A stretch of 63,169 bases of DNA, filler included, from Thraustochytrium aureum (taxonomy: Eukaryota): assembly GCA_012862495.1 (NCBI GenBank). It is 9 parts of 4 records of this genome, joined end to end, with 100 filler letters (N's around TTAATTAATTAA, not from the genome) between each part and the next. Parts side by side here need not be neighbours in the genome. Positions count along the whole stretch, not along the records: positions 1 to 27,764 come from BLSG01000061.1; 8 more parts are not named here. One strand, given 5' to 3'. The notes under the pieces were generated by a model. It searched no databases and was not told the DNA's origin. It saw only the letters and a list, made by a program, of their open reading frames with translations. Positions 1-63,169 of this stretch are shown here, piece after piece; position 1 is the first letter of the stretch; the number at the start of each line of letters is the position of its first letter. Made by a program: the position numbers and the translations under genes.

Positions 1-80
1 GGTTGCTTGCGAGTCGCTTGCGAGTCGCTTGCGGGTTCCTTGCGAGTTGCTTGCGGGTTGCTTGCGAGTCGCTTGCGAGT
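1..80. repeat. 11-bp tandem repeat, consensus GCTTGCGAGTC, about 7 degenerate copies
   Basis: Directly visible units gcttgcgagtc / gcttgcgggtt at the window start. Confidence 0.85.
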
Positions 81-283
81 TTGACCGAGCTCATCTGATA
101 CTTTGGCTCAGCACTGTCCTGTCGAGCTGGGGCAGGCACAATTCCACACCGGACGACCACATCAATCTCTTGTGTTGTTATTATGTACCTTCCTCTAGGC
201 TGTTCGGGGCCCTCAGCGCTGCTGGGCGCTCCCTCCAGTTGAGCTTGCGCTCGCGACAGCCGCGCGCGCTATCGTTGGGCGGC

Positions 284-2095
284 CTAGTCGGCATAAATGT
301 CGTCGAGGTCGTCGAGGTCGTCCTCGCCCTCCTCGGCGTCCTCGCCTCCCCTCCTCGGCGCAGCTGCGGTGCTCGACGAACCAGACGCCGCCGCAGACCC
401 GCTCGAAGTGGCAGCAGGAGCAGCGCTCGCTGAGGTCCCTGCGGCTGGGGCAGCCCCGAACCCGCCCATCCCGGGCATCGCGCCGGGCATCGCGCCGGGC
501 ATCGCGCCGGGCATCGCGCCGGGCATCATGCCGGGCATCATGCCGGACAAGCCTCCCAAGGCCGAGCGCATGGAAGGGTCCGACATCATCTCCATCATGC
601 TCTGCATCAACGACGGGTTGGACAGCATTGTCGTCATCGGATCCTGGCCAGAGGACATGGCCTGCATCATGGTGGACATGAGCTGGGGATCCTGCATGAG
701 GCGCTGCGACATGCCCTGCGCAGCGTTTCGAAGCTGCGGGTTGTTCTGGAAAGCCTGCAGCATTGCCGGGTCGACCCCGGGCATACCTGGGAAACCGCCC
801 GCAGGCATCCCGCCGCCAGGCAGCTGGCCGAACATGGAGCCAAAATTGTTGGACGGGTCGGTGAACGCGGCGAAAGGGTTGCCTGCCCCCGCTGGGGCGC
901 CGCCGAACGCGGACGGCGCGATGGCCTCGGCTACCGGGGCGGCAGACGGGACGCCGTGCGGGGCCAGCTTTTCAGCAAAGCGGGCTAGTTCGTCCCGGAG
1001 ACGAGTCATCTCGTTGGCGTTGCAGGCCGAGTTGAGCACGAGGTAGGCCTCGCCGTCGCGGTCTTTGTGCTCAAACCCGATTGCGAGCATGCACTCTGTC
1101 CCGCCCGAGCACGACGCTACCTTGGAGGAGAACTTTGCGTTGCCAACGCGGATGGATCGGTACTTGACGTCCTCAGGGTGCGTGACAATGTTGCGCACAT
1201 ACAGCTGGATGACCTGCACCGCGTCGCGGGCTTGCTGGCGCGTGTTGCGCGCCTCAAGGTCGCCCAGCGCGCGGCGCAGCTTTAGCTCTGCCGCCGAGGC
1301 TGCGCCAGCACTTCCAGACGGCGCCGCGGCTGGCTGGGCAGCTGGCTTGGCAGACCCCATAGAAACCGCAACGTGGACAGTGAGATCGGTCTCGGCGATT
1401 CCGCACGAGGCCAAAGAGGAGCCGTCCTTCAGGATCTTGCCATGGAAAATGAGGCGCACTGACGCCAACGAAGCGTCAAGCTCTACCGCAACTTTGCGAC
1501 GCAGGTGCTGTACCGAGGCCTTGCTGTTGATCTTGACTGGGCGCGTCTCGCCAGTGATCCGCTTGAGCTTTATGGTGAGCTCGTCTCCGCCTGTAGGCTC
1601 TGGGTCCGCAGCCTCGGCGGCCTGGATAGCCGCGCGGAAACTGGCCGCCTCGGCCTCAGCCGCTGCAGCAGCACCGCCCTTTGCATCCTTGTCCTCCTGT
1701 GCAGCTTCGCTCGAGCTCATCGAGAGCTTGATTGCGGCCGCGAGCTGCTCGTCCTCAGCCCGCACCAAGAGTCGCGTGATCGTAGACTCTAGCTTTTGCG
1801 GGCTCGCCCCCGAAAACCGCTCAATCTCCTGCCCGTTTAGGTGAAACGTAAACGTCGGGAAGGCGCGGATGCCGTACTTGGCCGGCAGGTTGGCCATCTT
1901 GTTGCTGGGCTCCTCCGTGTTTACCGACAGGAACGTGCCATTCGTGTAGAGGCGCGCCAGGCGCTCGTACTCTGGCGCGATCCGCACGCACGGCCCGCAC
2001 CACGGGGCCGACCAGTCCACCACAACGAGCCTATTCTCTGCGCGCAGCTGTTGGTTCAGCTGCGCTTCACCGAGCACATGGATCACGCCCGACAT
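284..2095 (-). CDS. Thioredoxin + UIM + ubiquitin-like + PUB + STI1-like multidomain protein
   Basis: Likely start MSGVIHV at ATG 2095. Motifs in order: Trx active site WCGPC; UIM EDEQLAAAIKLSM; UBL LTIKLKRITG...RLIFHGKILKDGSSLASCGI; PUB YVRNIVTHPEDVKYRSIRVGNAKF...MLAIGF; Met/Gln-rich NPQL/DPQL/NPSL STI1-like segment; GAMP repeats; acidic tail ending DDIYAD. Confidence 0.85.
   Translation of the reverse strand: MSGVIHVLGEAQLNQQLRAENRLVVVDWSAPWCGPCVRIAPEYERLARLYTNGTFLSVNTEEPSNKMANLPAKYGIRAFPTFTFHLNGQEIERFSGASPQKLESTITRLLVRAEDEQLAAAIKLSMSSSEAAQEDKDAKGGAAAAAEAEAASFRAAIQAAEAADPEPTGGDELTIKLKRITGETRPVKINSKASVQHLRRKVAVELDASLASVRLIFHGKILKDGSSLASCGIAETDLTVHVAVSMGSAKPAAQPAAAPSGSAGAASAAELKLRRALGDLEARNTRQQARDAVQVIQLYVRNIVTHPEDVKYRSIRVGNAKFSSKVASCSGGTECMLAIGFEHKDRDGEAYLVLNSACNANEMTRLRDELARFAEKLAPHGVPSAAPVAEAIAPSAFGGAPAGAGNPFAAFTDPSNNFGSMFGQLPGGGMPAGGFPGMPGVDPAMLQAFQNNPQLRNAAQGMSQRLMQDPQLMSTMMQAMSSGQDPMTTMLSNPSLMQSMMEMMSDPSMRSALGGLSGMMPGMMPGAMPGAMPGAMPGAMPGMGGFGAAPAAGTSASAAPAATSSGSAAASGSSSTAAAPRRGGEDAEEGEDDLDDLDDIYAD
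465..546 (-). repeat. Coding 12-bp tandem repeat (GMMP/GAMP, about 7 copies)
   Basis: ccgggcatcgcg repeated on the + strand. Confidence 0.8.
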
Positions 2096-3839
2096 GCTCT
2101 CCGCGCTCAGTACCTCAAGCCGCGCCCTCCCTTCCACCACCGCAGCGCCCTTGTCACCGTGCCAGCGACACTGACACCTGGCAGGCCTCGGCGTAGGCAC
2201 CTGTACGTGGAGAAATCCGACCCAAGTCGCGCGCCGCGCAACAAAAACGCACGAGCAACGCCAGCGCGTAGAGCGCGGAGGGGCCTCTGTTGCCTCTCAG
2301 CGCAGCTCTGTGAGCGCTCCCGGTCCTCTGCTGCTCTTCGTGCGCCGCCCTGATGGAGGTCTGGGCGACTCCATCCCGCGCAGCGCCCGACGCGTTCACA
2401 GCAACACGGGCACAGTTACGTGATTCCTCCCGTCGTTACGTGGGACGGCGTTGCATGTGGTTTCTTTGCGCGCGTCGACGAGCGATTCTGTGGATTAGTG
2501 ACGTGAAGTGGTGCTACGTGACGTGTGATCGGAACGCGATTCTGCGGGCCGAGGTGGCAAGAAGGGTATCTGCGGCCGCACGGCTGCTGACGATGGGCTT
2601 GATGGGTTTGGTGGAAGGCCTTTTCAATGCTTTTGCCTGCACAAGAGCTTCCGACAACAGCGTCGAGCCGGGCGACAGCAATGCGCGAGCGCGCGGAGCC
2701 CGAGGGAGCACCATGACTGCGCACATGACTGCGCAGTACTGTACTCGCTCGAGCGAGTTGAGCCCAGGAAACGGCGCGAAGCTGCTGCCGTTCTCCTCAG
2801 GTGCAAGATCGAGTGTCCGGCTTCACCATCACGAGGCTGCTTGGGGCAAATCTTTCGATCTGCGGGCGGTTCGTCAGCAGGCGTGTCAACATCGGAAGGC
2901 CCTCCACCCATCATCCGTCAGGCTCTTCGCCATCCCCAGCCTTCTGGTTGCCAGTTGGTTCCACTGGACCGGCCGTGGGGCTCCTCAGAACGCGGCCTCC
3001 GACGCGCAACAAGCAACACGGCGACCGCGGCCGGTCCGACCTGCAGCGATTCCCGCGCAGTTTCGAACGAAACGGCAAAATGCTGCACGGCGCGAAGGCC
3101 CGCGAAAGGCTTGGGCAAACGCAGCAGTCCCTTCCGTTGGCAGCGAGAGCGGCAAGTGGCCAAGTCACGGTGAGGTCCAACGGCTCCATCTCTTCTTTGC
3201 TGCCTGTCTCGTGGCGCCAGTCCATCCGTGCCACATAGAGTTTCGGAGAGCGCCCGCGATGATGAGCAAATGAAGCGGAGGCAAAAGCAACAAGGCGTTG
3301 GCCGGTTTGACCTGCCTCGTTGTGATCCAAAAGGCATTTACAGTTGTATGCAGCCTACAGTTTCAAACGAAACGGCTCAGTGGCAAGCAAACCCAAGGCA
3401 GCTCCTTGCAAGTCCAGTTTGGGGTCGAAGGGGTCAGAGCTGTCCGCCGCTATTCGCTTTGTCGCCAGGTCAAATTCCTTCGGTCCGTGCATGCCACGTA
3501 CAGAAAGAGAATGCAGAGTGAGTACTCCACTCATCAGCACAGCCAAGTGGAAGGAAGTGGCACCTGCACCTTGACAGCTAAAATTACATTTTCGGGTGCG
3601 CTCTCGCTCTACAATCAGCGAGAACAGAGGCGTTGGTGGCAAGCAACAGGCGCCCGAGCAACGTCAAGGTCCCGCTGCCGCAGGCCTGAGCCCCTGAGCA
3701 AGCAGACTCGCAACGACACCAAGCAGCGGCCAGAACCCAAGTGCAAGCAACACAACGGCAACCCGGCATCCAAGGAGCTACCCCAAGCACATCGTCGGCA
3801 TCAAGCATCGCAAGAACAACTAGCCCACGCGTGAAAACC

Positions 3840-4619
3840 ATGAAGGCCTCGATGACCCTCGTCCTGGCCGTCGCCGCACTCGCACAGCCCAGTGCCGGGG
3901 CGTGGGCGCCAGCAAAGATTATCACGGCAGCCCGTGAAGTGGTCGCTCGTCAAACCGAGCACCGCGCGCTGGACAGCGACGTGGGCAGTGGAATGGAAAT
4001 GGACGCAGCAACTCTCAAAAATGTCTTCGAAACCAGTTTCGAGCCCTGCCTGAAGGCGTACGGGGCGGACAAGTGGTTGAGGTGCGCGATTCTCAGCCAG
4101 GCGGATAGTCTTGCAAGCAACCCCACCGGGTTTGACCCGGGCTCCATCATGGACAATTCAGCTCTGGACGAAATTGACCCTGAAAACATTGCTGTCACCG
4201 CTTCGCAGTGCTCGGCGATCTTCAATTCAAGTCAAATGCAGTGCATGCTTCTAATCGACGAGAATGCGGTTTTCAAGTTCCTCAAGGCGGCCCCCACATT
4301 TGATGACAAGAAGAGCGAATGCACAAGCTTTATCGACATGGTAAACACTCTGGGCGGTCTCGGCGCGGGCAGTGGCAACAGCACGGACGGTGACTCGAGC
4401 GAAGATAGTGTCGATTCGTGCGAAAATGAAGCCAAGCCAGGCGAGGTCGACCCGATGGTTGTGACGATGCTGAATAGTTTTCGGGAGGTTGGCACAAAGT
4501 GCGAGGTCGCCAAACCGGGATCTACCACGTCGCTGATTGGCGACTATGTCGTCATCTCGATGTCGCCGCGATCGATGGCAGTTCCCGCGGCGCTAGTCCT
4601 CGCGGCTGCCTTCTTCTAG
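3840..4619 (+). CDS. Secreted, probably GPI-anchored Cys-containing protein of unknown function
   Basis: Signal-peptide-like MKASMTLVLAVAALAQPSAG; several spaced Cys; hydrophobic C-terminus AVPAALVLAAAFF with no cytosolic tail. Confidence 0.65.
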   Translation: MKASMTLVLAVAALAQPSAGAWAPAKIITAAREVVARQTEHRALDSDVGSGMEMDAATLKNVFETSFEPCLKAYGADKWLRCAILSQADSLASNPTGFDPGSIMDNSALDEIDPENIAVTASQCSAIFNSSQMQCMLLIDENAVFKFLKAAPTFDDKKSECTSFIDMVNTLGGLGAGSGNSTDGDSSEDSVDSCENEAKPGEVDPMVVTMLNSFREVGTKCEVAKPGSTTSLIGDYVVISMSPRSMAVPAALVLAAAFF

Positions 4620-5140
4620 TTTGGCAAACGTCTCGCACTTCAGCGCTGCTGGATGGAGTTTTCTTCCCGAGCTAAACAATGCACATTTTCCTCCGAAACT
4701 ACCCACAACTTTGCACGAGACGTGGGCTCTAAGAGCTGGCTGGCTTCCATGCGGCGCACCAATTGCGACGCGCCCCAGGCGATGAGGCGATGAGGGTTGC
4801 GAACTTGTGAGTTGGACGATCAAAAGAAGAAAGAGCGATAACGATCGACCGTCGTTCGTTTGCTCAGCATCGTATTCACCCTCTCTGTGCCACTCCATCG
4901 CGATGTCGATGTCCATGCTTGATTGAACGCCAGACAGTCATCAGTCCCCCAACGACGCAGGCGACGCAGGGCGACGCAGGGCGAGCAGGAGCGGCTGCTG
5001 CGGCGACAGCGGCCTGGACAGCATCGCCTTCGTTGGCGTGGCCGAACGCCGACTCTCGCGCGGCGGCGGCGCGTTGCGCTTGCGTTGTTTTTTTTTCGGG
5101 GTTGGTGGGGGTTGCCGGGTGCACGCGCCCCCAAGCGAGG

Positions 5141-8100
5141 ATGAGCGCGGCGGAGGAGCGCCAAGGGCGAAAGAGGCGGGGCGGGTTGTCGTGGGATGCC
5201 AAGATGACGCTCGTCGTGGTTGGCACGCTAGGGATTACGTCCATGATCTTTGTGAGAACGCATCTGACGATGGTCTCGACCTCGCTGTTCGTGTCGGTCT
5301 GCAACCACCCAGGCTGCTACGCAGCCGTGGCGCCAGAGCCCGTTCCTGAGGAGCAGCAAGACCCCGATCTCGCGTTGAGCACGTCGCTGCGCGCCGAGGA
5401 GCAGTCCGGGTCTGGGCAGGACTTGGACATTGCGAAGCCGACGGAGCCGGGTGCCCGCAAGGGAAATCCGGCGGCGTTGCCGGCCTTCATCGACTCGAGC
5501 GATTCGCAAGACATGGGCGACCCGCTGCACTACCTGTTAGACGCCGAGTTGGCGCGCCTGGCCACCCTTCCGAACGTGACTGAACGCGCGATCCGCGAGT
5601 TCGAGCTCGACTTGGCCGACGACTGGCTCACCTTCGAGCAGCTGAAGGCCCACCGCGGCCACTACTGCCAGCCCTTGCGGCACTGCAGCGTAAAAGCCCG
5701 GTCCATGTTCTTTTTGCGAGGCGGCGAGTGGCACCCTGGACGCAAGCAGGGTATCCCGAACCTTCACCCTTTCGATTGCTGGACGTACAACTTTGCAGGG
5801 GATGAACCCTGGATTGACCCTGCGGTCAACAAAGTCGAGCGAATGGCCATTTTCGTCGACGGCGCTGGGGAGGATGGCGAGAGCGCCTTCGAGCGCGCCG
5901 CCGCGATCTCGGACGTGCTCTACTATCTTCGGGCACGCCGCCCAGAGTCTCTCGCAGAAGAGCGCGACGTCGTGCAGCAGCTGACGGAAATCGTGCAGGC
6001 CAATCGCGCCAAGGACAACGTGGCTCTCACTCTGGTTATTAATTGGGCCCCAGAGGTCCCTGGAGCAGAGAACGACCTGGTAAAGCTCCTCATCCGCACA
6101 GGAGCGCAGCTCCCGGCCGGCGCCGTGCGCGTCACCTGGGCCTCGACGCCATTTCGCGGCAAGGAGTCGACAGGTGCGGCTATCCTCGTCAACGAGAGGA
6201 TGCGGCGCGCCATCGTGCACACTGTCGACTCAGGTGCCACTTCGGTTGTGGTGAATGACGATCTTGACGAAGAGGACCTGCCCCCCAACTTTATGCGCAA
6301 GGGCGGCCCCAAGGGCAAGGGCAGACCCGGCCAAGGTCCTGCTGGAAATGCTTTCAAGGTCATGCGGGCGCAGGGCCAGCGCGGCGCTCCGCGACCCGGT
6401 CCAGCTGCGTCAGAGTCGTCTTCGTGGGGCAGCCGCGAGTCCGAGTCCGTTCCGCTCACCGTTTCCGCCAAAGCCCTGCTTGCCAACGACGCTCTCGCAG
6501 AGTACTACATCATCGACGTCCGCGAAGAAGGCCCGAACACAGAACCGAGCCGTGCCTCATCGAGCCCTGCAGCAACCTTTGTTGACGAGTATCGCGCGGC
6601 CAAAACGACTCTCCAGGACCTCAGGCACGGATGGACGCTAGCGTTGCATCCGACCGCCAAGTTGCTCCTGGTCTGCGGCGACGGCCACCAAGCGCGGCGA
6701 GCCGCCGAGGTTCTGCGCGAGCAGGGCTTTGCTCACGCCGTAGCCCTGCTCGGAGGAATCAACGGCCTTGTGGCGCCCGGGACGAGGAGGCATTGCGTCT
6801 CGGTTCTGAGGAGGCCGCCGATCCCGACACCGACCCGGATGCCGAGCTGGATGCCGACCCGGACGCCGACACAGACGCCGACACAGACGCCGACACAGAC
6901 GCCGAACCGGATGCTGAGGAGGAGGAGCAAGGGCGCGCGGATGGGAAGGACGCCGATACCGCCCAGGAGGCGCTCGTCGACCAGGTATTCGAGGCCAGCC
7001 AACTGGGCGCGGAGCAACACGAGATCCAGGAGGCCGGGGCGGATCCGAAAACCAGCTTGAAGGCCAGCGAAAGCGAGCCAGACTCGGCCTCCTTCGACCT
7101 GTTTGACCCGAAGGGCACTTTGCGACCGCTGCCGCTCGTTACTTCGGTCGTGCTCGCTGGGCTCGACTTGTTTGTGCCCACTCTGACTGCGCCGGGCGAG
7201 GGAGAGTCGACGCTGGGAGATCCGGCGGTGGCCAACTTTGTGGCCAACTACGTTCTCAACCTTATGTTTGCACCCGAGTTGACGCGCGGCGCGGCGCTGG
7301 CGCGAGAGCAGCACGTCTGCACTGACAAGCTCAGCTGCACCTCGTGTTTCCTGACGAGCTCGCGCATCCCTTCGTCCCGAGTGAGCGCAGAGCTGCTGGA
7401 AAACTTCATGTCGGTGTGGCGCGTCCCGACCGTGATCACGCTGCGGGACGACCAGAAGGTGTGGAGGGGCACGTGGCTCAGCTTTCTGGAGAAGAACAAG
7501 GACAAGGCCCTCACGGTCCGGCGGGACTACGAATCGGTCGCCTCGCGCAAGTTTATGCAGCAGAGCCTGGAAAAGTACCTCGTTCAAACCGGGATCGTGC
7601 GACAGGAGCAGGACGGCTCGTTCGCCGTCGTTGAAGGCGACTCGCGCCGCGACCGAAACCCGGACAACCTTCCCAAGTACGCTGGCAACAACAAGCTCTC
7701 CAAGCAGATGATGTCCAGTTTCGACTTCAACTACCCGGAGTGGTATCACCCCGGGGCGCTGCAACGGCCCTCGATGTGGCTTGGCCCGCGCGGATCTTTC
7801 TCGGCGATGCACCAGGACCACCACAACGATGGCAACCTTGCGTACCAAGTCCTCGGCGCAAAGCGCTGGCACCTGTTCCCGCCGCGCGTCACGCCCTGGA
7901 CGTACTCGAAGATGTTTGGGATCGTGCTTTGGGCTGGCGTCACGAACCCAGAGGCGTTCACGGAGAAGCTCAACAAAGAGTTTCCGCGGTTTCGCATCGC
8001 GCTTGCTCATACCATCCTCATTGACGTGGAGGAGGGTGAGCTCTTGTACAATCCGGACGGGGTGTTCCACGCAGTGTACAACGTCAAAAGCAGCCTGATG

Positions 8101-8388
8101 CTCAACTTTTGGGTCAAGACAGTGCAGCGCCGCAAGGACCCCAATCCGATCAAGACAGTCTTCACAGGCGGTCGGATTGTTGAGCGCGCCCCCGTNNNNN
8201 NNNNNNNNNNNNNNNNNNNNNNNNNNNNNNNNNNNNNNNNNNNNNNNNNNNNNNNNNNNNNNNNNNNNNNNNNNNNNNNNNNNNNNNNNNNNNNNNNNNN
8301 NNNNNNNNNNNNNNNNNNNNNNNNNNNNNNNNNNNNNGCAGTAGTGAGCAATTCTTTTGAACTTCTGCTGCCATTTGAATCATTCTAA
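5141..8388 (+). CDS. Type II membrane protein with a rhodanese-like domain and a C-terminal JmjC 2OG/Fe(II) oxygenase domain; 1-nt frameshift near 6777; C-terminus uncertain across an N gap
   Basis: TM segment TLVVVGTLGITSMIFV; rhodanese IIDVRE...LLLVCGDGHQARRAAEVLREQGF...LLGGI; after the frameshift an acidic linker then JmjC MWLGPRGSFSAMHQD...QVLGAKRWHLFPP...GELLYNPDGVFHAVYN...LNFW with the HxD...H triad. Confidence 0.75.
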
Positions 8389-8429
8389 GCAGAGGACACG
8401 AGCTGCCCCAGGCACAGTTTCGACCTCGC

Positions 8430-11247
8430 TTACGACCGGGCGCCAGCCGCTTCGCGGCGCACGCCGAGCAATAAATGCATGTTTTCCTCCGCCAAGCGCT
8501 CTCCGTCAGGGAACGCGAACACGACCCTCATCAAAACGTCGGGGCTCTCCCCTCCATGAAGGAACCGCTTAACCCAGCACATTGCCAGGGACAGCGCGTC
8601 ACTCGGGGTCAAGCTCCAGGCCACGAGCCTGTTGACCCAGAAGGCGAGGTCATCGGACTCGTTGGAAAACGTTCCGCGCGAGACCAGCTGCCTTTGCACA
8701 GCGTTCCAGGCCGCGTCGTTGGAACGACCGCGGACAAGGTCGCCAGCGAGGTGCCGCTCAGTGCTTGGCCCGTTTCGTGCCCCTTCCACGTTCGTAGACT
8801 TGTGCTTGTGTGAGCTAGCATTTGCTCGTTCAGGCGGAGGCTGTTTCTGCGCCGCCTTGTAGAATCCATACATGCGGTGGATGCAGAGTTCCCGCCGGAA
8901 CGCGAGCTCGCGGGCCAGCGGTTGGGGCTGGGCCGACTCGCACGCGGCGCGCAACGGCGAGAGTGTTCCAACCCGCAAAAACACCAAGGTCTCCTCGAGC
9001 GGGCGGCCCAGAGACTTGGTCTCCACTGGTTCACTGTCGCCTCCCCCGAAACCCTGGTTGTTGGCGGTAAGCGCTGTCAAGGCAGCAAGGGCTTCGGTCT
9101 CGCGGACCTTGAGGCGGCCAAGCAAGGCGTCTCCGATTAAGCTCGTGCACTCCCAAGCCGTCAGCAGTGCAACGTCGACGATAGCCCATCGGCGCGCGAT
9201 GATCGAGGGCACAAAGGTGCGCTCGTCGCGACAGGCTTGGATGCGAGGGTCGGCCTGGAGGTCCCCCCAAGGCGAGCACTGGAGCCCTGCATTGTCGATT
9301 TGTTCGCAAACAGCTTGAGCGGCGAGCTCCAGTGCCGTTTCGGTCAGGCCGCTCGCGTCCGAGTAGCGTGGGGGGATCAAGCAGTCGCTATCGATGGCAT
9401 AAAGCGGGCAAGGCAGAGCGGCGGCGTCGTGCGACGGAGCGTGTCGATGGCGCCTGGCGCGTAAGACTCGCTTGTGATCACCATGTGCGCCTTTCGGCGG
9501 CGCGTGAAGAGGCTCAAGCACGAGAGGACGTCCCGCGCTGTGCAGTAGACACCGATTAGGGGCACCCCGCACTTGGCCAAGCTTGCCTCCATCTCGAGGA
9601 ACAAGCTGGCGCGCGACCGCATCGCCCTACTACAGGTGCTGGTGCTGCCTTCCCCGCGCTCGTGGACGCTCGAGTTTGCCGCCGCGTCTCGTGCGAGTCC
9701 ACAATCCCTTTGAGCTCCTCCGGCAGAAAGCAGATACCGACAACAGGGAGCTCAAGCTCGCGGTGGAGCCAGACAGACTGAGCCAGTGCCCAGTTGTCTC
9801 GCACGCGGACGCAGCTCGACGCCGTGCCCTCGAACCCTCCGAGCTGCGCCCAGTACACGATGCAGTCCCCGATCTTTCGTTTTGTAGCGCCTGGCATCTT
9901 GTACGCAAAGCTTCGTTGCCGCACAAAGGCAGGCCACCTGGAAAGGATGTACGGATCAGTGCGGGGGACTCGGCCGTGGTGCCCCGTTGCCAAGGGGGGC
10001 GATGAGGGGCAGCCGATCTCGCTGTCAGCGGCGGGGTCTGGGCTCTTGCACCGTCCCGCCTCGCTCTCCTTCGTCCCGCTATCCACAGCTGGCTCGAGGA
10101 GCCACCCGCGGATGCTGTCGCAGGTCTCGTTCACCTCGAGTCCGCGGATGCTCAAGGACGCAGAGTCCTGCCCCCCCGAGTCTTCCAAATCTCCCACTGG
10201 TTGTTTCTCGTCGTCTGCGATGCCTGGAGCAAGACATCGTTCTGGCGAGTGCGAATCGAGCTCGGCTTTGTGAGCTCGTGCGTTTTCGCGCGAATTTTCC
10301 ACTAGTTCGTGCAAGACGCCTGTCTCGAAGTCGATTCGGTTCGGGTTTCGGTTGGGTCTTTGGCCAAGACCCAAGTCGGAGCTTCGGTCGTCGCGCGTCA
10401 GGTCTTCAGCGGCCGGGACCGTCGCTGTCTCGCTATCAATACCGTCACTCCATGCTGTGCCCTCGTTCGGGTAAGTTCGTTTGGAGAGCGGCGAAGCCGA
10501 GGAGCGCGAGCTGACATCCGACTCGAACAGGCGTCGAACCTCTCTCGCGTCCGCTCGTGTCACGATTGGATCAGTGTCGCTGTCGTTAATTTCTTGTGAG
10601 CCTGTGTTGGTTTCTTGCTCAAATGGCACCCTTGCGTCGCCGGAAATCGCCGCCGTTTCGGTGTCGCCAGCAAAGTGCGGAGACTCCGGCGCGGCTGCTG
10701 CAGCACCGCCGACGAGATCTTGCGCGAGTGGGCCGTTTGCTGTCCGCGGCAAAGCAGGAGCGCTCGGCTGGCCCTTTCCCGGAGCCGCGTCTGCACTTTC
10801 GTCGCCAGGAGCCATTGAAGCCGGGCCAGGGCGCTGCTGGGGTTGTCTTCCCTGGTCGGCATCGTCGGCATCGTCATCGCCCCCTGTGCCGCCTAAGGGG
10901 CATTCGCCGTCAGACCCGCTCGCTGACGCTCTGCGTTTTGCAACTCTTTCTTCCACATCACGCAGGGCGTCCCAAAACGCGCCTGGCAGGGGTTCTTGCA
11001 CGCTGTCCAAAACCTGAACCATGAGATCTCCATCCGGGCTCGCCTGAACGCGCACAGCTCTTCGGCGCTTCCTGCTCTCGGCTCCATCTGCCGCCGCTTC
11101 CGCTCGTTCGCAGCACTTCTCCGCGAACTCGCAGAGCGCCTTGGTCGGCGCGTGGTCAAGGGCCTGGACCTCAACCAGGCAGCCATTATCTGCCAGCCGC
11201 GAGGCCCGGCGAGCGGGCAGGTCCTGCAGTGCCCGGCGGCCTCCCAT
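8430..11247 (-). CDS. Divergent class II CPD photolyase-like protein with a long low-complexity N-terminus; frameshifts near 9690 and 9430
   Basis: Three frames join into colinear class II photolyase motifs: IVYWAQ...RVRDNWAL...ELELPVV; EMEASLAKCGVPL; CPLYAIDSDCLIP; FLRVGTLSP; ELAFRREL; NDAAWNAVQRQLVSRG; FWVNRLVAWSLTPSDAL. Confidence 0.65.
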
Positions 11248-11824
11248 CCGCTCGCCAGCCAGCCAACCCGAAGGCCGATGAACGAGCGGGGAGGGAGGGA
11301 GCAAGACTGCGTCAATCCGCGCCAAAACCGGCACGAAAAGTCGGTTGATCCCAGGCCAGGCCGCCGCGATCAGCGCCGCAGCGAGCCAGCCGGCGAGCCA
11401 GCGATCCAACGATTCTACCAATGTGCGAGCGAGCGAGCGAGCGAGCCTGCTGGCAGCCCGGCGGGCGCGGGCGAGAGCAGGGTTTGACGTCTGCACTGCA
11501 CCTTTTTTGCCTTTGTTGTTTTTGATTTTTGAACGTGATGAGTCTCTCGGACGACCATGTGTTGGACGGATCGATCGATGCGCGGCCGTCGAGGCGGTCC
11601 GCGGCGGCGAGCGCGCATTGCGCGCGCCTTGGCCGGCGAGCCGTGCTCTATATAGATTCCTTTGGTGGCCGAGGTTTGCGTTTGTTTGTAATTGGTGTGG
11701 GCCGCGTTGGACAACGAACGCTCTAGCTCTAGAGTGCCTCGACGAAAGCGGTCGAGGTGCGCGAACGGGCCCTTGCGGCGATGCGGAGGGCGCGACGGCG
11801 TCCGATGGGCTTGTCTGGCCAAAG

Positions 11825-14800
11825 CTAGCTGTGGCTGGGCGTGTCTGCGGCCTCGTCGAGGCCCTCGAAGAGCGAGTCGATGCTGGCAGGGATCGGCTCG
11901 TTGGNNNNNNNNNNNNNNNNNNNNNNNNNNNNNNNNNNNNNNNNNNNNNNNNNNNNNNNNNNNNNNNNNNNNNNNNNNNNNNNNNNNNNNNNNNNNNNNN
12001 NNNNNNNNNNNNNNNNNNNNNNNNNNNNNNNNNNNNNNNNNNNNNNNNNNNNNNNNNNNNNNNNNNNNNNNNNNNNNNNNNNNNNNNNNNNNNNNNNNNN
12101 NNNNNNNNNCTCGTTGGCTATCTGAAACATGGCGGTGCGCTGGTAGCGGCGCAGAATGACGTGCAGCGAGGTGCGGTACAGCGCGTCGCTGTGCGTCTTG
12201 CGGAGGTGCTGGATGGCCTCCCGAAGGTCGCGGATCGAGTAGCCGGTGACGGCCAAGATGCGCGCCTTCACAATGGGGACCTCCTGGTACACGAGCGCCA
12301 GCACGAGGCAAGCCGCCGCGACGAGCGACGGCATCTTGCAGATGAACAAGTGCTCTTGCAACGACAGCTCGGCCAGATAGTGCGCGAGGACCCGCGCCTT
12401 GTCGCTGACCGGCATCCTCGGACATGGCTCAGTCCCGTCAGGCAGCACCGAGCAGAGCTCGTCCTCGCTCTGGTCGTAGCTCAGGCGCACCACGAAGACG
12501 TTGAGAAAGTCGATCACAGTAGGGACGCAGATGTGAAAGTCGAGCTTGTTGAGCACTTCCTCCTCAAGCCGCAGCAAGTCCTCGGGCTTGTAAACCCTGT
12601 CCGCACAGACGACAAGGTCTTCGACCCCGATGTACGACACGTCCTCGCACTTTGAGGCGATGTGAAGGCAGGTCGCCCCGAGCAGCTGGAAGCGGCGGCG
12701 CTCCACCCTCTCAAGTGCCAGGTATCGGTCCGTGTAGTTGACGGCCATGAAGACCGACCGAACCGACATCTCAAACACGTCGATCACCTCAACGAGCCAG
12801 TCCACGAGCATGGAACGGTGCATCGGAAGCAGGTCGGGCTGGAAAGCGGGAGTCGCGCCCGCCCCGCGAGGAGGCCGGCTGCTCTCGCTTGTGGATGTCA
12901 ACAGCGACCTGAGGGAGTCCATCGCGCCTGGCGCAGTTGGTCTTGGAGGCGGCCCCGGCAGAGCCGTCGCTGACGCCCCTGCTTGAAGGCTGTGCGAGAC
13001 GGTCGTGGTCGTGGTCACGATTGGCGCGGATGTGTCGCGCCAATCAGTGGCCCCTGCACTTGACCCCTCGACCATGTAGTCTTGCAAAGGGTACATGCTG
13101 TCCTCGAGGCACTTGAGGTAGTGGTAGTACCGCACCAAGTACGCCGGGTCGTCGAGCCCCGGCCGGCTCCGCTCGTTCATGTTGGCAATCTCGTGCAGCC
13201 GCGTCGAGTACTTCCAGCACGACGCAGAAGCGCCCGGCCCGGTCGGGTCAAGCCAGCTCACCGTGTCGAGGTTGAGCCTTCCGGCGACGTGCCCCGCCTC
13301 CGGAAAGTCGCGGTCCGGCAGCTGCGCGTCCGCGCGGATCGGCCCAAACTCGAGCAAATTGGCCTCCGCGTCTCTGGCGCGGTGGGCGTCCACGCCAGGC
13401 GGCACTGCGACCATGGCCAGGTTGGGCGAAAACTCGGCTTTCACGGCTGGCCACGGTCCGCGCGACTCGCCCGGGCAAGGTTGCGGAGGACTTGCTAGCG
13501 ACGGCCCGGGCGACGAGGCCGCCCTGACGGCATCAAAGTACGGGTGCTTGAGCGCCGCCTCTGCGGTTATGCGGCGGTCCGGGTTGATGTTGAGCATCTT
13601 GGCCATCAGGTCCAAGCCCTGCTTGTCCAAGGTGGGCACGTGCACGCGCAGCGGGCGGCGCGACCAGTTAGGAAAGTCAAAGTGATAGTTCGGGAGCTGC
13701 TTGAACTGGCTCCACGTCTCCTCGTCGGGGGTTCCCAGCTTGAGGAAGATCTGGAAGAGCTGGTCGATCTCGCAAATGCCAGGAAACAGGGGCTTGCCGA
13801 GGATCATCTCCGCGAACACGCAGCCGACGGACCAAACGTCGACGGCGGCAAAGTATTGCCCTCCCATCAAAACCTCCGGCGAGCGGTACCAGAGCGTAAC
13901 CACCTCGGTGGTGTAGTTTCTCAAAGGGATCGAAGTGGACCGCACTAGGGCAAAGTCAGAGATGCGGATGCTCCCGTGCTCGGCGCAGGCCAAGAGCTTT
14001 TCGTATACGTCTGCGCTCACAGGACCGCCGGCGTCCGGGTCGGGGGAGGCTGCAGCGACGTCCACGACAGCAACGGCCTCGGCGCCGGCAACCGCCGCCG
14101 CGCTCGCGCCGTGGCGAGGCTGAGCGGCTCGCGCCCGGCTCGCGCGCGTCTCTCGAGATTCTGAGCCCTCGACATGCGTCGCAGAAGGCTGCCCAGCGGC
14201 CGGACGCGCGGGCGCGCCGGCTGCGGTTTCGTCCCGGTGACCGATGCCGCGCACCACGGGGGGCTCGGCAGGCTCGGGGGTTGCGACTGCGCGCGAGGCA
14301 ACGTTGCTCACGGCACGACGCAGCCGCGGTGCCACGGGCACAGGGCGGCCATCGCCGTCAACGCTGACGTCCATTCCGAGAAGTGCAGGGAGCTTGGCGC
14401 GCTCTTCCCGAGCCTCGACGCAGCGATGCGGCGAGTGCACGAACGCCGGCATGTCGATGAGGAGGTGCTTGGGCTTGAGGTTGCGGTGCAGCACGCCGCG
14501 TTGGTGGCAGAACGCGACGCCCTGAAGGATCTGGAACAGAAAGCGTTTGATGAGGGACGGCGGGAGCGGTAGGCCGCCGTTGGCGTCGTTGTTTGGGTTG
14601 ATGAGGTCGAAGAGCGACTTGTCCATGTACTTGAAGAAAAGGTAGAGCTTGTTCTCGTGGAGCGAGATGCGCTCGACAGTGGCGATGTTGGGGTGCCGCA
14701 AGCCCTGCAAGAACGCGAGCTCGCGGAGCATGTAGTAGGGCACGCCCTCGCCTTTGGGATAGACGCGCGCCTTCTTCATGGCGAACAGCCGCCCGGAGCG

Positions 14801-15552
14801 GCGGTGGAACACCTTGTAGCACATGCCCTCGGTGCCTTGGTTTTTCAAGCCCAGCGACTTGAATGCAAACCGGTTGATGTCTCCATTGCGGTAAAACGTG
14901 GGCACCTTGTCCCACAACTCGCGCGACTTGCACATGCGGTGCCAGGCGCGGTTCACCGCCCACGGCCCCTGCATAAAGTCTTCGCTATTGATCAAGAAAG
15001 AGAAGATCAACATCTTGCACTCGTCCAGCAGCATCGAAAAGTGCGTCACGCTCCGTGTGACCTCGTCGTCACTCAGCCGGAACCGGCAGGGCATCGGCGC
15101 GAGCGGCTTGCCGCCGTCCTCGCACAGCTTGCGTTTCGTACCGAGCGGGCTCGAGAAGCTCGCTGCGACCACGCGCGCGGGTTTGGGCGGGCCTACTTGA
15201 AGCGGGAGGTTTGTGGGAGAGGCGGAACCGTCAGTGGCCNNNNNNNNNNNNNNNNNNNNNNNNNNNNNNNNNNNNNNNNNNNNNNNNNNNNNNNNNNNNN
15301 NNNNNNNNNNNNNNNNNNNNNNNNNNNNNNNNNNNNNNNNNNNNNNNNNNNNNNNNNNNNNNNNNNNNNNNNNNNNNNNNCAGTGGCCTTGGCCTCTCCG
15401 CCGTCGCTGCGCTCGCGCCCGCCGTCGCCAAACAGCCCGCCGGACCATCGCCCACTCGGCCCAGCGCGGCCGCCCTCGGCGGACCCGACAGAGTGCGTCT
15501 CGTCGTGGTCTACGAGGATGGCGCTGTCGCCGGCCGTTGCCGCGGTTTCCAT
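11825..15552 (-). CDS. F-box + CDK-like pseudokinase + cyclin fusion protein (two N gaps near the ends)
   Basis: One ungapped frame from 15239 to 12110 holds an F-box (FSMLLDECKMLIFSFL...AVNRAWHRMCKSRELW), a CDK domain (FAMKK, EGVPYYMLRE, HRNLKPKH, DFALVR, YTTEVVTLWYRSPEVL, GKPLFPGICEIDQLFQIF, RITAEAALKHPYF) and a cyclin box (HRSMLVDWLVEV, AVNYTDRYL, FQLLGATCLHIASKCED, LAHYLAELSL, PSLVAAACL). Start METAAT at 15552 is inferred across a gap. Confidence 0.9.
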
Positions 15553-16732
15553 GTTCCGGGCTGATTGATGCCCTGGCCCAATCGTCCACGCACGAAGCCG
15601 TCGTACACGGGTACGAGCACGAGCTGGCAGACCCCAGCAGTTCAAAATGCTCGGGTTGGCGGACCGACCAGTAGACCCGCCGGCGACCTTCTTTGAGCAA
15701 CTAGAGTACGTACGACCACGCCCGTCCCACTGTCGCGCGCCAGCCCCGCCGGCCACCAGAGCCCTCAGGGCCCGATCGCGCGGCCGCCGCACACCCGACG
15801 CTCCCGCCGCTGTCAGCGCGAGCGGGACCCGTCTCAGGGAGTGGAGTTGGAGTCGAAGTTGGGGCTAAAGAGTGAAGGGGGCAAGGGGGACGACTCGCGC
15901 TCCGCCCTGGCGCGGCAAACCCACACAGCAACGCAGCCCTGCTCGCAAGCGCCACCGGCGACAAACCAGAGCAGCGCGAGCGCGGTACCGGGCCACTCGG
16001 ACGCAAAGCGCAAGCGCGCTCGAGCAGCTCGCCCCCGATCGATGCGCGCGAAGCTGGTCTGCTCGCTCGCCCCAAGCAGAGCGCTTTTTTTTGCTAACCT
16101 CTTTTAGCCTCGACGTATCCTCTTGGGACCGTTTCTCCTCGACGCATCCTCTACGCGTGCGGTTGCTCGTGTCAAAATACTGGTTTTCAGTACTCAGCGA
16201 CATCGCTTTGATCATTACCTTGACTTTCAGTATTGCTGAAACGCAAAGGCCTGCCTTTCCGGCAGATCTGTGTATTGAATACCAGTACTGATGAAAACCA
16301 GTAGAGAACAAAGGGATCCCATTCCAGCGCTCTGCATCCATGTCTTGAATCTCAGGTCTCGAGCGCGGCTACTGCGCGCATGAGTACTGAAACTCAAGAT
16401 GAGAAGCTAAGTATTGAGTATTGAATATCATTATCCAGGTAGTATTTGGAGCGCGGATGCTTCAATGCTTAGCCTTATGTACGTATTGAATTATGGTAGT
16501 GTGTGCTGGACAGCTTGGAAGCGCAGCAGACGCAAGAGCGGCAGAGCAGCCGGGGGGGCAGCGGACGAGCCAGCGGCTGCGGGGCAGGGCGGAATCGCGC
16601 GCGTTTGCTGTCGCTCTCTGCTGCGCTGGGCGCGCTTTCGTTCCGGTTGGAGGATCGGTCGTTTGCGGATTTTCTGGTCTGGTCCGGTCGCTGATTTCGC
16701 CGCTGCCGACGCCGGCGCCGGCCTCCCTCCCT

Positions 16733-16764
16733 CAACGCAACGCAACGCAACGCAACGCAACGCA
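16733..16764 (+). repeat. (AACGC)n microsatellite
   Basis: caacg repeated about 6 times. Confidence 0.8.
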
Positions 16765-16859
16765 GCTCGCCGCCTGCGCCGCTGGCGGCCCGCGCGGGAG
16801 CCGACGGCTGCGCGCCTGACTGGCTGCGTGACGTGCGCGCGGAGCGCCCCGGCGCGGGC

Positions 16860-17960
16860 ATGGCGTCCTTGGACTTTTGTAAGTGGAGCGGACTGCGCTT
16901 GGTGGGGTGATGCCGGAGGCAGGGGGCTGACGCGCGGTGCCGCGATACTCGCGATGAAGACCAGGCGCCCGCATCCAAGGCGATATTCTACGGCAGCGGA
17001 CTCGGCACGGTAGTGTCGGCCATTCTGTTCAAGTCGAGCTGGATGGGTACGATGTCACGGCCTTTGCCGGCGTGCGGCTCCACCGCGTGCTGGCCAACCA
17101 GCTCGTGTTCGGGAGCGTGGGCGAAATGATCCTGGGCCTTGGGCTCATTTACCAGTTTTAGGCTGTTCGAGCGGCGCATGGGCACAGCGCGGTTCGTGTC
17201 CTTCTCCCTCCTGTCAACGCTACTGTCGGTGTCGCTGCAGATGCTCTTCCTGATCGCCTATCCGGGCTTCGAGAGCCAGACGCTAACGCGCGTGGCGCCC
17301 GGGCCGTACAGCTTCGTATTTGCCCTGTTCGTGCAGTACTTTGCCTTTGTGCCCAAGCTCAACAAGCACCGTTTTCTCGGCGCAGAGTTTTCAGAGAAAA
17401 CCTTTGTGTACATCTGGGGGAGCCAACTGCTCCTAGCCCGAGGCCGCGAGTCTGCTTTGGCCGGGATCTGCGGGTTTTTGGGAGGCCTGGTCTGCCTCAG
17501 CGAAAAGCTACCCTTCCGACGGCTGCAGCTGCCCGACCCGGTCAGCGCCTTCGGAAAAAACTACCTGGCTCCGCTCTTTGCGTCGCGCTCGCCGTCAGAG
17601 ATTGCCGAGGAGAGAATGCGCCAGCAGCGTGACCGCCTCACGCGCGCAGGGGTCTTGGGACAGGGACTCTACGCCCAGGGACTCGGCGAAGGTCCCGGAG
17701 GCGCTGCAGGGCAGCAAGGCGAGCGCTTGATTGCAGAGCCTGGGCAGTTGTTTGGGGGTGCCGGTCAGTTCTTCGGCGGCCCCCGAGGCGGGCCGGCCGG
17801 AGCTGCGCCCGCCCGCGTCCCGCAACTAGAAGAGCCTTCGGAGGAGCAGATTAGTACGCTCACGGCGCTTGGCTTTAGCCGCGGCCAAGCCCTTGGCGCT
17901 CTGCGCGCGCACGGCAACAACGTGGAACGCGCAGCTGATAGCTTGCTCAGCGGAGGCTGA
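16860..17960 (+). CDS. UBAC2: Rhomboid-like pseudoprotease with C-terminal UBA domain (UBAC2/Dsc2-like); intron 16879-16959; indels near 17047 and 17158
   Basis: Spliced start MASLDF-YQAPASKAIF (GTAAGT donor, GCTGAC branch, AG acceptor); LIYQFRLFERRMG, PGPYSFVFALF and FSEKTFVY family motifs; UBA PSEEQISTLTALGFSRGQALGALRAHGNNVERAADSLL. Confidence 0.75.
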
Positions 17961-18112
17961 GGCGGACCGTTGCGCTGTTGGCCAGATGCTGGCTTGTGAA
18001 AAAAAGAACGACGTTGCATGCGAGTACTGCAGAGCATGAACAAGTCTAATAAAATACATGGGGTTTCTCGTTGCTCTGAAGTTGCGTCGCGCTCGGCTCG
18101 CATGCGCGCTTC

Positions 18113-21100
18113 TTAAGCCTTTTTCTTGTAGTACTTGTTGGTCTTCGGACAGTAAAAGCAGTCCAGGAGCGGGTCGTAGATCAGGTCGAGCTCGCCCTCC
18201 GCCTCAGCATTGCTGCGAGAAGAGCGCGCCTGTCCTGTGGCCGTCCCAGGGCTGCCCGCCGCCTCGTGCTCCTCGTCGAACTCAGAATCCTCTTTACCAG
18301 AGTCTACCAGTACGCGCTCGGCGCGGTGGAGGTCGCTGCCGACCGCCTTTTCGATGGAAGCACGAACAAAGCTTGACGTCAGCTCCGCGAGCTCGCTCTC
18401 AGCCCGTCTGCTAGAGCTCGGCCTGGACGATATCATGGGGCTCCGTTCGGCCCGCGCGGGGCTGGCCCGCTCCCGAGCTGGCGCTTCTCCTTGCACAAGC
18501 TCGGCCCTGTCGCACACTTCCACTTCCCCCTGGCCCTCCTCCTCCTCNNNNNNNNNNNNNNNNNNNNNNNNNNNNNNNNNNNNNNNNNNNNNNNNNNNNN
18601 NNNNNNNNNNNNNNNNNNNNNNNNNNNNNNNNNNNNNNNNNNNNNNNNNNNNNNNNNNNNNNNNNNNNNNNNNNNNNNNNNNNNNNNNNNNNNNNNNNNN
18701 NNNNNNNNNNNNNNNNNNNNNNNNNNNNNNNNNNNNNNNNNNNNNNNNNNNNNNNNNNNNNNNNNNNNNNNNNNNNNNNNNNNNNNNNNNNNNNNNNNNN
18801 NNNNNNNNNTCCTCCTCCTCCTCCTCCTCCTCCTCGCCCTCGTCGTCGCCGAGTGCGCGCCGTTCTTCCTCATCCAAGAGTAGCTCCATTTTTGCGAGAC
18901 GCGCGCGCTCTGCGGCAAGAGCAGCTTCAAGGTCGCTCGTATCCTCAAACGCAGCGCTGCCGCTGAGTGAGAGCCTCGAGTCGCTCAGCGGCCCGTCCTG
19001 GTCGCGCGAGTTTTCGAGGGCTTCGTCCCCGACCGAAATGAGATCATCCTCAGCGAGAGAAGCAGCCTCTCGCACTGGCTCATTGCTGGAGCTGAGCCTG
19101 TGGCCCGAAGAGAGCTGATCCCAGTATGAGCTGCCGCGCTCGCCGCCCTCGGCTTTGGCAGCTGGCTTGTCGGCATGCCTTGCCTCTTCAAGTCGGTCGT
19201 CTTCCTCAAACGAGTCATCGCGTTCGATTCCTTCATCAGGGCTGGGGCGCGAGCGCCGCGAGCTCGGCCTCATCATGGGCGACGCCGCGAAGGCCGAGCC
19301 GTGGTTGGGCAGGGCCTCTTCTTCCGCGTCGCTCGCCGCGCCGTCTTCACCCTCTGAGGAAGTGAATCCGTGCTCTCGTTCTCCAGCCTCCGCCTCGACG
19401 AGATCGCATGCCTCGCGCTGCTCAGCAGCGAATCCAGCTGCGCTGCCACTGCTGCTGCTGCTGCTCCGGGCATCGTCTCTCATTTGGTGCCGAAAGCGCT
19501 CGTCTTCGTCATCGTCCAGCGCATGTCGCGCTTCGTCATCGTCATCGCCCAGCGCATTTCGCGCTTCGTCTTCGTCATCGTCCAGCGCATGTCGCGCTTC
19601 GTCCTCGTCATCGTCCAGCGCATGTCGCGCTTCGTCCTCGTCGTGAAGGATCGACGGGGGACGTGATGCCGATGGGGCAGCCGCCGCGATCCCTGAATCG
19701 GCTTGCCCAAGGTCCTGCTCAATGCGGCGCTGGCGCGCGCGCAGGACGGCAGGAAGAACTGGTTTCGTCACTTGCGGGCTCTGGGTTGAACGAGCTGAGC
19801 CCGGGCGAGACCGTGCCGAGTCCAGGTGCGCTCGCGACGAACCTGGGCGCGAGTGGGAGGATGGTGGGCGCAAGCGCCCCCCACCATGGTTGAGAGCGTC
19901 GTGCTCTGCTTGATTTGACGTCGACCTCGCACTGAGTCGCTCGCGATTCGACGGGATTGGCGACCGGCTCGTTGGAGAAGCTTGGGCTCCTGCGCGTGAA
20001 GTCGTTGAGCCGCGAGACCGGGCGGAGCCTGGCCTTTGCTCAATGATCTGGAGCGAAGATGCGCGACGCGGGTCTGCAGGCTGTCGGCCTGGCGTTCCGA
20101 GAGCAGCGGGGCTTGCACTTGGTCCGCTCGCCGAAACCTGGGAGAGTTGTGAGCGGTGCGAGCGGGCAGATTCAAGTCGCGTTGACTCGTGGCGAGGGTC
20201 GCCTGCGCGGGCCGAGACGCGGGCCGTTTTGCTGGGCTGCGCGCTGGGCCGTCCAGTTGTCACAGGGACAGCGGCCTTGCGCGTGTCATGGTGCGGCTGC
20301 GCAAAGGACGAGGTTCCCCTGCGCGTATTGCGGGCCACCTCCATCGCAGCCTCTGCTGGGAGGGCCTCGTCCGCGTTCCGTGGACCCAGTCTCGCGCGTC
20401 CTCCATCTCGTACAACACCGACGCCGGCGTGTGGTCAAGTGCCGGAGGGAACTGCAGGGCGCGGGGGAGCGGCTTGGCGTAGCGCTCCAGAGCCGCTGGG
20501 ATTGCGAGAAGACAACTTGGCGGGTCCTTGAGCGTGAAGATCTTGCGAACCTGGCAGTGCCCGGACAAGGCGAGGGTCTCGAGCGCGCGGTGGCCGACGC
20601 CGCCAAAGTTCTCCGTGACCATGTGGTGCATGTCGAGGAAGAGCGTAAACCACTCGCCCCGCGGCACGAGGTGGCCGCAAGCATGGTCGTCTGCAAAGCC
20701 GTGATTGGGCGTGTACCCAGACCCGAGCGGGAGCTGGACGTGGAGNNNNNNNNNNNNNNNNNNNNNNNNNNNNNNNNNNNNNNNNNNNNNNNNNNNNNNN
20801 NNNNNNNNNNNNNNNNNNNNNNNNNNNNNNNNNNNNNNNNNNNNNNNNNNNNNNNNNNNNNNNNNNNNNNNNNNNNNNNNNNNNNNNNNNNNNNNNNNNN
20901 NNNNNNNNNNNNNNNNNNNNNNNNNNNNNNNNNNNNNNNNNNNNNNNNNNNNNNNNNNNNNNNNNNNNNNNNNNNNNNNNNNNNNNNNNNNNNNNNNNNN
21001 NNNNNNNNNNNNNNNNNNNNNNNNNNNNNNNNNNNNNNNNNNNNNNNNNNNNNNNNNNNNNNNNNNNNNNNNNNNNNNNNNNNNNNNNNNNNNNNNNNNN

Positions 21101-21225
21101 NNNNNNNNNNNNNNNNNNNNNNNNNNNNNNNNNNNNNNNNNNNNNNNNNNNNNNNNNNNNNNNNNNNNNNNCGTGCCTTGCGGACTGAAGACCTCCACGC
21201 AAGGGCCGCCCTGGTACTTGAACAT
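18113..21225 (-). CDS. CFAP20DC: CFAP20-domain-containing ciliary protein (C3orf67-like); gapped, frameshift near 20377
   Basis: N-terminus MFKYQGGPCVEVFSPQG, LSGHCQVRKIFTLK, and C-terminal LDLIYDPLLDCFYCPKTNKYY resemble the conserved ends of this family; the middle is low complexity. Confidence 0.75.
19500..19643 (-). repeat. Coding 33-bp tandem repeat (DEDEARHALDD, about 4 copies)
   Basis: Unit of the form tcgtcatcgtccagcgcatgtcgcgcttcgtc repeated on the + strand. Confidence 0.85.
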
Positions 21226-23512
21226 GGTTGCCTGAGTGGCCTCCAGCCCGGTCGGCGTGGCGTCCCTCCAACAAATCGCGCGGCGCGGCACGTGGCACCA
21301 AATGCGCACGGACGAACAGGCCCGCGTGCAGGCAGACTCGCTGACGGGCCCGAGAGGGAGCGGCTCTGCCCGCACTGGACGCACTCGAGCCTGACCGTTT
21401 CGCGGGCCAAAATAAGCGAAAGGTAGCGGGTTTGGTTAGGTTTCCTTAGGGCGACATTGTCGAGCACGAGCACCTCGCTGGCGGCACTCGCGCGAGGCGG
21501 CATGGCATGCCACATCGAGCTGGCGCGCATGTACGCACCGCATGCCGATTCATTTGCTTTGTTTTCTTCAGAGAAAACCCTCTGTCGTTTAATTACAAAA
21601 ATGAATGAAGGACGGCCTGGTTCACCATCATGATTGGAGCGTCTTGGGCGCCGCTGCGCTTGAAGGCTGTTCTTTGCTGAGCCGCCCGGGGCTCGGTGCC
21701 GTGCCGCGGTTGGCGGCCTCGGAGGCTCGACCCATGTTGCGGGCGGCTTGGTTGTCTCGGCCTTGTGAAGCGACAGATCGCATGGGTGCGAGCCTGAACT
21801 TGCGGTGCGCATGGCGCCAGCGTGCGCGACTTGCGGTGATGCAAGGAGGCGCACTTCATGCCGTGCGAGGGGCAGCAGGATGATCGCTTGCTGGTGTACG
21901 ACTCTTCGACGACGCGGGTGCGCCACGCCTCCGCGTTGCCCTGGGTTGTCTCACTTGGCCTCGAGCTTGAGCCTGAGCTATTGCTTGCGCGAGTTGCAGT
22001 CGCGCAGCTCTTTGTAGGGCACTATCATGCGCGCAAAACATCAGTGGTCGCGGTGCCAGGCTGGGGGCCGCCCGCCAGCGCCGCGTGCTTCGTTGGGCGT
22101 GCTGAGCCGCTTGCGGTATTGCTCGTCGTACTCCGTGACCCTTTTGTCGCACAACTCGCCTTTCTCTTGCTAGAGCTAGCGTGAGGACTTGGCGAGTGAA
22201 GCGCCCGCTGGGCTTTTGCGCAGAGGTGAAGGAAGGGCCACGCTGCCGGGTTCGTGGCCGCTCGCTGCTCAACCAAGGTGCAGCCTTGGCAGCTTGGCAG
22301 TTGAAAAACCGGACCCAAAGTGGGTTGCCCGTCTGGGACGCGAAGCTGGCGAGTGCCTTGGTGACGGTTGGGCTGCGTTGGTGGCGGCAACCAATCCCCA
22401 ATCGCAAGCAAGACGCGACGAGGAATGGTCAGCGGATAGCAGAGAGCGCCATCGGCCGGGATCTGCTGCTGAGCTTGTCCGACACGTGAAGTTATCGCCT
22501 AGGGGCGAGGGTTGACGGAGGTGGCAATCGTGCAAGTTTGGTCGCCGTTGCGGCGACGCGGCGGTGGCTCCCGCCAACCTCGTCGATCAATCGGGCTGCA
22601 ACTCGGATCGATCGGGGGGCGACTGACCGGGGAAAGCAACGCGCTATCCAGCGGAGAGCCTGGCGAAGTTTTCAAGCCAGTCCCGCGATTCGGCGCCTCG
22701 GGTGGAGCCTCTTAGCGGGCGATCGCACCGCTCCTCGCGCAGGCGAGCGGCAGCCAGGCAGAACAGGTCCTTGCTGGCTCTCCGCCGCGGCGGGCGAGGG
22801 CGCGTGCGCCCGTTGTCAGGAGCAACGGTGGACGCCCGTCCGTCTGTCCAGGTCTTTTGCCTGTTGCAGGCGCATCGACCGACCTGCACACACCTTCTGG
22901 CGCCAAAATCTGCGATCTGCGCGCGTCGGAACGCGGTCCTCCTGGCCCACTTTCCTCCCGTGTGTCGCGGCGCGGCACAGTGCTGTTGGGGCCTCAACTC
23001 AGTTCAGGGCGAGCTCTGTCGCGCGAGAACGCACAAAAAACGGATAGAGAGGCAACCGTTTTCCCAACCTGAACAGAGCACCAAATGCGACTCTCCAGGT
23101 GAGCCTGAGTCATGAGGAGGCGAGAGCAAACACAATCGAGGGATCTCGCGCTCAGGCCGCGCGTCGCCGCTCTGTTGACCCAGGCCTAAGAGTAGGAGAC
23201 GGTCTCTCGCGAAAGCAACGACCCCAAACTTGCTGGTGAGGATCTGGGTTGGCAGAAGGCTGGGCCGAGTCCCGGCACTGGTTTTTGGGTTTCGTGGCGG
23301 AGTCGACAACGCGCTTTAATGGTCCCCTCCCAGCGCGTTCGCGCGGCGACGCGAACGAATTCGATTTGCTGCCACAGCAAGAGCTTGCGTCTTTGTACCT
23401 TGCGCAGGTGGCGAGGCGGGCCGACGCGGCGACAAACCCACAATCAACCCAAGCCAACAATCGATCCCTACACTTGTGCGCGCCGCCCCGCCGCCTGGCA
23501 AGTTGAACAACA

Positions 23513-25407
23513 ATGCTGGCCGGCGACGAGATTTGGGACTTTGACGTGCCTGAAACCGATGTTGAGGACTGGAGCGCGTCGAGCTCCAGCGGCGACTCTG
23601 ACGACGAGGAGGCTGGCAGCTGCGCCGACGGGTTTCTCGTCGAGGACGCGTCGCAGCGCATCTGCATCGACGACATCCCGGCCGAGTGGCTCAAATTTGC
23701 TCGCGAACGAGCCAGCGGGTCGCGCCGCGCCAGGTACGGCGCGCGAGAGGTCGGCGAACTGAACGTACGCGTCTGCCACCGACTCGTGCATGCGCACCCC
23801 TTGCTCCAGCAGCTGGCCACGGGGCGCGAGCCGCAGCNNNNNNNNNNNNNNNNNNNNNNNNNNNNNNNNNNNNNNNNNNNNNNNNNNNNNNNNNNNNNNN
23901 NNNNNNNNNNNNNNNNNNNNNNNNNNNNNNNNNNNNNNNNNNNNNNNNNNNNNNNNNNNNNNNNNNNNCTCTCGCAGCCAGCGACGAAACGCAGCGGCAC
24001 TGGCCTTCCGCCGACCTCGCGTCGCTGGAGCATGGGCTCCACGGAGCCCCGGCAGAGTGCGTGAAACAGCTTCGCGAGGCCGTCCGACGAACCGAGCAAG
24101 CCTGCGTACGCGCCAACGAGCTGGCCGAGCTGGCTCGCGCCATTCAAGAGCAAGCGGAAGCGGGCCGACGCGTGGCCACCAAAGCGCTGCGCGAGATTTG
24201 CGAGGCCGTCTCGTGCAACGAGCTTCCTGAAAAGCCCAACTCAGCATCTTATCGCATCTGGCGCCAAGCTGCCGAAGCCGCAACATGGTCCGTCGTGCGC
24301 GAGTCTGCGCTCATGGACGCGTTCAAGGAGGCGTGCACAGGCGCCGTACGGGCTCGGCAAACGGAGCCTCAAGACGACCAAGGCGAGCGAGCAGGCCTCG
24401 CGGGCGATGTTCGAATTGGAGGCAGAGACTGTTCTGGCATCAGTGGTTTTGATGTGCGAATCGTGGGGGAGCGAATCGTGGGAGAGCGAACCGTGGACGA
24501 CCGGGCCGTGGACGACCGGACCGTGGACGACCGAATCGTGGACGAGTGGAGTCGCGACGAGCGATGGCCATGTGGCCCGACGTCGGCAGGCTACCTCGAC
24601 GTCCCCGAGCAGTGCTCGAAATGCCTGGACGAGTCCTCGTCAGGCAGCGACGCCACTCCTCTCGTTTTCTACCCGCTCGAGGACAGCACGAGCGTCTCCA
24701 CCGCCTCCCTCTGCTCGAAACTTTCGGCAAGGTTATCTTTGGGGAGACAACGTTGCGGCTTGGGAGGCGGCAACGCCACAAAGCCTGGCAAGCAGCGACT
24801 TGGTGGCCCCGTCGCGCGTGGGGAGAGCGCAAGCGCAATCGCCGCCGCCTTTGAAAGGCTGCAGGCTGACAGGGGAACAGGCTGGGTCGACGACCTTTCG
24901 CAGCTGCTTGCCGAGAAGCGGGAAGCGAAGAGAAGGCAGGTTTCGGATGCGGAGACAATGGCAGCGCCCGTCCTCGTCGAGGCAGCATCTCAAACTGAGA
25001 CAGCGCCCGTCGTAGTTGTGGCTGCGCCAATCGTGCTAGTGACTGCGCCCGCAGTAGTGGCTGCTCCTGCAATGGAAGCGCCCAACTGCGTGGCAGCGCC
25101 AAACAGCGCGAAACCGGCAGCGCCGAAAAGCAACGAGGCAGCTCTAGCGCCCGTTCTTCAGGCAGCAGCGCCTCTCAAACCGCAGACCAAAGGCCGCCGC
25201 ACGCACCACAAGTCCTGTGCGCGCCGCCCAACCGCCTCAAAGCCCGCAACCGCAGCCGAGTCGCTGCCTCCGCGCAAACGCAGCGCGCTTGGTCCACGAT
25301 GCTCGAGCCAGGGCGCACTGCCCGCTCGCCTTTCGCCGGCACAGCAAAGCCACGTCGCGCGCTTGGAGAGAGCGCGCTGTCTGCGCCAGCCATCGGTGCG
25401 GCACTGA
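23513..25407 (+). CDS. Hypothetical protein (gapped; helical segment, pentapeptide repeats, low-complexity tail)
   Basis: Long open frames on both sides of a gap; start MLAGDEIWDFD; 15-bp repeats ERIVG/ERTVD/DRAVD/DRIVD at about 24455-24545. No family recognised. Confidence 0.55.
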
Positions 25408-25542
25408 CAAGCCCAAGCCATCACGTGAAGGCCGAAGCAATCGAAGTAGGTATCTAATGATCAAGATGTACAGAACTCTCGACGACTTGGAACTCTGGAC
25501 GGCGGCTCGGCCACTGGCAGGCCCCTCGGCAAGCCCAAGGAC

Positions 25543-26298
25543 TTGCAGCAAAACCCCGAAAGCGTCTTGGTCGAAGCTGTGGCATCGCACCCGGACGGTG
25601 CGGCAAACGCCAACCTTCGCCTCGTGTGCGACAGCGACGGGAATTCCATTTTGCGAGCGATTTCCGTGCAAACGGCATACCGGTGCTTCGAGTGCACCAA
25701 GGCGCGCAAGTCGGCCCCGCCGAGCGTGGAGACGACAAGCCCAAGCAAATTTTCAACAGTTCACACGATCAGGACCGAGGAGCAACGGAAAGTGACTTGC
25801 GAGCGCGAGATGCGGCGCAAGTACAACGCTTCTCGCTCGAAGCTTCCCCTCGCTCCGCAGCTCTCGCGCGAGTCCAGGCCGCCCCAGCACAATTCCATCT
25901 TTCCAAGCCTATCGTATCGCCTCCAAAACCTCCTGAAAGGCGTGGAGATGCTGGGGGACGGCGGGTCGTTCGACACGGAGTGCATCATGGGCGAGAACGA
26001 CTACTCGCTCATTCTGGCCATCAGCTACCTCAGGGACGTCAAAAACTCACTTGAGCGCCACCCATTACGGCAAGCCGACGCAAGCAAGGGGTTCGGGAGC
26101 AAGCTCTTTGCCAGCCAGGCTTTCTTAGCTTGGCGAGAGTTCGACAAGAGCTTTGCTGATCATCATGCCGGCCTGCAGGTCTCCGAGGTGAGCTCGACCT
26201 GGAATAACTGGACGCTCACGTCGCCACCCACGGGATCCGAACCCCACAGCGGCTGGGCCGCGTTCCTATCGTTCATTCGCAGGGAATTGTGTGAATAA
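25543..26298 (+). CDS. Hypothetical protein with a CxxC motif; start uncertain
   Basis: 251-codon frame with globular-looking composition (YRCFEC); the true start may lie upstream across a frameshift. Confidence 0.45.
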   Translation: MQQNPESVLVEAVASHPDGAANANLRLVCDSDGNSILRAISVQTAYRCFECTKARKSAPPSVETTSPSKFSTVHTIRTEEQRKVTCEREMRRKYNASRSKLPLAPQLSRESRPPQHNSIFPSLSYRLQNLLKGVEMLGDGGSFDTECIMGENDYSLILAISYLRDVKNSLERHPLRQADASKGFGSKLFASQAFLAWREFDKSFADHHAGLQVSEVSSTWNNWTLTSPPTGSEPHSGWAAFLSFIRRELCE

Positions 26299-26332
26299 GT
26301 GCGCGAGCGCGCGTCTCGAGCGCTCTAAAGCC

Positions 26333-27764
26333 ATGTACGGTATGCCACCTGCACGGGAATCAGCAACCGCCTCCACTGCGCTGATCCCAAAAACCACCAG
26401 TAGGTACGAGAACCAGCAAGCGTTTCTCTTGCGCTAATCTCCAAAACGATCGACTCAGATTTGCACAACACCGACTTGTCCGAGTCCACAGCTCCTTGTC
26501 CACAGTTACAGAGCCTCCACCTGCAGCCCACCGAGCGCTCAGCGGTTCAACGCAACTGAGCAGAGCATACCAACCCTGGTGCGTCCTCAGTCTCCTCTTA
26601 CGTCTGTCGCCGTCCTATCCTACCACGGACGAGTACCGTACATACNNNNNNNNNNNNNNNNNNNNNNNNNNNNNNNNNNNNNNNNNNNNNNNNNNNNNNN
26701 NNNNNNNNNNNNNNNNNNNNNNNNNNNNNNNNNNNNNNNNNNNNNNNNNNNNNNNNNNNNNNNNNNNNNNNNNNNNNNNNNNNNNNNNNNNNNNNNNNNN
26801 NNNNNNNNNNNNNNNNNNNNNNNNNNNNNNNNNNNNNNNNNNNNNNNNNNNNNNNNNNNNNNNNNNNNNNNNNNNNNNNNNNNNNNNNNNNNNNNNNNNN
26901 NNNNNNNNNNNNNNNNNNNNNNNNNNNNNNNNNNNNNNNNNNNNCACGCACGTTGTCACGCGCGACTCGGTGACAAACACAGTGATTGATTTCCAGGCGC
27001 TCCAACCATCTTCGGGCTGGGAGCATACCCTCGGCCAGACGGTTCCGTTCCCAGGAATGCGCAACTTCGATCAGTACCGGCTATCCCTGCTCCAGGAGAT
27101 CGGCCGCGCACTAGATCCCTCTGGCATCACGGCCTCTGACATCATCGATTTTATGGAAGTGCTCCCCGAGGACAAGATCCCCCCAACGCTCAAATCGCTA
27201 CTCAACCCAGCCGTTCACAGCACTCTCAGGGCAGCCAAAACCCGCACCGCTCTCAGTGAGGCAAACCGGGCGCTACAGTCGCGGACAGCTGAACACGTCA
27301 CGGCTATCGCTGCGTACCGGACGTTGAGACAACGAGCCTTGGCGTACGCGGAAGATGCCCAAGTGACAGCCCAGCTCTCACTTTACACTTGGGTCCCGCG
27401 CCTTGGACAGTCCAAAGCGGACATCCTCTCACATTTCCAAAGAGTGGTAACCGCGGCCCTATCCCCGGACCTGCATCCACGCATTGTGTTGACCTCGTTC
27501 CTCGCGGGCCTCACCAAAGCAGATGCCAACCTCTGCCAACAGGTTGAGCGACGCCTTAAAGGGTATTCACGGATGCTGGCCTCCAACCGCAAACCGCTCA
27601 CGCCTGAGGCACGGCTCGAGGCGGCCTACATGGCCTTTACCGAGCACTATAATCCGCAGTTGTACTCCACCAACAGGGTCTTGCGGGGTGCGAGCTCCCG
27701 CCGAGGGGACTCGCGCAAGGTTCCGCGTGATAACGACACGCACAGAAACCACAAAAATGGCGAT
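26333..27764 (+). mobile_element. Putative LTR-retrotransposon gag ORF, truncated by contig end
   Basis: C/A-rich, lower-GC DNA; GQSKADILSHFQRVV...IVLTSFLAGL fits the gag major-homology-like pattern and is followed by a basic NC-like stretch; the contig breaks here. Confidence 0.5.
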
Positions 27765-27808
27765 NNNNNNNNNNNNNNNNNNNNNNNNNNNNNNNNNNNN
27801 NNNNNNNN

Positions 27809-27820
27809 TTAATTAATTAA
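27809..27820. other. Artificial contig linker TTAATTAATTAA flanked by 44 N each side (also 34615-34626, 39815-39826, 45136-45147, 51169-51180, 52614-52625, 56340-56351, 61936-61947)
   Basis: The identical 100-nt cassette with stop codons in all six frames occurs eight times. Confidence 0.97.
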
Positions 27821-27864
27821 NNNNNNNNNNNNNNNNNNNNNNNNNNNNNNNNNNNNNNNNNNNN

Positions 27865-28850
27865 CTCGAGGGACACACGTATAGTGTCAGTGCCGTGGCT
27901 CTCTCGCCCGACGGCTACCGCATTGTTTCGGGGAGCTACGACAAGACCGTCCGCATCTGGGACGCGAAATCGGGCAGCGAGATCCGGCGGCTCGAGGGGC
28001 ACACCTCTTGGGTCTACGCCGTGTCCCTCTCGGTTGACGGCGACCGCATAGTTTCGGGGAGCAACGACATGACCGTCCGTACGTGGGACGCGAGATCGGG
28101 GCAGGAGATTCGGCGGCTTGAGGGGCACACCTACAGGGTTAAGGCCGTGACCCTCTCGCGCGATGGCGACCGCATCGTTTCCGGGGGCAAGACAAAACCA
28201 TCCGTATCTGGGACGCGAGGACAGGGCAGGAGCTCCGGCGGCTCGAGGGGCACACGAACAGTGTCATGGTCGTGGCCCTGTCGCGCGACGGGGGCCGCAT
28301 TGTTTCTGGGAGCGACGATATGACCGTCCGTATCTGGGACGCCCAGTCGGGCGAGGAGCTCCGGCGGTTTAAGGGACACACTTCTGGTGTCAAGGCTGTG
28401 GCATTCTCGCGCGACGGCGGCCGCATTGTTTCTGGGAGCGACGATAAGACCGTCCGCGTCTGGGACGCGAAATCGGGACTTCAGCTCCGGCAACTCAAGG
28501 GACACACCTCCAGTGTCGATGCCGTGGCCTTCTCGCGTGACGACGACCGCATCGTTTCGCGGAACGGCACGGGCCGCGTGCTTGTGTGGTCAGTTGCGAC
28601 GGGCAGCGTAGTAGAGGACGCAGATGCAGCGGCAGTTCTGGCTCAAGAAGAGCTACAGATGCCGGCGCTGAAGCACGGCGGAGCTACGGTATCCGTGGTA
28701 AGCGGGCCTGGAGCAACTCTCTCGGCAGGCTTCACGTGCGACTCTGCTATCGATCGAAGCGTGGCAGCACCGGACGGGTCGTTCGTGGCTCTTTTCGACG
28801 GTTCGCATCAGCTGTGCGTGCTGAATCTGATTCAGCGGAAAGTGCAATGA
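27865..28850 (+). CDS. C-terminal part of a WD40 protein with highly similar 42-aa (126-bp) repeats, HET-E/NWD-like; 5' end missing; frameshift near 28189
   Basis: About six units of GHTxxVxAVxxSxDGxRIVSGSxDxTVRIWDAxSGxExRRLE, the last degenerate. Confidence 0.9.
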
Positions 28851-30427
28851 AAAGGCATACGCAAGGCGGGTAAGTTTGGGGTCGCTTTTGCGCTGTCAGC
28901 AGGAGTGAGCCCGACCTCCCAAAAATGAAATTCAAGGCTGGGTCTTACAAAACGTGTCTCGTGTCCGCATTGCAAGGCTGTCCTTCGTCATGTTTTGCGG
29001 CATCGGGTTTTGCAGATCAAGACTCGCCTTTGTCTTTGGGATTGAATGATGAACTCCATGTTATTGGGACAATTGGGATATCAACAGGCTAGCAGCAATC
29101 GAGTAGAGCGCGATCACCGCCTCGGCAAGTCCAACCGGATAACTGCAAACGAGCAAGGCGCGGCCACTCTCCGCGCTGCACCATTTCGATGCAGCTAAGC
29201 CGGGCCGCGGCAACTTCATCACTCCCCCGCTCCAAGGCACAGCGCAAGAGCCAGTTCACTCGCCGCGCTGACCGAGCCGGGACAACGGACCCTGGCATGT
29301 AGAGCCTATCTCATTGCACCACCCGAACAGACATGGTCCGCCTGCGACTCAACCGCTGCCGAGTAAACCGACAGCGCATCCGATCAAAGGTTTCCATCCG
29401 CGCTCAACCAAATAGGCGCCAAGCAGACGCCCCATGTTAAGCATTGACATCGATGGCGATCGAATGGGAAAATCTCGCAATGGCAAGCAATCCCCCAACC
29501 GAGTTGGTGGACCAAAGCGAGAACCGAAAGGCAAGCAAAAGGCAAACAACCCGACCCGAATACATACTCGATTAGGCAACAAAAGAAAAGCACGTTAAAC
29601 CTGTGAACCAATCTCGCATCTCCGCGGAGTAACATCTCCGCCGNNNNNNNNNNNNNNNNNNNNNNNNNNNNNNNNNNNNNNNNNNNNNNNNNNNNNNNNN
29701 NNNNNNNNNNNNNNNNNNNNNNNNNNNNNNNNNNNNNNNNNNNNNNNNNNNNNNNNNNNNNNNNNNNNNNNNNNNNNNNNNNNNNNNNNNNNNNNNNNNN
29801 NNNNNNNNNNNNNNNNNNNNNNNNNNNNNNNNNNNNNNNNNNNNNNNNNNNNNNNNNNNNNNNNNNNNNNNNNNNNNNNNNNNNNNNNNNNNNNNNNNNN
29901 NNNNNNNNNNNNNNNNNNNNNNNNNNNNNNNNNNNNNNNNNNNNNNNNNNNNNNNNNNNNNNNNNNNNNNNNGGAAACCTACCTTTGATTCGCATTTGGC
30001 GTCTGGCCCTCATGAAGCCGGTCTGGGTCCTCTCCAGCAAGCCGCCTTTGTGGCGCAGCGAGACATCCCTGTTGGTGTTGCCTGACCTGCGCATTGGTTT
30101 GGCTGTGCCGTTTTTCACTTTTCTTTTTTAGTTAGACGCTGATAGGTTGGACCCTTGACAAAACTTCCGCCCTCCTCACTCATTCGCTCGTCACATTCAG
30201 GCTGTTTTGCGTCACTAAAACTGATGGCTCGTGTCCAAGTTGCGCTTCTTGGGGATGGAGTCTCGTTCAGTTGCGTTACTTTAATTCTGCACTTCTGCAT
30301 GCCCGCCGCCTTCAGCGGGGGGGGTCGCCAATTGTTTTTGGGGAACGAGTCACAACGGACCCGCGGGCTGGGGTCCACATCGACAGCCAGTTAGCCTACT
30401 TTTTCTCCCGGTCCGAGTCATTTCTCT

Positions 30428-33189
30428 CTATTTTTGGGTTGTCCGTGCACGAGAAGTAGCTGGGTACAATGCGAGCAAACCCTCGCGGTCGGCCTCTTCG
30501 TCATACGGGAAAATACGGGCGAGAATCGCAGCCGCGACTTGTGCCAGGCAGCGCTTGAGCACCGGGTCTTCGTCAAGCTGCTTGACGAGTTCCTCGACAG
30601 ACTTCCTTTCGCCGTCGGCACTCTCCAAGTCGGCCTTGATAAGGGGATACCAAAGATTGTTCGCCACACCCATCATCCCCATCCACTCATCTTTGTCTGT
30701 CATCTCGTCGACCAGCACGAGGGGCAGTAGGTCCCCCACCAACTTGAACTGTTCAGCATAATAATACTCCAGTCTGCAGACGCTGTTTTGGTCCTCATCT
30801 CGCACCTTGTCGGCGTAGTCGGTGGTGAGGCACACGCAAAAGGTCTGGGACTGATCTATGCCGCTCGTCAACGATTGCTTCGCGTTGTCTCGAACCTCAC
30901 ATTCGTCAACCCAACACTTGATGCCGTAGTCCGAGTCAAGCTTTTGCGCAATTGCCAGAACCCAGTTGTGCGTGCGTTTCTCTTTGCCCCAACTGTGCGA
31001 CATGAACGCGTCGAACCTAGTGCGCAGCCGTGTCGAGAGCCGGAGCACTTCGTCACAGAACAATTTTGTTGCGCGGCTGTCCGCGAGCTCGCTCATGTCC
31101 CGCTGCAGCATCATTTCCATATTGGTCTTTGCCTTGTCTGTCTGGTGCAGCGGCAACGAATCAAACGCGAGGTTGTTGCTGCCCAGGCGCAGGAGAATAA
31201 GTTTAACTTGCTCGCTGGCGACTTCCAGAACTTCGTTGGGGGCTTTGTCCTTGGCCTTGAGCTGCTGCTCGATTTGTCTGCGGATAAACTTCTGGACGGC
31301 GTACGGTTCGCGTTTAAGCAGTCGCTTGTTCACGTCGGCTGCACGAACTGTAGCTCGCATCGAAAACTGAGGGACCAACTCCACGATGCTTGCCTTTCGA
31401 GTGATGAGTCGAGGAAGGCCTTTTGCCGTGTCGTACACGTCGGCCTCCTGCTCTCGGCAAGCGCCAAGTGCCTGGAGGTCGCTCAAGAACGCTCCTCTAC
31501 TCCCCTCGTTANNNNNNNNNNNNNNNNNNNNNNNNNNNNNNNNNNNNNNNNNNNNNNNNNNNNNNNNNNNNNNNNNNNNNNNNNNNNNNNNNNNNNNNNN
31601 NNNNNNNNNNNNNNNNNNNNNNNNNNNNNNNNNNNNNNNNNNNNNNNNNNNNNNNNNNNNNNNNNNNNNNNNNNNNNNNNNNNNNNNNNNNNNNNNNNNN
31701 NNNNNNNNNNNNNNNNNNNNNNNNNNNNNNNNNNNNNNNNNNNNNNNNNNNNNNNNNNNNNNNNNNNNNNNNNNNNNNNNNNNNNNNNNNNNNNNNNNNN
31801 NNNNNNNNNNNNNNNNNNNNNNNNNNNNNNNNNNNNNNNNNNNNNNNNNNNNNNNNNNNNNNNNNNNNNNNNNNNNNNNNNNNNNNNNNNNNNNNNNNNN
31901 NNNNNNNNNNNNNNNNNNNNNNNNNNNNNNNNNNNNNNNNNNNNNNNNNNNNNNNNNNNNNNNNNNNNNNNNNNNNNNNNNNNNNNNNNNNNNNNNNNNN
32001 NNNNNNNNNNNNNNNNNNNNNNNNNNNNNNNNNNNNNNNNNNNNNNNNNNNNNNNNNNNNNNNNNNNNNNNNNNNNNNNNNNNNNNNNNNNNNNNNNNNN
32101 NNNNNNNNNNNNNNNNNNNNNNNNNNNNNNNNNNNNNNNNNNNNNNNNNNNNNNNNNNNNNNNNNNNNNNNNNNNNNNNNNNNNNNNNNNNNNNNNNNNN
32201 NNNNNNNNNNNNNNNNNNNNCAGCGCATGCGTCATGTAGTACTCCTCCGAGCCGCTAAAGTCCCACAACGAGATCACGCCGCCCTCCGAGCTGCCCTTGA
32301 CGTCAAACTCGATGCTGTGGATGTCCACGCTAATGGTCGCCCGCGAGTCGTCGCTCGCTGGCGTCGGGTCGGCCTGGAGCCCTTTCGCCTTCAGGGCGCG
32401 CGTCAAGCTCGTCTTGCCAACGCCCGCGGGGCCCACAACAAGCACCTTGACCTGGAGCACCGTATCGGGGCTGAAGAGGATGCCCTCCAAGAAAGCAAAG
32501 GTGTTCTTTGCAGAGGTCGAGGTATCTCTCTCGAGGACTTCTCGTGGAGCTAGCGGCACGGGGAGCCCGCAGTCGATGGCGAGCTTGGCGAAACGCCGGG
32601 TCGCCACTGCGCGCGCGTCATTCCTGTCGATGCTAGGGCCTTCGACATTACACTCGACGCGGACAAGTGCCGCTAGAGCGACTTCTCCTTGGATACCGAT
32701 GCTGCTGCCCTCAAGGCTGTTGTGGTTGTGATTGTTCGATCATGATGAAGGTGGTCACGCGAGTTGGTCAGCCACAACCCAAAAAATGCACAACTACGCG
32801 GCCGCGCAAGCAGGCACTGCCCTCTTTGCAAACAAGGATGAGGCAGGCATGAGCTCACGGCCATCCGTGCCACGACTTACTTCAGAGAAGTCACTGTCGA
32901 GTTGCTCTTGAGCGCCTTGGCCAGCGCGCCAGCACCTACATCGCCGATTTCGTTGCCACCGAGACTGTTGTTGTTGTTGTTGTTGTTGTGGTTCGATGAT
33001 GAAGGTGGTCGCGCGAGTCTGTCAGCCACCACCGAGAGACACTGACCGCGCAAGCCGGCTCTGTCTGAATTCATGCAAGCACGAGGCTGGTGCGAGCGCA
33101 CCAAGCAGCCAGCCAGAAACTCACTCGATCGACGACTCTCCGCGCTTCACCGCGGCCACTGCCTCCTCTGTGTTCATGCATTTAACCAT
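30428..33189 (-). CDS. ROCO protein: RI-type LRR + Roc GTPase + COR region (mostly in a gap) + C-terminal TIR; exons 33189-33125, 32964-32881, 32716-30428
   Basis: Spliced N-terminus MVKCMNTEEAVAAVKRGESSIDLGGNEIGDVGAGALAKALKSNSTVTSLNLEGSSIG; Roc KVLVVGPAGVGKTSL and LWDFSGSEEYYMTH; TIR FDAFMSHSWG...CWVDE...GIDQSQTFCVCLTTDY...CRLEYYYA...LLPLVL. COR is assumed from family architecture. Confidence 0.85.
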
Positions 33190-33559
33190 CTTGCCTATTT
33201 GCCTGTGGAGCTCACAAACCTCCTGCGGTGGATACGCAACCTTCTAGCAAGACACCTCGCCTCTAGTGCGCGAAACTCGTGCCCTGGTTCGCCTCCCTTC
33301 GACGCCGTTGACGCCCGCCCGCCCGCTGCGCAGTGCCCTGTACTGTACCCTCTTGCGCCTGCTCTGCCTCGTCAACCGACTCTCGCAGCACGTTGAGTGA
33401 CTGCAAAGCTCTCGTTCATGCCATGCACACATGGACGTGAAGTTATGCTTCGGGGCTAGACTGAACCCTGCACAACTGTGACTGTTTTCAACTAAACCCA
33501 TTTTGGACTCCTCCAGATTCCTCTGCCAACACGCTTGTCAGCGGCGCAGAGTGTCCTCA

Positions 33560-33800
33560 CATCAAGTCAGGAGCGTGCACACTTTGATTTCTAGTTGTCG
33601 CGCCAGCCGCTTTTCGATTCGCCGAGTGAGTTTTGCAAGTTTTTGCTCCCTGTTCTTGGAATTGAGCACGGTAGGCCTGCGTCTGTTGCTGGCTGCAAAC
33701 CTCAGGCTTTGGCTGTTAGGCGCAATGGATGCACATGCATGTGTAGGATTCATGTGTCTTAGGCAAATGGATGAAGTGAGTCCATGGTGGCTGCAGCAGC
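33560..33800 (-). pseudogene. Possible decayed BED zinc finger (hAT-like transposase remnant)
   Basis: Minus-strand translation PPWTHFIHLPKTHESYTCMCIHCA* matches the W-x-H-F...CxxC pattern but is broken by stops and frameshifts. Confidence 0.3.
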
Positions 33801-33913
33801 CGAACTCCTGGACTCAACGCTCTCGCTCTCTAGCTCTAGAGAGAGAGTGTCTACAGAGAGCTCTACAGGTAGAGCTCGACTCAGGGCTAGCTAGAGCCAG
33901 TCGCGATTTCCCC

Positions 33914-34570
33914 TGACGCCAGCCCTCCTGCGGGGGTTTGGCCAGAGCCCGGATAGCAAGCTAGCTCAAGTAGAGTGGAGCGGGAGGAGGCCCGACCAGA
34001 AACTCGAAAGAGGGGCAATTGATAATCCATGTGGTTGGTGGTGTTACTCTACGTAGCGCTAATGAAAAAAAACACTTAGGCCTACCGGTACTGGCACACA
34101 ATCCTGATTCACAGTGCGTCCATTCACATGTCCTCGCTGAATATTGAATACCAAGGACAACCAAGAGCCAGAGAATCCAACGGGTACTCGGAGTCAAGAA
34201 ACTTTCGAGTAGCCTCCTCAAGGGATCCTCGAGGTCCTGGTCGGCGAGTCGGGAGTCGAGGATCCTTTGTAAGAACAAGGAAACGTACCTGAACTGAGTG
34301 AACTCTGTGGAATTAAGTGAGGGACACCACTTGGACACCACAACTCCTTTCCTTACTCCTGATCATCTGAAGGACGATTTTGAAGGTCGGGCGCGACTTG
34401 TACGCGCGGCAGTTCACGTCGTCGTGCAGGCCGTACACTAACGTCGAATTTCAACGGTCCTACCCAGGAATGTCTCAATCCGGGCGACTATCACTGACGG
34501 CAGTCCACTTCCTTGCCCAAACCAATGCATCATACGGCGCCTCTGTCGAACCTGGTACTCAGCCACCTCA
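33914..34570 (-). mobile_element. Putative 3' end of an LTR retrotransposon: ORF end, polypurine tract (34344-34360), candidate LTR of about 429 bp (34342-33914)
   Basis: Minus strand reads AGGAGTAAGGAAAGGAG-T-TGTGGTG... followed by a lower-GC noncoding block ending ...GGCGTCA; lies at a contig end. Confidence 0.4.
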
Positions 34571-34834
34571 NNNNNNNNNNNNNNNNNNNNNNNNNNNNNN
34601 NNNNNNNNNNNNNNTTAATTAATTAANNNNNNNNNNNNNNNNNNNNNNNNNNNNNNNNNNNNNNNNNNNNCCGACGGACGCGGCGCAACAGCCGAGGCGC
34701 GCGCAACAGGGCCATAATCAATCCATCTTGAAAGAAGAATACTTATAGGCCTACCACGAGACCTCGACTATTTAGTAGGATTTGACAGGAAAGCCGAGCG
34801 AGCGAGCTGCAACAACGCACGACGCACCCACAAC

Positions 34835-36580
34835 TCAGAGCGGCGAGAAGCCCTGCACGAGCGAGTTGACCATAGGCGTAATGAGCAAGTCGGCCACGAA
34901 GAAGAAGAACACCCCGAAGAAAATGGAGATGGGCAGCGCCGGCAGCGCCTTGTGGTACACGGCGAGGAGGAAGAGGGTCGAAGCAAGACCAGCCACGACC
35001 ACGACGTAGACGGCGAAAAAGGTTGACAGGCCGTTGAGCGCGGCGCGGCCGACGAGCACCGAGTAGAAAACAAAGTCGCCGAGGCCGAGCTTGATCGAGT
35101 CGCGGTCGCCAAACGAAGGGCCTTGAGCGAACTCGGCCACCGCCCCCGGCGGGCTCGGCATGATGGCGCCGGCATGCGTTCCGCGCTCGTGCTCGGCCCT
35201 GTAGCCGGTCTCGAGCTCGTCGACGCTGTCGTCGTCAGAGGCGTTCGACGGCGCAAACGGGCGCGAAGACGGGGGCGCCGCCATGAACACAAACATTCCG
35301 AGTGGCCCCGCCATGGCGGCCCCACCAGAGTAGTTGCCGCTGCGGCGCGCCGATTCGCGAGACGAGCTGTCCGAGGCGGCGGAAACCGAGCCGTTTGAGC
35401 CCATTTGTTGCTCGTTCTGGTCCTGGCGGTAGCCATTGTGGTGGTGGTTGGTGATGTTGGCCTCGTACAAGAGGCCAGGCATGCCCACATCCTTGTCCTG
35501 TGAAATCTCAATCAGACACTTGAGCGGCCCCACGGGGGTGAGCACGGCGCAAAGGTCGTACAGGGCCAGCATGATGAGCAGCGCCCAGCTCGTCCAGGCG
35601 GGGAGAAACGCGACGAGCAGCCAGGCCATGACCACGCTGACTCCGACGAGGTAGGCTTGGTTGACGATGACGGGCATGCCTTTTTGGTAAAAGATGGCAA
35701 TGAGCCCGCATATCGCGTAGTTCCAGAAAAAGAAGTAGAAACTGACGGCGTCGAAGGGGACGTTGTAGACTTTGAGGCCCTCTGAGACCATGNNNNNNNN
35801 NNNNNNNNNNNNNNNNNNNNNNNNNNNNNNNNNNNNNNNNNNNNNNNNNNNNNNNNNNNNNNNNNNNNNNNNNNNNNNNNNNNNNNNNNNNNNNNNNNNN
35901 NNNNNNNNNNCGGTAACGAGCCACGTGATGAGCACGCGGATCATGTTGAGGTAAACTGTGCGACGCAAGGGGTGTCAGAAGCGGGGCCCAAGCAAAAGCA
36001 ACAGTAGGTCGAGCGGGCAGCAGCAGCAGCAGCAGCAGCAAAACAACGAGCAAGCGGCCCAGTCAAGCAGGGGTGCAAGCAGGGAAAACGTACAGAGCCC
36101 GACCATCACAAATGTTGCGCCAGTGATGATGCCCACGATGAGGAGCGCGTTGGCCACCGCATAGCCGGCCTTGCTCACGTCCGAGGTAGCGGTGTTTTCG
36201 TCAAAGATCTGCGGCAACGAGGCGATGCCGCCCTGGCCGTTCCCGTTCGAGCCTGTGTTGATGTACACAACCGCGAGCGCGGCAAGGATGACCGTCACGG
36301 ATACGGGCCAGAACACGGCCAAGAACGAGTTGAACGAGTACAGGAGCTCCTTGAACGTCTCGTCCTTCTCGTTCGCCAGGTAGGCCTCGTACTGCTTGCG
36401 TTCCGCCTCGGTCATCGGACGTTGCTGGGGTGGCCCGGCGGGCAGCGGAGGGCCCGGCGGCGGCGCCCATGCTGCGCTTGCGCCCTGGCCGTCAGAGTCC
36501 GAAGAAACGGACGCTTGGCGCTCCTCCTCCTGCAGCTGGCGCTCCAGTTCGAGTTCTATGTCCTCGGCAGAGGTAGCCAT
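34835..36580 (-). CDS. PSEN: Presenilin (gamma-secretase catalytic subunit); intron 35956-36093
   Basis: YD in ALYDLCAVLTPVGPL, IKLGLGDFVFYS and ALPALPISI; intron with GTACGT donor, CTGAC branch and CAG acceptor. Confidence 0.95.
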
Positions 36581-36915
36581 GCCCTCGCCCCCTTCCCCCT
36601 CGTCGACGGCCTTGGTTGCGCTCCCATCGCGGGCCTTGCGCGTCAACACCAGCCCCCGCTGCATCTTGCCGCGTCCCGTGCGCGTTCAACACTCGTCGTT
36701 CCACGAGCTCGAGCGCCCTCGTCGGCGTTGCCAGGCCGCAAGGAGCGGCGGTCGATTCCGCGCCGCTCGCTCGCTCGGTCCTGCGGCGCTTTCTTTCGCC
36801 GGCGCCGCCGCACAGCTGCTCGAACGCCGCCCGCTCGCGTCGCGCCGCCCCAGTCGCTCGATGACTGACGGCTGGCAGCCCTCGAGGCGGCAAGCACGCC
36901 AGCAAGCAGGCCGCG

Positions 36916-36916
<1 letters not shown>

Positions 36917-36946
<30 letters not shown>
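36917..36946 (+). repeat. (GCAA)n microsatellite upstream of presenilin
   Basis: gcaa repeated about 7 times. Confidence 0.8.
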
Positions 36947-38033
36947 TCGTTTCGGCTCTGCCTCGTTCGCTTGTGCCGCATTGGCGCACGCCCTGCCCGA
37001 GGCTCGACATCATCAGGACCACAAAGGCAAAACAAACGCCAAAAACAAAAACGCGACTCAATCCCACTGGCAGCCTGGCAGTGGCAGGCAGTGCAAGCAA
37101 ACCTCGCGCTGCCGCCCCTCATGGCCTCCGCAGGGAGGGCCTTCGGGCCTCTTACGGGACGGCCCTGCTGGTTCCCCTCCCTCTCCTCCCGACTNNNNNN
37201 NNNNNNNNNNNNNNNNNNNNNNNNNNNNNNNNNNNNNNNNNNNNNNNNNNNNNNNNNNNNNNNNNNNNNNNNNNNNNNNNNNNNNNNNNNNNNNNNNNNN
37301 NNNNNNNNNNNNNNNNNNNNNNNNNNNNNNNNNNNNNNNNNNNNNNNNNNNNNNNNNNNNNNNNNNNNNNNNNNNNNNNNNNNNNNNNNNNNNNNNNNNN
37401 NNNNNNNNNNNNNNNNNNNNNNNNNNNNNNNNNNNNNNNNNNNNNNNNNNNNNNNNNNNNNNNNNNNNNNNNNNNNNNNNNNNNNNNNNNNNNNNNNNNN
37501 NNNNNNNNNNNNNNNNNNNNNNNNNNNNNNNNNNNNNNNNNNNNNNNNNNNNNNNNNNNNNNNNNNNNNNNNNNNNNNNNNNNNNNNNNNNNNNNNNNNN
37601 NNNNNNNNNNNNNGATTCGAAGCGAGGAGCGCAGGCGATGATGCCCGCCCGCCCGCCCGCCCGCCCGCCCGCGTGTGACGGCGAGGGCAGGGCGGCGGCA
37701 GCGAGGCAGCGCCAGCAGGCCTGTTCCTGTCCTGTTCCTGCCCTGTCCTGGCCTGGCCTGGCCTGGCCTGGCGTCCAGGCCGCCCTGGGTTTCTGCGCGA
37801 GGTAGCAGAGGGCTCGAGTTGCCCCGTTTCTTCGTGTTGGCCTCGGAAATGGCTGCCTTGGTCAAGACAGACCTCTCGGCTGCTCTGCTGCGGGACGGGG
37901 CGCTTGGCGCCCACATGCGACGAGCGAGCGATCGACGCAGCTCGCCCTGCGGACGGCAGATGCGCTGGCGGACTGGCCAGCTTGCTTTGAGGTAATTCGC
38001 GCGGGGCGCGGTGCGGCGCGGCGCGCCGCGAAG

Positions 38034-39461
38034 ATGCGGCGGCCAAGGCCCGGCCTAGTGCCCGGCCTGTGCGTGCGGCGCTCGCGTCTACGCAAGGAGC
38101 TTTTGGCGCTGCTCGTCGGGGTGGTCGTACTGGGGGTCTGGGGGGTGGTGATCAATGTGGCTTGGGGCCGCAGCGCGAACCAAGTTGAAGGGGAGAAGAG
38201 CAAAGTCTATGATCTTCGCGACACGCCCGCGCCTGTCGTTGCGGAAGGCCGACCCGGGGCGGCGGAGAAGGATTCCGCGGAAGCCGCGGAAGACGTTTCG
38301 CCGCTCGAGCCGAGCTTGGCAATAGAGCTGGCCAGGAGCAAGGAGCGTCGAACAATGGTGATTCTGGTCATGTCAGCGCGGCGCAACTTTGAGGCGCGCA
38401 AGGTGATCCGTGAATCGTGGGCGAACGGCCAGACCGACATCGTGTTCGTTGTGGGCACGTCTTGGTGCCCCATCCCAACAAAGTACATGGCGGACACTGA
38501 TCCGTGCGTTTGGAGGTCTGGTGTTGTCCGCAACTCAACCATGGTGACTTCGAGCGTCACGCGGGTGGCTCGCGCCGAAGCATCGATCAGCAAGCGGCTC
38601 AAAGCGGAGGCTGAAACAAACAAGGACATGCTGCTTCTGGACATGGTCGACGCGTACGGCAACCTGGCGCTCAAGACAAAGCTGGGGCTCCTCTGGGCCG
38701 ACAGGATAGGTCGGTTTGACTATGTGGTCAAGTTGGACGACGACGTGATCGTGAACGTCGATTTTTTGCGCGCCTGGCTGAACCAGCACCGCGAGAATGC
38801 GATTTGCCCGCCCCACAAGTTTTGCGTTCTCGCCCACGTCGAGTTGGCTTCGCCCGTGCTTCGTGAGGGCAAGTGGACGGAGACCACGTACAAAAGAGAC
38901 GTGTATCCGTGGTACCCGCAGGGATACGCAGGATACATTCTGTCGTCCAGCCTTGTCCGCGAGTTTGCCGTCAACAAGGACAAGCTGATGCTCCATCGCT
39001 CGGAGGACGCGGGTATCGGCATCTGGATTGAGACCTTGGGAATCGGGGACGCCGTTGTGTGGGTCCGGGACGCGAGGATGCGCGGCGAGGGCTACTTTAC
39101 GCTCAAGGACTGTCTGGGCCTTCAGGACAGGTTTTCAAAGCTCATATTCTCGCACAAACTGCGCCCTTTTGTGGTCAGGACCTGCTTCCGCCACTTGGTG
39201 AAAGTATCAGGCAGGCGCTCGTTGCCGACGAGTTGGAGGTTGTACGTCACGCTGGCTCCCACGCCGAGCCCAACAACGCCACAGCCGTCGCAGGACGAGC
39301 CTTTGGACCCTCGGGGCGCAACATCGCCACAGCCGTCGCAGGACGAGCCTTTGGACCCTCGGCTGGACGCAGTGCTGAAGCAAAGGCAGAGTTCCGGGCT
39401 AGGGGATCTACGTGATCCCTTTCTACAGCAGCGCCATTTCCGGCCACCTCAACGTGACTGA
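38034..39461 (+). CDS. GT31 family beta-1,3-glycosyltransferase, type II membrane protein
   Basis: N-terminal TM; ILVMSARRNFEARKVIRESW, DAYGNLALKT, VVKLDDDV (DxD), YPWYPQGYAGYILS, EDAGIGIW; 48-bp duplication at 39277-39362 in the tail. Confidence 0.9.
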   Translation: MRRPRPGLVPGLCVRRSRLRKELLALLVGVVVLGVWGVVINVAWGRSANQVEGEKSKVYDLRDTPAPVVAEGRPGAAEKDSAEAAEDVSPLEPSLAIELARSKERRTMVILVMSARRNFEARKVIRESWANGQTDIVFVVGTSWCPIPTKYMADTDPCVWRSGVVRNSTMVTSSVTRVARAEASISKRLKAEAETNKDMLLLDMVDAYGNLALKTKLGLLWADRIGRFDYVVKLDDDVIVNVDFLRAWLNQHRENAICPPHKFCVLAHVELASPVLREGKWTETTYKRDVYPWYPQGYAGYILSSSLVREFAVNKDKLMLHRSEDAGIGIWIETLGIGDAVVWVRDARMRGEGYFTLKDCLGLQDRFSKLIFSHKLRPFVVRTCFRHLVKVSGRRSLPTSWRLYVTLAPTPSPTTPQPSQDEPLDPRGATSPQPSQDEPLDPRLDAVLKQRQSSGLGDLRDPFLQQRHFRPPQRD

Positions 39462-39870
39462 TTGGGGCCGATTGGGGACCGACTCGGACTCTTTTTCGGA
39501 GGCGAGACCGGGCACAGGGCGGGCCGAAGAAACAATCTCGTTCCAACGGTAGCTGGACAGCTGCGCGAGCGGCAGGCGAGCCACGCTGCTGACTGGCCGC
39601 GCTGGCCGGCCCGAGCGCTGTCATCTCTTTAGAGAGATTGCAAATGCTTGTGTTTGCGCCTCACGGCCATACGCATAGATAACCAAAGCGGACTTTTGAT
39701 TCTCGTAGAGGGAAAGTGGAGTGAATGCGCGACGGGTGTTGGGCAGCGAAGGGGCCTAATCGCGAAAAGCNNNNNNNNNNNNNNNNNNNNNNNNNNNNNN
39801 NNNNNNNNNNNNNNTTAATTAATTAANNNNNNNNNNNNNNNNNNNNNNNNNNNNNNNNNNNNNNNNNNNN

Positions 39871-42800
39871 CCGCCGCTGAAAGAGCGGTGCGCCAGTACC
39901 CAGAGCACTCGTCCTGGCGTAAGCCTAGCAGCGGCAGCACGTCCAAGACCTCGCGCCGCTCCAGCCAGTCAAAGTGCTCGTCCTCGCTCGGCACGAGCAC
40001 GGAGAGCTCGTCCTCAAGGGCGTACGCGACCCAGCGCAAAGCCGCAACCAGACCTGCGCCAACTGCCTTCGCGAGCGCCGCGCGCGTGCTGGCAGAGCCC
40101 ACGTCCACCCGGGGCTTTTGCCGAAACCCGGCCGTCTCGTCGATGAGCCGCAGCCGCACCAGCTGCGCCATGACGTCGTTCACGCTGCGGTCGTTCTTAC
40201 CGACCGCCCGCTCCACGGCAAGGAGGAGCTCGGGCTCGTCCGCGCCGCTCGCGAACGCGGTTTCGAACGCCTCGATGACGACCGCGTTGTCAGCCACCGT
40301 CCAGACCGGCCCCGCTGGCACCGCCCCCCGACTTGCGGCCTTTTTCGACTTTTTCTTGATCACGCCAGTGAGCCGCACGTTGTCCAAGTCAGCCTCCTCC
40401 TCGCTCAGGTCGCTGCTAGACGCGCGTTCGCGGCGACGGTCTGCTTCCTCGCGCGAGCGCTTCTTCCTGGCGCCGCCTGGGCTCTCAGAGCCGCTATCGC
40501 TGTCGCCGTCCCGGTCTCTGCGCTCCCGGCGGCGCTCTGCGCGCTCCAGGTCGAGCGCCTCTTGCCGCTCCTCACGAAGCCGCTCCCGCTTGGCGGCTGC
40601 GTCCTCGTACCCGTTCATGAGCAGCGTGTTCTCCGACTTGTTGCGCCACACAAGCACCTCCACATAGGTCAGCGGATGCGCGACCGCGTGCGTGAAAAAA
40701 CGCCCGCAGCACCTCCTCCAGGAGCGCAAACAGCTGTGGCCGCCGCTCGCGAGGATAGGCGCCCATCGCTCGCGCAAACGTGGCAAACAGCGAGATGTGC
40801 CACAGCGAGGCCGGCTGCGCCTCGTGGAAGCGCTCCAAGAACCGCCGCACGACGCCTTCTTGCAACACCTGCAGAGCGGCCTCGGTCACAAACACCGGCA
40901 CACGGTCCGGGTCGAGGAGAAGGCACAGGTTGCGCACGGCGGTGTTACTCGTGTACGGGCGCACGACAGCCTCTACCTCGATCGCCTTCTCGCGCCGCGC
41001 TCGCTCCATCGTTTGTTGGTGCTCGGCTGCATCCTCCTCCTCCTCCTCCCCGCCTTGCATGTCGATGTCGGCCTGGCCCTGCGCCGCCTCCTCGTTCTCG
41101 GCCTCCTCCTGGAGGAACGCCTCGAGGTCGCTCAAGCCCTTGGCCCGCATAGCGGCGGTGATCTGCGCCCATCGGTGGTGCATCATCGAAGCGGTGCGCG
41201 AGGCGTCAAAGACCTGGCTGAGCGTGGGGTCTTTCAGCGCTCGGCGAAACGCTTTGGCGGTCGCTCCGCCGTGCGCCTTGACCGCCTCAGCCAGCGCGTT
41301 GGTCTCCTCCGCGGTCCACCGCTTGCCAGTGCGCCGGTCGACGCCACTGGCGGGCTTGTTTCGGGAAGCGGCGCTTGTCCCGCGGCCGTTGCGCACCTTG
41401 GCGCGAACGACAACGTTGTCGACGGCCATGGCTCCCGCGATCTCGACGAGCGCGTCGCCCATGACCGCGAGGTCCGCAAGGAAGAACCACGTGCCACCGG
41501 TCTGGTCCCAGCTCCGGACGAGACGCGCCACGAGGTCGAGCTCCTCGATGTTGTAAAACACTCTGTTGCGGAGCGACTCGACGAGGGTGCGCACGGGCGC
41601 TGACTCGGTCGCCTGCATCGTGCGCAGGAGGAGGACCATCTCCTTGAGAGCGCGCGCCGCCACCTCGAGCTCGCGCGTCTTCTTGTCGTCCTCGTACAGC
41701 TGGCAGCTCTTGAGCACGTAGTGAAACGTCCACACGTCCATCGTCTTCATGATCGGCGACTTGTCCCAGCGGTGCGAGCGCGTCTCACCGGCTTTCTCGA
41801 CACGGGTCCGCTCAAACCCTGTGCAAAGCCCGACGAGCCACTGGAACTGAAAGTGGTCCGCGGGCACGAGCCGGAGGTCCTCGCGCGAAAAGTCGCGCTT
41901 CAGCGCACTCAACAGCGGCTTGTAGCACCGCCGCACAAGCTCGAGGCACAGGTCGTGCCGCATCTTGCGGAGGCCGCGCCCCACGGGGTGGTCGCTCCGC
42001 CCAGACCCGAGCAGCATCTCGGTCTGCTGCCGCTGCTGCAGGTCAATCAGGTCCTCCTTGCGCTGCCGTCCTCCAGCACGCTTTCCGGTTCCGCCGCGGG
42101 GCCCCGCCAGGTTGGCTGCCACCGAGCTTGAATTTGCGCTCGTGGCGGNNNNNNNNNNNNNNNNNNNNNNNNNNNNNNNNNNNNNNNNNNNNNNNNNNNN
42201 NNNNNNNNNNNNNNNNNNNNNNNNNNNNNNNNNNNNNNNNNNNNCCCCGAGCGTGAGGACTCCAGCAAAGCGCGAGTGCCGCGAAGACATGCCGCGGCTC
42301 GCGTGCACGCGCTTGGCGCGGCTCTTAAGCATGAGGCTGGCAAGCGCGTCTTCACCCGCCGCGCTCGCCGTTTCAAGCGCGCGAACCACGCTCGCCCTGT
42401 TGCTTGTCCCACTTGGCGCGCCGGTGGGAACTGGCGCTCCCGGGTGCGAGCGCGCCGGCCTGGCACGGGCGTGCTCCTGGGATGCATCTGCGAGAAACAG
42501 GTCGTCAACCTGCGCGCCGCGAAAGATCTGGTAAAAGATCTCGAGCAGAATGAGGTTCCACTCTTGGTTGCCCGCGGTGCCGACAAACTCGCCCATGAAC
42601 ACGATCAGCTCGAGCACGCACTCGCGGCCGAGCATGATCAGAAAGTCTTCGTGAAGGTGCGTGTAGTGCGCGTTTTTCGTGGACCCCGACCCGGTCCCTG
42701 GCTTCGCGTCTGGGATCGCCAGCAGGTTGCGCAAGAGCCACAGGACGAGCTCCACGAGGAGCTTGTCCTCGTCGCGCCGTGCTGACCCCGTGGCAGCCAG

Positions 42801-43299
42801 AGGTCGCTCGAGCAAGTGCATGAAGGCGTGCAGCGCGCCCTCGTTGAGGAAGGCTGATTTGAACGCACGCAAATGCTCGAGGCGCTTGGCCCCGTTCTTT
42901 GCGTCTGCGGCCCCGAGGGGCATCGTGAGCTGGACCACTACCTTGGTCACCTCGGTCAGAAGCTTCTCGTCTTGCGCCCCGTACGACACCGCGAGCGGGA
43001 TCAGATAGTTTCGCACGATTGCGAGATCGCCGAAAAGGATGATGCTGTCGTTGCGCTCCTCGCGCGTGTCTGCGTTGATCTCCTTGCGGATGCGCTTGAG
43101 CGACTTGAGGCACTTGGACTCATTCTTCAAAAACGTGCTCCCGCTCCCTGCGCCCTTGGAGCTACCAGCGCGCCAAGACCGGGCCGCCCAGTTCGCTGTT
43201 AGCCTCGTCCGTCCCGCTGCGGCGCTGGCAGTCCCCTTGCCCAACTTACTACAGCGTGCCCAAGTCGGAGCAGAGGTTGAAGCAGTACGAGTCGTCCAT
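39871..43299 (-). CDS. TIMELESS: Timeless/Tof1/Swi1 fork-protection protein; intron 43162-43249; frameshift near 40697; 3' end cut by contig end
   Basis: Spliced start MDDSYCFNLCSDLGTLY...KCLKSLKRIRKEI; KVVVQLTMP, LVELVLWLLRNLLAIPD, WNLILLEIF, SRHSRFAG and RVFYNIE are Timeless-type motifs. Confidence 0.88.
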
Positions 43300-43840
43300 C
43301 GCGGCGCTCGCCGCCTTGCCGCGCGCCCGCTCCGCCGCACGTCCGCTTCGCTGTCACACTCGATACGCTCTACGCCGTGCGGCTCCTGGCTTCGCTGCGG
43401 CCGCACTCGCGCCCTCGCACGCCGTGGCAGCGCGTCAGTCAATCGATCGATCGATCGATCGATCGGTGTCTGGTGCCTGCCAAGTCCCTGCTCGACTTTC
43501 TTTTTTCAAAATCTTTAGAGGGCCGGCCGGCTTGTGGCGTGGGCAGGACGACCCTCTATTGCCGATCCCGAGCTGGCCTCGCGCTCGACGGGCTTTGGCC
43601 TTGGCCTGGCCTGGCCTGCAGCTTGTCTGATGATTGGGCTGCAGGGCCGCGGCGACGATGAAAGTGGATCGGGCGCCTGGCGGACTGGCGGGTCGATCAG
43701 GGCTTCCAGGAATCGGGCGCCTGGCGGATTGGTGGGTTGATGAGGACTTGCAGGACTGATGCAATCGTGCAGGCCCGCTCGCTGGTCGAATTGGACCGTC
43801 CAGCTCATGACGAGCTGTCCTGCTGGGTTGTCTCTTTTTC

Positions 43841-43930
43841 TAGCTTGTAGAGCTACTCTACTCTACTCTACTCTCTGGCTCTACTAGCTAGCTAGAGCAG
43901 AGCTCTACCTCGCTAGAGCTAGAGAGGGCT
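43841..43930. repeat. CTAG/AGAG-rich dispersed repeat, similar to the reverse complement of 33820-33900
   Basis: Shared ordered blocks CTGGCTCTA, GAGCTCTACCT and CTAGAGCTAGAGAG. Confidence 0.5.
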
Positions 43931-44025
43931 CACCCCGACGCGCCTCGCCCTCGGCGCGTGCTTTGCGGGCGCCGAACGGTCGGCGCGGTAGCGGCGATCG
44001 ATAGCTCACCACCTCGTTGCGTTGC

Positions 44026-45091
44026 TTACGGCGCGGCGCGGTGGTCAGCGGGAAGCTCCTCGAAAGCTCCCTCCGCAGACACGGGCAGATCGCGAAGCGC
44101 AGCCGCGGTGAGGCGATACCCAACCTCGCCGGCCGCGCACGCGACAGACTTTGCCAGACCAAACTTGCAAAGCGTCGCGAGCGCGTCCGACGGGTCGAAG
44201 ACGTGGACGTCCAGCGAATACTTTTGGTGGAGAATGTCCTGGCAGTTCTCGGCAAGGGCGGCAAACGAGATTACGGGAATGTCCTCCACCCCGGTGGCAG
44301 TGCGGCTCGTCCCGCTTAGCTCGACGAGCGCCAGGAGCGTGACAGCAACCTCCTTGACGAGCTGGTCTTGGGCCTCCCCCGCGATCCAGGTCAAGGCGGC
44401 GGGCCCCGTGGCCGTGATGTTGTCGGCCCAGAAAGAGTTGGTGATGGACGTGTAGTACGAGTAGGACATGTAGATCCGCGAAGTGACGCGGAACAAGTAC
44501 GTGCTGGAAGCGACAACCGCCGCGATCCACGCCGGGTTGGTCAGGTACCCCGAGCCCGAGCTGGCCACCACCTCCGTAATGGCGCCGCCCCCAACGAAAG
44601 CCATAATCGTGTAGTTGAGCCGGTCTGAAACCTTGAGGTAGACCTGCTTTTCGGGCAGCAAAAGCTCGATGTCCGACATGGGCACGTCGCGGAAATGCTT
44701 GACGAAGATGTGGCGCGGGTTGGCCGCGCGCTCGGCCGTGTCTGCGCCCTGCAGCTTGAAGGCCTGCGCCTGCGAGGTGGATATCGTGCTCGGGGTCGGC
44801 GCGTTCGTAAGCCTGTACACCACAACGACTTGCTTAAACGTTGGCTCCTGCAGCGTAAACTGTTGGAAAAAGTTGAGCCACGTGATCGGCTGCTCTGCGA
44901 GCGGGATGCGCCCGAGCAGGGCCTCCTCGAGCATTTTGTCTTTCGACTCTAGGACCACCTCGCTCCCCCGCGCGCCGCGGTCGCCGTCCGGCGCCTCCAG
45001 GCTGCTGCTACGAGCCGAGCCGGAGGCAGCCCCGGCCAGCGCCCACTGAGACTTTGCCGGCGCCGAGGGGAGCCGTTGCATCGCCTCTGGC
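44026..45091 (-). CDS. DUF3754/TMEM143-like membrane protein, 5' end missing
   Basis: LQEPTFKQVVVVYR, IFVKHFRDVPMSDIELLLPEK, two TM segments, AQDQLVKE and FDPSDALATLCKFGL. Confidence 0.75.
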
Positions 45092-46947
45092 NNNNNNNNN
45101 NNNNNNNNNNNNNNNNNNNNNNNNNNNNNNNNNNNTTAATTAATTAANNNNNNNNNNNNNNNNNNNNNNNNNNNNNNNNNNNNNNNNNNNNGCTTCTTCT
45201 GTCGGTGAGCTGCATACGTGCTCGTAGCGACCGCAGTTGCGGATGGCCGGCCAAGGCGGGCGAGGGAGGTGTCGCCAGAGCGCTGCGTCACTTTTCGACC
45301 GCGACAACGAGCCAACCAGGCACAGAGGGCCGGCCCTCCTTGACTCAGCTCTTGGACCGAAAACGGCACTGAACGAACTGGCCTAGCCTATCCTTGATTG
45401 TGCACCGGCAGCTCGCAGCTCGGCCTCCAGCAAGCGCGTCGGGATCGTAGAGCGCTGAAACAGCTCGTTGGATTCCGTATCCGCGGGCGAGCAGCATAGA
45501 GTTGCCGCGTTGCGCAGCCCTGAAGAGCCTCCCGCGTGTTTAGCGTTGTGTTTGTGCAGTCGGTCCGTGAGCAGGCACGGCGGGCGGGCGGGCCAGTCGA
45601 GAACGATGAGCAAATCGGTTGTCGCCTCAACGCCGAGGTCCTTCACACCCAAGTTGACCCAATATGCACACATTCGACTTTCGTCAATCAACAAGAAGCA
45701 GAACAGCCGGGGAGCGGTGGAACGCAGCGTCCCGTGCACAAGAGCGACGAAAAGTGGACCTCCGACCGAGCATAATTGATCGACGCCGAGCGCGGCGATG
45801 ACCCCCAAGGCCGCAGGCGGGACCTGCTCGCCTGTCCCGTTTGGCCGGGCAGCAACTGGTCGAACGAGATCGAAGCCGCCACTGCCGCCGCCGCAGCCAA
45901 CGGAGCGAGCGCCTTCGCCTGCGCTGTGGAGGGACGCAGGTACTCGCGGTCGATGGACGGACGGATGGATGGAAGGAGGACTGGACATCCTCGCGCTCTT
46001 TCTGCTGAGCAGCGCAGCGCCTCCGATCTCGGGCGGCCCAATCGATCGATCGCAGCTCGACGGCACCACGAAGAGCGTCTGCGAGGGGTGTGCATCCGGA
46101 GATCCGAGTGACCGTCCAGCGAAACCCGCCGGCGCGCCTGCAGCCCACAATTACCCCGAGGGGCGCTCCTCCACCGTCCGTAGTTACTCCGAGTGGACAA
46201 ATCCATGTGTCCACGTTTTACCGAGAGGCGCGTCGCGCACACGATTGCTCCGCCCTCACAAAAGACAATACCAGTGGCGGGTGCGGGAATCTATGTGAGG
46301 AATGGCCGTTACAGGCGGTGCGAGTGAGAGGCGGAGCCACAGAGAGGGANNNNNNNNNNNNNNNNNNNNNNNNNNNNNNNNNNNNNNNNNNNNNNNNNNN
46401 NNNNNNNNNNNNNNNNNNNNNNNNNNNNNNNNNNNNNNNNNNNNNNNNNNNNNNNNNNNNNNNNNNNNNNNNNNNNNNNNNNNNNNNNNNNNNNNNNNNN
46501 NNNNNNNNNNNNNNNNNNNNNNNNNNNNNNNNNNNNNNNNNNNNNNNNNNNNNNNNNNNNNNNNNNNNNNNNNNNNNNNNNNNNNNNNNNNNNNNNNNNN
46601 NNNNNNNNNNNNNNNNNNNNNNNNNNNNNNNNNNNNNNNNNNNNNNNNNNNNNNNNNNNNNNNNNNNNNNNNNNNNNNNNNNNNNNNNNNNNNNNNNNNN
46701 NNNNNNNNNNNNNNNNNNNNNNNNNNNNNNNNNNNNNNNNNNNNNNNNNNNNNNNNNNNNNNNNNNNNNNNNNNNNNNNNNNNNNNNNNNNNNNNNNNNN
46801 NNNNNNNNNNNNNNNNNNNNNNNNNNNNNNNNNNNNNNNNNNNNNNNNNNNNNNNNNNNNNNNNNNNNNNNNNNNNNNNNNNNNNNNNNNNNNNNNNNNN
46901 NNNNNNNNNNNNNNNNNNNNNNNNNNNNNNNNNNNNNNNNNNNNNNN

Positions 46948-47130
46948 GCCGGTTTTTGGGTGTGGTTTTGCTTTTCGCTTTGCTTTTTGTTGTTTTTCGA
47001 TGTTTTTTGCTTTTTCAAGTTGGTTTGGCTTTAGTAGGATTGTTGGTGTCTTTTGAAGGTTTTTGGATGGTTTTTTATGGTTTTTTTGTTTGGATGTTGT
47101 GGGTTGGTTTTTGTTGCTTTTTGCTTTGGT
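46948..47130. repeat. T/G-rich low-complexity tract beside a gap
   Basis: Nearly A/C-free sequence, unlike its surroundings. Confidence 0.6.
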
Positions 47131-47244
47131 CGTCCGAGCGATACCCGAGAATCAACGTCGATCGACGCCCATCCAACTCGATTCGACTCGCGCAGAGGCC
47201 GCCTCGGCCCCGCGCTGCTCGGGCCCTGCCTCCAGTGGCGGCCG

Positions 47245-47245
47245 G

Positions 47246-47284
<39 letters not shown>
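47245..47284 (+). repeat. (GCCT)n microsatellite; (GATT)n also at 47571-47594
   Basis: Directly visible. Confidence 0.85.
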
Positions 47285-47286
<2 letters not shown>

Positions 47287-47771
47287 GGTCGTCTGTCTGT
47301 CTCCGCTTGCCAGCGGCGGCGGCTGGCTGGCCGGCTGGATTGGATGTATGTACCCGAACGCCCTCTTGCGCAGGGGCGGGCGTACGTTGGCTGGCGAGCG
47401 GCGCAGGGTGTGAGAGAGGCGCGAACGAACACAGCAGAGCCTACTTTTCCTTTCTTCTTTCTCTCCTCTCGCCTCGGGTGTTGCACCTGCTGCGCTGCTG
47501 CTTGCTGCTGCTTTGAGCTGCCGGAGCTGCCAGACCCCCAACGCGGACAGTCGCTCAAGGCCGATTCGTCGATTGATTGATTGATTGATTGATTCATTGC
47601 GGGCGCCAGGGCGAGCGCAAGCCGAGCAGCGCCCGGACGGAAGCAGCGGGGCCCGCTGCCACCCTCCCCCACCCACCCACCCACCCACCCCGCGCGGGCT
47701 GAGCGAAGCGAAGGAAGAAGAGACGACACCCCGAGGCGGCCGCGACGCCGCTCGTGCGGACCTGTGTCGTT

Positions 47772-48737
47772 ATGAAACCCGCCGCGGAAGGGAGCTCCTG
47801 GAGGTCGCCCAAGCAGGATGTGCAGATCAGGATTGACGCCGCCAAGCGGATCGCAACCATTTTCAAAAAGGGCTCCCTGAACCGGGACGAGCGGAGGGAG
47901 TACCGCGTTCTCGTGGCCCTGGAGCACCTCTGCTACCACAGCGCCCAAACGCGCGACGAGTACACCAACCCTCGGTCGTTCGAGATCCTCCTGCACCGCG
48001 TGGCCTCCGAAAAGGCAAAGCGCAGGCGCGAGACGAGCGCCAGCTCGAACAAGACCACCTCATTCCAGGACATGCTAAAGTACTTTCTGGACATGGACCC
48101 AAAACACAAAGAGCGGCAACGCATGCTGCAAACCCGAGCCAAGGCTCGCCAACCACCCAGCGCAGAACAGCACCGACCGGGAGACAGCCACGCCGCATCC
48201 TCCTCGCACAACTCGGGAAACAACCAGCACGGCGACCTCATGATTCACACCGAGGCCTACTCGCGGACGCCTGATGTGCGCACCGAGATCAAACTTGAGC
48301 GCTCGCCCTCGAGTGCTGATGCGCCCGCGCCATGGTACTTGGCCGACGCGTCGTCGCAGCACCTGCACCAGCTGCACCACCACCACCACCAACCCCAGCG
48401 CCAGCAGCTTCAGCTGCACCATCAACAAACTCCTTTCACCCGGAATGACCAGCAGCACGTGGTCGGATTCCACAGCCCCACTAGCTCGGCGCAGCACATC
48501 ACCAGCTTTCCTCACCCCGGTTTCGGCGCGCACCCCGAGCACCACTTCACCGCGCCAGAGCGCTCCGTGTGGAATCCGCACCCCGCCCAAATGTACACAG
48601 ACACGTCGGCGCTGATGCTCCAAGAGGCTTCTCTCAAGCGCAAGCCGTTCAGCGAAGAGTCATCCGGCAACGCGTTGGACATGTGGAGCCTGAAGAAGGT
48701 GCGCCGCGCTTTCTCGGAGCAGACGCAGGCGGCTTGA
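47772..48737 (+). CDS. KIX-like (Med15/CBP-type) domain protein with a His/Gln-rich tail
   Basis: SWRSPKQDVQIRIDAAKRIATIF...ALEHLCYHSAQTRDEYTNPRSF resembles the KIX three-helix pattern; poly-H/Q region; LKRK NLS-like motif. Confidence 0.55.
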   Translation: MKPAAEGSSWRSPKQDVQIRIDAAKRIATIFKKGSLNRDERREYRVLVALEHLCYHSAQTRDEYTNPRSFEILLHRVASEKAKRRRETSASSNKTTSFQDMLKYFLDMDPKHKERQRMLQTRAKARQPPSAEQHRPGDSHAASSSHNSGNNQHGDLMIHTEAYSRTPDVRTEIKLERSPSSADAPAPWYLADASSQHLHQLHHHHHQPQRQQLQLHHQQTPFTRNDQQHVVGFHSPTSSAQHITSFPHPGFGAHPEHHFTAPERSVWNPHPAQMYTDTSALMLQEASLKRKPFSEESSGNALDMWSLKKVRRAFSEQTQAA

Positions 48738-49505
48738 CAATTACTGCCCCCGGGGGCTCCGTCTTTGGCAAACCAGGAGGGGGGACGTCGCAGAGGGGCG
48801 CGCTTGAGCCGGACTTGGACGAAGCGCCCTTCGAGCTGCACGACCACTCTGAGCGCGGCGATCAAGCCGGCAGTGCGCCTCGGGCAGGCCGGTGACGGCC
48901 TGCGGCGAGCGAGCGAGCCTGCGAGCCTGTATGTGCTGGGCTGGGCTCGGCCCGCATTTGCTGGGCTTGGCCATTCATTGTCGGTCGTAGCGCCTCACTG
49001 GAGCCGACCGCTTCCCGGCTCGGCTCGCTTCCGCCCTGCCCGACGCGTCGTGCGCTGCTGTTAGCCCCACTCCTATTCGCCGCTGCGCTGCGCGCCAGCC
49101 TGGACGGACGGCCCGCACGCTTCTCGTTGGCGCCTTTTCGTGACGCTGTCACCTGGCCTCTCAGCGAGCAAGCGTCGGCCCTCCCTCCTCCCTGGGCGGC
49201 CGCAGCAGCGCCAGGGTCCCAGTTTTGCCTTCCCCGGGGGGAAGTCTTTGAAAATACCACGCAAACGTGCTCTGCCTGTGCTCGGGTGATTTGCCTTGCC
49301 GAGGCGAGGGGGTGCGGCGCTCAGTGAGCGAGCACGACCCCTCTGGCTTTGCTTGCTGAGCACCGCAGCAATACCAGTAGAACGAACGGCCTTGCCCAGC
49401 CGATAGGTACACGCACAGCCCAACATATTTACCATAGTTGTTCTGGACAAAAGAAAACGAACTACTTTGTCTACGTGTCGCCCACGCGCTCTCAGTTGCG
49501 CGACG

Positions 49506-51124
49506 TCACTCAAGCAAGACCTCAGTCACCGCATGCGCGGCCACCGTCCAAGCGAAAAACGCTCGCTCAAGCACCTGCTTGCGCCAGTGAAAGCTCGCAA
49601 GCACGCCATGCGCCTGCTCCAGCCTGCTCTCCAGCGCGGCGTCGCGCCAATGCTCAAAGCACCGGTGCGCAACGCGGTGGACAAGGACCTGCTCGGCCGC
49701 TGCAACCAAGGCCATCTCGCGTACTCCGAGAAACCACAGATCCCAATACCGCCGCAGCAACGCCATCTCCCAGTGCCAAGCTGCGAGCGCGTTGTTTGCG
49801 CGAACAATGTGCGCCGACCCCGTGGCATCGACCCACGCCGCGAANNNNNNNNNNNNNNNNNNNNNNNNNNNNNNNNNNNNNNNNNNNNNNNNNNNNNNNN
49901 NNNNNNNNNNNNNNNNNNNNNNNNNNNNNNNNNNNNNNNNNNNNNNNNNNNNNNNNNNNNNNNNNNNNNNNNNNNNNNNNNNNNNNNNNNNNNNNNNNNN
50001 NNNNNNNNNNNNNNNNNNNNNNNNNNNNNNNNNNNNAAGCTTTTCGCGCCCTTCGCGCCGGCGGCGCAGAAAGCGCCTCCAGCGAGCAAAGGCAGCGCGT
50101 TTGCGAATGTCTTGCCTGCGGTCGCCAAAACGGACGACTCGGATCGCGCAGCGCCAGGCCGACAAGGCCTCCCGAGCGCGCCGAGCTCGGTCGTGCTCGC
50201 GCGCCGTTTTGAGCCTGGTGCCTCGCGCGACCTCCCGCTTGAGGCACACGAGCGCCCTGCGCGCACTTCGTCGGCCCCGGCGCTTGCACAGCGCAAGACT
50301 GGCCAAGCGCAGCGCCCGCGCGCCTCGCCGCCACCGAGACCATTTCGCAAATACGCGCTGCAAAGTGCGGCCTTCCCGCAGCTTTTCAAAGCTGCCGAGG
50401 GCGGCGCGCTGCCGAAGCCTTTGCGTGCTATGGCGCTCCAGCGCGCGAAACCCTTTGGCCAGGCGCGTCCCGCGCCACGCCAGAGCTCCGGCCTGCTCCG
50501 CAGACCTCGAACGCACCCGATGACGAGCCTGCTCTCTCAGAGCCGTGAAAGCGACGCGGCAGGCGCGCGAGCGCCAGTGGCCCTGCGCAGAGCTGCGCAC
50601 CTCTCTAGCGGCGCGCAGCCTGGGCACTGCAGCCTTCAGGCGCCGCAGACTGCGTCGACGCAGTTCTGCGCCGGCAACGCCCATCGCTCGCCGCGCACGA
50701 AGCCGCTCTTGCGCGTGCCAAGCAAGTCGGGCGAGGACCCCCCTTTGCACTCTCCCGTGTAAGGCGCGCTCGGCCGACCCGACGCGAGCGGCCCTTTCAG
50801 AGCGCTTAGCGCAATGCGCTCGGAGCTTCGACAGCCCTTCCGCAAGAGCGCGAGACCGACGCCAGCGCGCCCCAAACTCCTCCGCTGCGCTAGTAAACGC
50901 TGCGGCCCGCCACTGCGAGATCGCGTGCTGGAGCTGGGCTCGCCGGCACCTGCGAACCGCGAGCCGACGCGCCGCGCAAGCGCGGCTGTGGATGCGGAGC
51001 TGCCCAAGAGCCCGTCGCATTGCCACTGCGTCGTGCGCTCGGGCGGCCCAGTCCATGGTGGCGCGCGTCTTGATCCGCGCGGCTGCAAACTCCACCCAGG
51101 CAGCAAAGAACCCGATCAAGCGCG
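49506..51124 (-). CDS. Sfi1-like centrin-binding repeat protein, 5' end missing and gapped
   Basis: Recurrent A-x(7)-LL-x3-F/W-x2-W units, e.g. AAWHWEMALLRRYWDLW, ASFHWRKQVLERAFFAW, TLQRVFAKW; Arg-rich. Confidence 0.7.
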
Positions 51125-51399
51125 NNNNNNNNNNNNNNNNNNNNNNNNNNNNNNNNNNNNNNNNNNNNTTAATTAATTAANNNNNNNNNNNNNNNNNNNN
51201 NNNNNNNNNNNNNNNNNNNNNNNNGTGCCTGGGCGCCAACGTGATTGGTCCGCGAGCGACCTTCAACGAGCTTGCCACGGACGTCTCGCGACGGGTTGGG
51301 CGAGCTGCCACCCGCGGATGTTGCGCGATTTTCAAAAGTTTGTAAACAATGAGGTGAACGGGAAGGAGCGCTTTGGGGGCAGGAGCTCGTACTCCGCCG

Positions 51400-52569
51400 C
51401 TAGACGACGTCCACGGCTCGCGACACGTTGGCTATTAGCGTGCCTAGCGTGTCCTCGTGCTCGATGTCGAGGCCGTGCTGCGTGACAATCCGGCTCACTA
51501 GCGCCTTGGCCTTGTCTTCGGATGCGCCAATGCGGATCATTTGGTACACCATGCGCGTGGACAGCTCAAAGAGAACGTCCTGCAAACCGCGCTTGGACAG
51601 CTCGCTCGCCTGCTCGCCCGCACCGCCCGAAGGGGCGCCGATCAAGCTCCGGCTGCTCGTGCTACTCGTCGTGGAGCCAAAGCTACCGTTGATCTCGCTC
51701 TGAGGCGAACCCACGCGTCGCGCTCCCGGCGCTGACCCCGACCGATGCTGTCTGTTCCGCGCCAAGCCAGGCGCGACCAACTCTGCCCCCGCCCCAGGCA
51801 CGCCCGGCTGCGCACCCGCCCCATCGGGCTGCATCGCTGCTTCAGCCCCAACCGTCGCATCCACCTCCATGGCGGTGAGCGTGCGGCTTCGTTTGCGAAA
51901 CTCCATCGAGAGCGTCTCCGCAAAGGCGTCCTCCCAAAAGAGGATGCTCTGCCATATCCCCAGGCCCTTCAGGTAGGCCTCGAGGTAGTCCTCCGGCGAG
52001 ACGGGAATGCTGGACTGCTTTGCCTCAGCAAACGAGAGCCGCCGCTGCTCCAAGCTAACCAAGCGGCCGCCAGTCGACGCAGCGGCCGACGCCGCCTGGG
52101 CGCCGGCGCGGCCCTGCACCGAGCTCATTAGAGCACTCGAGTGAGGCGAAGGCGCGCCAAAGGGCTCCGGGCCCGCCGCAGGAGCAGAGCGGTCCAAGTA
52201 GTACGAGTGAGAGAGCTCGAGCATCTGGCGCGCGTTGGTGTAGTCCGATTTGCGCGAGCAGGCGTCCAAGAGCGCGCGCGTCAGGGAGACCAGGCTCAGG
52301 AATGCGCCCTCGCGCAAGCCGCGCCCCCTTGACCCGTGGGAAAAGTTGGCGCGGTGATGCGGCTGATACAGGATTAGAACAAACAGGTTGCGCGCGTGCT
52401 TGGACACCGAAAAGTGATCCGCGCATGTGAGCTGCATCTCCTCCTCCACTCTCTTGTTCAAAAAGTGTTTGCACGCACTCCTGCAGCACTCGCTCGACCA
52501 CCCGATCCCGACTCCCCCGCCTCGGACGACCAAAGTCGGCGTCAAAGGTCGCGATGCTCCGCGCTATGC
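51400..52569 (-). CDS. C-terminal SBF2/MADD-like region of a DENN-family Rab GEF; probably continues the gene at 52670-53849
   Basis: RNLFVLIL, FLSLVSLTRALLDAC..DYTNARQMLELSHSYY and YLKGLGIWQSILFWEDAF; frameshift near 52450. Confidence 0.6.
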
Positions 52570-52669
52570 NNNNNNNNNNNNNNNNNNNNNNNNNNNNNNN
52601 NNNNNNNNNNNNNTTAATTAATTAANNNNNNNNNNNNNNNNNNNNNNNNNNNNNNNNNNNNNNNNNNNN

Positions 52670-53849
52670 GCCACTGTTTAGCCTGCTCACGATCAAATGC
52701 AGGCGTGCGCTGGCGGCGCCGACCCTGGCCCGCCGCCGGCGTCCTGGTCGAGGTCCCGCACCGTTGGCTGCGCGTCCTCGGAGGCCTCGGCGCCCCACGC
52801 CGTTCGCTTTCGCCTTCGTCGCTATCGCTCTCGTCCGAGCCGTCGCCCTCGCCCTCGCCGAGTTGGTGCTCTTCGTACATGAGACAGTACCCGTACAATG
52901 GCACGCCCCACGGAGCGTGGACAAACGTGAAAAACTCGACCGTGCTGCCGTTGATCTGTTCGCCGTTCTCGTCGCCGAGCCCGCCTTCGTCTCGAGACTT
53001 GCACTGAAAAGCAAAGATGAACCACTCGATCTTGACCGGCAGCGCGAGGTCGTCGTGGTTGGTCTTGGGAAAGCGATCAGCGAGTCGCGGCTCGGCACCG
53101 GGGCGGTCCTGAAGGCGCGCCACTACAACGTAATCGGCAAGGCGCGTGGGGATTCCCCTCTGCAGCATGCTCTCCCCAGGCGACGTCGGCGAGCCAGCCT
53201 TGGCCCTCAGCGCGGCGCGGCGCGCGGCACGCGCCTCGACTGTGGCCGTCTCCTCCGGAACGGCCTCCTCCTCAAAGTGAAGGCTGAGGAGAAGAACGCC
53301 GCACGACTCGTCTTGGGGCCCCAGCGCGGCGGCCTTGGTGACCTTACCCAAGAGGTCCCTCCCCGACCCGGAGGAGGCCTCCTCGGACTCGGGCCTAGTC
53401 AGCTGATACCACTGCTTGATGCGGGCCGAGGACGACAGCCGCGTCAGCGGAATGCGCACACCGCCGTACGACTGGCACTTGGTCGAGTCCCGGACTTCGA
53501 TCTCTAGCGCAAGCTCGGCGCCCTCGCCGTCGGCGCCGTCGCCGCCGCCGCCAGAGTCAGAGCCGCCGCCTCCGGTCGGTGACGAGGCTGGGGTTGTGTT
53601 TGCAGCGGCGTGCGCGTCCCAGAGCCCGGTCACGTCAAAGACGAACGACTCGTTCCAGGTGCACCTCTTCTCGTCGTTGCCCACAGTGGTGCGTTCCTCG
53701 ACGTCCCGCAGCTTGATCCAGACGAACGGCTTGCCGTTCTGCACCTGGTCTGGATCGCTCACCGTGGCGAGCGAGTCGTGCTCCAAGCGCTTGCGCTCCC
53801 CACCGAGCGGGCTCTTAATCTTGCTCGCTATCTTGCGCACGGCTGCCAT
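52670..53849 (-). CDS. C2 + uDENN N-terminal part of a DENN-domain protein
   Basis: C2 features PFVWIKL, TWNESFVFDV, YGGVRIPL, QWYQL; uDENN RLADYVVV, DRFPKTNHDDLALPVKIEWF, FFTFV, LYGYCL. Confidence 0.75.
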
Positions 53850-54819
53850 GGCGCCTCGCCGGTGCGTCGCCGAGGCGCTCGCAGCGCCGTCCGCGCTGCC
53901 TTCCGAGGCCGAGTCGTCCGCCGCCGTAGAGCCAAGCGACCCCGCCGACGAGGGCGCCTCCTCCGCCGCAAACCTCGATCCAAACTCCCGCGCGCTGCTC
54001 GCCCCCAGTATCCCAATACCGCGCTTGCTCCTCGCGCTGCGCAGCGTCCGGCACCGCTCGCTCNNNNNNNNNNNNNNNNNNNNNNNNNNNNNNNNNNNNN
54101 NNNNNNNNNNNNNNNNNNNNNNNNNNNNNNNNNNNNNNNNNNNNNNNNNNNNNNNNNNNNNNNNNNNNNNNNNNNNNNNNNNNNNNNNNNNNNNNNNNNN
54201 NNNNNNNNNNNNNNNNNNNNNNNNNNNNNNNNNNNNNNNNNNNNNNNNNNNNNNNNNNNNNNNNNNNNNNNNNNNNNNNNNNNNNNNNNNNNNNNNNNNN
54301 NNNNNNNNNNNNNNNNNNNNNNNNNNNNNNNNNNNNNNNNNNNNNNNNNNNNNNNNNNNNNNNNNNNNNNNNNNNNNNNNNNNNNNNNNNNNNNNNNNNN
54401 NNNNNNNNNNNNNNNNNNNNNNNNNNNNNNNNNNNNNNNNNNNNNNNNNNNNNNNNNNNNNNNNNNNNNNNNNNNNNNNNNNNNNNNNNNNNNNNNNNNN
54501 NNNNNNNNNNNNNNNNNNNNNNNNNNNNNNNNNNNNNNNNNNNNNNNNNNNNNNNNNNNNNNNNNNNNNNNNNNNNNNNNNNNNNNNNNNNNNNNNNNNN
54601 NNNNNNNNNNNNNNNNNNNNNNNNNNNNNNNNNNNNNNNNNNNNNNNNNNNNNNNNNNNNNNNNNNNNNNNNNNNNNNNNNNNNNNNNNNNNNNNNNNNN
54701 NNNNNNNNNNNNNNNNNNNNNNNNNNNNNNNNNNNNNNNNNNNNNNNNNNNNNNNNNNNNNNNNNNNNNNNNNNNNNNNNNNNNNNNNNNNNNNNNNNNN
54801 NNNNNNNNNNNNNNNNNNN

Positions 54820-55181
54820 TGGCGCAGGAGCGCAGGGCGGGGCGCGCAGAGGTCGACGAGGTCGTGCGCGTGTTTGAGGCGTGCTCGCTGGAGGACGCGG
54901 GCAAGGCGGAGGCGTTCTTGCGGGCGCAAGACCCGCGCGTGTTGGAAGAGGTGGTCAAGGTGTTGCAGCAACGGAGCAGCGTGCTGCGCGATCGCGGAGA
55001 TCTTGAGCTCCTTGATGGCGCTGCGAGAGATGGGTCGTCTGTGCTGTGCCAGGCGTGCGGAGGGCTGATTCCGCTTGCAAGGCAGCAGGCTCATGCACAG
55101 CTCTGGTGCCCCGGCGAGTCGGCACTTGGCGAAGCCGGAGCAGCAGCATCTCCGGGCCTGGAGGCGATGGAAACCGACTGA
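54820..55181 (+). CDS. C-terminal fragment with a C2HC zinc finger
   Basis: CQACGGLIPLARQQAHAQLWC; the N-terminus lies in a gap. Confidence 0.5.
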
Positions 55182-55549
55182 TGAACCGCGAAGATCACTC
55201 ATATTGTAAAAACCCGCTGTCTGCTTGAAAGTGCAACGCTTGCCTTTGTGTCGGAGAACGCCTCGCTAGCGAAGCGGGACAGCTCTGGGACGCTGAGAAA
55301 AGGTCCCTCCGTTGGTTGCGCCTCTCGTGCCAGCACTGCCTCTCGTGCCAGCACTGCCTGCGCGGAGGACCTGTAGACGAAGAAAAAACTAGCTTGCCGT
55401 TTTACGCATTCCGACGCTCAGGAGGCGTCGCTGCGGAGAGCTCGCTCACGCGACCGACAAAGACGACCCCGGGCGCAATCCGTTGCCCCGTCGATGCACC
55501 CAGCGGCGCTTCGAGCGGCGCAGAGCGAGCCTTGCAGGCTCGGCATAGC

Positions 55550-56295
55550 TCACTCTTCGATGAGCTTCGAAAGGCTTTCGATAAGCGAGATCGCTTCATC
55601 AAAGCCGCAATGCGCGCAGGCGCGCCACCGAATGCGCCCCTTGCTGTCCACAAGAAAAGCGTAGCCTACGAGGCGGTTCTCAATGCCAAGCGCATCGTTG
55701 TAGACATCAAACTTGTCGTTCACCAAAGCAGTATTTGGGTGACGCCGGTCGTCCACGGAAGAGCGAAAGGCGGCTGTCATTGGGCGTCGCATGAGCCGGT
55801 AGAGGGCGCCGTCGTTCACGGCCACTTCGACCACGTGGAATCGCGTGCGGCGCCGGCTCGGCGCCGTGTGGCTGATCGAGTCTTGAATATGCCGCTCAAC
55901 GGGCTCCCGCCAAGACTCGCACATCTCATACCCAAGCTGGTTGAACGAAACTAGCAACAGTGTCACGGTCTTGGCCTTGGGAACTTCGATCAGCGACCCA
56001 GCGAGCGACTCCAGCACCAGCTTCGGCAGCACGCGAGCGGTCTCGGCTGGGAGAAGCGTCTCGTCGGTGGGAAACAGCTTCATGTCCTTGGACTCGTTGA
56101 TGGTTCGAAGCTGCACGAGCAGGCCCGACTTGAGGTGCTTCAGCAGCCTCTCTTTGATCTCGCCTCGCTTGCGAAGCCTTGCCGACAGCTCCTCCGGCTT
56201 GGGCGGCGCGTCATCTCCCGTCGCGAAGGCGCGCGCCTGCCCCGCTGCGGCTTCCCACGCCGTCGCTGCGGCTGGGCCTGGCGACCTACGCTGCA
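55550..56295 (-). CDS. ATP10: Mitochondrial ATP synthase assembly factor, 5' end missing
   Basis: VTLLLVSFNQLGYEMCESW and LGIENRLVGYAFLVDSKGRIRWRA. Confidence 0.85.
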
Positions 56296-56395
56296 NNNNN
56301 NNNNNNNNNNNNNNNNNNNNNNNNNNNNNNNNNNNNNNNTTAATTAATTAANNNNNNNNNNNNNNNNNNNNNNNNNNNNNNNNNNNNNNNNNNNN

Positions 56396-58179
56396 AGTAC
56401 GTCCGGCAGCCGGAGAAAGTCGAACTGGGCTGGGTGTGGGCGCTCTCCAGAGAGACCAGGCAGTCCTACAAATGCCGCAAGCCCTGCGCAGGGCTTTGGA
56501 TCGAGGCGAACGAAACCGACGAAGTGCACGACCTGGCCTTTGACGTCATAGACGGCGACGAGAACCAGATGTGGGCCATCAACCTGCAAGACAACAAGCT
56601 GTTTTCGCGCCCTGTAGACGGCAGTGCGCCGTGGTATTTTGTGAGCGGCGAGATCCGCAGCCTCACCGCGAGCGGGTCGTTCGCCCTCTTCGCCCTGGCC
56701 CGGGACAAGTCGAACAAGATCCTAACCTGCCCCAAGCCCTGCACCGGCAAGTGGATAGAGCCAGTGGAGGTCGCCGGCCACCCAGACGCCGGCGAGCCCT
56801 GGGGCCCGCCTGAATTGGATGACACCGCGGACAACGCACTGGACCAGATCGAGGCAGACTCCACGCACGTTTACGTACGCACCAAGGAAGGCCGGATTTT
56901 CGCGCGCCAAGTCGAGCTGCCTCTGCGAACATCCGTTGCGTGGCGGGAGATCCTCATCAACTCTAGGGAGCGCGGGACGTGGCTCGACGCCTCCGGGCCG
57001 CAGCGGTTCGTCCATGTCGCGGCGTCGGTTGCGACCGACTCGCTCTGGGCGCTTGACACGGCCGGAGAGGTCTGGGGCTGCGCCAAGCCCTGCACAAATA
57101 ATCTCTGGGTCGCGGCAAATCTCCCCGTTCAGGGAGGGACCCGAAGGCCACTGCTCGCCATTGACGCCGACGAATCGGTCGTGTGGGGCGTCTCTGCCGG
57201 AGGGCAGGCCTATGCCCACTCCACGGTTCTCGCGCACGTGTCGAACCCCTGGGTCTCTGTCCCTGCGAGTAATGACAAGTCGGACTTCACGGAGCGTGCC
57301 TGGGCCTCGGTGCCCCCTGGCGGGTTCTCGCGCGTTGCCCCTTCCTCGCTCACCTTTGCCCCGACGGACACGGCATTGTACACGGTCGAGGAGTACCCTG
57401 GGATTTGCGGCTCCTTCAACGAGAAAGACCTCTGCTCTGCAAGGGAGGAGGACCGCTGCTTCTGGAACACGTACGACAACCGCTGCGAGCGGATGATTCT
57501 CCAGGCCTCCAGCCGGCTCCCCGGCAAGCACGTCAGCGTCGAGGACGCCACCTGCGTGCTCGCCGAGACAATCCAGCCAGACGGTTCGGTCGACATCGAG
57601 CCAGGCTACGCCCTCGTCAAAGAGAAGGAGGGGGCTGAGCTCATCACCGTGCGAGACCCAGATTGTGTGGACCACGGCGTGCGCAACGCGCTGCCCGCCA
57701 CGCGGCCCCCTTGCTGGGATTTCAACGACACGGTTGTGGCCGACCAGCACTGTTTCGACGGCGATGGTGTGCGCCACCCGCTCTGCGTCTCTGTCGGCTT
57801 CGCCTCGACGGCCTCTATCGTGGTTTGCGGTGGGCGGTGGGCAACAGACCCGAATTGCGGGACGTTTTTGGAGATTCATCGTCCCGGGGACCCGGATATC
57901 ATCAACTCGGCCCGTATTCCTGCTGGGGCAGATGGCCTTGTCTCCGGGTACCACACGATGGCGCTGCCGACTAGCTTTGCGGACTTTGTCGACCCCGAAA
58001 TCGCGCATACAATTTGCATAGGCTCGTACGAGATTTGGTGGGTGCAGCGAACGCGCAACGCAAGAATCGTCGAGGCCATCAAGCCATTCGCGGTCTCAAA
58101 TCCGCTCTGCGACTGGAGTCCTGCCGAGAAGGCGTACGCCGAGTACGCCGTGGTGAACCGCCCCAAGCCCGCACAGTGA
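56396..58179 (+). CDS. Extracellular-type tectonin-like beta-propeller protein with a Cys-rich C-terminal domain, 5' end missing
   Basis: Three CxKPCxxxW units; VWAL, MWAIN, LWAL and VWGVS blade motifs. Confidence 0.55.
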
Positions 58180-59439
58180 ATGTCTATGAAACCAACTGGA
58201 ACGAGAACAAACGAAAACAACCAAACCGCCCCTAGTTCCCGAGTCGAGCAACCTCTAGCTGGAGCAACGCCAGAGAGCCGAACAAGGGCGTTGGCCGGCC
58301 CGAGCGCCGCCTGCGCGAGCGCCTTCGAGCAGTCCGAATCGTGGAGCCAGCAATCGCCGAATCCGTTGAGTGGAGGGTTCACATTCTGGCATGTGATTGA
58401 TCCGTGGTCTCAAGATTGCGAAACGAAGAAACGCGCTTGACGTTGTTGTGGCTTGGAGCGGCTCGAGTGCGGAGCGATCTCGGCCCAGCGAGCCTGGCCT
58501 TGATGTTCTCCACGTACGCAAGGCAACTTNNNNNNNNNNNNNNNNNNNNNNNNNNNNNNNNNNNNNNNNNNNNNNNNNNNNNNNNNNNNNNNNNNNNNNN
58601 NNNNNNNNNNNNNNNNNNNNNNNNNNNNNNNNNNNNNNNNNNNNNNNNNNNNNNNNNNNNNNNNNNNNNNNNNNNNNNNNNNNNNNNNNNNNNNNNNNNN
58701 NNNNNNNNNNNNNNNNNNNNNNNNNNNNNNNNNNNNNNNNNNNNNNNNNNNNNNNNNNNNNNNNNNNNNNNNNNNNNNNNNNNNNNNNNNNNNNNNNNNN
58801 NNNNNNNNNNNNNNNNNNNNNNNNNNNNNNNNNNNNNNNNNNNNNNNNNNNNNNNNNNNNNNNNNNNNNNNNNNNNNNNNNNNNNNNNNNNNNNNNNNNN
58901 NNNNNNNNNNNNNNNNNNNNNNNNNNNNNNNNNNNNNNNNNNNNNNNNNNNNNNNNNNNNNNNNNNNNNNNNNNNNNNNNNNNNNNNNNNNNNNNNNNNN
59001 NNNNNNNNNNNNNNNNNNNNNNNNNNNNNNNNNNNNNNNNNNNNNNNNNNNNNNNNNNNNNNNNNNNNNNNNNNNNNNNNNNNNNNNNNNNNNNNNNNNN
59101 NNNNNNNNNNNNNNNNNNNNNNNNNNNNNNNNNNNNNNNNNNNNNNNNNNNNNNNNNNNNNNNNNNNNNNNNNNNNNNNNNNNNNNNNNNNNNNNNNNNN
59201 NNNNNNNNNNNNNNNNNNNNNNNNNNNNNNNNNNNNNNNNNNNNNNNNNNNNNNNNNNNNNNNNNNNNNNNNNNNNNNNNNNNNNNNNNNNNNNNNNNNN
59301 NNNNNNNNNNNNNNNNNNNNNNNNNNNNNNNNNNNNNNNNNNNNNNNNNNNNNNNNNNNNNNNNNNNNNNNNNNNNNNNNNNNNNNNNNNNNNNNNNNNN
59401 NNNNNNNNNNNNNNNNNNNNNNNNNNNNNNNNNNNNNNN

Positions 59440-61127
59440 GGGAGGCGAAGCACGAAGCAGCGGACGGGACGCAAGATGCTGTCCGCCAGAGGGAGTGCCG
59501 CGGACGAGCGCAGGGGGCTGCTGGTCGACGACGAGCCGACGCTCCACAACTTTGTCGACTATGTCGAGCACGGGACAAGCGCAGACAGGGATCCCGAGCA
59601 CCCGGAGAGCTCCGAGTCGCGCAAGGCGCGCGTCAAGCTCATCCGCGCAACGGCCATCTGCTTTGTCTTCATGCTTGTGGAGATTGTTGGCGGCTACCTG
59701 GCCGGGAGTCTCGCCATCATGACGGTAAGTCGGTGGTGCGGTCGTTGGGCGAGTTTGTTGCGCTTGCTCGGGCGGCTCGGTCGCTTGACGCGTGCGGGCC
59801 GCTGACGCTTTTGTTTGCACAGGACGCGGCGCACTTGCTGTCGGATGTGGCAGGATTTTGCGTGAGCCTGTTCGCGCTCTACCTCGGCGAGCGAAAGCCG
59901 ACTCTCACGCTCTCGTACGGGTTCAAGCGCGCCGAAATCATCGGTGCCATCCTCTCGGTGATGCTCATCTGGTTCCTAACGGGCATCCTGCTATGGGAGG
60001 CAGTACTCCGAACGCAAGGCATCGTCAATAACACGAGAGGCTCGGTCGTGGACGGCAAGATTATGTTCATTGTCGCCGCGTTCGGCCTCTGTGCCAACGT
60101 GACCCTTCTCCTGGTACTGGGCCACGATCACAGTCACGGGGTTGGCGGTGGACACGGCCATAGCCACGGAAGCGAGTCGAGCGAGGCAGCGCATTCCCAT
60201 AGCCATGGCGAGAGCCACGCACACAGCCATGGCGGGAAAATCCATGATGGCCACGACGACCACGACGATCACAGCGACCATGATGATCACGACGATCACG
60301 ACGATCACAGCGGTCATGACCACGGGCATGGGCACGGGCACGGAGCGGCCAGGGATGCCGAGGCCGGCCTCTTCCTGAAGCCCGCAAAAAAAACACCTGC
60401 CAAGCACAAAAACATCAATGTCTCCGCGGCATACGTTCACGCCATTGGGGACCTCATCCAAAGCGCAGGCGTCTGCGTGGCCGGGGGCTTGATCTGGGCC
60501 TTCCCGGCACCCGAGTATCGCCACATGCAACTCGCAGACCCCATCGTCACCTTTATGTTTTCCATCCTGGTGCTATACTCTACGTACGAGATTCTCAGCA
60601 CGTCGCTCAATGTGCTTATGGAGGGCGTTCCTGCAGGCATCAACCCGCGCGAGGTCGCGCAGGCCCTAGCCTCTATACCTAACGTGGTCGGGTAAGTTTC
60701 CACTCGCAGTGCGCCAACCAGCTCGCGCCAGCCTCCTCCTCCTCCTCCTCCTGGCATAGGAATTGCTCGCTAACCTCGCGTCTACAGAGTGCACCACCTG
60801 CACATCTGGGCGATCACCGTTGGCGCGCCGAGCCTCTCCGTGCACCTCGTCGTCACGCGTGGCGCAGACCTTGAGTTTACGCTGCAGCGCGCGCAGCACG
60901 TGCTGCGCACGCACAACATCGACCACTCGACAGTACAGTGCGAGGTTGACAACAAGGAGGTCTGCTCGAACGGCGACTGCGTCGGCACGCCGTGCAACGC
61001 GTACGCGATTAGCTGCACAGATAACGGGAACTGCTTCGACGACTTTCGAATCGAGCAGGGCTCGTACGGCTCAACGGCGAGGACAGGCCCGATTACGAAC
61101 GGCAACCCGTTCTCCAGGCGCGAGTAA
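59440..61127 (+). CDS. CDF family zinc transporter (ZnT2/MTP1-like); introns 59725-59822 and 60692-60787; start in a gap
   Basis: [27 protein letters not shown], long His-rich loop, [37 protein letters not shown]; both introns are GTAAGT...CAG with CTRAC. Confidence 0.95.
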
Positions 61128-61265
61128 AACCTATTTTCGCCGTCCTATACCGCTTTTTCCGGCTTGTCGCCTACCTAGCCTAGTCCCTGCGTTGCAGTTG
61201 CAACGGGCGCGCTGTGTTGCCCTCCCTTGCGCCCGGGGCCGTTGGCGCAGTCCGTGGGATTCTGA

Positions 61266-61891
61266 TCAGGCCCTCTGCGCTGCCCCTTCTGAGCCATGTC
61301 GGTCCAGAACGAGCGCCGCTGCGCGGAGGCGCCCAATCGAGCGCATGCGGCGGCCCGGCTCGGGAAGGGGCTGAACAAAAGGCGAGCGTCCATCTGCCAT
61401 CACGTACACGCTTGGCAAGCACAAGCAGACGAGCGAGTCGTGCTCGATTCGCAGCGGAGCGTGCGAGTACGTACAAACCGTGGCGCTGCCACTCGCAGCC
61501 ACGACGATCGTGCAGTGTAGCCGCGCTACTGTCTGGCGCTGCTTGGTCTGCGCGTCTTCGCGACGCCCTGCGCACACGAACACGCGGCTGAGCTGCGAGA
61601 CCCCATCGCTGCCCTCGACGAACAGGTCGACGTCAAACGAGGGCCACGCATCGGAGCTGGCATTGCCGGAAACAGCTTCAGCCGACAGACTCGCCAAGCT
61701 GGATACCGCATAGAAATGCCGCAACCCCGAAACGGACGAGACGTACTCGAACCCAACCAAGAGGTCAGTTCCGGGCCACGCCTCGAGTCGGTTGTACCCG
61801 GGCTCAAACCCAGGCTGTGGCAGCCCAGTGACAACAGAGTACAGCTCGCTATTGCCCAGGCGGTGGGCAACCCAGGGCCCGCCCTGCCGGC
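61266..61891 (-). CDS. Possible C-terminal fragment of an unknown protein
   Basis: 164-codon frame near a contig end; no family recognised. Confidence 0.3.
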
Positions 61892-61991
61892 NNNNNNNNN
61901 NNNNNNNNNNNNNNNNNNNNNNNNNNNNNNNNNNNTTAATTAATTAANNNNNNNNNNNNNNNNNNNNNNNNNNNNNNNNNNNNNNNNNNNN

Positions 61992-63169
61992 GCACTGGGA
62001 GCGAGATAGCCTCTTCGAGGCTTGTGGCGGGCTCTTTGCCCAGGTCGCGGTGCGCCTGGTCAAAGGCCCTGAACTGCTCCACGAGAGCGGCGTCCGCAAA
62101 TGCGTCTAGTTTCAGCGGGAGGGAGGCGCCCTTGTTGAGCGCGCGCTCAACGAGGTCTGGGTGCTCGCGTTCCTCGCGCTTGTACTTTTTGGCGATCTGG
62201 CGACGGTCCCGCTCCGGAAAGAACTGCGCGACCATGGTGAAGTCCTGGCCGCACTGGCGCAGCGCAAAGTAGAAGAGCTTGGTCTCTTCCTCCGACCAGC
62301 GGGCGGCACCCTTGCGCTTCGAGTACGACATCGAGGTGACGTGCGTGCGGTCTTCGTCGTCTTGCATGGGCATGTCGATCTCTGGGATGGGCACGTTTTG
62401 CGCCTTGTATACCAGACTGCTCGTGTCGACCACCATCTTGCCGTCCTTGAATATGACGCGGGGGGCCAGCGGCGTCGCCTCTGACTCGTCCGAGAAGATG
62501 TTGGCTCGGGTCTTCGCGGCAGCTTCGGCCTTTTCCTTGCGCTTCTTGCGCTTGGCCGCTTCGTCCTCCTTTGGGAGCTCGATGCCGAGCTTGCGCAGGC
62601 GACGCCTGTCCTCCTGTTTTTCTTTTGGGCGTCGCGGCGGCGCTCCCCGCTGGGCGTGCGCTTGCTGTTCGGCCGATTGCGCAAAAAGTCCTTCATGCGC
62701 ATCTTGGACACCTCTGGGACGGCGAGGTCCGCGCTGGCGATCCCGCCGCCCAGCAAGACGCCGGGCCCGGCAGCCGTCATCGAAACGGCCATGCCCCCGT
62801 GGCCAATGCTGCTGCCTCCGGCCCCGCCGAGACTCGGCATCATGCCCAGCCCTGCGCCGCCCGCGGCCCCAGCGCTTGGCATCATGACGCTCGACGCAGT
62901 CGAGCTGCTCCGTGGCCGAGGCCGAGGCACCGCCCTGGCCCGCACGCTCGAGATGCTCCCGCTACGCGCCCGAGCGAGCGAGATGCTCCCGCTTCGAGAA
63001 CGGGCCACGCTGTTGCTGCGGTCGCGGCCCACGTTCAGGGGCAAGCCAGCGTGCCGCTCGGCGTGCGCGTCGGAGCCGGGCACGAGGCCGTGGCTGGTGC
63101 TCCGCGATCGGCCGCCGAGCATGATGCCGAGACCCAGTGGCTCCGTCTGCCGCGACCCGTCCGAGGAAA
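61992..63169 (-). CDS. BDP1: TFIIIB subunit Bdp1 (SANT domain), partial; frameshift near 62619
   Basis: APRVIFKDGKMVVDTSSL; TSMSYSKR...RWSEEETKLFYFALRQCGQDFTMVAQFFPERDRRQIAKKYKREE. Confidence 0.9.

Follow-up and report, generated by a model that had tools for sequence, protein, structure and literature searches.

A putative pseudo-CDK fused to an F-box and a cyclin A-like domain in Thraustochytrium aureum, a candidate SCF substrate receptor of stramenopiles

Described fusions and F-box receptors

Animal cyclin F (FBXO1) is an SCF receptor with an N-terminal F-box and a cyclin domain that carries an RxL-type groove. Tribbles pseudokinases, which are of the CAMK type, employ a dead kinase fold as substrate adaptor of an E3 ligase, and a short tail recruits COP1. 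In the CDK2-cyclin A-Cks1-p27-Skp1-Skp2 complex, the F-box protein cooperates with a CDK and cyclin A in delivering the CDK-bound p27 to SCF (PMC10318019). Kinase and cyclin on one chain were reported by Judelson and Ah-Fong in 2010, who described four CDKs of Phytophthora infestans with C-terminal cyclin domains and confirmed the fusions by RT-PCR (PMC3019232). That study considers the fusions probably inactive due to an Asp-to-Asn change in subdomain VIb and proposes that the cyclin part contributes to stability. It names ciliates, Theileria and further oomycetes as holders of relatives, which were absent from two diatoms. In its supplement, only cyclin domains are annotated for PITG_10829, PITG_10830, PITG_10831 and PITG_21617, in which the family motifs are present (PMC3019232). 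The main text and two supplements of the paper had no match (0) for the term 'F-box' and name no function of the fusions. For Stentor, Reiff and Marshall reported two CDK-cyclin genes, one of them a possible pseudokinase scaffold (bioRxiv 10.1101/168187). The available parts of two further articles contain no mention of a kinase-cyclin fusion (PMC2872877, PMC2705460).

An F-box is already part of database names, in records of Achlya, Thraustotheca and P. infestans (XP_002901649.1, 'cyclin-dependent kinase with F-box domain, putative'), and UniRef labels many family members 'Cyclin-F'. The fusion itself is no discovery, the family has been reported since 2010. Within the open-access literature, to which our search was confined, no paper on the F-box or the function of the family was found. 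The original prediction that homologues may exist unstudied in other stramenopiles holds in this respect, but the fusion together with its transcript and the exchange of Asp for Asn were already contained in the 2010 publication (PMC3019232).

The fusion gene of Thraustochytrium aureum and its family

The window, that is the whole stretch of 63,169 nucleotides of T. aureum DNA that was analysed, contains on the minus strand a gap-free frame (15238-12110), without stop and without N. Its 1043 amino acids (P0001) hold an F-box, followed by a CDK1/2-type kinase and then by a cyclin A-like domain. The continuous frame of F-box, CDK and cyclin had been predicted and was borne out, with domain coordinates that were right within a few codons. 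Pfam detected Pkinase in two stretches (E 8.5e-51), followed in the same frame by Cyclin_N (E 2.8e-32) and Cyclin_C (E 9.8e-13). Two N gaps flank the frame, 15240-15380 and 11905-12109, and the sides of each overlap by 8 nt. The upper gap was bridged directly by contigs of the public runs X1 and X2, the lower gap by contigs of X1, X2 and X3. Since the contigs join straight over both gaps, the gene extends beyond them, from an ATG at 15552 to a stop at 11825, and encodes 1121 amino acids once the gaps are closed according to the public contigs. The contig comparison covered X1 to X4, four of the six public runs found; X1 to X3 are presumed, as a guess, to be RNA. One contig of a presumed-RNA run corresponds to 12273-14105, from the kinase C-lobe to the cyclin, another to 14257-15583 with start, F-box and N-lobe. 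None of the listed public contigs spanned the whole gene, 14106-14256 being uncovered, which proves nothing, and intron-like joints were not seen in the public contigs over the gene. Run X4, a true metatranscriptome, covered 249 nt of it. The protein begins with a low-complexity arm (15050-15552, including the upper N gap) that had a pLDDT below 50 over P0001 residues 1-60, and ends, past the lower gap, in a short acidic C-terminal tail with the stop (11825-11896). The adjoining genes in the window had no functional link to the fusion gene.

The same architecture was found in oomycetes, other thraustochytrids and ochrophytes, the named family members belonging to thraustochytrids, oomycetes and brown, yellow-green and golden algae. 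Closest among the named relatives were proteins of Mucochytrium (58-66 % identity) and Hondaea (54-58 %), over two segments each, and identity to P. infestans XP_002901649.1 was 45-63 % over three segments. The P. infestans fusions have the domain order of P0001 and its motifs GTEG, PYYM-RE, HRNLKP-H and DFAL-R; unlike them, P0001 is thraustochytrid-like: its disordered inserts are long and its F-box is weaker. For 77 selected rows, a quick kinase tree without root placed the 38 family members on one side of a branch with an SH-aLRT of 97, separate from the 23 CDKs and the 16 fusions of other kinds. Shared signature motifs and this tree point to a common descent of P0001 and the P. infestans fusions. 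From a profile search over 1.84 billion representatives came further F-box-HRN-cyclin proteins of divergent sequence, very few of them named, as well as separate kinase-cyclin fusions with intact HRD and without F-box (16 of 256). Giant-virus fusions and these unnamed ones unite kinase and cyclin in one chain as P0001 does, but their HRD is intact, and the unnamed HRD fusions fall outside the P0001 family in the kinase tree. The 80 viral loci contained 79 kinase frames, 10 of which were accompanied by a cyclin; HRN or the family F-box occurred in none of the 79, and relatives of P0202 were not found in viral contigs. Among 20 divergent representatives checked, none had a ciliate or apicomplexan name. 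Matches labelled Durusdinium and Batrachochytrium may be contaminants of those assemblies.

The kinase and cyclin domains

The best solved relatives of the kinase were CDK3, CDK2 and CDK1. Its first part, from N-lobe to catalytic loop (14453-14863), carries the motifs GTEG, AMK, PYYMLRE and HRNLKPKH, its second part (13532-13984) comprises DFA, T-loop and C-lobe with the Thr160 equivalent at 13912 and a Cks-type surface. A lineage-specific, mostly disordered insert of about 155 residues (13985-14452) separates the two; from catalytic loop to DFA, 166 residues were counted in P0001, at a median of 17 and a range of 12-166 over 63 relatives. CDK2 residue numbers (Asp127, Gln131-Asn132, Tyr15, Thr160) are used here for the corresponding positions in P0001. 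The catalytic Asp127 is exchanged for Asn (HRD to HRN; codon 14482) and Gln131-Asn132 for Lys-His (QN to KH), so that the catalytic-loop Asn is a His (codon 14467). DFG became DFA (13951), Tyr15 became Glu (14830), giving Thr-Glu for Thr14-Tyr15, PSTAIRE became PYYMLRE, and the first Gly of the glycine loop is changed. The attributes of an active CDK1/2, namely the HRD Asp, the catalytic-loop Asn, DFG, the PSTAIRE helix and Thr14-Tyr15, were not found in P0001. Kept in the family kinase are the ATP-binding Lys, the helix C Glu, the DF Asp, the T-loop Thr and the three phospho-Thr160 arginines.

P0001 was aligned with 62 listed homologues picked for spread (63 rows), and the relatives with dead-kinase changes covered thraustochytrids, oomycetes and ochrophytes. 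HRN, His258, DFA and the T-loop Thr443 were present in all 63 proteins, Glu137 in the place of Tyr15, the VAIK Lys155 and Glu173 in 62 each. The 120 homologues listed consisted of 90 HRN proteins, most of them also with the cyclin part, 25 ordinary HRD kinases and five family models without the loop. A short-length search served as control and yielded 116 new proteins: 107 ordinary CDKs, all with HRD and QN, and nine family fragments. Invariant HRN, His and DFA in the relatives, against intact motifs in ordinary CDKs, identify the kinase by sequence as a conserved pseudokinase. A complete CDK1/2-like domain had been predicted: the kinase is of this type, but its catalytic residues are lost and it is split by the insert of ~155 residues.

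A disordered linker (13148-13531), delimited by model pLDDT and spacing comparison, connects kinase and cyclin. The cyclin part consists of an N-terminal helix of cyclin A type (13073-13147; model and structural alignment), a disordered insert in the cyclin N-terminal region (12845-13072; model pLDDT and spacing comparison), a first fold (12524-12844) and a second fold (12110-12523; Pfam, pairwise scores and structural alignment). Both folds had been foreseen, as Cyclin_N and Cyclin_C, but the domain starts earlier, with the helix at ~13147-13073. Pairwise scores were highest to cyclin A2 (90 bits), followed by D1 (78), F (71), B1 (58) and E1 (53). Animal cyclin F resembles P0001 in the possession of F-box, cyclin domain and RxL-type groove, but it has no kinase, which in P0001 lies between F-box and cyclin; moreover, the P0001 cyclin scores to A2 and D1 over cyclin F and keeps the CDK-binding face (ASKCEDVSY, EEEVL). 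The RxL-type groove of the first fold (HRSMLVDW, Gln 851) is intact in P0001 and the main group, save for an exchange of cyclin A Met210 for His, while the groove Trp or Gln is missing in several divergent members. Helix C (PYYMLRE) and the facing cyclin loop (KCEDVSY) are both altered in a family-specific manner, as is expected of a dedicated pair.

AlphaFold2 with the 63-row alignment gave a pTM of 0.76 and a mean pLDDT of 74, with 300 of 1043 residues below 50. VIA-align placed P0001 123-570 onto CDK3 (Z 30.0, rmsd 2.0, 285 aligned) and 698-1043 onto cyclin A2 176-424 (Z 31.8, rmsd 1.5, 246 aligned). All 43 Foldseek matches listed were CDK2 or CDK3 chains out of activator-bound complexes; such whole-model searches are dominated by kinases and cyclins and say nothing on the F-box. 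A pTM of 0.76 is hard to reach without a mutual placement of the folded domains, thus the model is consistent with a kinase and a cyclin packed as in cyclin-bound CDK2. Weighted conservation, for positions hand-picked on the basis of known structures, was 0.99 in the dead active site, 0.94 in T-loop and P+1 loop, 0.88 on the helix C face, 0.86 on the Cks-type surface, 0.82 on the CDK face of the cyclin and 0.64 in the RxL groove, at a baseline of 0.62-0.65 for the kinase halves and the first cyclin fold. The value of the groove does not stand out from that of the entire first cyclin fold (0.62). As judged from the alignment, conservation extends over the interface of CDK and cyclin and the greater part of the RxL groove.

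The F-box and a possible role as SCF receptor

The F-box comprises three helices (14903-15049; P0001 64-112) with a predicted capacity for Skp1 binding. The Pfam F-box-like match had an E of 0.02 in the whole protein; scanned alone, the region, which is at the homologous place, reached 19.9 bits (E 0.00065) and stayed below the Pfam cut-off of 24.3. Of 30 relatives, 14 were at or above the cut-off; ten had a weaker match at the same place and six none among the matches listed. The closest relative, P0002, exceeded the cut-off with 27 bits, and the thraustochytrid relatives P0004, P0005 and P0006 had no Pfam F-box among the matches listed. The consensus in the family alignment is L-P, I-F-S-F-L, V-S/C-K-R-W, L-W; in the thraustochytrid subgroup of P0001, the usual Pro is a Leu. 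A profile built from the family, and therefore biased towards its members, detected the F-box in 97 of 122 HRN proteins, in none of 107 HRD proteins and in 11 of 27 without a callable loop (n = 256). The F-box occurs family-wide by the Pfam comparison and is, within the analysed set, confined to dead-kinase proteins. It is the least conserved domain (weighted conservation 0.38 overall, 0.57 in the core). Exactly 26 residues lie between the F-box Trp and the glycine loop in 47 of 61 proteins, unlike the kinase insert (12-166) and the kinase-cyclin linker (24-180), which vary widely. The constant spacing suggests that the geometry matters, as in substrate presentation.

Residues 58-124 of P0001 were folded with the protein at metagenome locus L005 (Pfam Skp1) as a stand-in Skp1. 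The pair scored 0.81, the best of three controls 0.03; contacts agreed between runs by at least 81 % and the partner pLDDT was at least 65. Among solved pairs, 51 of 78 attain the pair-score mark, among mismatched ones 2 of 108 (eukaryotes: 71 of 105 and 2 of 126). With a textbook pair and a stand-in partner, the result shows likeness rather than binding: the F-box is predicted to bind Skp1, and may pass by its likeness to solved pairs.

We propose, with a probability of about 60 %, that P0001 serves SCF as a substrate receptor and that its substrate-binding part is a predicted-dead CDK-cyclin A complex. The F-box would bind Skp1, Skp1 would recruit Cul1-Rbx1 as in known SCF biology, and the dead CDK-cyclin would trap cell-cycle proteins as substrates. 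Clients would be the normal dockers of CDK-cyclin A, i.e., RxL-bearing substrates, inhibitors and regulators, perhaps with the help of Cks. Bound to the groove of the cyclin and to the dead active site, which is invariant, they would be neither phosphorylated nor released, but ubiquitinated. The single chain would condense the animal unit of Skp2 and CDK2-cyclin A that presents p27 to SCF, and the CDK2-cyclin A-Cks1-p27-Skp1-Skp2 complex is the nearest working analogy (PMC10318019). The P0001 family keeps the Cks-type surface, but SCF-Skp2 is formed by separate chains with an active CDK, and P0001 has no counterpart of the LRR substrate domain of Skp2. Tribbles proteins share the dead kinase and lack cyclin and F-box. 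The original prediction of an SCF adaptor agrees with the family-wide F-box, the predicted Skp1 binding, the conserved interface and most of the RxL groove; it had overlooked the conserved pseudokinase in its CDK unit. A more doubtful, tentative extension is a dead active site rebuilt as reader of CDK phospho-sites, an ancient stramenopile solution for a phosphodegron receptor like Cdc4/Fbw7. With the acidic catalytic Asp lost and two invariant residues, Lys257 and His258, gained next to a P+1 loop that is intact, the CDK would become a product trap, and a receptor made of the kinase-cyclin pair that writes the mark would time cell-cycle proteolysis.

Conservation is far stronger in the pseudo-active site, in the T-loop and on the Cks-type surface than in the F-box, as would fit a decoy or scaffold: the dead CDK-cyclin would soak up Cks, CAK, Wee1 and inhibitors, and the F-box would serve mainly for self-turnover. 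Roles in stability for the cyclin (PMC3019232) and as scaffold for a pseudokinase (bioRxiv 10.1101/168187) were proposed in earlier studies, and two P. infestans gene models start mid F-box. We consider this explanation unlikely, since the F-box is retained over distant lineages and its fixed spacing to the kinase (47 of 61) suggests that geometry matters. Some HRN kinases, e.g., HER3, are slightly active. A weak or unusual active kinase could phosphorylate its own degron on the substrate and then ubiquitinate, and the retained ATP-binding Lys, helix C Glu, DF Asp, phospho-Thr160 arginines and T-loop Thr would permit this; with changes in the catalytic Asp, the metal-binding Asn, the DFG Gly and the first Gly of the glycine loop and with Glu for Tyr15, it is rather improbable.

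Skp1-only F-box complexes exist in yeast. A Skp1-binding complex other than SCF, or an F-box decaying in this organism with only a cyclin-like regulator role left, would be compatible with the sub-threshold F-box of P0001 and its close relatives P0004, P0005 and P0006 and with the Leu in place of Pro, but P0002 lies above the cut-off and the P0001 F-box passes the Skp1 prediction; we regard this as equally improbable as the weak kinase. The draft window is gappy and the whole gene lies on no single public contig, from which an artefact of assembly or gene calling might be suspected. This has to be seen as effectively refuted: 15239-12110 is free of N, public contigs bridge start, F-box and kinase as well as kinase and cyclin, 90 of the 120 listed homologues share the dead catalytic loop, most with a cyclin, and the fusions of P. 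infestans were verified by RT-PCR (PMC3019232).

What is added to the known fusion is the combined reading of the family-wide F-box, dead CDK and cyclin as an SCF receptor, which was not found in print within the open-access literature. The SCF-receptor reading turns a curiosity of 2010 without a proposed pathway into a testable hypothesis, and the database labels 'active CDK' and 'cyclin F' would be corrected for the family. If true, a large eukaryotic lineage, including crop pathogens, brown algae and thraustochytrids, would run cell-cycle proteolysis via an SCF receptor constructed from a dead CDK-cyclin A complex; no such design was found in the open-access literature searched. The expression of two P. 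infestans genes offers a weak hint: PITG_10829, the gene model of which starts mid F-box, disagrees (hyphae 1.75, sporangia 0.72, zoospores 0.56), while the pattern of PITG_10830 with its intact F-box (hyphae 0.37, sporangia 1.33, zoospores 1.34) would fit a division brake.

Cyclin groove of divergent family members

Among the homologous proteins gathered by the searches, divergent members of the F-box-pseudo-CDK-cyclin family (P0041, P0047, P0051, P0064, P0072, P0089 and P0090) retained the dead active site and were altered in the Trp or Gln of the cyclin groove. This change in the groove suggests that they have other substrates, or no substrates.

CDK-cyclin fusions outside the family

CDK-cyclin fusions with an intact HRD motif and without an F-box were encoded on viral contigs of IMG/VR, several of them very large (L119:2563-5397, L123:2938-4623, L133:2644-4248, L137:2590-4134, L138:2959-4395, L139:2590-4125 and L142:2908-4386). 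A single contig of 1.47 Mb held three copies, and the domain order was reversed, cyclin before kinase, in the loci L135 and L136. These viral fusions probably represent an independent fusion event in giant viruses. Ten metagenome proteins combined an apparently active CDK with a cyclin in either order (P0180, P0194, P0201, P0202, P0203, P0204, P0217, P0225, P0231 and P0255) and were placed outside the family in the kinase tree.

Spacers and other genes in the window

A pattern of 44 N, 12 bases and 44 N occurred eight times in the window (27765-27864, 34571-34670, 39771-39870, 45092-45191, 51125-51224, 52570-52669, 56296-56395 and 61892-61991). These repeats are contig-joining spacers, thus the gene neighbourhood across them is unreliable. 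Four further minus-strand frames encoded other proteins: a single 603-aa frame with thioredoxin, ubiquitin-like and PUB domains (284-2095), likely a p97 cofactor, a TIR_2 domain (E 6e-10) in a frame running across an N gap (30428-32254), a presenilin-family protein (34835-35944) and a protein with a Timeless domain (40572-43505).

Follow-up and report, generated by a model that had tools for sequence, protein, structure and literature searches.

A spliced gene of the type LRR-Roc-(COR)-TIR is predicted on the minus strand of the window, the 63,169-nucleotide stretch of DNA analysed here, and the two homologous introns around its one complete LRR exon are, we conclude with moderate confidence, leftovers of a slow germ-line gain and loss of modules and not signs of active shuffling. 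The preliminary description had interpreted the same exon as a candidate cassette for exon shuffling. Of that interpretation, the symmetric exon and the common ancestry of the introns were retained, the introns moreover being more alike than the adjacent LRR-coding segments; an active cassette and a collapsed array found no support.

The window is composed of contigs strung together by N44-TTAATTAATTAA-N44 spacers, with further N gaps within contigs, and the features of the Roco-TIR gene and its surroundings are listed in Table 1. Adjacent contigs encode presenilin, Timeless, a kinase-cyclin protein, ATP10 and other ordinary eukaryotic proteins, and since the neighbouring genes are mostly long open frames, the source is a GC-rich, intron-poor eukaryote. 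A single open frame of 1043 residues at 12110-15238 (-) carries a protein kinase domain together with cyclin N and C domains, and a single frame of 670 residues at 287-2296 (-) encodes a thioredoxin-ubiquitin-PUB domain protein. Tail-to-tail with the Roco-TIR gene lies a WD40 array (27865-28850, +), truncated by the contig start and made of 5.6 intronless units of 126 nt with 78% matches, one unit being 125 nt long and thus shifting the frame within the array. The residues following 'GHT' in this array differ from blade to blade, a variation which recalls fungal HET-E-type repeats.

Table 1 Coordinates of the predicted Roco-TIR gene and of neighbouring features in the window
Feature	Position	Strand	Description
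Exon 1 (predicted first coding)	33125..33189	-	65 nt; ATG 33189; ends in phase 2
Intron 1	32965..33124	-	160 nt; GTGAGT...CAG; phase 2; (CAA)n tract before acceptor
Exon 2	32881..32964	-	84 nt; phase 2-2; CAG before, GTAAGT after; one RI-type LRR
Intron 2	32717..32880	-	164 nt; GTAAGT...CAG; phase 2; CA-rich acceptor region
Exon 3, start	32633..32716	-	Degenerate LRR, same register as exon 2
Linker and N-terminal half of Roc GTPase	32221..32632	-	P-loop intact
709-N gap	31512..32220	.	Expected place of remaining Roc and COR
3' part: helical region and TIR_2 domain	30428..31511	-	360-residue frame; stop at 30428
Contig with Roco-TIR gene	27865-34570		
Presenilin gene	34835-36664	-	Next contig; a single clear intron of ordinary type (138 nt, 36093-35956)

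The 84-nt exon and the two introns flanking it were found where the preliminary description had placed them, with the lengths, CAG and GTAAGT borders, phases, repeat type and motifs that it had given. The spliced frame from ATG 33189 to the Roc P-loop is free of stops, and the repeat encoded by exon 2 matches Pfam LRR_6 at E=0.006, which is below the curated cut-off, and is identical to the LRR of the relative P0001 at 18 of 28 residues. The Roc frame holds no Met between the last upstream stop and the P-loop and an upstream splice is therefore required; this missing Met is the best sequence-based support for the predicted intron 2. Intron 1 appears a little less certain, because ATG 33074, located within it, is in frame with exon 2 and offers an alternative start. 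The three-exon model is nevertheless favoured by the donor of intron 1, by its homology to intron 2 and by the start context GCAAGATG at ATG 33189, which also precedes the presenilin ATG 36664. From the sequence, we infer that both exon 2 junctions are used in splicing. Intron retention is not taken as productive, since reading on from exon 1 or from exon 2 meets a stop at once. With exon 2 symmetric and both introns in phase 2, placed behind the second base of a codon, skipping or duplication of the exon would keep the frame, as had been proposed. Just 5' of ATG 33189, a CACAG at 33207-33202 (-) is a possible acceptor that would turn exon 1 into a 78-nt phase 2-2 exon; neither a branch-like motif nor an upstream exon was seen for it.

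Sequence shared by the two introns had been claimed, and comparison of the two bore this out. Introns 1 and 2 match at 104 of 153 aligned sites (68%, about 32% differing), a figure to be read for two introns only and against a baseline of 47% identity that gapped alignment gives for shuffles. Their local alignment score of 74 compares with 16.7±2.4 in shuffled sequences, none of 1000 shuffles scoring as high, and blastn within the window detected the pair at E=4.5e-12. Alignment with MAFFT also gave 104 matching columns, where 60 shuffles had a mean of 56 and a maximum of 79, and the intron motif forms a 62-nt two-copy repeat at 79%. The likeness is unevenly distributed: the 5' ends agree at 10/22, the middle at 41/58 and an ungapped core around CTGAC in the 3' part at 35/40, for which shuffles reached 25 at most. 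The 5' halves are weakly alike at marginal significance (score 28, equalled in 2 of 1000 shuffles; the best 25-mer reached 18, with the 99th percentile at 17). As judged by these alignments, the solid signal of likeness is one 40-nt core, and introns 1 and 2 are homologous, sharing a common ancestry.

The branch-like CTGAC lies about 58 nt from the 3' end in intron 1 and about 52 nt in intron 2. The CAA-rich acceptor regions previously noted in both introns are also present and set them apart from the three other candidate introns of the window, in which a branch-like motif lies 15-20 nt from the acceptor, the ends are pyrimidine-richer and As are far fewer. RNA structure was considered as a reason for the conserved core and rejected: neither intron folds better than shuffles (z = -0.11 and +0.83) and an Rfam search of the introns gave no match, a consensus fold of two sequences only being uninformative.

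Exon 2 and the start of exon 3 agree at 35 of 84 nt and share 9 identical residues in register, a match of 35 being reached in 9 of 10000 shuffles. Third positions are alike in 7 of 28 cases, and only two of the nine shared residues have identical codons. As aligned, the introns are thus more alike than the LRR-coding segments of exons 2 and 3, although the Fisher p-values for this contrast (3e-5 and 0.009) are overstated because of the 47% baseline of gapped alignments. One local duplication should lead to about equal divergence of introns and synonymous sites. Since the two are unequally diverged here, a single simple local duplication is a poor explanation, and the likeness of the introns calls for past turnover of modules, for gene conversion or for selection acting on the intron core.

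The locus contains one complete LRR module plus one degenerate LRR. Within the 63-kb window, blastn found no further intron copy, and tblastn combined with a six-frame motif scan found no LRR exon that was spare, inverted or inactivated. Metagenome and viral contig collections, which need not hold the window organism, were also scanned. The intron-core pattern had 0 matches in viral contigs and one in metagenome contigs (L001), which was dismissed as chance, its flanks looking bacterial and having nothing in common with the introns beyond the motif. An acceptor-plus-LRR pattern matched viral contigs four times, in no case at an LRR exon. A locus search of public contigs based on P0003 found nothing, and a protein-based locus search returned 5 distant Roco loci in viral contigs and 519 distant prokaryotic loci, of which 80 were kept (22-36% identity). 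The intron was absent from all 90 loci beyond the motif in L001. The cassette reading of exon 2 is therefore sustained as far as the symmetry of the exon and the relatedness of the introns go, and weakened by the single complete module and the absence of any further exon or intron copy in 63 kb. The symmetry of an exon does not by itself argue for shuffling, because modular LRR-kinase genes, as described by the brown-algal authors, show no sign of it (PMC3341825). It had further been suggested that the assembly collapsed a longer array; nothing points directly to one, given that the introns differ at about 32% of sites and the LRR region is without an N gap.

Beyond the LRR end, the Roc half of the gene matches Pfam Roc at E=5.3e-08 (33.5 bits, exceeding the 27-bit cut-off) and the Roc domain of LRRK2 at E=1.5e-05, and is 52% identical to P0003. 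The TIR half matches Pfam TIR_2 at E=1.8e-10 and shows weak matches to AbTir. A predicted model of its last 200 residues has a pLDDT of 80.8, with TIR/SEFIR at the top of its fold matches, none of which is at E<=0.001. The Glu (E88) of the C-x-x-E motif, a putative catalytic glutamate of the TIR domain, is invariant in 9 aligned rows and lies inside a predicted helix; enzymatic TIR domains combine the TIR fold with a glutamate in helix alpha-C. A Pfam search of the assembled parts of the gene found no NACHT domain. These parts, in the order LRR-Roc-(assembly gap)-TIR, amount to about 570 codons without a stop or frameshift.

The COR region of the gene would lie in the 709-N gap; relatives matching both flanks carry COR-A and have 428-474 residues at this position, that is, about 1.3-1.4 kb compared with the 709 N given. 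The gap is shorter than expected and, at its given length, the frames of its flanks do not join, so it is possible that the two halves do not belong to one intact gene. Another gap of the window (11905-12109), with long open frames on either side, is out of frame as well, and gap lengths hence look like scaffold estimates. At 32264-32244 (-), the Roc G3 motif is WDFSGSE; WDF[GA]GQE stands there in 7 of 7 close relatives, and 128 of the 130 proteins showing the motif (138 fetched) have Gln after it. This change may mean decay or altered GTPase activity.

The relatives P0001-P0003 are 39-52% identical to both halves of the window gene and have the same domain order and C-terminal tail. Together with P0007-P0011 they form a family of uncharacterised Roc-COR-TIR proteins with LRR traces at the N-terminus, which differs from the window gene in keeping WDF[GA]GQE; the exon structure of these relatives is itself deduced, their borders being taken from gene-caller proteins and not from DNA. 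The search with the TIR half gave 2 matches among 6554 candidates and that with the Roc half 1 among 2649; a profile search scored 35 of 7994 as matches, 8 of them close (E<=8e-82), and a further protein search yielded 99 representatives, 6 at E<=1e-10. Trees put the window gene within the family, though not with strong support (81/86 for its grouping with P0003 in the Roc part). The NCBI entries of P0001, P0002, P0007 and P0008 carry the label Durusdinium trenchii, and these four proteins presumably come from the SCF082 assembly of that species. Thraustochytrid 18S rDNA and a thraustochytrid-type virus are reported for this assembly in a preprint (10.64898/2026.07.28.741200). Judged by these nearest named relatives alone, the host of the window gene is probably a thraustochytrid-like stramenopile.

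P0001 and P0007 each have one 28-residue LRR that is preceded by Ser and ends in LK, and reading through the acceptor and donor of exon 2 in the window likewise gives Ser before the LRR and LK at its end. In P0009 and P0010, too, a Ser precedes the first LRR-type Leu, which makes 4 of the 4 proteins examined, picked by eye; P0002, P0003, P0008 and P0011 were left out for having no such LRR start. This agreement hints that phase-2 LRR exon borders are a trait of the family. In P0001, a 9-residue LRR tail occurs three times (residues 28-53), perhaps because the gene model jumps across several near-identical LRR exons. P0011 carries a long LRR region ahead of Roc-COR-TIR, so that LRR content varies within the family. 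Overall, four paralogues in a single other assembly share 73-88% identity with P0001, yet the P0001 and P0007 LRRs agree at 13/27 only.

The explanation we favour is that the LRR region of this family was built from intron-plus-exon modules. A module would have been duplicated in tandem, with subsequent unequal crossing-over or gene conversion between the look-alike introns, and such gain and removal of modules would have left two related introns around one surviving 84-nt LRR exon. The 3' intron core with its branch-like motif may also be under selection; turnover or conversion and selection on this core cannot be separated from two introns alone. After the model of other Roco proteins, the LRR region would be a small binding or autoinhibitory part and Roc-COR a GTP-dependent dimer switch, with the TIR domain as output, possibly NAD-cleaving since the C-x-x-E glutamate is kept.

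A rival reading is an active cassette system, in which LRR exons from a genomic pool sharing the intron core are exchanged among Roco-TIR and other genes, or left out by alternative splicing, the assembly showing one unit of a longer array. Exon 2 is suitably symmetric, the introns resemble each other more closely than the LRRs do, the P0001 and P0007 LRRs have diverged in otherwise similar paralogues, the threefold tail of P0001 could reflect hopping over near-identical exons, and the assembly is fragmented. We nonetheless consider such a system unlikely, as the complete module stands alone in 63 kb, whereas spare LRR exons lie on the opposite strand at 19 Ectocarpus ROCO loci (PMC3341825), the continuous LRR region and the diverged introns do not speak for a collapsed array, and the pattern scans produced a single chance match, of bacterial look, among metagenome contigs and none of relevance among viral contigs, collections that need not include the window organism. 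More far-reaching, and less credible still, is the proposal that a thraustochytrid-like protist maintains a genome-wide pool of 84-nt LRR exons, with the conserved intron core serving as a recombination or conversion handle for re-arming Roc-COR-TIR cell-death receptors.

The rise in likeness from the 5' ends of the introns to the CTGAC core could alternatively stem from one ancient intron-plus-exon duplication that gave rise to exon 2, the 3' likeness of the introns persisting only through constraint on a distant branch point and an unusual CA-rich acceptor, with no later turnover or conversion. The introns do lack the pyrimidine-richer ends and the 15-20 nt branch distance of the three other candidates, and the LRR remnant opening exon 3 is in register with exon 2. 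This account is rather doubtful, however, because the conserved core reaches about 25 nt past any known branch consensus, the middle of the introns still matches at 41/58 while exon synonymous sites look saturated, and no conserved RNA structure or Rfam match accounts for the constraint. It is very improbable that the gene is a decaying or mis-scaffolded copy, whether as a reduced pseudogene or as halves of two paralogues brought together across the gap, in which the exon no longer matters. The single full LRR, the changed G3 motif, the short and out-of-frame gap and the adjoining WD40 array with its frame-shifting 125-nt unit agree with decay, but the assembled codons are uninterrupted, the splice sites, P-loop and TIR glutamate are intact, and the second out-of-frame gap suggests that gap lengths are estimates.

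The predicted exon is probably a remnant of the layout of one LRR per exon, which was described before in brown algae and in immune receptors of humans, and adds a small example of it on the Roco-TIR gene of a unicellular, intron-poor protist. A cassette pool, if true, would be a second, independent stramenopile counterpart of brown-algal shuffling, one that uses another class of repeat and has an enzymatic output. Should the full genome hold many modules with a common intron core, it would provide a culturable unicellular system for the question of recombination versus splicing as the driver of LRR exon shuffling, which is left open for brown algae in PMC11378527. In the open-access literature searched, no 84-nt LRR exon in protists was described, nor a combination of ROCO, TIR or exon shuffling in thraustochytrids as found here (for background on the topic, see PMC5536018, PMC4053784 and 10.1101/027151).

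Roc-COR followed by a TIR domain is also found in the TPR-ROCO-TIR of Chondrus crispus, mentioned in PMC11378527, and in known prokaryotic LRR-Roc-COR-TIR proteins, for example P0027 and P0029. These TIR-bearing Rocos are unlike the window gene in that their Roc-COR is only 22-36% identical and their N-terminal repeats are different, and the prokaryotic genes are intronless.

The parallel drawn in the preliminary description to the 84-nt exons of vertebrate NOD genes was upheld. Most human NOD/NLRC genes are described as having one 28-aa LRR per exon, and alternative splicing is shown for NLRs (PMC6642158). The window gene resembles them in its 28-residue RI-type LRR, encoded by one frame-preserving predicted exon whose border falls within the beta-strand motif; it is unlike them in that its LRR is joined to Roc-(COR)-TIR and not to NACHT, and in its short, visibly homologous introns. 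The parallel to brown-algal shuffling was valid in part, the exons there being 72 nt and of another LRR class. With the brown-algal LRR-ROCO genes as described in PMC3341825 and PMC11378527, the window gene has in common the order LRR-Roc (COR being expected in the gap), one LRR per exon, symmetric phase-2 exons and, probably, a stramenopile host. The brown-algal exons, however, are 72-nt, phase-2 and type I (PMC11378527), in contrast to the 84-nt RI-type exon here; their arrays have about ten repeats against one complete repeat, and the window gene has a C-terminal TIR domain and no spare or inverted exons in the window. Splice variants are reported for brown-algal ROCOs (PMC11378527), and in Ectocarpus the system is marked by long runs of 72-nt exons, by recombination that can be traced and by positive selection (PMC3341825). 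Recombination between paralogues and positive selection on the concave face characterise the brown-algal class. On the features tested, the window gene is outside the brown-algal shuffling class; our verdict, by analogy, is that it would work like the modular LRR genes of the NOD type and of brown algae.
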